Shown here: one piece after another, positions 1 through 64,000 of the stretch
Layout of the letters: every line of letters starts with the position of its first letter
Position numbering within the stretch: the first letter of the stretch is position 1
Assembly (NCBI GenBank): GCA_964016885.1
Contig: OZ024760.1
Coordinates: forward strand, 25,234,001-25,298,000
Direction: 5' to 3'
Length of the DNA stretch: 64,000 nucleotides
From: Eledone cirrhosa
Lineage: Eukaryota
Made by a program: the position numbers and the translations under genes
The notes under the pieces: generated by a model
Database searches by the model: none
Seen by the model: the letters and a program-made list of their open reading frames with translations, nothing else
What the model was told of the DNA's origin: nothing

Positions 1-21210: not shown

Positions 21211-22366
21211 TTGTGTATATATATATATACATACATTACATATAAACACATATATAGAATTGAAAAGATAAACCTGTACAGTCACACTCACTCATACACA
21301 CACGCACACACACACACATACACACACATATATATATATATAAAAGAAAATAAGGTTTTTTAAATATAAATATATATATGTATATATATATAAATATATA
21401 AATATATATATATGTATATATATTTATATATATATATATATATGTGTGTGTGTATGTGTGTTTTTACAAGTTTATATTTCCAATTCTATATATATATTTA
21501 TACGTAGTGTATGTGAGTGAAAGAGAGAGACAGTTAGAATGTGTTTTCTTAAATAATATATTATCTAAAACCTAAAACGTGTTCTATTACTGTTTTGGGC
21601 ATTACGCCTTTTTGCGTTTTCTTTTAGTAAGTGTGTTTGTGTATGTGTGTGTGTGCTGCTATATTCCTTTATGTTTTCTTTAGACGAAAAATTATGTAAG
21701 TCTTTTATTTTTGGACCCAATATTTTTAACATAACTTTCTCAACTGAAATACGAAATGCAGGAAAGGAAACGTCAACACTGTTGACAATATTAACAGAGA
21801 ATTGGATGAATATATTAAAAAAAACTCTAAAATAGAAAAGAATGCTAAAAAAATACATGAGAGAAATCACAAAAAAAAACACACACACACGCTGTGAACT
21901 CATACACATAAAAACGAACATGAAGATACAGAACTACTAACTGACGATGTAAAAACACGTAAGATATATTTTAAAAAAACTGAAGTGAAAATGTGAAATT
22001 CACACAAAGGAAAACGCAGCGAAACACGTAATTTATACCAAGAGAAAAATGAAAAAAACTCAGGAAAATATGAGAAAAATATAGGAAAAAATAGAGAATG
22101 ATTCAAAGGAATTATGAAAACAAAGGAAAGAATTAGAAGTAAAGAGATATAACATAAAGTTCTCGAGAAAATAGGAGAAAAAAATTAATAATTTTTATTC
22201 ATGGGAAATAAATCCGCTTATTTCATTTGAATCCCTTATCGTGTTTATGTTAGTTGGTATTTTTGTGAATTTTAAGATGGAGAAAAAAGTAAGTATATTA
22301 GGGTTGTGTGTGTGTGTGTATGTTTGTATGTATGTGTGTGTGTGTGTATGTATGTGTGTGTGTGTG

Positions 22367-22413
<47 letters not shown>

Positions 22414-22702
22414 GCTGGGATCAAACACTAGTGGAAGAAGAGTTTCTGCAAGGGGAATAAGTAAAATACTGAGATCCAACTCATAAGAGAAACCTTCACT
22501 TCAGGGGCACACAGATCGAGGGTCAATAAGTTTAGTATAGAAGACCGGCAGCTGAGTTCAAAATGTTAAAACACATTCTATATATGAGCTCTTATGTAAT
22601 CTGAAGGTGAATGATTTTGTGGTTGCAGGGAGCGATTCACAATCATGAGGTTGCCAATTCAATTCTCCGACCGGGCGAGAAGAATAGGTTTAAGTGAGAC
22701 CC

Positions 22703-23171
22703 TCGTATTTAACAAGCGATGACAAAATACAAGATTTGTTTAGTAAAATACGCCAAAAACTTTCGTATTTAACAAGCGATGACAAAATACAAGATTTGTT
22801 TAGTAAAATACGCCAAAAACTTTCGTATTTAACAAGCGATGACAAAATACAAGATTTGTTTAGTAAAATACGCCAAAAACTTTCGTATTTAACAAGCGAT
22901 GACAAAATACAAGATTTGTTTAGTAAAATACGCCAAAAACTTTCGTATTTAACAAGCGATGACAAAATAAAGATTTGTTTAGTAAAATATGCCAAAAACT
23001 TTCGTATTTAACAAGCGATGACAAAATACAAGATTTGTTTAGTAAAATACGCCAAAAACTTTCGTATTTAACAAGCGATGACAAAATACAAGATTTGTTT
23101 AGTAAAATACGCCAAAAACTTTCGTATTTAACAAGCGATGACAAAATACAAGATTTGTTTTGGAAAATACG
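22703..23171. repeat. 60-bp minisatellite, ~7.8 near-identical copies
   Basis: tcgtatttaacaagcgatgacaaaatacaagatttgtttagtaaaatacgccaaaaactt. Confidence 0.95.
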
Positions 23172-23652
23172 AGATAGGTTACATAGGATACAGGAGGAAA
23201 TAGGATGGAATGGCTAGTAGTGAACAAGAATTGGAATGAGGATAGAAATGCTATAGGATTTGGAAGGACTATGAAATTAAGCGGATGTTAGAAAAGCTAG
23301 AAAAATGTGTACGTTACATTATACCATTGAAGGAAAAACGGCCACAAATTTGGCGAAAGTGAATTTCTTGTGTGGGTTATCTTATATATATATGGATAGA
23401 GAGAGCGGGGGTTGACTGCATGTTGTAGAGTGTTGTTGTGTTCTTGAGCAAGACACTTTAATCCACGTTGTTCTTTCTGCAATAGTATCAGCAATGAAAA
23501 TCTATACTATCAGCGATGAAAGGATAAATGGAAACATTGTTTCCTTGGTGCAATTTGACCAGGTCAATACCTTCAGCAAGCGAATGTGATCTGGGAACTC
23601 ACAACCTTACGATTGCGAATCCAATTCTCTAACCACTCAGCCACACGCCTTC

Positions 23653-23730
<78 letters not shown>

Positions 23731-23733
23731 TAA

Positions 23734-23792
<59 letters not shown>

Positions 23793-23949
23793 TATTGTCA
23801 ATTAGATCCCTAGAGATTTTCGTACAAGTTGAAATGTATACATATATATAAATCTATATATATATGGGCGTGCGTGTATATGCGTGCATGTACATGTGTC
23901 TATATAAATCTATATAGACACATGTACATGCACGCATATACACGCACTC

Positions 23950-23984
<35 letters not shown>

Positions 23985-23991
<7 letters not shown>

Positions 23992-24563
23992 TAATAAAAA
24001 TGATGAATAAAAACAAAGAAACAGTTCTTTATATTAAAAAAAAAAAATTCATCATTTTACGATCGTTTCCCGGATATATATGTGTGTGTTGGTATGTATA
24101 TCATATAGATCTATGAAAAATGTTTACAAACTATTACTACTATTCTATCATCTTGACCACTTACTACCTTTCTATTGGTCAATTCAAAACCTGTTCCCAA
24201 ACAGACCTATTATATTAAATCTTTGTTTGTTTTTTTTCAATAAACAAATATCATTATTTCTGAAGACACCATATATATGTGCTGGTATGTATATTCCCTC
24301 TGATAAATTTTACATAGATCTATATGATATACATACCAACACACACATATATATCCTAGAAACGATCGTAACATGATGAATTTTTTAACATAAGGAACTG
24401 TTTCTTTGTTTTTATTCATTATTTTTATTAATTTATCTTGACTCTGTTTTCCTGTGTTTTTCATCGAAAACATTTTGAATACATCTTCTCTTTTCATGAT
24501 ATCTGGATTACATTGAGTTCTTCATACGGATTGGACACTACCGTATATTTTGGCAGATTTATC

Positions 24564-24567
<4 letters not shown>
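23985..24567. mobile_element. Head-to-head foldback element with a long-stem-II HHR (24251-24379, +)
   Basis: Inverted repeat ~23985-24118/24309-24437; tcattattt-CTGAAGA-(long stem II)-GAAA-cgatcg-TA-acatgatga; left arm truncated inside the stem II loop; right arm has a ~130-nt tail. Confidence 0.7.
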
Positions 24568-24603
<36 letters not shown>

Positions 24604-25112
24604 TAACAGAAATAACTTAAGGTTTAAGCAAACAATCGCTGCTTTCACCCTTAACGGGTTCTTCTAGGGTTCTTATATAGTTGATATATATTTATCCTTA
24701 TCGAGCCCTCTTTGGATTTTAGCACTTACCTCTTCGGTGATGCACTGATTAACTTTTTCAAATTTCATTTAAAAAGGAAAATCAAGGTAGAGGGAAGTGC
24801 TCTCTTCTCATCATTTTGTTGAAATAGGGGTGAGAGAGGCAAGAAGTATGTGCCTGTAAATTGAAGGTGGAAAACTGGGAGTGGGCACTTGCCCTGGTGG
24901 TCAGTGTCACCGTGGCTTTTTTAATGGGCTTTCTCAACGATGGCCCCCGGTTCATTTTTTTTATTACATCCTCTGGTTTTTTTTTTTTGGGGGGGGGGGG
25001 GGGGTTACACGCAGAAATGCCCATTTGTACCGTCCTGTATTGTCCTGCATTGTCCTCTACTGTCCTTAATGTCTTACTTTGTGTAAACCCTTGTGGTTAA
25101 TAAATAAAGCAT

Positions 25113-25268
25113 TTGCCGCATAGAGTTACGGCCCTTACAATTCTGAGTGATCTGAGTTCAAATCCCCCCGAGGTTAACTTTGCCTTTCATCCTTACGGGG
25201 TCGATAAAATAAAGTACCAGTAATGTACTGGGTAAGTGCTGGCCATGTGCCAATAGTAGAAACAATTA
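25113..25268 (+). mobile_element. Same SINE family, 5'-truncated, with (ATT)n tail
   Basis: B-box plus core. Confidence 0.8.
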
Positions 25269-26247
25269 TTATTATTATTATTATTATTATATTATTATTA
25301 TTACTATATATGTATATATTTATATATTGAGTGAGTGTGAAAGACAAAACGTCATTATTGAAAATCTCTGCATTTTGCAAAATCCATAATATTTTTTATT
25401 GGAGAAGCTAAAATATTTTTCCTGCAAAAATTTGATTGCACTGTTTTGTTTCCACTTATGTATTTTTTGAAAATGTTATTTATTCATTATAAAAATTAAA
25501 TCATAGAATTCTGTATGTAGGTGGAGCCCTTTCATCTCCTTACAACCAATATTATTAGCACTAGTCCGCCACTGTGTATATATACAAATGCATGCTTGTA
25601 TTTATATATATAGACACATAATATGTATATACACGTGTACATATGTATGTATATGTATATATGTACATGCATGGGTGCATGTGTATGTATATGCACTGGG
25701 ACATATAAATAATCGGGCTGGATATCCAATCGCGTGGTTAAACCACTGAAGATGAAGGACCCTTAGCCTTTGTCAGGGCATTATTCTAGGAGACGGCAAC
25801 TCAGGAAACTGGGATAACACCGATATAAAACCTGCGGCTCAGGAGTTACTGATGATGTTGATCTTTTCTTCTTTTCGGGTTATAGCTACTGTCGCTCAGA
25901 GAGTGGGATTGGCTCAGTGCACAGTCTTTCTCACAAAAACAAAAAAATCTTCACGCACAGGCATTGCTCGATAGTATTAATTAATAATTATTAATTATGG
26001 TATATTCTCGATAACGAAGGGGAAACCATCACCATCATATAGACACATATATCCACATTGGTGCATAGTATAGAACAGGGATTAGATAAAGTACGAGAAA
26101 CGCTTAGAAGACAATAAAAGAGAGGACGGGAAAAAAATGGCAACTGGGTGAGTATAAATAAATATGAGCATTTTGGTTAGATTGCATTGGCAGGGGAAAT
26201 ATATAGGAACCACAAGACAGAGCTTGGTTTAAAACAATACGGTAAAT

Positions 26248-26310
<63 letters not shown>

Positions 26311-26313
<3 letters not shown>

Positions 26314-26500
26314 CGAAGGAAATGTGGTAAGGAACCAGATGGACCATAACGCACCAAAGTACTCAATACTTAGGGTAGTAGAGTGGGTAATAGGAACGAG
26401 TAGGACCCACCCCGACGGCTGAGCTCAAGCCGTTTCGACGGCTAATTCTGGACTTAGCCGTCGAAACGGCTTGAGCTCAGCCGTCGGGGTCTTACTCGTT

Positions 26501-26503
<3 letters not shown>
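26311..26503. mobile_element. ~190-bp hairpin mini-element carrying the 3' half of an HHR; family copies at 3702-3820, 39700-39795 (tail only), 47455-47670, 57912-58069, 58129-58315, 58527-58720
   Basis: ~55-bp inverted arms containing stemII-GAAA-cggc(ttgagctca)gccg-TC-gggg; ~80-nt tail on one arm; TA-flanked. Confidence 0.75.
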
Positions 26504-26544
<41 letters not shown>

Positions 26545-26821
26545 TATATATATATATCTATTTATATATTTATATGTATGTATTTATTTATATAAATATA
26601 CAATTAAGTTAAAGTGTACATCTACATATGTATACGGAAGTATTAGTATGCATATAAATACACACATGTATACATATGTACATGTACTCAGCTTTTCACT
26701 AGACACTTTACAGTGAGTGTCAGCTAGTCTGTATGTAACCACACAGGCGGACCGGGTTTTAGAGTCATACGAGTTTTCAAGGAAACACATTTCCTCTATT
26801 CTCCAGAGGGCCAGACAGGAA

Positions 26822-26862
26822 TATTGGACTAGTTTCGATGTTATTACATCTCATCAGCAATA
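26822..26862 (-). ncRNA. Minimal type I hammerhead ribozyme, array A (repeated at 27291, 27760, 28229, 28698)
   Basis: Reverse complement reads tattg-CTGATGA-gatgt(aata)acatc-GAAA-ctag-TC-caata in each monomer. Confidence 0.92.
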
Positions 26863-29223
26863 TTTACCCATCTTCCGGCTTCTCTGGAGAATTGTAAAAG
26901 CACATATCGTTATATGCTTTTTCTATGAAAATTAGTAGTGGGTAGACTAATTTGCATAGAACGTGAGTCATTGTACGCACCGGTTCAGCGGAAACGATAA
27001 AAACAAATAACGAAACGAAATTAAATTTCGTTTCGCTTCTAACTCACTTTTGTATGACTGACGCTTAAACAATTAAGTTAAAGTGTACATCTACATATGT
27101 ATACGGAAGTATTAGTATGCATATAAATACACACGTGTATACATATGTACATGTACTCAGCTTTTCACTAGACACTTTACAGTGAGTGTCAGCTAGTCTG
27201 TATGTAACCACACAGGCGGACCGGGTTTTAGAGTCATACGAGTTTTCAAGGAAACACATTTCCTCTATTCTCCAGGAGGCCAGACAGGAATATTGGACTA
27301 GTTTCGATGTTATTACATCTCATCAGCAATATTTACCCATCTTCCGGCTTCTCTGGAGAATTGTAAAAGCACATATCGTTATATGCTTTTTCTATGAAAA
27401 TTAGTAGTGGGTAGACTAATTTGCATAGAACGTGAGTCATTGTACGCACCGGTTCAGCGGAAACGATAAAAACAAATAACGAAACGAAATTAAATTTCGT
27501 TTCGCTTCTAACTCACTTTTGTATGACTGACGCTTAAACAATTAAGTTAAAGTGTACATCTACATATGTATACGGAAGTATTAGTATGCATATAAATACA
27601 CACATGTATACATATGTACATGTACTCAGCTTTTCACTAGACACTTTACAGTGAGTGTCAGCTAGTCTGTATGTAACCACACAGGCGGACCGGGTTTTAG
27701 AGTCATACGAGTTTTCAAGGAAACACATTTCCTCTATTCTCCAGGAGGCCAGACAGGAATATTGGACTAGTTTCGATGTTATTACATCTCATCAGCAATA
27801 TTTACCCATCTTCCGGCTTCTCTGGAGAATTGTAAAAGCACATATCGTTATATGCTTTTTCTATGAAAATTAGTAGTGGGTAGACTAATTTGCATAGAAC
27901 GTGAGTCATTGTACGCACCGGTTCAGCGGAAACGATAAAAACAAATAACGAAACGAAATTAAATTTCGTTTCGCTTCTAACTCACTTTTGTATGACTGAC
28001 GCTTAAACAATTAAGTTAAAGTGTACATCTACATATGTATACGGAAGTATTAGTATGCATATAAATACACACATGTATACATATGTACATGTACTCAGCT
28101 TTTCACTAGACACTTTACAGTGAGTGTCAGCTAGTCTGTATGTAACCACACAGGCGGACCGGGTTTTAGAGTCATACGAGTTTTCAAGGAAACACATTTC
28201 CTCTATTCTCCAGGAGGCCAGACAGGAATATTGGACTAGTTTCGATGTTATTACATCTCATCAGCAATATTTACCCATCTTCCGGCTTCTCTGGAGAATT
28301 GTAAAAGCACATATCGTTATATGCTTTTTCTATGAAAATTAGTAGTGGGTAGACTAATTTGCATAGAACGTGAGTCATTGTACGCACCGGTTCAGCGGAA
28401 ACGATAAAAACAAATAACGAAACGAAATTAAATTTCGTTTCGCTTCTAACTCACTTTTGTATGACTGACGCTTAAACAATTAAGTTAAAGTGTACATCTA
28501 CATATGTATACGGAAGTATTAGTATGCATATAAATACACACATGTATACATATGTACATGTACTCAGCTTTTCACTAGACACTTTACAGTGAGTGTCAGC
28601 TAGTCTGTATGTAACCACACAGGCGGACCGGGTTTTAGAGTCATACGAGTTTTCAAGGAAACACATTTCCTCTATTCTCCAGGAGGCCAGACAGGAATAT
28701 TGGACTAGTTTCGATGTTATTACATCTCATCAGCAATATTTACCCATCTTCCGGCTTCTCTGGAGAATTGTAAAAGCAAATATCGTTATATGCTTTTTCT
28801 ATGAAAATTAGTAGTGGGTAGACTAATTTGCATAGAACGTGAGTCATTGTACGCACCGGTTCAGCGGAAACGATAAAAACAAATAACGAAACGAAATTAA
28901 ATTTCGTTTCGCTTCTAACTCACTTTTGTATGACTGACGCTTAAACAATTAAGTTAAAGTGTACATCTACATATGTATACGGAAGTATTAGTATGCATAT
29001 AAATACACACATGTATACATATGTACATGTACTCAGCTTTTCACTAGACACTTTACAGTGAGTGTCAGCTAGTCTGTATGTAACCACACAGGCGGACCGG
29101 GTTTTAGAGTCATACGAGTTTTCAAGGAAACACATTTCCTCTATTCTCCAGAGGGCCAGACAGGAATATTGGACTAGTTTCGATGTCATTACAATTCTCC
29201 AGAGAAGCCGGAAGATGGGTAAA

Positions 29224-29264
29224 TATTGCTGATGAGATGTAATGACATCGAAACTAGTCCAATA
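29224..29264 (+). ncRNA. Minimal type I hammerhead ribozyme, array A inverted arm; predicted cleavage after GUC at 29259
   Basis: tattg-CTGATGA-gatgt(aatg)acatc-GAAA-ctag-TC-caata: complete core, stem I, stem II and palindromic stem III. Confidence 0.92.
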
Positions 29265-29597
29265 TTCCTGTCTGGCCCTCTGGAGAATAGAGGAAATGTG
29301 TTTCCTTGAAAACTCGTATGACTCTAAAACCCGGTCCGCCTGTGTGGTTACATACAGACTAGCTGACACTCACTGTAAAGTGTCTAGTGAAAAGCTGAGT
29401 ACATGTACATATGTATACATGTATGTATTTATATGCATACTTCCGTATACATATGTAGATGTACACTTTAACTTAATTGTTTAAGCGTCAGTCATACAAA
29501 AGTGAGTTAGAAGCGAAACGAAATTTAATTTCGTTTCGTTATTTGTTTTTATATAAATATATTTATATATATATATATTTATTTATATATATATATA

Positions 29598-29662
<65 letters not shown>

Positions 29663-29715
29663 GTATATATATATATATGTATATATATATATTTGTATAT
29701 ATATATGTTTATATA

Positions 29716-29758
<43 letters not shown>

Positions 29759-29809
29759 GTTTGTATATTTATTTATATATATGTATGTATATATATATAT
29801 ATATATATG

Positions 29810-29855
<46 letters not shown>

Positions 29856-30145
29856 CAAATAACGAAACGAAATTAAATTTCGTTTCGTTTGAAACTCACT
29901 TTTGTATGACTGACGCTTAAACAATTAAGTTAAAAATGTACATCCACATATGTATACTGAAATACTAGTATGCATATGAATACACACACGTGTACATATG
30001 TAGATGTACCGAGTTTTTCACTGGTCACTTTACTGTGAGTGTCCAGCTATTCTGTATGTAAACACGCAGACAAACCGGTTTTTAGAGTCATACTGGTTTT
30101 TGAGGAAACACCTTTCCTCTATTCTCCAGAAAGCCAGACAAGGAA

Positions 30146-30186
30146 TATTGGACTAGTTTCGATGTTGTTACATCTCATCAGCAATA
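30146..30186 (-). ncRNA. Minimal type I hammerhead ribozyme, array B (repeated at 30612, 31078; truncated at 31544-31566)
   Basis: Reverse complement reads tattg-CTGATGA-gatgt(aaca)acatc-GAAA-ctag-TC-caata. Confidence 0.92.
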
Positions 30187-31933
30187 TTTACCTATCTTCC
30201 GGCCTTTCTAGAGAATCGTAAAAGCACATATCGTTATATGCTTTTTCTATGAAAATTAGTAGTGGGCAGACTAATTTGCATAGAGCGTAAGTACGTACCG
30301 GTTCAGCGGAGACGATAAAAACAAATAACAAAACGAAATTAAATTTCGTTTCGTTTGTAACTCACTTTTGTATGACTGACGCTTAAACAATTAAGTTAAA
30401 AATGTACATCCACATATGTATACTGAAATACTAGTATGCATATGAATACACACACGTGTACATATGTAGATGTACCGAGTTTTTCACTGGTCACTTTACT
30501 GTGAGTGTCCAGCTATTCTGTATGTAAACACGCAGACAAACCGGTTTTTAGAGTCATACTGGTTTTTGAGGAAACACCTTTCCTCTATTCTCCAGAAAGC
30601 CAGACAAGGAATATTGGACTAGTTTCGATGTTGTTACATCTCATCAGCAATATTTACCTATCTTCCGGCCTTTCTAGAGAATCGTAAAAGCACATATCGT
30701 TATATGCTTTTTCTATGAAAATTAGTAGTGGGCAGACTAATTTGCATAGAGCGTAAGTACGTACCGGTTCAGCGGAGACGATAAAAACAAATAACGAAAC
30801 GAAATTAAATTTCGTTTCGTTTGTAACTCACTTTTGTATGACTGACGCTTAAACAATTAAGTTAAAAATGTACATCCACATATGTATACTGAAATACTAG
30901 TATGCATATGAATACACACACGTGTACATATGTAGATGTACCGAGTTTTTCACTGGTCACTTTACTGTGAGTGTCCAGCTATTCTGTATGTAAACACGCA
31001 GACAAACCGGTTTTTAGAGTCATACTGGTTTTTGAGGAAACACCTTTCCTCTATTCTCCAGAAAGCCAGACAAGGAATATTGGACTAGTTTCGATGTTGT
31101 TACATCTCATCAGCAATATTTACCTATCTTCCGGCCTTTCTAGAGAATCGTAAAAGCACATATCGTTATATGCTTTTTCTATGAAAATTAGTAGTGGGCA
31201 GACTAATTTGCATAGAGCGTAAGTACGTACCGGTTCAGCGGAGACGATAAAAACAAATAACGAAACGAAATTAAATTTCGTTTCGTTTGTAACTCACTTT
31301 TGTATGACTGACGCTTAAACAATTAAGTTAAAAATGTACATCAACATATGTATACTGAAATACTAGTATGCATATGAATACACACACGTGTACATATGTA
31401 GATGTACCGAGTTTTTCACTGGTCACTTTACTGTGAGTGTCCAGCTATTCTGTATGTAAACACGCAGACAAACCGGTTTTTAGAGTCATACTGGTTTTTG
31501 AGGAAACACCTTTCCTCTATTCTCCAGAAAGCCAGACAAGGAATATTGGACTAGTTTCGATGTTGTCTCTAAAAACCGGTTTGTCTGCGTGTTTACATAC
31601 AGAATAGCTGGACACTCACAGTAAAGTGACCAGTGAAAAACTCGGTACATCTACATATGTACACGTGTGTGTATTCATATGCATACTAGTATTTCAGTAT
31701 ACATATGTGGATGTACATTTTTAACTTAATTGTTTAAGCGTCAGTCATACAAAAGTGAGTTACAAACGAAACGAAATTTAATTTCGTTTCGTTATTTGTT
31801 TTTATCGTCTCCGCTGAACCGGTACGTACTTACGCTCTATGCAAATTAGTCTGCCCACTACTAATTTTCATAGAAAAAGCATATAACGATATGTGCTTTT
31901 ACGATTCTCTAGAAAGGCCGGAAGATAGGTAAA

Positions 31934-31974
31934 TATTGCTGATGAGATGTAACAACATCGAAACTAGTCCAATA
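31934..31974 (+). ncRNA. Minimal type I hammerhead ribozyme, array B inverted arm (repeated at 32400-32440)
   Basis: tattg-CTGATGA-gatgtaacaacatc-GAAA-ctag-TC-caata. Confidence 0.92.
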
Positions 31975-32657
31975 TTCCTTGTCTGGCTTTCTGGAGAATA
32001 GAGGAAAGGTGTTTCCTCAAAAACCAGTATGACTCTAAAAACCGGTTTGTCTGCGTGTTTACATACAGAATAGCTGGACACTCACAGTAAAGTGACCAGT
32101 GAAAAACTCGGTACATCTACATATGTACACGTGTGTGTATTCATATGCATACTAGTATTTCAGTATACATATGTGGATGTACATTTTTAACTTAATTGTT
32201 TAAGCGTCAGTCATACAAAAGTGAGTTACAAACGAAACGAAATTTAATTTCGTTTCGTTATTTGTTTTTATCGTCTCCGCTGAACCGGTACGTACTTACG
32301 CTCTATGCAAATTAGTCTGCCCACTACTAATTTTCATAGAAAAAGCATATAACGATATGTGCTTTTACGATTCTCTAGAAAGGCCGGAAGATAGGTAAAT
32401 ATTGCTGATGAGATGTAACAACATCGAAACTAGTCCAATATTCCTTGTCTGGCTTTCTGGAGAATAGAGGAAAGGTGTTTCCTCAAAAACCAGTATGACT
32501 CTAAAAACCGGTTTGTCTGCGTGTTTACATACAGAATAGCTGGACACTCACAGTAAAGTGACCAGTGAAAAACTCGGTACATCTACATATGTACACGTGT
32601 GTGTATTCATATGCATACTAGTATTTCAGTATACATATGTGCATGTACATTTTTAAC

Positions 32658-32780
<123 letters not shown>

Positions 32781-33598
32781 AATAAGGGCGCTGCGGAGTT
32801 GCAAATGGGTTACACATGAAAAAAGTTTGTCCTTCATCAGTAATCTTCCAACTATCATAGGCATTTCATCGCTTTAAAGACCATATACCTCCGGTTGGTG
32901 CGAGCAACGGCTAAAAAAAGTCGTTGGGACACGTAAATAAAGGGGACCCGAGGGTAAACAAACAAAATGGTGGGGCAACAGAAAGTGAGGAATAAGGAGA
33001 CGAAGGTGAAATGCAAAGAAGCGACGAAGAATTTATGAGGGAAAGAGAAAAATAAATATTTTGTAAAGATTGCTTAAAATATTCCTTGAGAGGCTGATCT
33101 TATGTTTTTCAAGAAAAGACAAAAATATAACAACGAAAGAGTTAAAGAATAAATACGTGAATGGCGGCGAAGGTGGAGTTGGTAGGAGGTGGTGGTGGTG
33201 GTGCTGCTGTTCGGTTGTAGTGCTGGTGGCGGTGGTGGTGGTGCTGGTGGTTGGTGCTGGTGGTGGTGATGCCAATGGCGGCGATGGTAGTACTGGTAGG
33301 TGGTGGATGAGGTGAAGTGAAATGGAATGAATTATAGAGTTTTTTGGAATAAATATATACACAAAGCAAATGTAAATAATCATGGCGGAATTGTAGGGAT
33401 GTAAGGGGATGGTTGGGTGGGGGTGGGGGGGGGGGGGCGATATTTGAAGTGAGAATACTGGATAGAAATGCAATTAGATCGGAAGAAATATGAGATAATT
33501 GATGAAAAAAAAAAAGAAGCACTAGAAGAAGAAATCTTTGGCAAAAAAAGAACAAACTCCACGAAAAAATTATACGATGATGGAATTAGAAATGAATT

Positions 33599-34185
<587 letters not shown>

Positions 34186-34207
34186 TATATATATATATAT
34201 ATATATA

Positions 34208-34303
<96 letters not shown>

Positions 34304-34446
34304 GAGAGATAGAAAGAGAGAGAGAAGGGGAGAGAAATGGCTTCTAGATGACTAGAACTGTTTCATTCAGTAGAAATCATTCACACTGTACTAGGTATTG
34401 AGCACCGTACATTTCTGGGGTTGCCCTCTATTGAAACCAGGTTAAA

Positions 34447-34485
<39 letters not shown>

Positions 34486-34506
34486 CTATATATATATATA
34501 TGTATA

Positions 34507-34542
<36 letters not shown>

Positions 34543-34573
34543 TGTATGTATGTATGTATGTATGTATATGTAT

Positions 34574-35185
34574 GTCAGGTCACCAGTTAGTGTTACAGGT
34601 AACATGTATCCCAGTACAACCTGTCTCATGGTCGGGTCGTTGGCGACTAAACTCTCAACCCCACCAAGGTTTCTTGGTAAGGAGGGTGACTTTGGACATC
34701 CTGCAGGACTAAAAACAAAACCTGTCAAAGGGCAAAGGAGCTCTTAAGAGTCAATGGCCATCCAAAATCACCGGGAGAGATGACCCCTTAGCCTTTGTCA
34801 AAGCAGAATTCTAGGAGAAGGAAAACTCTGATATAACACCTGCAACCCTGATGGTATCCAATAATGTTGACTTGTTCTTCTTTTTTGTAAATATCATCTT
34901 GGTTAAGAGAGTGTGACTGGCTTTATGCAGTGCCCTTGCTCACTATAAAAGCTTCACGGTACAGGCATTGCTTTATATCTGGAGATCTCTCTGCACTTGC
35001 CGTCACATGGAACCATGGGCCCTGCACTATGTGTCAGTAATTGTCACAAGTGTAGTGTTTGTACCAGAGTTTTCGAGTCGCTGGCTGGACTAAAAAGTCA
35101 CACTCGTTCAGCGCATCGGTAGGGGTTCTCCTACATGGATATAAAGTAGTGGTCGTACTCGAAAATGAGTTGGCAGCCGCCGCCA
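34574..35185 (+). mobile_element. ~610-bp non-autonomous RTE-derived element (full length)
   Basis: Same start (gtcaggtcaccag) and end (gagttggcagcc) as 44292-44900; 3' end encodes a C2H2 finger homologous to the RTE C-terminus. Confidence 0.75.
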
Positions 35186-35199
35186 TGTATGTATGTGTA

Positions 35200-36335
35200 A
35201 AGGTGTAAAAGCCATGTGTGCTCTCTTGTCTTCTTTATGCCTGCGAGACCTGGGTCACATATCGACACCACCTTAAGCAATTGGAGCGTTTCCATCAGAT
35301 GTGTCTCAGACGGATCCATGGCGTTCACTGGAGGGACCACATCAGTGATGTCGAGATTTTGGAAAGCTCTATGTGTGACAGTATAGAAGCTCTTTTGCTT
35401 AAGCAACGACTCCGTTGGAGTGGTCACCTTGCCAGGATGAAGGATTCTAGAATACCAAAACAACTCTTTTATGGAGAGTTGGTTAAAGGAAAACGACCGC
35501 CACATAAACCAAAAAAGAGGTATAAGGATTCCTTGAAAGCCTCTTTGAAAGACGCTAACATCTCCGCTGATACATGGGAAAATATTGCTGCTGAACGTAA
35601 TAAATGGAGAAAGACTGTATATGAGGGAAAAGTTGCCTTTGAGGCATCTCGAATCGCATACGAGAAAGTAAAGCGGGATGTGAGGAAGGGAATTGCTGTG
35701 CACTTCTAGACGCCGAAGTTCCTCCCATGGTGCTGACATGCAGCGTCTGTGCGAGACTCTGCCTAAGCAAAGCTGGACACGAAAGTCATCTTCGCAGTCA
35801 TAAAGTAAGACCAGTAGTTGACTACCAGGTTGCTGTTGGAGATGCTACTCATCATGCTTGCCAAGCATGTAGTAGAGAATGTAAATCAGAAGGAGGGCTC
35901 AAACGACATGCAAAAGTACATGAAGTCCAACCACAGCAGACTATTCACACTGAATGTTTTGGTTGCCGACTCTGTGCAAGACATTTTAGATCATTGGCTA
36001 CGCTAAAAAGCCACATTCGATCGCAGCGCTGTTAGTTACTATCGTGTGTGTGTGTGTGTGTGTATGGATATGTTTGTGTGTGTGCGTGTATGTGTATATA
36101 TATATGTATAAGTATATTATTATTGTTGTTGTCGTTATTATTAGTGTTGTTATTATTATTATTATTATTATTGTTATTAATGTATATGTGTGTGTGTATA
36201 TATATATATGTGTGTATATGTGTATATGTATGTGTGTATATATATATATATTTCTTTTTTTTTATTTATTTTTTTTTTTTTTTTTTTTCTCCTCGTGCAA
36301 TGGCCATACTCGATAACGAGGGGGAAGCCATTATG
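35200..36335 (+). pseudogene. RTE-clade LINE 3' portion: RT C-terminus followed (after a frameshift) by three C2H2-type zinc fingers
   Basis: LLYACETW..LERFHQMCLRRI..W.D.IS..RLRWSGHLARMKDSRIPKQLFYGEL..R..PKKRYKD; then CSVC..HLRSH, CQAC..HAKVH, CRLC..HIRS. Confidence 0.88.
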
Positions 36336-36582
36336 TATCTATGTGTGTAGTGTATGTAGTGTATGTATTTATGTATGTAGTGTAGTGTATGTATGTATGT
36401 ATGTGTGTAGTGTTTGTACCAGAGTTTTCAAGTCGCTGGCTGGATTAAAAAGTCACACCCGTTCAGCGCATCGGTAGGGGTCCTCCGACATGGATATAAA
36501 GTTGTGGCCGTACTCGAAAACGAGTTGGCAGCCACCATATTTATATATATATATATATGTATGCATGTATATTTATATATAC

Positions 36583-36627
<45 letters not shown>

Positions 36628-36630
<3 letters not shown>

Positions 36631-36835
36631 CTAAGTGGTTAAAGAATTGGATTCGCAATCATGAGGTTGTGAGTTCGATCCTCGGACAGGGAGATGTTAT
36701 GTCCTTGAGCAAGACACTTTACGTCACGTAACTCCTTCTCTCTGGATTTGTGACTGGTAGATAGTATTAGGAATTGAAAACATCAATCGAAACATTGTTT
36801 CCTTGGTCCGTCTTGACGAGGTCTGAGATCTTAGT
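36628..36835 (+). mobile_element. Second tRNA-derived SINE family (related split pieces at 22615-22677, 23425-23570 and 23590-23652 on -)
   Basis: ctaagtggttaa..gagttcgatcc (A/B boxes) followed by gtccttgagcaagacacttt. Confidence 0.65.
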
Positions 36836-36869
36836 GATCGAATGTCGATATATATATATAGATATATAT

Positions 36870-36926
<57 letters not shown>

Positions 36927-37106
36927 TATATAGTAATAAGAACATTTATATTTATATATGTTTAATACAATTATAAATATGGAGGGTAGTACTACGTACT
37001 AGCCAGTTACCGGTATGACAAAAGGCTCAATGTAAATTATCGAGTTTTATACAGAGCCGAGATACAAAGTGTTAAAATGATCAAATTTTAGTTTAGGACA
37101 TTTATT

Positions 37107-37153
37107 TGGTGACAATTGTTTCTTCCAGGGAGAGGACTGGAATCATCGGAGCA
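37107..37153 (-). ncRNA. Degenerate HHR, probably in the pLTR downstream of the 38.6-39.5 kb Naiad relic
   Basis: tgct-CCGATGA-ttccag(tcctctcc)ctggaa-GAAA-caattg-TC-acca; one core substitution and one stem I mismatch. Confidence 0.55.
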
Positions 37154-38138
37154 TAAGGAATGTCAAAACATTTGACTAAAATCCTAGTCATTTAGAACAT
37201 TTAGGGTACATAAGTGTTGTTAGTGTCAAAGGCATCATGTGGAGAGTCAGGAGTTAAAAAGATGTTCTGTTTCAGAGAACACATGTACAAGCAGCACTGG
37301 TTGAAAGTGTAAGAGGTATAAGGAAAAAGTACAGGCAAAAAAGTTACAAGCAAGGAAAAATATGGGATAGGATAGACATAAGATATAAGATATAATATCT
37401 TAACATTGGAGAACAGTTAATGTTATGGGTGGACAATGCAGGAGTCAATACAGTCAATGAGGAAAGAGTTATAATGCAGTTGAAATAAACATATTTTGTG
37501 TGGGGTGTTAAAGCATGGTATAATTGTTAGAAATGTTTAAGATAGCGTGAAATTTGTTAGAGAGGCATGTGGTGATAATGTAGGTATATGTTATGTGAGG
37601 TGTAATGCAAAGCACGTGATAGAATTGGATAGGTGATTTTCACTCAAGTGTTTTTGTGTTGTAGTTCGTATGTATCTGTACATGTTGTTTGTAACTCACA
37701 TCTATTAACCATGGAATTATTTTAAGTCGTTTATAGTCAATAGGTGTGTGTTTGTTAAACGTAAATTCCACCGAATTACAGGCCATGTTGTTATAGTAGG
37801 TATATTATATTATGCATTTTTATCTACAAATTATCTTTTCTAGGGTTTGTATTAACCGTTATTAAGTTGTTGGTAAACCGTTAGGTTGCTTAATTTTATG
37901 AGTTTACACAGGAAGTTGTAAAGGAGGTAAATAAGGTTGTTAATAAATTAATGGTTGTTTTATTATTGTAGTAGTGTTATGAATTAATCTTTATAGAGCA
38001 TATAAAATATTATTATTGGTTATTAATTATATAATTGTTATCCTTTCAACTTGTATGAAGGGAGTTAAAAACATTTTTTTTTAAATTTATTATAACTAGA
38101 TAGTTTTTACAGTTATATATGTATATATAATATAAGAT

Positions 38139-38225
<87 letters not shown>

Positions 38226-38599
38226 ACAATATATATATATATATACAGATTGTGCAGAGAGAGTTGAAGTTTTTTATGACAGGATAGGGAGTTGCATAAT
38301 ATATACTGGAGTAATTGGTGTTATATACACAGTTGTCTGCTGTTTAGTTGGTGTTGTATATTGAGAGTATATTAGAGTGTCTATATTATTTAATTATTTT
38401 AATTGTATAAGGTGAGAGATCAAACAAGGGGTTTATTGACTAAGGAGAAATGTCGGACAGTATATAAGTTAGTGTGGTCTTTTAATTAAGGTGTATTCCT
38501 ATATTTACGAAGATCTAATTGGATAAATTTAAAGGTGATGGTCTAGTATTATCTCCGACATTGGTTTTTGTTTTTATTATTATTATTATTATTAGTTAC

Positions 38600-39480
38600 T
38601 AGGTTTGAAGTAGTGGAACGAGAATCTATGGTAATGTGGACACGTGTAGAATATCTCTGATTTGATTTCCTATTTAGTAGGCTAAGGTTAGAGTGAATAA
38701 TATTTTTAGACTCAACGAGACAAAGGTCACAAAATGTGTTAGGTGGTTTATATGAAGGGGCCTTAGCTATCACTTCCCATTTTAAGATGTATGGTATGTT
38801 ACTTGATTTTAATTAGTGTATGTGGATAGTGAGGTTGCGTTGCTAAGTTTAGGGTTTCTGAACGAATGAAGGTGTGAATTATATCTGGTCTTAAAGCTAT
38901 TCGATGTTGAGCCTATATATACTTTCGAGATGTGATTAGCGGTTACAGTACCAGAGTAGACAATGTCTTTAATTAGGCAGTTCCTATTTAGTGGGCATGT
39001 CTTATTAGGCCTACAATTACAATTGTTTTGGTAACTAGTATACTGGTTAAGGGGGTATGCATTTGCGTGGTTGTTTCTGTTTCTACTTCTAGTATTATGA
39101 TTATTATTGGTATTATTAGTATGACTTGCTGTATGGTCCTGTACTGTGTTATTGTTCAGGTTATTTATGTGCTGGAAATTATTACTTTGGTGTAATCTGA
39201 AGTACTTTTTAATCTTTCACTTATTGGTGCTGGATATGTGGTCTGTTATGTTAGGTGTGGTGGAGTAGGAGATGTTAATGGTATTATAGTTAAATAGGTT
39301 GAGGTATTTATGGTTAATTGGGAAGTTTATGTCTAGAGTAGAGAAGAAAGCTTTAGGTATGTTTGTTGATACATTTAAGTTGAACGGAGGATTAAAAAAT
39401 GTGTTACTTCTTCTATTCTTCTTATGGTTGTTATTCATATTATTGTTTTGTGTGGTGTTAGGTACCTTATTATCTATATT
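38600..39480 (-). pseudogene. Second Naiad-type PLE relic (linker plus GIY-YIG)
   Basis: FFNPPFNLNVSTNI..F..H..LFN..ISYS; CNCRPNKTCPLNRNCLIKDIVYSGTV..VYIGSTSNSFKTRYNSH; CDLCLVES..LLNRKS; stops and frameshifts. Confidence 0.85.
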
Positions 39481-39840
39481 TTACTTTCTGTGGTTTTTCC
39501 TAGGATTATTGCTGTGGTGTGAGTTAACTCTTTTGATGTACAGGAGTCGGAATTTTCAATACTATGATTATATTTAATTTTATTCATGGCCATGTTATGT
39601 GAAATTATATTAGGTTGTCTATGGGAAGTTGACGATTGAGGTTTAAATTTAATTTTATCTCTATGGCTGGAAGGAGTTAAGGTTTCATTATAGTATTGGG
39701 AATTCTGACTCTTTTCCTATTACCCACTCTACTACTCTAAGTATTGAGTTGTCTGGTGCGTTATGGTCCATCTGGTACCTTAACACATACTCTTTATATA
39801 TATATATATATACATATGTGTGGGTGTATGTGTGTATGTG

Positions 39841-39875
<35 letters not shown>

Positions 39876-40214
39876 GTTGTGATGCGATGCGATACTAGAA
39901 AACAGAACTACCCACAATTGTTTACGAGAACATGACTTACATAGAATTTGTTAAACAACAACAGCAGCAACAACATCAATTAATCACAAACGTTCGATAT
40001 GTCAACACAGTAAAAGTCAATAGAAACCATTCAAACAGAAGCTATAATATATACCAATTATCGATTTAAAGAGGTAAGATCAAATATCGATTCTCCATAG
40101 ACACAAAAGAGAAAAAGTTTTGATAAATAATAAAACACACAGAAAATTAGCTACAGAATTGTTGGAAAGAAAGACATTGCCCTTATATGTTGTGGTCATT
40201 ACTTAAAGTGTAAG

Positions 40215-40598
40215 GGCAGTGGATTGGCAGTATCGGTAGAGCGTCGGACACTATGCTTTGCAGCATAGAGTTACTGCCCTTTACAGTCTGAGTTCAAATC
40301 CCGCTGAGGTTAACTTTGCCTTTCAACCTTACGGGGTCGATAAAATAAAGCACCAATAATGTACTGGAGTCGATTTAATCGACTTTCCCCTCCCCCAAAA
40401 TTACTGGCCTAGTAGCTATACCAGAAATCATTAGGGTCGGACGCCATGCTTTGACGCATAGAGTTACGACCCTTGCCATTCTGAGTTCAAATCCGTCGAG
40501 GTTAACTTTGCCTTTCATCCTTACGGGGTCGATAAAATAAAGTACCAGTAATGTACTGGGATAATTGCTGGCCTTGTGCCAAAAATAGAAACAATTAT
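40215..40598 (+). mobile_element. Two tandem SINE copies
   Basis: A/B boxes and core occur twice (40215-40430, 40433-40598). Confidence 0.8.
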
Positions 40599-40813
40599 TT
40601 AAGGTGTAAGAATGGCTGCAGGGTGCTTGTGTATAGGGGGGTAGGGTGTATGTGGTGTAGGGTGTCAGGGGTGTCTGTAGGGTGTGTGAGTGATATGTGT
40701 TTTGTTTGTTTGCTTCTGTATTTGTATATTGCTGTTTGCCGTGTCGGGTATTCTGTTTGTCTTTGGTCGTTTTAATCTCAAACAATAAACAGTTTTTATG
40801 AAATTCTTATATG

Positions 40814-40905
<92 letters not shown>

Positions 40906-41093
40906 GTGTGGTGACATATATATAGATATGTTTATATTTATTTATATATATATATATTATATATGTGTAAATATATATATATAGTATTTCTATATATATA
41001 TATATATTTACATATATATATATAGACACACAAAAACAAGATGGCGTAGGACAGAACAAAGGAAAGGCACAAAAACAAAGAAAAGAATCCCCA

Positions 41094-41136
41094 GTCACTG
41101 AAGAGGTCAAAGAATGTGTGACGAAAGAACTTTGAC
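41094..41136 (+). ncRNA. Candidate HHR in a Neptune-like solo pLTR (~41020-41290)
   Basis: gtca-CTGAAGA-g-gtca..tgac-GAAA-gaac-TT-tgac; element end atgatcctcccaaagtataacac resembles 13200-13226. Confidence 0.5.
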
Positions 41137-41283
41137 AATATATAAACAACCATCTGGTTGTGGAACCACCCAACCAAGCGGAAATTTATAAATTCCTAAA
41201 TTTATAAATTTATTATAATAAATTGAAATGAAAGAACTGGTGCGTGTGTTTCTTATTGGCAACATGATCCTCCCAAAGTATAA

Positions 41284-41317
<34 letters not shown>

Positions 41318-41320
<3 letters not shown>

Positions 41321-41510
41321 GGAGGTGAGTTTTATTGTAGTACAATAAAGCAATGCAGATATCGGATAAGAAGCACTCTACAGTTTGTGGGACTGGAGTA
41401 TGCATAATATAAGATCAAAAGATGGTTAAAGGAGTTCAATATATTTTATTATGCGCATTTGAAATGCGCATAATAAAATATATTGAACTCCTTTAACCAT
41501 CTTTTGATCT

Positions 41511-41517
<7 letters not shown>
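41318..41517. mobile_element. Mini-foldback of the same family; perfect palindrome centred on the G of the HHR GAAA (41461)
   Basis: ..ttattatgcgcattt-g-aaatgcgcataataa.. with ~55-bp arms plus the family tail gtaggaggtgagttttattgtag. Confidence 0.8.
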
Positions 41518-41549
<32 letters not shown>

Positions 41550-41576
41550 TATATTTATATATATATATATATATAT

Positions 41577-43450
41577 GTAGGAGGTGAGTTTTATTGTAGC
41601 ACAATAAAGCAATGCAAATATAGGATAAGTAGCACTCCACTGTTTATAGGACTGGAGTATAAGTAATATAAGATGAAAAGAGGGTTAAAAGAGTTCCATG
41701 TATTTTATTATGCGCATTTCAAAAACAAATATCCTCATGGGATGATATTTGCGTTCTCATCAGATAAAATAGGAAGACATGATATTGAGAAAGAAAGTAG
41801 GAAAAGGTAAGGAAGAGGAAGAAAGAAAATAAAGGATGACGGGGGAGAAGTATAAGAAGGAAGGATGAGAGAGGAGGAGAAATGAGTGGTAGAGAGAGAG
41901 AAATAGTCTTTACAACTGAGAAAACATTGTCTCACAGAGATAAGTTAAAAACCATTGAAAGATAATAGATAATTTAAAAAGATTTTGAAATTAAAAGTTA
42001 ATGAGGTTTATGAAGGGTGATTTTTATGAATAAAGAAAAAGGAGTTAAGAATAGTATTTATTTAAGGTTTATATATTGAAGGGTTTAATAATATGTGCGA
42101 AAGAAAAGAATTTATTAATATGTATTATTTAAATAAAAATATTAAAGATATTAAGGATATAATATGAAAGAAGGAGAGATTGAATGAATTATGAACTTAG
42201 AGGAATTAGTTAGGGTTTAAGTTAGTTTTTATGTATTGTAATATGTAAAAGTATATAATAGGTTTAATACGAGCACGGAAGGAGGGAAGAAAGTAGAAAA
42301 TTTAAGGGAGAAAAAATATCTAACGTCAAAAAGTATATATGTTTATTTATAATATAATTGTTTCTACTTTAGGCACAAGGCCAGCAAATTACTAATACAT
42401 TACTGGTACTTTATTTTATCGACCCCGTAAGGATGAAAGGCAAAGTTAGCCTCGGCGGGATTTGAACTCAGATTGTAAAGGGACGTAACTATGCTAGAAA
42501 GCATGTTTATTTATAATATAATATAGTGAAAGTATATTTATTTATAATATAATTGTTTCTACTTTAGGCACAAGGTCAGCAATCACACCAGTGCATTACT
42601 GGTACTTTATTTTATCGACTCCGTAAAGATGAAAGGCAAAGTCAACCTCGGCGAGATTTGAACTCAGATCGTAAAGGGACGTAACTATGCTGGAAAGCAT
42701 GGCGTCCGACCCTCTACCGATACTGCCAATCCAATACTGAAATAAGGTTCCCCTCCTTCCGTGTTCGTAATAAACCTATTACTTTTACATATTACAATAC
42801 ATAAAAACTAACTTAAACCCTAACTAATTCCTCTAAGTTCATAATTAATTCAATCTCTCTTCATATTATATCCTTAATATCTTTAATATTTTTATTCTAA
42901 TAATACATATTAACAAATTCTTTTCTTTCACACATATTATTAAACCCTTCAATATATAAACCTTAAATAAATACTATTCGTAACTCCTTTTTCTTTAATC
43001 ATAAACATCACCATTCATAAACCTCATTAACTTTTAATTTCAAAATCTTTTTTAATTATCTATTATCTTTTAACGGTTTTTTAACTTATCTCTGTGAGAC
43101 AATGTTTTCTCAGTTGTAAAGGCTATTTCTCTCTCTCTATCACTCATTTCTCCTCCTCTCTCATCCTTCCTTCTTATACTCCTCCCCCGTCATCCTTTAT
43201 TTTCTTTCTTCCTCTTCCTTACATTTAACCTACCCTCCTCCTTTCTTTCGCAATCTCATATATCCATCTTACTTTATTTTTCATATGTTGATTTAACACT
43301 TCATTGCTCGCAAGTGTTTTTTCAGCTTCATGTCATGTCTCCTTATTTTATCTGATAAGAACGCAAATATCATCCAATGATGATATTTGTTTTTGAAATG
43401 CGCATAATAAAATACTTGGAACTCTTTTAACCATCTTTTCATCTTATATT
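41577..43450. mobile_element. Non-coding head-to-head pLTR-like foldback element with an HHR in each arm and SINEs in the spacer
   Basis: Inverted repeat ~41665-42287/42750-43450; intact HHR on - at 41701-41771 (tattttat-CTGATGA..GAAA-tgcgca-TA-ataaaata); mutated copy (CTGATAA) on + at ~43345-43413; tail 41577-41665. Confidence 0.8.
42355..42733 (-). mobile_element. Two tandem SINE copies in the spacer of the 41.6-43.4 kb foldback
   Basis: Reverse complement of 28-208. Confidence 0.8.
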
Positions 43451-43464
43451 ATATATATATATAT

Positions 43465-43730
<266 letters not shown>

Positions 43731-43767
43731 TTCTGTATATATATATATATGTTTATATATATATGTT

Positions 43768-43814
<47 letters not shown>

Positions 43815-43818
<4 letters not shown>

Positions 43819-44200
43819 ATTGACCTTTGGGGTGCTTCAACTTTCATGATACTTTGTTTCGTGTGAGATGACCACAGTGGACAACAGTATTCAAGGTGGG
43901 GTCGGGCAGAAGTGGAGAAGAGAAGGACAACAGTGTGGATATCTCTCGACTGGGAAGTTCTAGGAATCCAGGAACACATTCTGCGGGCCATATCAACTTT
44001 GCTGTTTATATGAGTGGCTCAGCTTATGTTGTTGTCCACAATTACTCCCAGGTTTCTGATATTATTGGATGCCACTAGAGTTTCAGCCGAAGGATGAGAG
44101 TATGTTGGTTTCAGGGCATCCTTTTTCCAAAGTTGATTATGTTTATATATGTATATATATATAAACTCATATTTGTACTGCCTCTCTGTTTTTGTTCCTG
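43815..44200 (-). pseudogene. CR1/L2-group LINE RT C-terminal fragment
   Basis: [37 protein letters not shown]. Confidence 0.75.
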
Positions 44201-44209
44201 TCTAAGAAG

Positions 44210-44291
<82 letters not shown>

Positions 44292-44900
44292 GTCAGGTCA
44301 CCAGTTGATGCTACTGGTAACATGTATCCCAGTACAACCTGTCTCATGGTCGGGTCGTTGGCGACTAAACTGGCAACCCCACCAAGGTTTATTGGTGAGG
44401 AGGGTGACTTTGGACATCCTGCAGGACTAAAAACAAAACCTGTCAAAGGGCAAAGGAGCTCTTAAGAGTCAATGACCATCCAAATTCACCGGGAGAGAAG
44501 ACCCCTTAGCCTTTCTCAAGGCAGAATTCTAGGAGAAGGAAAACTCTGATATAACACCTGCAACCCAGATGGTATCCAATGATGTTGACTTGTTCTTCTT
44601 TTTGGTAAATATCATCTTCGTTAAGAGAGTGGGACTGGCTTTGTGCAATTCCTTTGCTCACTATAAAAGCTTCACGGCACAGGCATTGCTTTATATCTGG
44701 AGATCTCTCTGCACTTGTCCTCACATGGTACCATGGGCCCAGCACTATGTGTCAGTAATTGTTACAAGTGTAGTGTTTGTACCAGAGTTTTCAAGTCGCT
44801 GGCTGGACTAAAAAGTCACACTCATTCAGCGCATCGGTAGGGGTTCTAGTACATGGATATAAAGTAGTGGCCGTACTCGAAAACGAGTTGGCAGCCACCA
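44292..44900 (+). mobile_element. ~610-bp non-autonomous RTE-derived element (full length)
   Basis: Colinear with 34574-35185; TA-flanked. Confidence 0.75.
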
Positions 44901-45293
44901 TATATATATGTGTGTGTGTGTGTATATGTGTATATATATGCATATTTAAGTAACAGCCGTACTAAGAGTGGGAAATGAAATTTCGTTTCATTTTTTCCGT
45001 TTATATATATATATGTGTATATATATATATATATGTATAAAAATTGCAAACTTGACTGTCACCACACATTATATATATATAGATTGGGAAACCATGAAAG
45101 TACTTGTTCAATTAACACTTAATATTTAATATTCTATCATACTATTTCATTATAATACCATTATAAATTTTAAAGGATTGTAAATAAAACGAGTAAATCA
45201 GAGAAAGTTGGAATTCCTGTTATTAATATAATCTTCTATACAGAATCATACACACCCGTGTATATTTATCTATCTATATATATATATATATGC

Positions 45294-45347
<54 letters not shown>

Positions 45348-45374
45348 TTATATGTATATATATATATATATAGG

Positions 45375-45424
<50 letters not shown>

Positions 45425-45690
45425 AAAGAATAGAGGTGTAACACACAAGTTATTGTATATTGGTAAACGGAATAGAAAATGCTGACAAATTGTTCACAGT
45501 TGAAAAATGGTTTAATTAGGAATAAAAGAGTATTAGTGATTGTATGGGTTAGTATTTAGTTGTGGTTTTAAGTTTTTAACTTTTTACCGGTTGCGCATTT
45601 CTAAATGCTTTTCAAAAATAATTTTGAGATAGAGTGTCCGTGCTGTTTGCTCTGATCAGAGCAATATATATATATATGTATATATATATG

Positions 45691-45755
<65 letters not shown>

Positions 45756-45761
<6 letters not shown>

Positions 45762-46410
45762 TATGAAGAGAGAAGAAACATTTAGATATAATTAGTAATA
45801 AAATGTATCATACCTAAACTGTTCCTAAATTCCTCGACTACGTAGTTTCGTGGCATAAACAAAAACAATATATCAAAGATATAGAGTCCTTGCGAGGTCT
45901 GCCGACTTATCAAGAGGATACCTCATTTTACTAGTCTCAAGAACGCGTCTACACGACGTGAGAAAGAATCCCAAAAGGCGGAGGGGGAGATAGTCACGCG
46001 ATATAACGGTCGAGAAACAGAGCTCTGTTTCTCGACCGTTATATCGCGTGACTATCTCCCCCTCCGCCTTTTGGGATTCTTTCTCACGTCGTGTAGACGC
46101 GTTCTTGAGACTAGTAAAATGAGGTATCCTCTTGATAAGTCGGCAGACCTCGCAAGGACTCTATATCTTTGATATATTGTTTTTGTTTATGCCACGAAAC
46201 TACGTAGTCGAGGAATTTAGGAACAGTTTAGGTATGATACATTTTATTACTAATTATATCTAAATGTTTCTTCTCTCTTCATAATGTATTTTTAACTCTG
46301 ATACTGGTTCAGTCTGGTTCAAACTGAATTGGTCTGTCCCAGTCATTCATTGAGCAACATCGGTGAAGTTGGCACCCTTAACTCACAGTTGGGTGCGGAT
46401 GCATTCATGT
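45756..46410. mobile_element. Perfect ~530-bp palindrome (centre 46022/46023) plus tail, with a degenerate HHR in each arm
   Basis: Arms 45756-46022/46023-46289; cctc-TTGATAA-gtcggca..tgccac-GAAA-ctacgtag-TC-gagg at 46128-46213. Confidence 0.75.
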
Positions 46411-46451
46411 ATATATGTGTGTGTCCGCGTGTATCTGTGTGTTTCTAAATG

Positions 46452-46484
<33 letters not shown>

Positions 46485-46485
46485 G

Positions 46486-46626
<141 letters not shown>

Positions 46627-46673
46627 GTATATATATGTATATATATATACATATATATACATATATATATATG

Positions 46674-46720
<47 letters not shown>

Positions 46721-46781
46721 GTATATATATATACATATATATATATATATGTATGTATATATATATACATATATATATATG

Positions 46782-46827
<46 letters not shown>

Positions 46828-47133
46828 CATATATATATATATGTATACAGAGTTCAAGAGTAACCAATCTTAAAGAGAGAGATGGAGATAGGAGAGGAGA
46901 TATGAGAGGAGAGATTGGTGAATAAGTTAGAAGCCAAAGCGTAAAGGCATGTTCTCAATGTGCAATATGCAGTAGAAAGCAGCTAGGTGGCTGGGTTTAT
47001 GAAGATTTTAGGTGCGCAGAGCTGGAAATATTCATTAGTTAAGCAAAGCAAGACCACAAATTTCACAAGAAAGATATTATTAAAAGATTGTCAACATATT
47101 TTAGTTTGATGTAAGGAAATAATAATAATGTCC

Positions 47134-47253
47134 GTTTACAATTGTTTCGCTACGCCATATAATATTTCTGGATCAGATGACTATATATCATAATTGATCT
47201 GGTTCAGTTGAAAATAATTAACATACTTAAAAGACAGAGCGGCTCATCGGAAC
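47134..47253 (-). ncRNA. Degenerate long-stem-II HHR in a pLTR-like relic (~46850-47440)
   Basis: gtt-CCGATGA-gc..gc-GAAA-caattg-TA-aac. Confidence 0.4.
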
Positions 47254-47764
47254 TTTAGAGGAATATAAATTAATATAATGAGAGAATGTTACATAATATA
47301 ATGTTCCATATATTGGTTTTTACTATGGTGTCTTGGTTGCATCAGTTGTCAGCGATAATCAAGAAGTATTCATCTGTCGAGGCTGCCTTGTGAGATCTGC
47401 CTATAGGCACATCTCACAGACATGTCGCAAAATCAGAGTATATATATATATATAAAAAAGGGGATGTGGTAAGGAACCAGGAGGACCATAACGCCCCAGA
47501 GTTCTCGATACTTAAGGTAGTAGAGTGGGTAATAGGAAAATAGTCAGGACCCCCCCACGGCTGAAAATCCGGCGGTTCGACAGCTAGATGCAAGCCCTTT
47601 AGAAAAGTTCGGATCTAGCTGTCGAAACGGCCGGAGCTCAGCCGTCGGGCTCCTGATTCTTTTTTCTATTGATACATATATAAATATATATATGTATGTA
47701 TGTATGTATGGAACCCATTTGCAACCACGCTGTACGTTTATTCTTTTAAATATATATATATATA

Positions 47765-47874
<110 letters not shown>

Positions 47875-48067
47875 GTGCTTGATTGTATGAAGTAGATTTC
47901 CACATACTAAACAAATCTTTGACTGCTTCAGGAAAAGAAGAATTAAATAAAATTGTTTATTGAAGACTGCTTCACAGAATTGAATTTCGTTTCAAACATT
48001 CTGGCTTTTTTTTTTTCTGAAGCCAAATAATGAAATCAGTTTTATGTGTGAATATATATTATTTCGT

Positions 48068-48195
48068 TGAGAGAGAGAGAGAGAATAGCAGAGCGTATGA
48101 GAGAGGGGGAGAGGTAGAGAGAGTTAGATAGAGAGAGAGGGAGTTAGAATTAGAGAAAGAGAAATAAGTAGATAGAGATAGAGAGAGGGAGAAAG

Positions 48196-48246
<51 letters not shown>

Positions 48247-49121
48247 GAGAAAGATAGAGGAAGAAGAAAGAGATAGATAGATGGAGGGAAAGAGAGAGAG
48301 GGGGAGAAAAAGATAGAGAGATAGAGAAAAAGAGAGAGAGGGGGAGAATGAGATAGATAGATAGATGGAGAGAGAGTGGGAGAGAAAGATAGAGAGAAAG
48401 AGAGAGAGGGGGAGAATGAGATAGATAGATAGATGGAGAGAGAGTGGGAGAGAAAGAGATAGATATATAGAGAGAAAGAGGGGCGGGGAGAAAGAGATAT
48501 ATAGATAGAGAGGGAGAAAGAAATAGATAGATTTATAGAGAGAGAGGGAGAGAGATATATTGCTAGAAATAGAGAGTGAAAGAACATAAGGATGTAAGGA
48601 TATAAGGAGTGTGAGAAGAAAAAGATGAGGACGAGAATAACGAAGTAGAGTATGTTGGTGATGATGGTGATGTTGGTGATGTTGATGGTGATGATGTTGT
48701 TGATGGTGATGATGGTATATGATGGTGATGATGAGCATGGTGATGAAGTTGTTGGCGATGATGGTGATGGTGTTGATGGGGATAATGATGATGATGTTGA
48801 TGGTGATGATGGTATTTGATGGTGATGATGCTGATGAGCATGGTGATGAAGTTGATGGTGATGATGGTGATGGTGTTGATGGGGATAATGATGATGTTGA
48901 TGGGGATAATGATGATGATGTTGATGGTGATGAATGTGTTGATGGTGATGATGATGATGATGTTGATGGTAATGAAGTTGTTGGCGATGATGGTGATAAT
49001 GATGATGGTGATGGTGATGATGTTGTTGGCGATGATGTTGATGATGATGATAATGGTGATGATAATGATAGTGATGATGAGATTAATGCGATGATGATGA
49101 TGGCAATGATAGTAAATTCGG

Positions 49122-49156
<35 letters not shown>

Positions 49157-49160
49157 ACGA
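48068..49160. repeat. (GA/GATA)n then (GAT/GGT)n low-complexity tract
   Basis: Simple repeats. Confidence 0.9.
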
Positions 49161-49413
49161 TGAATATACGAGGTTGGTAGTAAATTATACTTAGCTAGAA
49201 ACCCATGACACCCGCCCCCAATTCTTTTGTAGAAACTTTACACCATGGTTGGATTCAGACCTTATGGGACCCTGGGCTCTTCAGGTTTAAGGAGCTCCTC
49301 ATACACACAAAATTAAAATACTCAACCACCCAGCCCCCTAATTTATATATCAAAGGTTAGCTTGGTGCAAGTAATTTGAATTGTAAAGTTATTAAAGGTA
49401 TTACAGGTTATCT

Positions 49414-49673
49414 ATCTATCTAGGGCGGGTAAAATTCCCGAGATCCATGGACGAGATCTCTCCAGCGTCCTCTGTCCCTCATTGTCGCTGCCATGTCCTG
49501 CGTCTCCAACAGACCAGTGTATGTCATTTAGGGCATCAACATATGTTAACATATATCTCCCTCTTCCAGTGTGTCCATGCAGGGACTCCCACAGGAACAC
49601 TGAGTGCAGTGTCAACTCTGGATGTCGGCGAGTATGTCCAGCTAACCTCAGTCTATTCTGTGTCACTTTGAAG

Positions 49674-49711
<38 letters not shown>

Positions 49712-50250
49712 TCAGTCTCCCTCTTCTAGTGTCTCCTTGTAGAGGGCCCCCATAGGATCACTGAGTGTAGTGTCAACTCTGGATGTCGGTGAGCATGTCC
49801 AGCTAACCAGTCTCCCTCTTCTAGTGTCTCCAAGTAGAGGGCTCCCATAGGAGCACAGAATGTAGTGTCAACTCTTGATGTCGGTGAGCATGTCCAGCTA
49901 ACCTCAGTCTCCCTCTTCTAGTGTCTCCAAGTAGAGGGCTTCCACGGGAGCACTGAATGTAGTGTCAACTCTGGATGTCGGTGAGCATGTCCAGCTAACC
50001 TCAGTCTCCCGCTTATAGTGTCTCCAAGTAGAGGGCTCCCATAGGAGCACTGAATGTAGTTTCAACTCTGGATGTCGGTGAGCATGTCCAGCTAACCTCA
50101 GTCTCCCGCTTATAGTGTCTCCAAGTAGAGGGCTTCCACGGGAGCACTGAGTCTAGTGTCAACTCTGAATGTCGGTGAGCATGTCCAGCTAACCTCACTC
50201 TCCTCTGTGTCACTTTAGGGGTTATTACTGGTATTAAATTCAAAATTCTA
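49414..50250 (-). pseudogene. RTE-like LINE 3' fragments, including a 97-bp x5 tandem amplification (49710-50192); related fragment at 5530-5686
   Basis: RLRLAGHTRRHPELTLHSVFLWESLHGHTGRGR..TYVDAL; [30 protein letters not shown]. Confidence 0.75.
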
Positions 50251-50429
50251 ACCAACATAAAACTAAAAAGCCCAGCTCAGCTAAGGGCACAAATAAATTG
50301 CTACGGCCATCACTGCTGGTGCCCCCTACCGCAGAGGGACCGGGGCAATTACCCCCCCTCCCCCTCCTTACCCACTACACCACAACCACCATCACTACAA
50401 AAATACCAGTAGTAGCATCAACAAAGGAC

Positions 50430-51965
50430 ATTAACACCAATAACAGCAGCAACAACAGCAACAATAACAAAAACATCAACCCTTACATCAACAACATCAA
50501 CAGCAACAACAACAACAACAATAACAGCCATAGCGACAACAACAACTATTTTAAGAACATCGACAACAACAACAACAACGACAATATCATCATCATCTAC
50601 CACAACAACAACAACAAGCACAGCTACAACAATTATAACACCTCCGTTCAAAATAACAACACCTACATTATCAACAACAACAACAAAAACACCTATATCA
50701 TCATCATCAACAACAACAGTAACACCTATATCATCATCATCAACAACAACAGTAACACCTTTATCATCATCATCAACAACAACAATAACACCTATATCAT
50801 CATCATCATCAACAACAACAATAACACCTATATCATCATCATCAACAACAACAGTAACACCTATATCATCACCATCAACAACAACACGTATATTAACAAA
50901 AACAACAATAACATTATCATGAACACCAACAACAACAACAACAACAACAACCACACCTACATTATTTCTCTTTGGTAATATCGGTAGAGGGTCGGGCGCC
51001 ATGCTTTGACGCATAGAGTTACCGCCCTTGCCATTCTGAGTTAACATCCCGCCGAGGTTAACTTTGCCTTTCATCCTTACGGGGTCGATAAAATAAAGTA
51101 CCAGTAATACACTGGGATAATTGCTGGCCTTGTGCCAAAAGTAGAAAGAATTATTATCAACATCATCAGCATCAAAGCTAACAACAGCAATGTCAACATC
51201 AACAACAACACTAAAATCAACACCTACATTATTATCAACAACAACAACAAAACATCAACAACAACAACAACATCAACACCTCCATTATCAACAACAACAA
51301 CAACAACAACAACAGTAACAGCAACATCATCAACAACATCAACAACAACAACAACAGTAACAGCAACAACAACAACAGTAACAGCAACAACAACAACAGT
51401 AACAGCAGCAACAACAACAGCAACAGCAACAGCAACAACAACAACAGTAACAGCAACATCATCAACAACATCAAAACCAACACCTCCATTATCATCAACA
51501 ACAACAACAGTAACAGCAACAACAACAACAGTAACAGCAACAACAACAACAGCAACAGCAACAGCAACAACAACAACAGTAACAGCAACATCATCAACAA
51601 CATCAAAACCAACACCTCCATTATCATCAACAACAACAACAACAGTAACAGCAACAACAACAACAACAATAACAGCAACAACAACAACAGCAACAGCAAC
51701 AACAACAACAGTAACAGCAACAACATCAAAACCAACACCTCCATCAACAACAACAACAACAGCAACAGCAACAACAACAACAGCAACAACAACAACAACA
51801 ACAACAGCAACAACAACAGCAACAGCAACAGCAACAGTAACAGCAACAACATCAAAACCAACACCTCCATCAACAACAACAACAACAACAACAACAGTAA
51901 CAGCAACATCATCAACAACATCAAAACCAACACCTCCATTATCAACAACAACAACAACAGCAACA
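50430..51965. repeat. (CAA/CAG/CAT)n tract with higher-order units
   Basis: Simple repeats. Confidence 0.9.
50972..51152 (+). mobile_element. SINE copy inside the (CAA)n tract
   Basis: Core match. Confidence 0.8.
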
Positions 51966-52171
51966 CTAGACACCATGAGAAAAAAATAATTTAAAAAAAA
52001 CATAAAAAATAAACATCGAAAACTAAAAAAATAAAACGAAACAAACAATACAAGTGAAAAGACGAAACTATAAAAATATAAGAAAATCGATTAAGACAAG
52101 AAAGCTGTAATATTAGTTCTACGCAGACGTTTAATTGAATAAAGAAAAGTAAAATAAAAATAATGATAATA

Positions 52172-52862
52172 ATAATTGTTTCTACTTTAGGCACAAGGCC
52201 AGCAACATTGTATTACTGGTACTTTATTTTATCGACCCCGTAAGGATGAAAAGCAAATAATAATTGTTTCTACTTTAGGCACAAGCCAGCAATTACTCAG
52301 TGTATTACTGGTACTTTATTTTATCGACCCTGTAAGGATGAAAAGCAAATAATAATTGTTTCTACTTTTGGCACAAGGCCAGCAAATACCCAGTGCATTA
52401 CTGGTACTTTATTTTATCGACCCCGTAAGGATGAAAGGCAAAGTTAACCTCGGCGGGATTAGAACTCAGATCATAAAGGGCCGTAACTCTATGCGTCAAA
52501 GCATGGCGTCCGACCCTCTACTGATACTGCCTAATAATAATTGTTTCTACTTTTGGCACAAGGCCAGCAATAACCCAGTGCATTACTGGTACTTTATTTT
52601 ATCGACCCCGTAAGGACGAAAGGCAAAGTTAACCTCGGCGGGATTTGAACTCAGAATGGGAAGGGAAGTAACTCTATGCGTCAAATCATGGCGTCCGACC
52701 CTCTACCGATACTGCCAATCCACCGCCCTTGTAATAATAATAATGGTTTCAGATATAGGCACAAGGCCAGCAATTTGGAGGAAAGGAGACAGTCGATTAA
52801 AATGACCCTAGTGTATTACTGGTACGTTATTTTATTGACCCAGTAAGGAAGAAAGGCAAAGC
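52172..52862 (-). mobile_element. Head-to-tail run of five full or partial SINE copies
   Basis: Repeated ttgtttctactttaggcacaaggccagcaa..tttatcgacccc; older diverged copies at ~56680-56810 and ~62040-62140. Confidence 0.8.
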
Positions 52863-52914
52863 TTAATTTATATTATAAGAGTGTTGTCCGTCCGTCCGTA
52901 TATATATCATATAC

Positions 52915-54330
52915 ATGTATATAATATACATGTTTGGTGTATTTAATATACATGTTTAGTGTGTATAATATACATGTTTGGTGTATATAATATACATGTT
53001 TGGTGTATTTAATATACATGTTTAGTGTGTATAATATACATGTTTGGTGTATATAGTATATATGTTTGGTGTATATAATATATATGTTTGGTGTATATAA
53101 TATACATGTTTGGTGTATATAATATATATGTTTGGTGTGTATAATATATATCTTTGGTGTATATATAATATACATGTTTGGTGTATATAATATACATGTT
53201 TAGTGTATATAATATAAATGTTTGGTGTATATAATATACATGTTTAGTGTATATAATATACATGTTTGGTGTATATAATATACATGTTTGGTGTATATAA
53301 TATACATGTTTGGTGTATATAATATACATGCTTGGTGTATATAATATGCATGTTTAGTGTGTATATTATACATGTTTGGTGTACATAGTATATATGTTTA
53401 GTGTATATAATATAAATGTTGGTGTATTTAATATATATGTTTGGTGTATATAGTATACATGTTTGGTGTATATAATATACATGTTTAGTGTATATAATAT
53501 ACATGTTTGGTGTATATAATATACATGTTTAGTGTATATAATATACATGGTTGGTGTATATAATATACATGGTTGGTGTATATAATATATATGTTTGCTG
53601 TATATAATATATATGTTTGGTGTATATAATATACATGTTTGGTGTATATAATATACATGTTTGGTGTATATAATATATATGTTTGGTGTATATAATATAC
53701 ATGTTTAGTGTATATAATATACATGTTTGGTGTATATAATATACATGTTTAGTGTATATAATATAAATGTTTGATGTATATAATATATATGTTTGGTTTA
53801 TATAATATATATGTTTGGTGTATATAATATACATGTTTGGTGTATATAATATATATGTTTGGTGTATATAATATACATGTTTGGTGTATATAATATACAT
53901 GTTTGGTGTATATATAGTATACATGATTGGTGTATATATAGCATTCATGATTGGTGTATATACAGCATTCATGATCGGTGTATGTATATAGTATTCATGA
54001 TTGGTATATATATAATATATATGTTAGGCTTATTTAGTATAGATGTTGGGTATATATAGTATATATTTTAGGTATATATAGCAAAAATGATGGGTATATA
54101 TAGTATATATTTTAAGTATGCATATTGTATGCATGTGAAGTATATATAGTATATCTGTTAGGTATATATAGTATATATGTTAGGTGTATATATAATATTC
54201 ATGTTGAGTATATATAGTATATATGTTAGGTATATTATAGTGTACAGGTTGAGTATATATATACTATACATGTTCGGTGTATACATAGTATATAGGTTAA
54301 GTTTATATAGTATATATGTTCGGTATATAT
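52915..54330. repeat. 22-bp minisatellite (tttggtgtatataatatacatg), decaying after ~53900
   Basis: Direct tandem periodicity. Confidence 0.95.
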
Positions 54331-54334
54331 AATA

Positions 54335-55287
54335 TACGAAGTTGCTTAAAAAGTTTGTGGAAAAGGAACAGTTGTAAAAACGGTTTAAGTTATGATGTTT
54401 ATTTTTCAACATATGCTCCAGCTTGGTCAATACGCTTCTGGAAGTGTTAATAGCAGCCTTTAAGTCCATCTGTGTAAAACTGAGGACCATGTGATTTAAA
54501 CCATGTCAAAGAAGTGTTAATAGCAGCATTTAAGTCCATCTGTGTAAAACTGAGGGCCATGCGATTTAAGCTGAGGACCATGCAATTAAAACTGAGGACC
54601 ATGTGATTTAAACCAGTCAAACAAGTGTTGATACCAGACTTTAAGTCCATCTGTGTAAAACTGAGGGCCATGCGATTTAAGCTGAGCACCATGCGATTTA
54701 AACTGAGGACCATGGGATTTAAACCATGTGAAAGAAGTGTTGATACCAGCCTTTAAGTCCATCTGTGTAAAACTGAGGGCCATGCGATTTAAGCTGAGGA
54801 CCATGCGATTTAAACTGAGGACCATGGGATTTAAACCATGTCAAAGAAGTGTTGATACCAGCCTTTAAGTACATCTGTGTAAAACTGAGGCAATGTGATT
54901 TAAACCACGTCAAAGCAGATTTTGTTTACGTCTTCAACTGGGGATCATCTTCAAACTCATCTCTTCCACTTCTAAAACGACTTATCCATTTGTAGGTTGA
55001 TGATTTCATTGGGGCATTGTCCCCATAAACTTGCCCCATAGTGTCAATGGTTTGGCTGCTCTTCCACCCTAGCTTTACCATGAATTTGATGTTGTAATGG
55101 AGGCCCTGTTGCTTGAGTGGGTGCTGATTTTGGACTGGCGGCAGCATGATGCAACATGTATTTAAGGGTTCATGTTAGAACGTTAAGACACGTTAGTACG
55201 AGATCGTACAGCTGCATTGAGATCAAAATCCCTACATATAATTTTTGGCTATGTACTTTTTCCACGAAACTTTGAAGCTCCTTATAT
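54335..55287 (-). mobile_element. Internally deleted mariner (Hsmar2/irritans-like TIRs) containing a minisatellite (54440-54915)
   Basis: Degenerate TIRs tacgaagttgcttaaaaagtttgtggaaaa / ttttccacgaaactttgaagctcctta; 54926-55110 encodes NIKFMVKLGWK..VYGDNAP.KS..YKWISRFRSGRDEFEDDP (mariner HTH). Confidence 0.8.
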
Positions 55288-56032
55288 AATCAGATATTGT
55301 ATATATGATTATATTTATTGTATTGATTATATATATTGTATATATGATTATATATATAGTATACATATTATGCATGTTGGGTATATAATCATAGAATACA
55401 ATCAGACATTCAGTCCTTCTGTTGTCGACAGCTGAATATCTAAGGTTAATTAAACAGCCACACAGATTCACAAAGGTTTTGACCATGGGTGGTGTGTCCC
55501 CTCTCTCCAACTGACGTGGCCGGGACTACAGGCTCAAGCTGAGAGTTGTCACATTCACTCCTACCATTTTCGCTACTTTCACACACCTTTTGTAAAATGT
55601 ACTGACAGTGAGCACCACCCGCACTACCGCCAGCTTCCTTTCCAAGTGGAGCTTCAAAACGTCTAATAATCAACACGAAATAAATAATTATCTAAAAAAT
55701 GATTGCTAAAAAAATATGTCGCCTATATATATTTTTTTCTCTTGTTGTGTGCATCTGTCTAGTGAAGGGTGGTACTGGTGGTGTTGATGTGGGGGTGGAG
55801 CGAGAGTGGCAGTGGTTGCGTGGGTAAGGGTTGGTTTGGGTGAGGTAGGGTGTTCAATAAATTTGTTTCATCAATTTGTTTCTGTATATTTTGTGTAAAA
55901 AATATATTTTTATGGTTTGAGTAGTGGCGAGTTAGATCGGGTGATAGAGCGGTTGGTGAAGGGTGGGGGACAACATTATATTTTCTGGTTGTCTTTGATT
56001 TTAAACTCTTACAGTTAACAAGTTCTATGATA

Positions 56033-56067
<35 letters not shown>

Positions 56068-56149
56068 TATATATACAAACATATATATACATATAAATGC
56101 ATACACCTATATAAATGTACATATATACATTGTTTATGTGCGCGCACAA

Positions 56150-56254
<105 letters not shown>

Positions 56255-56832
56255 ACGTCACTTAAAAATATATTACCTATTGACAAGCAATAGAAAAGAC
56301 ACGGAAATACTAATGAATACAAAATATTAAAGAAAAAAAACGTCGAATTTCACAACAAATAATTTATTTTCTTTTTTTGTTTTTGTTGATGTTGTTAATG
56401 CTGTCGTGAAAGAGCGTAGTTTATTGGTTACGGTATTCGGTTCACAGTCAGGGTGTGAGTTCGATTTCCGTTGACGCCTTCTTTTCTTTAGTAAAAGAAG
56501 CACCATTTCATTTTATCATGTTCCAATATAGTCAGCTGGCAAAAATCATGTATACCTGTAATTCACAAGGGGGTGGTCTTGTTACACACTCTGCCATGCC
56601 GTAACTCTCGGAGAATTAAGTTATGGTTGTTTAAGTCTAAATTAAATGGCGAATTGACAGTCACTAGAACGCCGGCTAGAAGGCTTTGCAGTATTTGCCG
56701 TATGTGTTTCGGCTCTTTGCTTTCTAGCTTCAAATCTCGCCATGGTCAACTTTGCTTTCATCCATTCAAGGTTGATAAAATTGTACCGATTAAGTACTAG
56801 TGTCGATTATTCCTCTATATATATTTCTCAAT

Positions 56833-56906
<74 letters not shown>

Positions 56907-57094
56907 TCTTCGATGGAAGAAATCTGCTGTAGTCTTGCACCGCTACGACTCCATCGGAAGGTAATGGGACAATACCTACATACTTCCAAGTCCAGATCTG
57001 TCTCACGCCAGGAATCTCATCAGGTCGGTACGTATACCAGGTTTCGGTGGCGTTAAGCGTCTGAGAGTGCAAGACTCCTCATTCGATATGACGC

Positions 57095-57580
57095 GGTGGG
57101 TTCAACAGGGATCTTGGTCAGTAGAATGTCAAGATATCTCTTGAAAACATTTAAATGCACACCATGTAAATCTCCCAGGTTTTTTGGCAGCTTATTAAAA
57201 ATCTGGGGTTTCTTGAACCCCCAGGCTATTGCAGTATATGGTCCTTATTCTCGATGCGAAGGATGAGATTTTTGGCAGTATTCGGTGACGTCATGTTCGC
57301 GAGCTGGTCCTGCCTTCAACGTCGAAGTTTGATGCTAACCTTTCAGGATCTTCCATATGTATATCACTGCGGATCTCTCTCATCTCCGCTCAGGGGAGTA
57401 AGGCTTTAATTTCTTCAGCCTCTTCCAGTAGCTTATCTCTTTCATTGAGATAATCCTCTTGGTGTAACTTCGTCGGATTACTTTAAGTTCTGCAGTTAGT
57501 TTGACACTGTGGGGCGACCATAGCTGAGAGCAATAATCCAGTCGGCTTAGGACGAAAATCCTCCAGAGGACTAGCATGGT
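57095..57580 (-). pseudogene. CR1-group LINE 3' fragment
   Basis: MLVLWRIFVLSRLDYCSQLWSP..RSYTKRI..SYWKRLKKLKPYSPERR*ER..IYIWKI. Confidence 0.8.
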
Positions 57581-57850
57581 TTCCGAGACACTTGTCCGAG
57601 ACTCTTCTCCTCAGAATCCAAGATATGGAAGAGACAGCTTATCAGTGGTCGTGGTCGTTGTGGCCATTGGAGTAGCGTAACATCATATATATTTATATAC
57701 ATATATACATATAAAGTAAAAGAATGAAGAATAACATGGTTGGCAGCTGTACTAAAAAGGTTTATTTGCAGTATTAACAATTGTTTCATTAATCGGGTGA
57801 GTCTAAAAGCCGCTGATGGTTAGAAATAACATCACTCGACCTTAATTACA

Positions 57851-57911
<61 letters not shown>

Positions 57912-57915
<4 letters not shown>

Positions 57916-58067
57916 GGAGTAGGACACCGACGGCTGAGCTCAAGCCGTTTCGACGGCTAATTCTGGACGTCGGGGTCCTACTCGTTCATATTACACACTC
58001 TACTACCCTAAGTATTGAGTACTTTGGTGCGTTATGGTCCATCTGGTTCCTTACTACATTTCCTTCG

Positions 58068-58131
<64 letters not shown>

Positions 58132-58326
58132 CAAAGAAAGTGTGGTAAGATACCAGGTGGACCACAACGCACCAGAGTACTCGATACTTAGGGTGGTCGA
58201 GTGGGTTATAGAGAAGAGAGTCAGGACCTAGATCCGAACTAATATGGTAGCTTAGTTCGGATCTAGCTGTCGAAACGGCCGGGGCTCAGCCGTCGGGGAC
58301 CTGACTCTCCTCATTATATATATATA

Positions 58327-58357
<31 letters not shown>

Positions 58358-58405
58358 ATATATATATATAGATATATATATATATATAGATATATATATA
58401 GATAT

Positions 58406-58448
<43 letters not shown>

Positions 58449-58716
58449 TATATATATATATATATAGATATATATATAGATATAGATATATATATAGATA
58501 TAGATATATATATATATATATATATATAACGAAGGAAATGTGGTAAGGAACCAGGTGGACCATAACGCACCAAAGTACTCAATACTTGAGGTAGTAGAGT
58601 GGGTAATAGGTACCAGTAAGACCCCGACAGCTGAGCTCAAGCCGTTTCGACGGCTAATTCTGTCCAGAATTAGCCGTCGAAACGGCTTGAGCTCAGCTGT
58701 CGGGGTCTTACTGGTT

Positions 58717-58720
<4 letters not shown>
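57912..58720. mobile_element. Cluster of three hairpin mini-elements separated by (TA)n/(TAGA)n
   Basis: 57912-58069 (reverse orientation), 58129-58315, 58527-58720 (near-perfect hairpin 58607-58720 with a 2-nt loop). Confidence 0.8.
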
Positions 58721-58756
<36 letters not shown>

Positions 58757-58889
58757 TATAGATATATATATATCTATATCTATATATATAGATATAGATA
58801 GATATATATATATATATGTATATATAGATATATATATATATATATATATATATAGATATAGATATATATATATAGATATATATATATAT

Positions 58890-58944
<55 letters not shown>

Positions 58945-58953
58945 TATATATAT

Positions 58954-58997
<44 letters not shown>

Positions 58998-59294
58998 GCA
59001 AATCCAATGCCCACGTCGAGCATAGCAAACTGATAAGCTGTCTCTTCCATATTTTGTTAAGCATATTCAATTTACATAAACATGAATTAGACGAAAACGG
59101 ATACTTCTATTTCTTTCCATACATACTTACATACATATATATATGTAATATACACGCACACACGCACTCAACATTTTTCCATTTCTTTGAGTGTTCTAAA
59201 CCTAACGATCCGGCTCAAATTTCTTTAGTCAAGAATACGGCCTGAGCGTCTATTTTCTAATTTCAAACTAGCACGCTCTTTTAGAGCATACTTA

Positions 59295-59358
<64 letters not shown>

Positions 59359-59669
59359 TATATATAGTGTGGTAGAACACTGGAAGGTAATATCCGTAGT
59401 GGTAGAGCACTCAGTCCATGGGACGAGTTAGGTAGAAGTGGTTACACAACAGTTAGTTCACCAAAGCGAGAACAGTTGTTTCCCCTTAGCAGATCCTCAG
59501 TTCGTAATGGACATGGTTATACGGAACAGGAAGGAAAACCGTATGAACGCGCATGCGCATAAACGATCACTTCACACAGGCAATACTAAATTGCGTGCGA
59601 GAGGTGTAAGGGAGGTAACTGCGAAAGTCAGAAAGTTTCTAGTTGACGAGAAAATTAGGATGTTGTTGT

Positions 59670-60462
59670 AATTCAATCCTGAGCTTTGTAGTTAAGTAAG
59701 AAGTGTTTCCAGACCTGTGGACAACGTGTGAAGAATTCAATCCTCGTGTTTAGGCAATCACTATTGCGTAATCTCTTTAGAATATTTTTTCGTTCATCAA
59801 TACATTGTCCACACCACAGATTGCTCCTTGTGTATGGCTTGGACTTAGTGATGGCTTTCCATTGAATGGAGGAGTCTATACTTGAGTCCTTGGGGGATCA
59901 TACGTGGCTCGCGAGTTACGTGGATGAACGTCTGTCCGGGTACCTAAAGGTCGACTGGTGGTTCAGGAAGCGTTCCTTAAATCGGGCCTTCGCCATACCC
60001 ACATAGGATTTGACCTACTGTGGTTGATTTGGTCCGTTGTAAGTGACCACAGCTTCATATACTACAGCGCGTGTGCTGCATTGCTGTTGAAGGGGACAAG
60101 CTTCGGGCTTACAGCAAGAGCACCATGGTGGGTGTTGCTCTTAGGGTTGTTGGTGATGTGGGCCTTCATGTTCTTAGCGCAGGAGTATCCTAGTTTAACT
60201 TTGTGTCGGTTAAAGATGGAGCGGTATTTATGACCTATGGGAAAGTGTCTATCTAAGAGGGTTAGAAAATGTTTTCCTACATTGGTTTTAACGTGGAGTG
60301 AGAAGAGAAGAGAGAACCAGATAGTTTGTCTATTGTTACGCTTTCTTTTTTTATTGCTGTTGTTGTTAGTGGGAGAGTAAGTGATAGGTTGCGAGAAACC
60401 GCTGTTAGCAAACGCCGTGTTATAGTAGGGTGCCGCCCTGTCAAAGATAGCCTTATTAGAGG
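59670..60462 (-). pseudogene. Naiad-type PLE RT-thumb/linker/GIY-YIG relic (frameshift and stop)
   Basis: SSNKAIFDRAAPYY..IWFSLLFSLHVKTNVGKHFL..IFNRHKVKLGYSC, then in another frame CSCCKPEACPLQQQC..VVYEAVV..*VKSYVGMA..FKERFLNHQSTF. Confidence 0.85.
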
Positions 60463-60824
60463 AGGTCAAATCCTATGTGGGTATGGCGGAGGGCCGATTT
60501 AAGGAACGCTTCCTGAACCACCAGTCGACCTTTAGGTACCCGGACAGACGTTCATCCACGAAACACGCGAGCCACGTATGGTCCCTCAAGGACTCAAGTA
60601 TAGACTCCTCCATTCAATGGAAAGCCATCACTAAGTCCAAGCCATACGCAAGGAGCAATCCTTCCTGTGGACAATATATTGATGAACGAATAAATATTCT
60701 AAAGAGATTACGCAATAGTGATTGCCTAAACACGAGGATTGAATTCTTCACACGTTGTCCACACGTCTGGAAACACATCTTACATAACTACAACTCTCCG
60801 GATTCAACTACAGCAACATCCTAA
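60463..60824 (+). pseudogene. Inverted duplicate of the Naiad-type GIY-YIG C-terminus
   Basis: SYVGMAEGRFKERFLNHQSTF..HVWSLK..IQW..C..ERINIL..LNTRIEFFTRCPH. Confidence 0.85.
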
Positions 60825-61041
60825 TTTTCGTATCAACTAGAAATTTTCTGACTTTCGCAGTTATCTCCCTTACACCTCTCGCACGCAATTTAGTGTTACC
60901 TGTGTGAAGTGATCGTTTCTGCGCATGCGCGTTCGTATGGTTGTCCTTTCTGTTCCGTATAACCATGTCCATTACGAGCTGAGGAACCGCTAAGGTGAAA
61001 CAATTGTACAAGGTATGGTGAACTAACTGTTGTGTAACCAC

Positions 61042-61080
<39 letters not shown>

Positions 61081-61204
61081 ATACATTGAGTTTAGATGCA
61101 TCACTGATTTTTCGTTTTCTATTCTATCATTCTCTGCTCTGTAAGAGCATTGAGTGCTCAACCGGCATACCGCCTATGGAAGCATCTTAGCTACCATCAG
61201 ACAC

Positions 61205-61265
<61 letters not shown>

Positions 61266-61282
61266 CATGTTTATATATATAC

Positions 61283-61316
<34 letters not shown>

Positions 61317-62365
61317 ATGTTTGTTAGTGTGTCTGTGTGTGCGTGTGTATGCGTGTTGCATACACATGCTTAGATCAGAGATTGGCTTTTATTTTAAAAG
61401 ATAAACACTTTTCTACGAATATTAACAGTAGAAAAGAACTATATTTTCTAATTATTATTTTTTTGTGATTGTGGTGGAGGAGGGGTGTTCTTTCGTGTCT
61501 TTATTTTTCTTCTCTTTTTTAATTTCAAAATAATTGTGAAAATTTGCAATGTTTTTCTACCGAAATATATTCAAAATAAAGTTTCACTCTGTGTAGATCT
61601 CTTTGATAATATCACTTCTGAAAATATATTATATTTCTTTGTTCTTTTATGCAGTGAACGAACCGAACCAACTTTTTTTTCCATTTATTAGCCAATATTT
61701 GCACCTCATTAATATTTATATTGGTGAGAATTGGCAGAATTGTTAGAACGTTAGATAAAACATTTAACGATATTAGCTCCAGCTTTCTGCTTTCATAAGT
61801 GCAGATACGTGGCCATGGGGTAAGAGTGTTGGACCTACGATTCCTGATCTGGATTGTATATTGTGTTCTGGAAATGAAAAAAACAAAACATATCAATTCC
61901 CGGTTGCTCAAGTATTCTAAGCTGTAAATAGAGATGACAACCTGTAATATCTGGTGGTCTAGACATGTGATAGACTGGCGGGATAAGCACCTGTCTAACG
62001 AGCATTAAATGACTTAGGACAGACTTTAGACACAGACTTAGACATTCTGCTCTCTGGGTTCAAATTCTGCCGCGGTCAACTTTACCTTTCATCCATTTGA
62101 AGTCAATAAACATGTATTAGTCTACTACTTGGGTTGATGTAAAAAAGAGTGATACAGAAGGATACAAAAGCAGGTACTCCTCACAAGGCACTGATTCCGT
62201 TACTGCATTAGAGTTTGATGAACACAACCACAAGGATATGGTCCGAACGTGGAAGCGCCGAACTCCCACTGTCGTCGCTTCCATCTCTCTCACGCTCCCA
62301 ATCTCTCACATGTACACCAGAACTCCCACTGTCATGACCTCATCTCTCTCGCCCTCTCCATCTCT

Positions 62366-62608
62366 CTTTATGGTGAGCAAATAGGGTTCCATGTGCTGGC
62401 CTCGCCACAGGATGGAGAGGGCGTTTCCCCGGAGGATGGTAGAGGAGATGCGCTGGAAGAGCCATTCCAACTCGCGAGGCTAACACCTGCTGCTGGCCAG
62501 CTCAGCGCCTATGGCGGTGAGTAGGGAGGTAGCGCTAGGGCACAGGACACCATAAGTCTCCACTGCCAAGGGCACGACCACAAACCTGTCGGAGAGCGAC
62601 CTGTACTT
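62366..62608 (-). pseudogene. CRE-like non-LTR retrotransposon restriction-like endonuclease C-terminus (not in the ORF track)
   Basis: Manual translation KYRSLSDRFVVVPLAVETYGVLCPSA..IGAELA..*PRELEWLFQRISSTILRGNALSIL matches the KY..P.AVET.G..QR.S..RGNA motif. Confidence 0.75.
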
Positions 62609-62838
62609 GGGTCGATTATTTCGCTATATCCCTTTCCTCTTCCTTTCTCTTAGTCACTATATTATTCGGTAGTTTAGAAATGGCCTAGAAATGCCCCGAC
62701 GATTCTTTCGGGAAGTATTGATCCATGCATGCATAATATTGAAAGTAAAGGCGGTGAATTGACAGAATAGTTAAAACGTCATATAGAGTGTTTGCGATAG
62801 AGGCTACGGCTTCCTGCTCTAGCAGTTTATTCGGAATG

Positions 62839-62878
<40 letters not shown>

Positions 62879-62880
62879 AG

Positions 62881-62920
62881 CAAAATTCTTTCGTCACACA
62901 TCTGTGGCATCATCAGTGGT
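62881..62920 (-). ncRNA. Candidate HHR fragment related to the Neptune-type pLTR HHRs
   Basis: acca-CTGATGA-t-gccaca(gatg)tgtgac-GAAA-gaat-TT-tg; stem I and stem III weak. Confidence 0.45.
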
Positions 62921-63005
62921 ACTATTATATTTTCTCCCGTTGTATTTTAATGCCTATATATTTGCAAAACAAATATATATACACACACACACACGCGCGT
63001 ACATA

Positions 63006-63079
<74 letters not shown>

Positions 63080-63119
63080 CAGTTATGTACAAATATGCAA
63101 GTATAGATGTATTTTCGTG

Positions 63120-63185
<66 letters not shown>

Positions 63186-63379
63186 AATATATATATGTGG
63201 GGGGGGGGGCAATAGCAGCACCAACGTATGTAAGAATGCAATATGCATCTGTTCCTAGGTGACAGCAATAACATATGTACTAACACACTTTGCTTTCTAT
63301 ATAATGAAATATAGATATCTTATTTGGCATGACAAACGACAACAGCAGCAACAACAAGAATACAACCATCGCTGTATCC

Positions 63380-64000
63380 TCATTACCACCATCACCATCA
63401 ACACCACAACACTCCCCATTACCACCATCACCATCAACGCCACAACACTCCCCATTATCACCATCATCATCAACGCCACAACAACTCCCCATTATCACCA
63501 TCATCATCAACACCACAACACGCGCCATTATCGCCATCAACGCCACAACCATCCCCATTATCACCATCACCATCAACGCCACAACACTCCCCATTACCTC
63601 CATCACCATCAACACCACAACACTCCCCATTACCACCATCACCATCAACACCACAACACGCGCCATTATCACCATCATCATCAACGCCACAACACTCCCC
63701 ATTATCACCATCAACACCACAACCATCCCCATTATCACCATCACCATCAACGCCACAACACTCCCCATTACCTCCATCACCATCAACACCACAACACTCC
63801 CCATTATCACCATCAACGCCACAACCATCCCCATTATCACCATCACCATCAACGCCACAACACGCGCCATTATCACCATCATCATCAACGCCACAACCAT
63901 CCCCATTACCACCATCACCATCAACGCCACAACACTCCCCATTACCACCATCACCATCAACACCACAACACTCGCCATTACCACCATCACCATCGACACC
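63380..64000. repeat. 36/30-bp minisatellite built on CAC/CAT/CAA triplets, running off the window
   Basis: cattaccaccatcaccatcaacaccacaacactccc. Confidence 0.9.

What the first reader, a model, noticed from the sequence alone, without database searches (positions are those of the whole stretch)
29161..31600. Both arrays reverse orientation inside hammerhead stem II
Seen: array A flips at 29189-29193 (5-nt TTACA microhomology; the left arm keeps only UGUAAUGACAUC-GAAA) and array B flips at 31566/31567 (left arm keeps ACAACAUC-GAAA). Two separate insertions break within a few nt of each other in a ~467-nt unit. Arms are head-to-head and run through several intact cleavage sites. Inference: cDNA was made on a circular or uncleaved multimeric template (rolling-circle reverse transcription), stopped at the folded ribozyme, and was joined to a second cDNA primed from the other target strand.
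Basis: partly seen in the sequence, partly recalled or inferred. Interest (0 to 1): 0.85.

Follow-up and report, generated by a model that had tools for sequence, protein, structure and literature searches.

The report
Twin-primed retrozyme, random flip point
These two arrays are copies of a common ribozyme-carrying mobile repeat that sits in TA repeats as two back-to-back arms; in other copies the flip point falls anywhere in the unit, not at the ribozyme, while the outer ends sit at two fixed spots, likely because a Penelope-type enzyme copies the RNA from both sides of a DNA cut.

Summary
Both junctions are as described, but only the left arm of each array breaks in stem II; the right arms break at monomer positions 399 and 63. 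The stall-at-ribozyme idea fails. In 114 other head-to-head junctions, 4 of 228 breakpoints lie in stem II against 6.8 expected (upper bound 1.5-fold).

The real signal is at the outer ends. One arm ends at about 225-230 and the other at about 299 nt after the cleavage site, both against (TA)n: 35 of 35 resolved insertions in sample 1, and 58 short-site against 1 long-site partner among 68 in an unbiased sample. There are 1,769 exact long-site ends genome-wide.

This is the Penelope 'tail' signature on a non-LTR retrozyme, so twin priming by a Penelope-type enzyme on an uncleaved template is likely. Circle versus linear multimer is unresolved. The scan found this two-arm pattern before on other DNA.

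Side finding: a Penelope-like family at 26307-26505 does flip inside hammerhead stem II (62 of 84 ends), with a hard upstream edge that looks like an RNA 5' end rather than a stall.

The parts
26600..29193 (-). Array A left arm: retrozyme subfamily A (469-nt unit), 5.5 units, 5' end at monomer 448 (stem II), outer 3' end at the short site (monomer 227-230) against TA-rich DNA
29189..29552 (+). Array A right arm: 5' end at monomer 399, crosses one cleavage site (after 29259), outer end at the long site (monomer 299) against (TA)n
29189..29193 (.). Junction A, 5-nt microhomology TTACA
29222..29266 (+). One full type I hammerhead: 7-bp stem I, CUGAUGA, 5-bp stem II, GAAA, minimal palindromic stem III, GUC cut after 29259
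   Evidence: sequence; fold; Rfam HH9 E=7e-4 here and 3e-7 for B units, below the gathering score
29553..29848 (.). (TA)n tract shared by the long-site ends of arrays A and B
29849..31566 (-). Array B left arm: subfamily B (466-nt unit), 3.7 units, 5' end at monomer 452 (stem II loop), outer end at the long site
31566..31567 (.). Junction B, blunt
31567..32663 (+). Array B right arm: 5' end at monomer 63, 2.4 units, outer end at the short site (monomer 225) against (TA)n
26307..26505 (.). Family C: short two-arm copy of a Penelope-like element's 3' repeat (long-site arm on -, short-site arm on +), both 5' ends in the long stem II loop of its own hammerhead
33719..34186 (.). Family D: two-arm insertion of a related 442-nt retrozyme, outer ends at its short (225) and long (286) sites

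Best explanation
Each array is one insertion of a non-coding hammerhead retrozyme into a TA microsatellite, made of two head-to-head arms whose outer ends lie at two different fixed sites of the unit and whose inner ends lie anywhere; it was likely made by a Penelope-type reverse transcriptase/endonuclease copying an uncleaved RNA from both sides of a DNA break. Inferred steps: (1) the enzyme, perhaps a dimer, binds the hairpin region at monomer about 225-300 and cuts both strands of (TA)n; (2) one target end primes at about 299 and the other at about 225-230; (3) both cDNAs run through the ligated or uncleaved hammerheads and drop off at random, about once per 740 nt; (4) the two cDNA ends are joined by microhomology, blunt or filled-in end joining. 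The template is more likely a circle than a linear multimer (about 55:45). The two stem II breaks in this window are coincidence.
For: Fixed, complementary outer ends: in sample 1, 35 of the 35 junctions with both ends at a main site were long+short (49 junctions examined; 8 had one end elsewhere, 6 ran off the fetched DNA, none was same-class). In the unbiased sample anchored on long-site ends, partners were 58 short, 5 other, 4 off-edge and 1 long of 68. The same rule holds in family D (17 of 18 pairs in D-selected loci) and family C (40 long+short, 2 long+other, 0 same-class of 42). Inner ends are uniform. Junction types: 33 microhomology, 22 with inserted bases, 13 blunt. Arm lengths are uncorrelated (rho 0.06, n=35), as expected for two independent cDNAs. 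The genome holds Penelope-like ORFs, and family C's ORF lies upstream of a repeat with the same two-site ends. A purified Penelope-like enzyme cuts and extends both strands of AT-rich DNA, starts at two adjacent internal RNA sites, prefers uncleaved RNA and is predicted to be a dimer (PMC11167929).
Against: No autonomous partner sharing sequence with the A/B unit was found; family C has no similarity beyond chance 9-12-mers. The sites are 70-85 nt apart, against a published tail of 30-40 bp (PMC8557442). In vitro, the two start sites showed no strand difference, so the strict pairing is not yet explained biochemically. 26 of 94 anchored loci had no partner arm within 45 nt; 8 of the 16 inspected carry a short-site remnant of about 10-20 nt and 3 have a short-site arm further off. 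Circle is not proven: periodic unit variants were not significant, and 8 of 28 insertions of 4 or more units share minority variants between arms, which a single monomer circle cannot give without later recombination.
Confidence: 0.75

Rival explanations
1. One reading: reverse transcriptase stalls at the folded hammerhead (stem II), which fixes the inversion point.
For: Both left arms in this window end in stem II, 4 nt apart; 0.34% by chance if stem II had been chosen in advance.
Against: 2 of 98 and 2 of 136 ends elsewhere; pooled 4 of 228 against 6.8, upper 95% bound 1.48-fold; coverage-weighted 2 against 5.9. Family D has 0 of 52 ends in its stem II. The window's right arms break at 399 and 63.
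Confidence: 0.03
2. Same twin priming, but on linear read-through multimer transcripts of existing arrays, with no circle involved.
For: Some insertions have mixed units with variants shared by both arms (8 of 28). In 6 of 7 informative cases the arms match better in the same register from the 3' end (p=0.06). Uncleaved RNA was the main substrate in vitro. The minimal stem III should cleave poorly as a monomer (PMC4209133).
Against: 20 of 28 insertions show no shared minority variant. There is no breakpoint pile-up marking a transcript start, unlike family C. Single arrays show period-4 or period-2 repeats of variants (L045, L044, L059), although not significant overall. Linear copying alone would shorten arrays each generation (inference).
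Confidence: 0.35
3. The inverted arrays arise after insertion, or in assembly: fold-back reads, hairpin-mediated inversion, or two independent insertions into one TA tract.
For: No read or contig shown spans junction A or B. One locus (L092/L093) does show a secondary fold-back at the internal palindrome.
Against: Fold-back or inversion would give a palindromic centre and matching ends. Here the two inner ends differ, there is no TA at the joint, flanks are unique, and outer ends are complementary (long+short) in nearly all cases. Raw Illumina reads of two other samples show another head-to-head joint of this unit at monomer about 56 (5 and 6 reads).
Confidence: 0.05
4. LINE-type twin priming by a non-Penelope retrotransposon (RTE/R2-like elements also occur in this genome).
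For: It gives the same head-to-head geometry with microhomology joints (L1 twin priming, recalled, no call). Other non-LTR ORFs occur in fetched loci.
Against: L1 twin priming starts at the RNA 3' end plus a variable internal site (recalled). Here both starts are fixed and internal, there is no poly(A), and a Penelope-like element of the same genome (family C) shows the identical two-site rule.
Confidence: 0.07

Closest known systems
Metazoan non-LTR retrozymes (Cervera and de la Pena 2020, PMC7229834, passages read; Li, Clavereau and Pollet 2026, bioRxiv 10.64898/2026.07.22.740005, parts 1-3 of 5 read, supplements closed)
   Same: Non-coding tandem units of a few hundred bases, low GC, one type I hammerhead per unit; Penelope-like elements proposed as mobilisers.
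   Different: In PMC7229834 the word 'inverted' occurs 0 times, and the parts of the 2026 preprint that I read do not treat insertion ends. Here insertions are two-armed, with two fixed complementary priming sites, in (TA)n. The unit is slightly longer than the 150-450 bp given. Circular RNA was not tested here.
Penelope-like element insertion structure: inverted 5'-truncated copy plus a 'tail' at one end (Craig et al. 2021, PMC8557442, passages; Schostak et al. 2008, PMC2377424, passages)
   Same: An inverted 5'-truncated copy at the 5' end, an extension often present at only one end, microsatellite targets; opposite-strand hammerhead pairs were already noted in Schistosoma (PMC4209133, parts 1-2 of 4 read).
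   Different: No ORF. The tail is about 70 nt rather than 30-40. Here the one-end-only tail is shown to be a near-strict rule, and inner breakpoints are mapped as uniform.
Anolis Poseidon element in vitro (Frangieh et al. 2024, PMC11167929, parts 1-2 of 4 read)
   Same: Cuts and extends both strands of AT-rich DNA, two adjacent internal start sites, hammerhead cleavage not needed.
   Different: They saw no strand preference of the start sites and did not explain the inverted copies in the parts read; the genomic pairing seen here is the missing constraint.
L1 twin priming (recalled, not from a call)
   Same: Two cDNAs primed from the two target strands and joined at their 3' ends by microhomology.
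   Different: Both starts are fixed and internal, the arms are redundant multi-unit copies rather than two halves of one RNA, and there is no poly(A).

Membership tests
Non-LTR retrozyme | Head-to-tail tandem units of a few hundred bp | tested here: met
   469 and 466 nt units
Non-LTR retrozyme | A type I hammerhead with intact core in every unit | tested here: met
   CUGAUGA/GAAA/GUC in the window's units; Rfam HH9 E=3e-7 to 7e-4, below the gathering score; palindromic stem III can pair between two copies
Non-LTR retrozyme | Non-coding, no LTR | tested here: met
   No stop-free frame of 90 aa or more within a single arm; the ones listed cross a junction or run into TA; ends are internal unit positions against (TA)n
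Non-LTR retrozyme | Dispersed and mobile | tested here: met
   1,769 exact long-site/TA ends, 0 for the control pattern; copies 93-100% alike
Non-LTR retrozyme | Expressed, self-cleaving, forms circular RNA | not testable with these tools
   No RNA holder was listed; needs bench work
Penelope-mobilised element | Inverted 5'-truncated copy joined at the 5' end | tested here: met
   68 of 94 anchored loci have a partner arm of 22 nt or more within 45 nt
Penelope-mobilised element | Two alternative 3' ends ('tail'), AT-rich or microsatellite target | tested here: met
   Ends at 224-231 and 293-300 against (TA)n; the tail is about 70 nt, longer than the published 30-40
Penelope-mobilised element | Sequence homology to the terminal repeat of an autonomous Penelope-like element | tested here: inconclusive
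   No match to family C; the many other Penelope-like families seen were not compared one by one
Autonomous Penelope-like element (family C) | RT plus C-terminal GIY-YIG ORF upstream of a hammerhead-bearing repeat | tested here: inconclusive
   ORF fragments of 245-340 aa with a Cys motif and GIY-YIG-like motif lie upstream in L157, L163, L165, L171 (motif names recalled); Atlas look-alikes carry HTH_animal and GIY-YIG families, score 0.95-0.96; Pfam gave 0 hits on 3 fragments; no full-length ORF was recovered

The most novel reading that the evidence does not exclude
A dimeric Penelope-type enzyme loads once on a retrozyme RNA circle and primes both target strands from two hard-wired sites 70 nt apart, one per strand, so every inverted Penelope-type insertion is one twin-primed event. 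Where the two cDNAs stop then reads out the template's shape: anywhere on a circle (families A, B, D), but at a hard edge inside hammerhead stem II for the autonomous element (family C), whose transcript would begin inside its own ribozyme and so escape self-cleavage.
Probability: 0.35. Interest if true: 0.75.

Novelty: new variant of a known kind. Interest (0 to 1): 0.48.

Why it matters
How Penelope-like elements make their tandem and inverted insertions, and whether they move retrozymes, are stated open questions (PMC8557442; PMC7229834; the 2026 preprint). The near-strict long-end/short-end pairing in three families ties the inverted copy and the 'tail' to one twin-primed event. It puts a Penelope footprint on a retrozyme and names the RNA sites to test in vitro. 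The stem II stall claimed in the finding is not real for these arrays, which lowers the finding as written, and the two-arm pattern has been reported before by this scan. The family C pile-up is the part I did not see in the scan notes shown or in the papers read.

Tried and rejected
Stem II enrichment: rejected. Pile-up at the cleavage site, as a cleaved linear monomer template would give: not seen at 1-5 (p=0.20); a weak excess at 1-25 (8 against 4.4, p=0.08) leaves room for a minor share. Periodic unit variants as proof of multimer circles: permutation test on 20 arms not significant at any lag. Same-register test between arms: 6 of 7, p=0.06, perfect in only 2 of 8. L043, a retrozyme arm joined to a family C ORF, looked like a chimera, but the C copy is 90% and the retrozyme 99% like its reference, and other single arms also abut unrelated repeats; I read it as a later insertion with deletion. 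Reads: no RNA holder listed; no spanning read or contig among the pieces shown for junction A (4 runs) or B (4 runs); these appear to be other individuals or unitigs, so no verdict. Rfam at gathering score: 0 hits; the miRNA-like hits are just inverted repeats. Pfam and PDB sequence searches on family C ORF fragments gave nothing significant. Five paper searches for this architecture listed no paper on two-armed retrozymes; the library lacks most subscription journals, so older Penelope papers were not seen.

Full report
What is there. The window lies in a 3.0-Gb animal assembly. Between 26600 and 32663 are two arrays of a non-coding unit, 469 nt (A) and 466 nt (B), 89% alike. Each unit carries a type I hammerhead with a minimal, palindromic stem III (Rfam HH9 below the gathering score). 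I number the monomer from the cut, which puts stem II at 446-459.

Observation. Junction A (29189-29193, TTACA) joins monomer 448 to 399. Junction B (31566/31567, blunt) joins 452 to 63. A near-coincidence of some end in neighbouring insertions arises 7.4% of the time by chance.

Test of the stem II idea, sample 1. I fetched 73 stretches around the best full-monomer matches. They held 49 head-to-head junctions outside the window: 2 of 98 ends in stem II, 2.9 expected, Kuiper p=0.80.

Sample 2. An exact pattern for the long-site end plus TA found 1,769 places, 0 for the control. I took 95 of the first 100 listed; 5 were already fetched. One had no anchor arm, 68 were two-armed and 26 had no partner within 45 nt. 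Of 136 ends, 2 lay in stem II. Pooled, after dropping L093 (duplicate junction), L063 (overlapping old and young copies) and L102 (same as L215), 4 of 228 lay in stem II against 6.8 expected, upper bound 1.48-fold. The duplicated pair L231/L232 is still counted twice there; neither end is in stem II. The stall model fails.

What is fixed instead. Outer ends fall at 224-231 (short) or 293-300 (long), directly against (TA)n, flanking a two-hairpin region. Of 49 junctions (the window's two included, L093 and L063 left out), 35 were long+short, 8 had one end elsewhere, 6 ran off the fetched DNA and none was same-class. In sample 2, anchored on long ends, partners were 58 short, 5 other, 4 off-edge and 1 long (L297, a 59-nt arm over the internal palindrome). 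Eight of 16 inspected 'single' loci hold a short-site remnant of about 10-20 nt. Both window arrays follow the rule.

How far the arms run. The two arm lengths are uncorrelated. Mean drop-off is one per 743 nt; 122 of 157 arms pass the first cleavage site and 48 pass two. Joints are microhomology (33), inserted bases (22) or blunt (13).

Other families. A related 442-nt retrozyme (family D, window 33719-34186) obeys the same rule at homologous sites: 17 of 18 pairs in loci selected with it; the 7 pairs in unselected loci include the window copy and are noisier. It has no end in stem II. Family C (window 26307-26505) is the 3' repeat of a Penelope-like element; ORF fragments lie upstream in longer copies (Pfam blank). 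In 1.46 Mb not selected for it (199 stretches, a few overlapping), 40 of 42 two-arm copies were long+short and none was same-class. Of 84 inner ends, 62 fell in an 18-nt stretch in the loop and 3' strand of hammerhead stem II, and only 2 lay upstream of it. The sharp upstream edge, at the A of TTCATTT, fits a hard RNA 5' end: an initiator-like start site or a branch point (both motifs recalled). A stall should instead occur where the enzyme first meets the fold (inference). The contrast is useful: a template with an end leaves a pile-up, and the retrozyme shows none.

Mechanism. Shown: geometry, fixed complementary ends, uniform inner ends, read-through of cleavage sites, TA targets. Inferred: a Penelope-type protein cuts both strands and primes one cDNA at each site; both stop at random and are end-joined. 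A purified Penelope-like protein does cut and extend both strands, starts at two adjacent internal sites and uses uncleaved RNA (PMC11167929).

Circle or linear multimer. This is open. 20 of 28 larger insertions show no minority variant shared between arms and 8 do; register and periodicity tests are not significant. No partner element with sequence homology was found.

Artefact. No read shown spans the two junctions. The architecture (different inner ends, complementary outer ends, unique flanks, more than 100 loci) is not what fold-back reads give, and raw reads from two other samples show another head-to-head joint of the unit.

Known versus new. The unit is a non-LTR retrozyme (PMC7229834, passages; 2026 preprint, parts 1-3). 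An inverted truncated copy with a tail at one end is a described Penelope trait (PMC8557442, passages), and circular templates were proposed in 2014 (PMC4209133, parts 1-2). I did not find the strict pairing or two-armed retrozymes in the papers read or in searches; the preprint's supplements were closed. Earlier notes of this scan describe the two-arm, two-site pattern elsewhere in this genome; my reading was recorded before I saw them.

Verdict. The stem II claim is not supported. The underlying element is a real and informative variant of a known kind. Interest 0.48.

Noticed in passing
window 26307-26505; also 3699-3802, 47449-47649, 57909-58074, 58125-58298, 58523-58721: Family C: very abundant short two-arm copies of a Penelope-like 3' repeat whose inner ends pile up inside hammerhead stem II with a hard upstream edge (62 of 84 ends); possibly a transcription start or branch point inside the ribozyme.
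   Followed up: partly
window 33719-34186: Family D: an older related 442-nt retrozyme (2,125 first-look candidates) with the same two priming sites at homologous positions.
   Followed up: partly
monomer position 339 (A) and 336 (B); also in family D units: An ATGCAAAT octamer is kept in all three retrozyme families; an snRNA-type promoter in newt satellite 2 is recalled, and one search did not confirm it.
   Followed up: no
L088:3862-6606 and L099:4736-7095: Arrays with one diverged unit, or a family D unit joined to family A/B-like units, suggesting template switching between different RNAs or mosaic source arrays.
   Followed up: no
L092/L093 (G000:C4:303493600-303508000): A whole two-arm insertion duplicated through a fold-back at the unit's internal palindrome (monomer 261-285).
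   Followed up: no
L045 left arm, L044 right arm, L059, L036: Unit variants recurring with period 4 or 2 in single arrays; not significant over 20 arms.
   Followed up: partly
L207, L218, L234, L242, L253: Arms longer than 4.6 kb, more than a constant drop-off of 1 per 743 nt predicts; later expansion or a processive subset.
   Followed up: no
window 38663-39411 and 59676-60764: Degraded Penelope-like ORF fragments of other families (tblastn).
   Followed up: no
monomer 432-476 (whole hammerhead): Breakpoints are slightly under-represented in the ribozyme (14 against 21.9, p=0.04 post hoc).
   Followed up: partly
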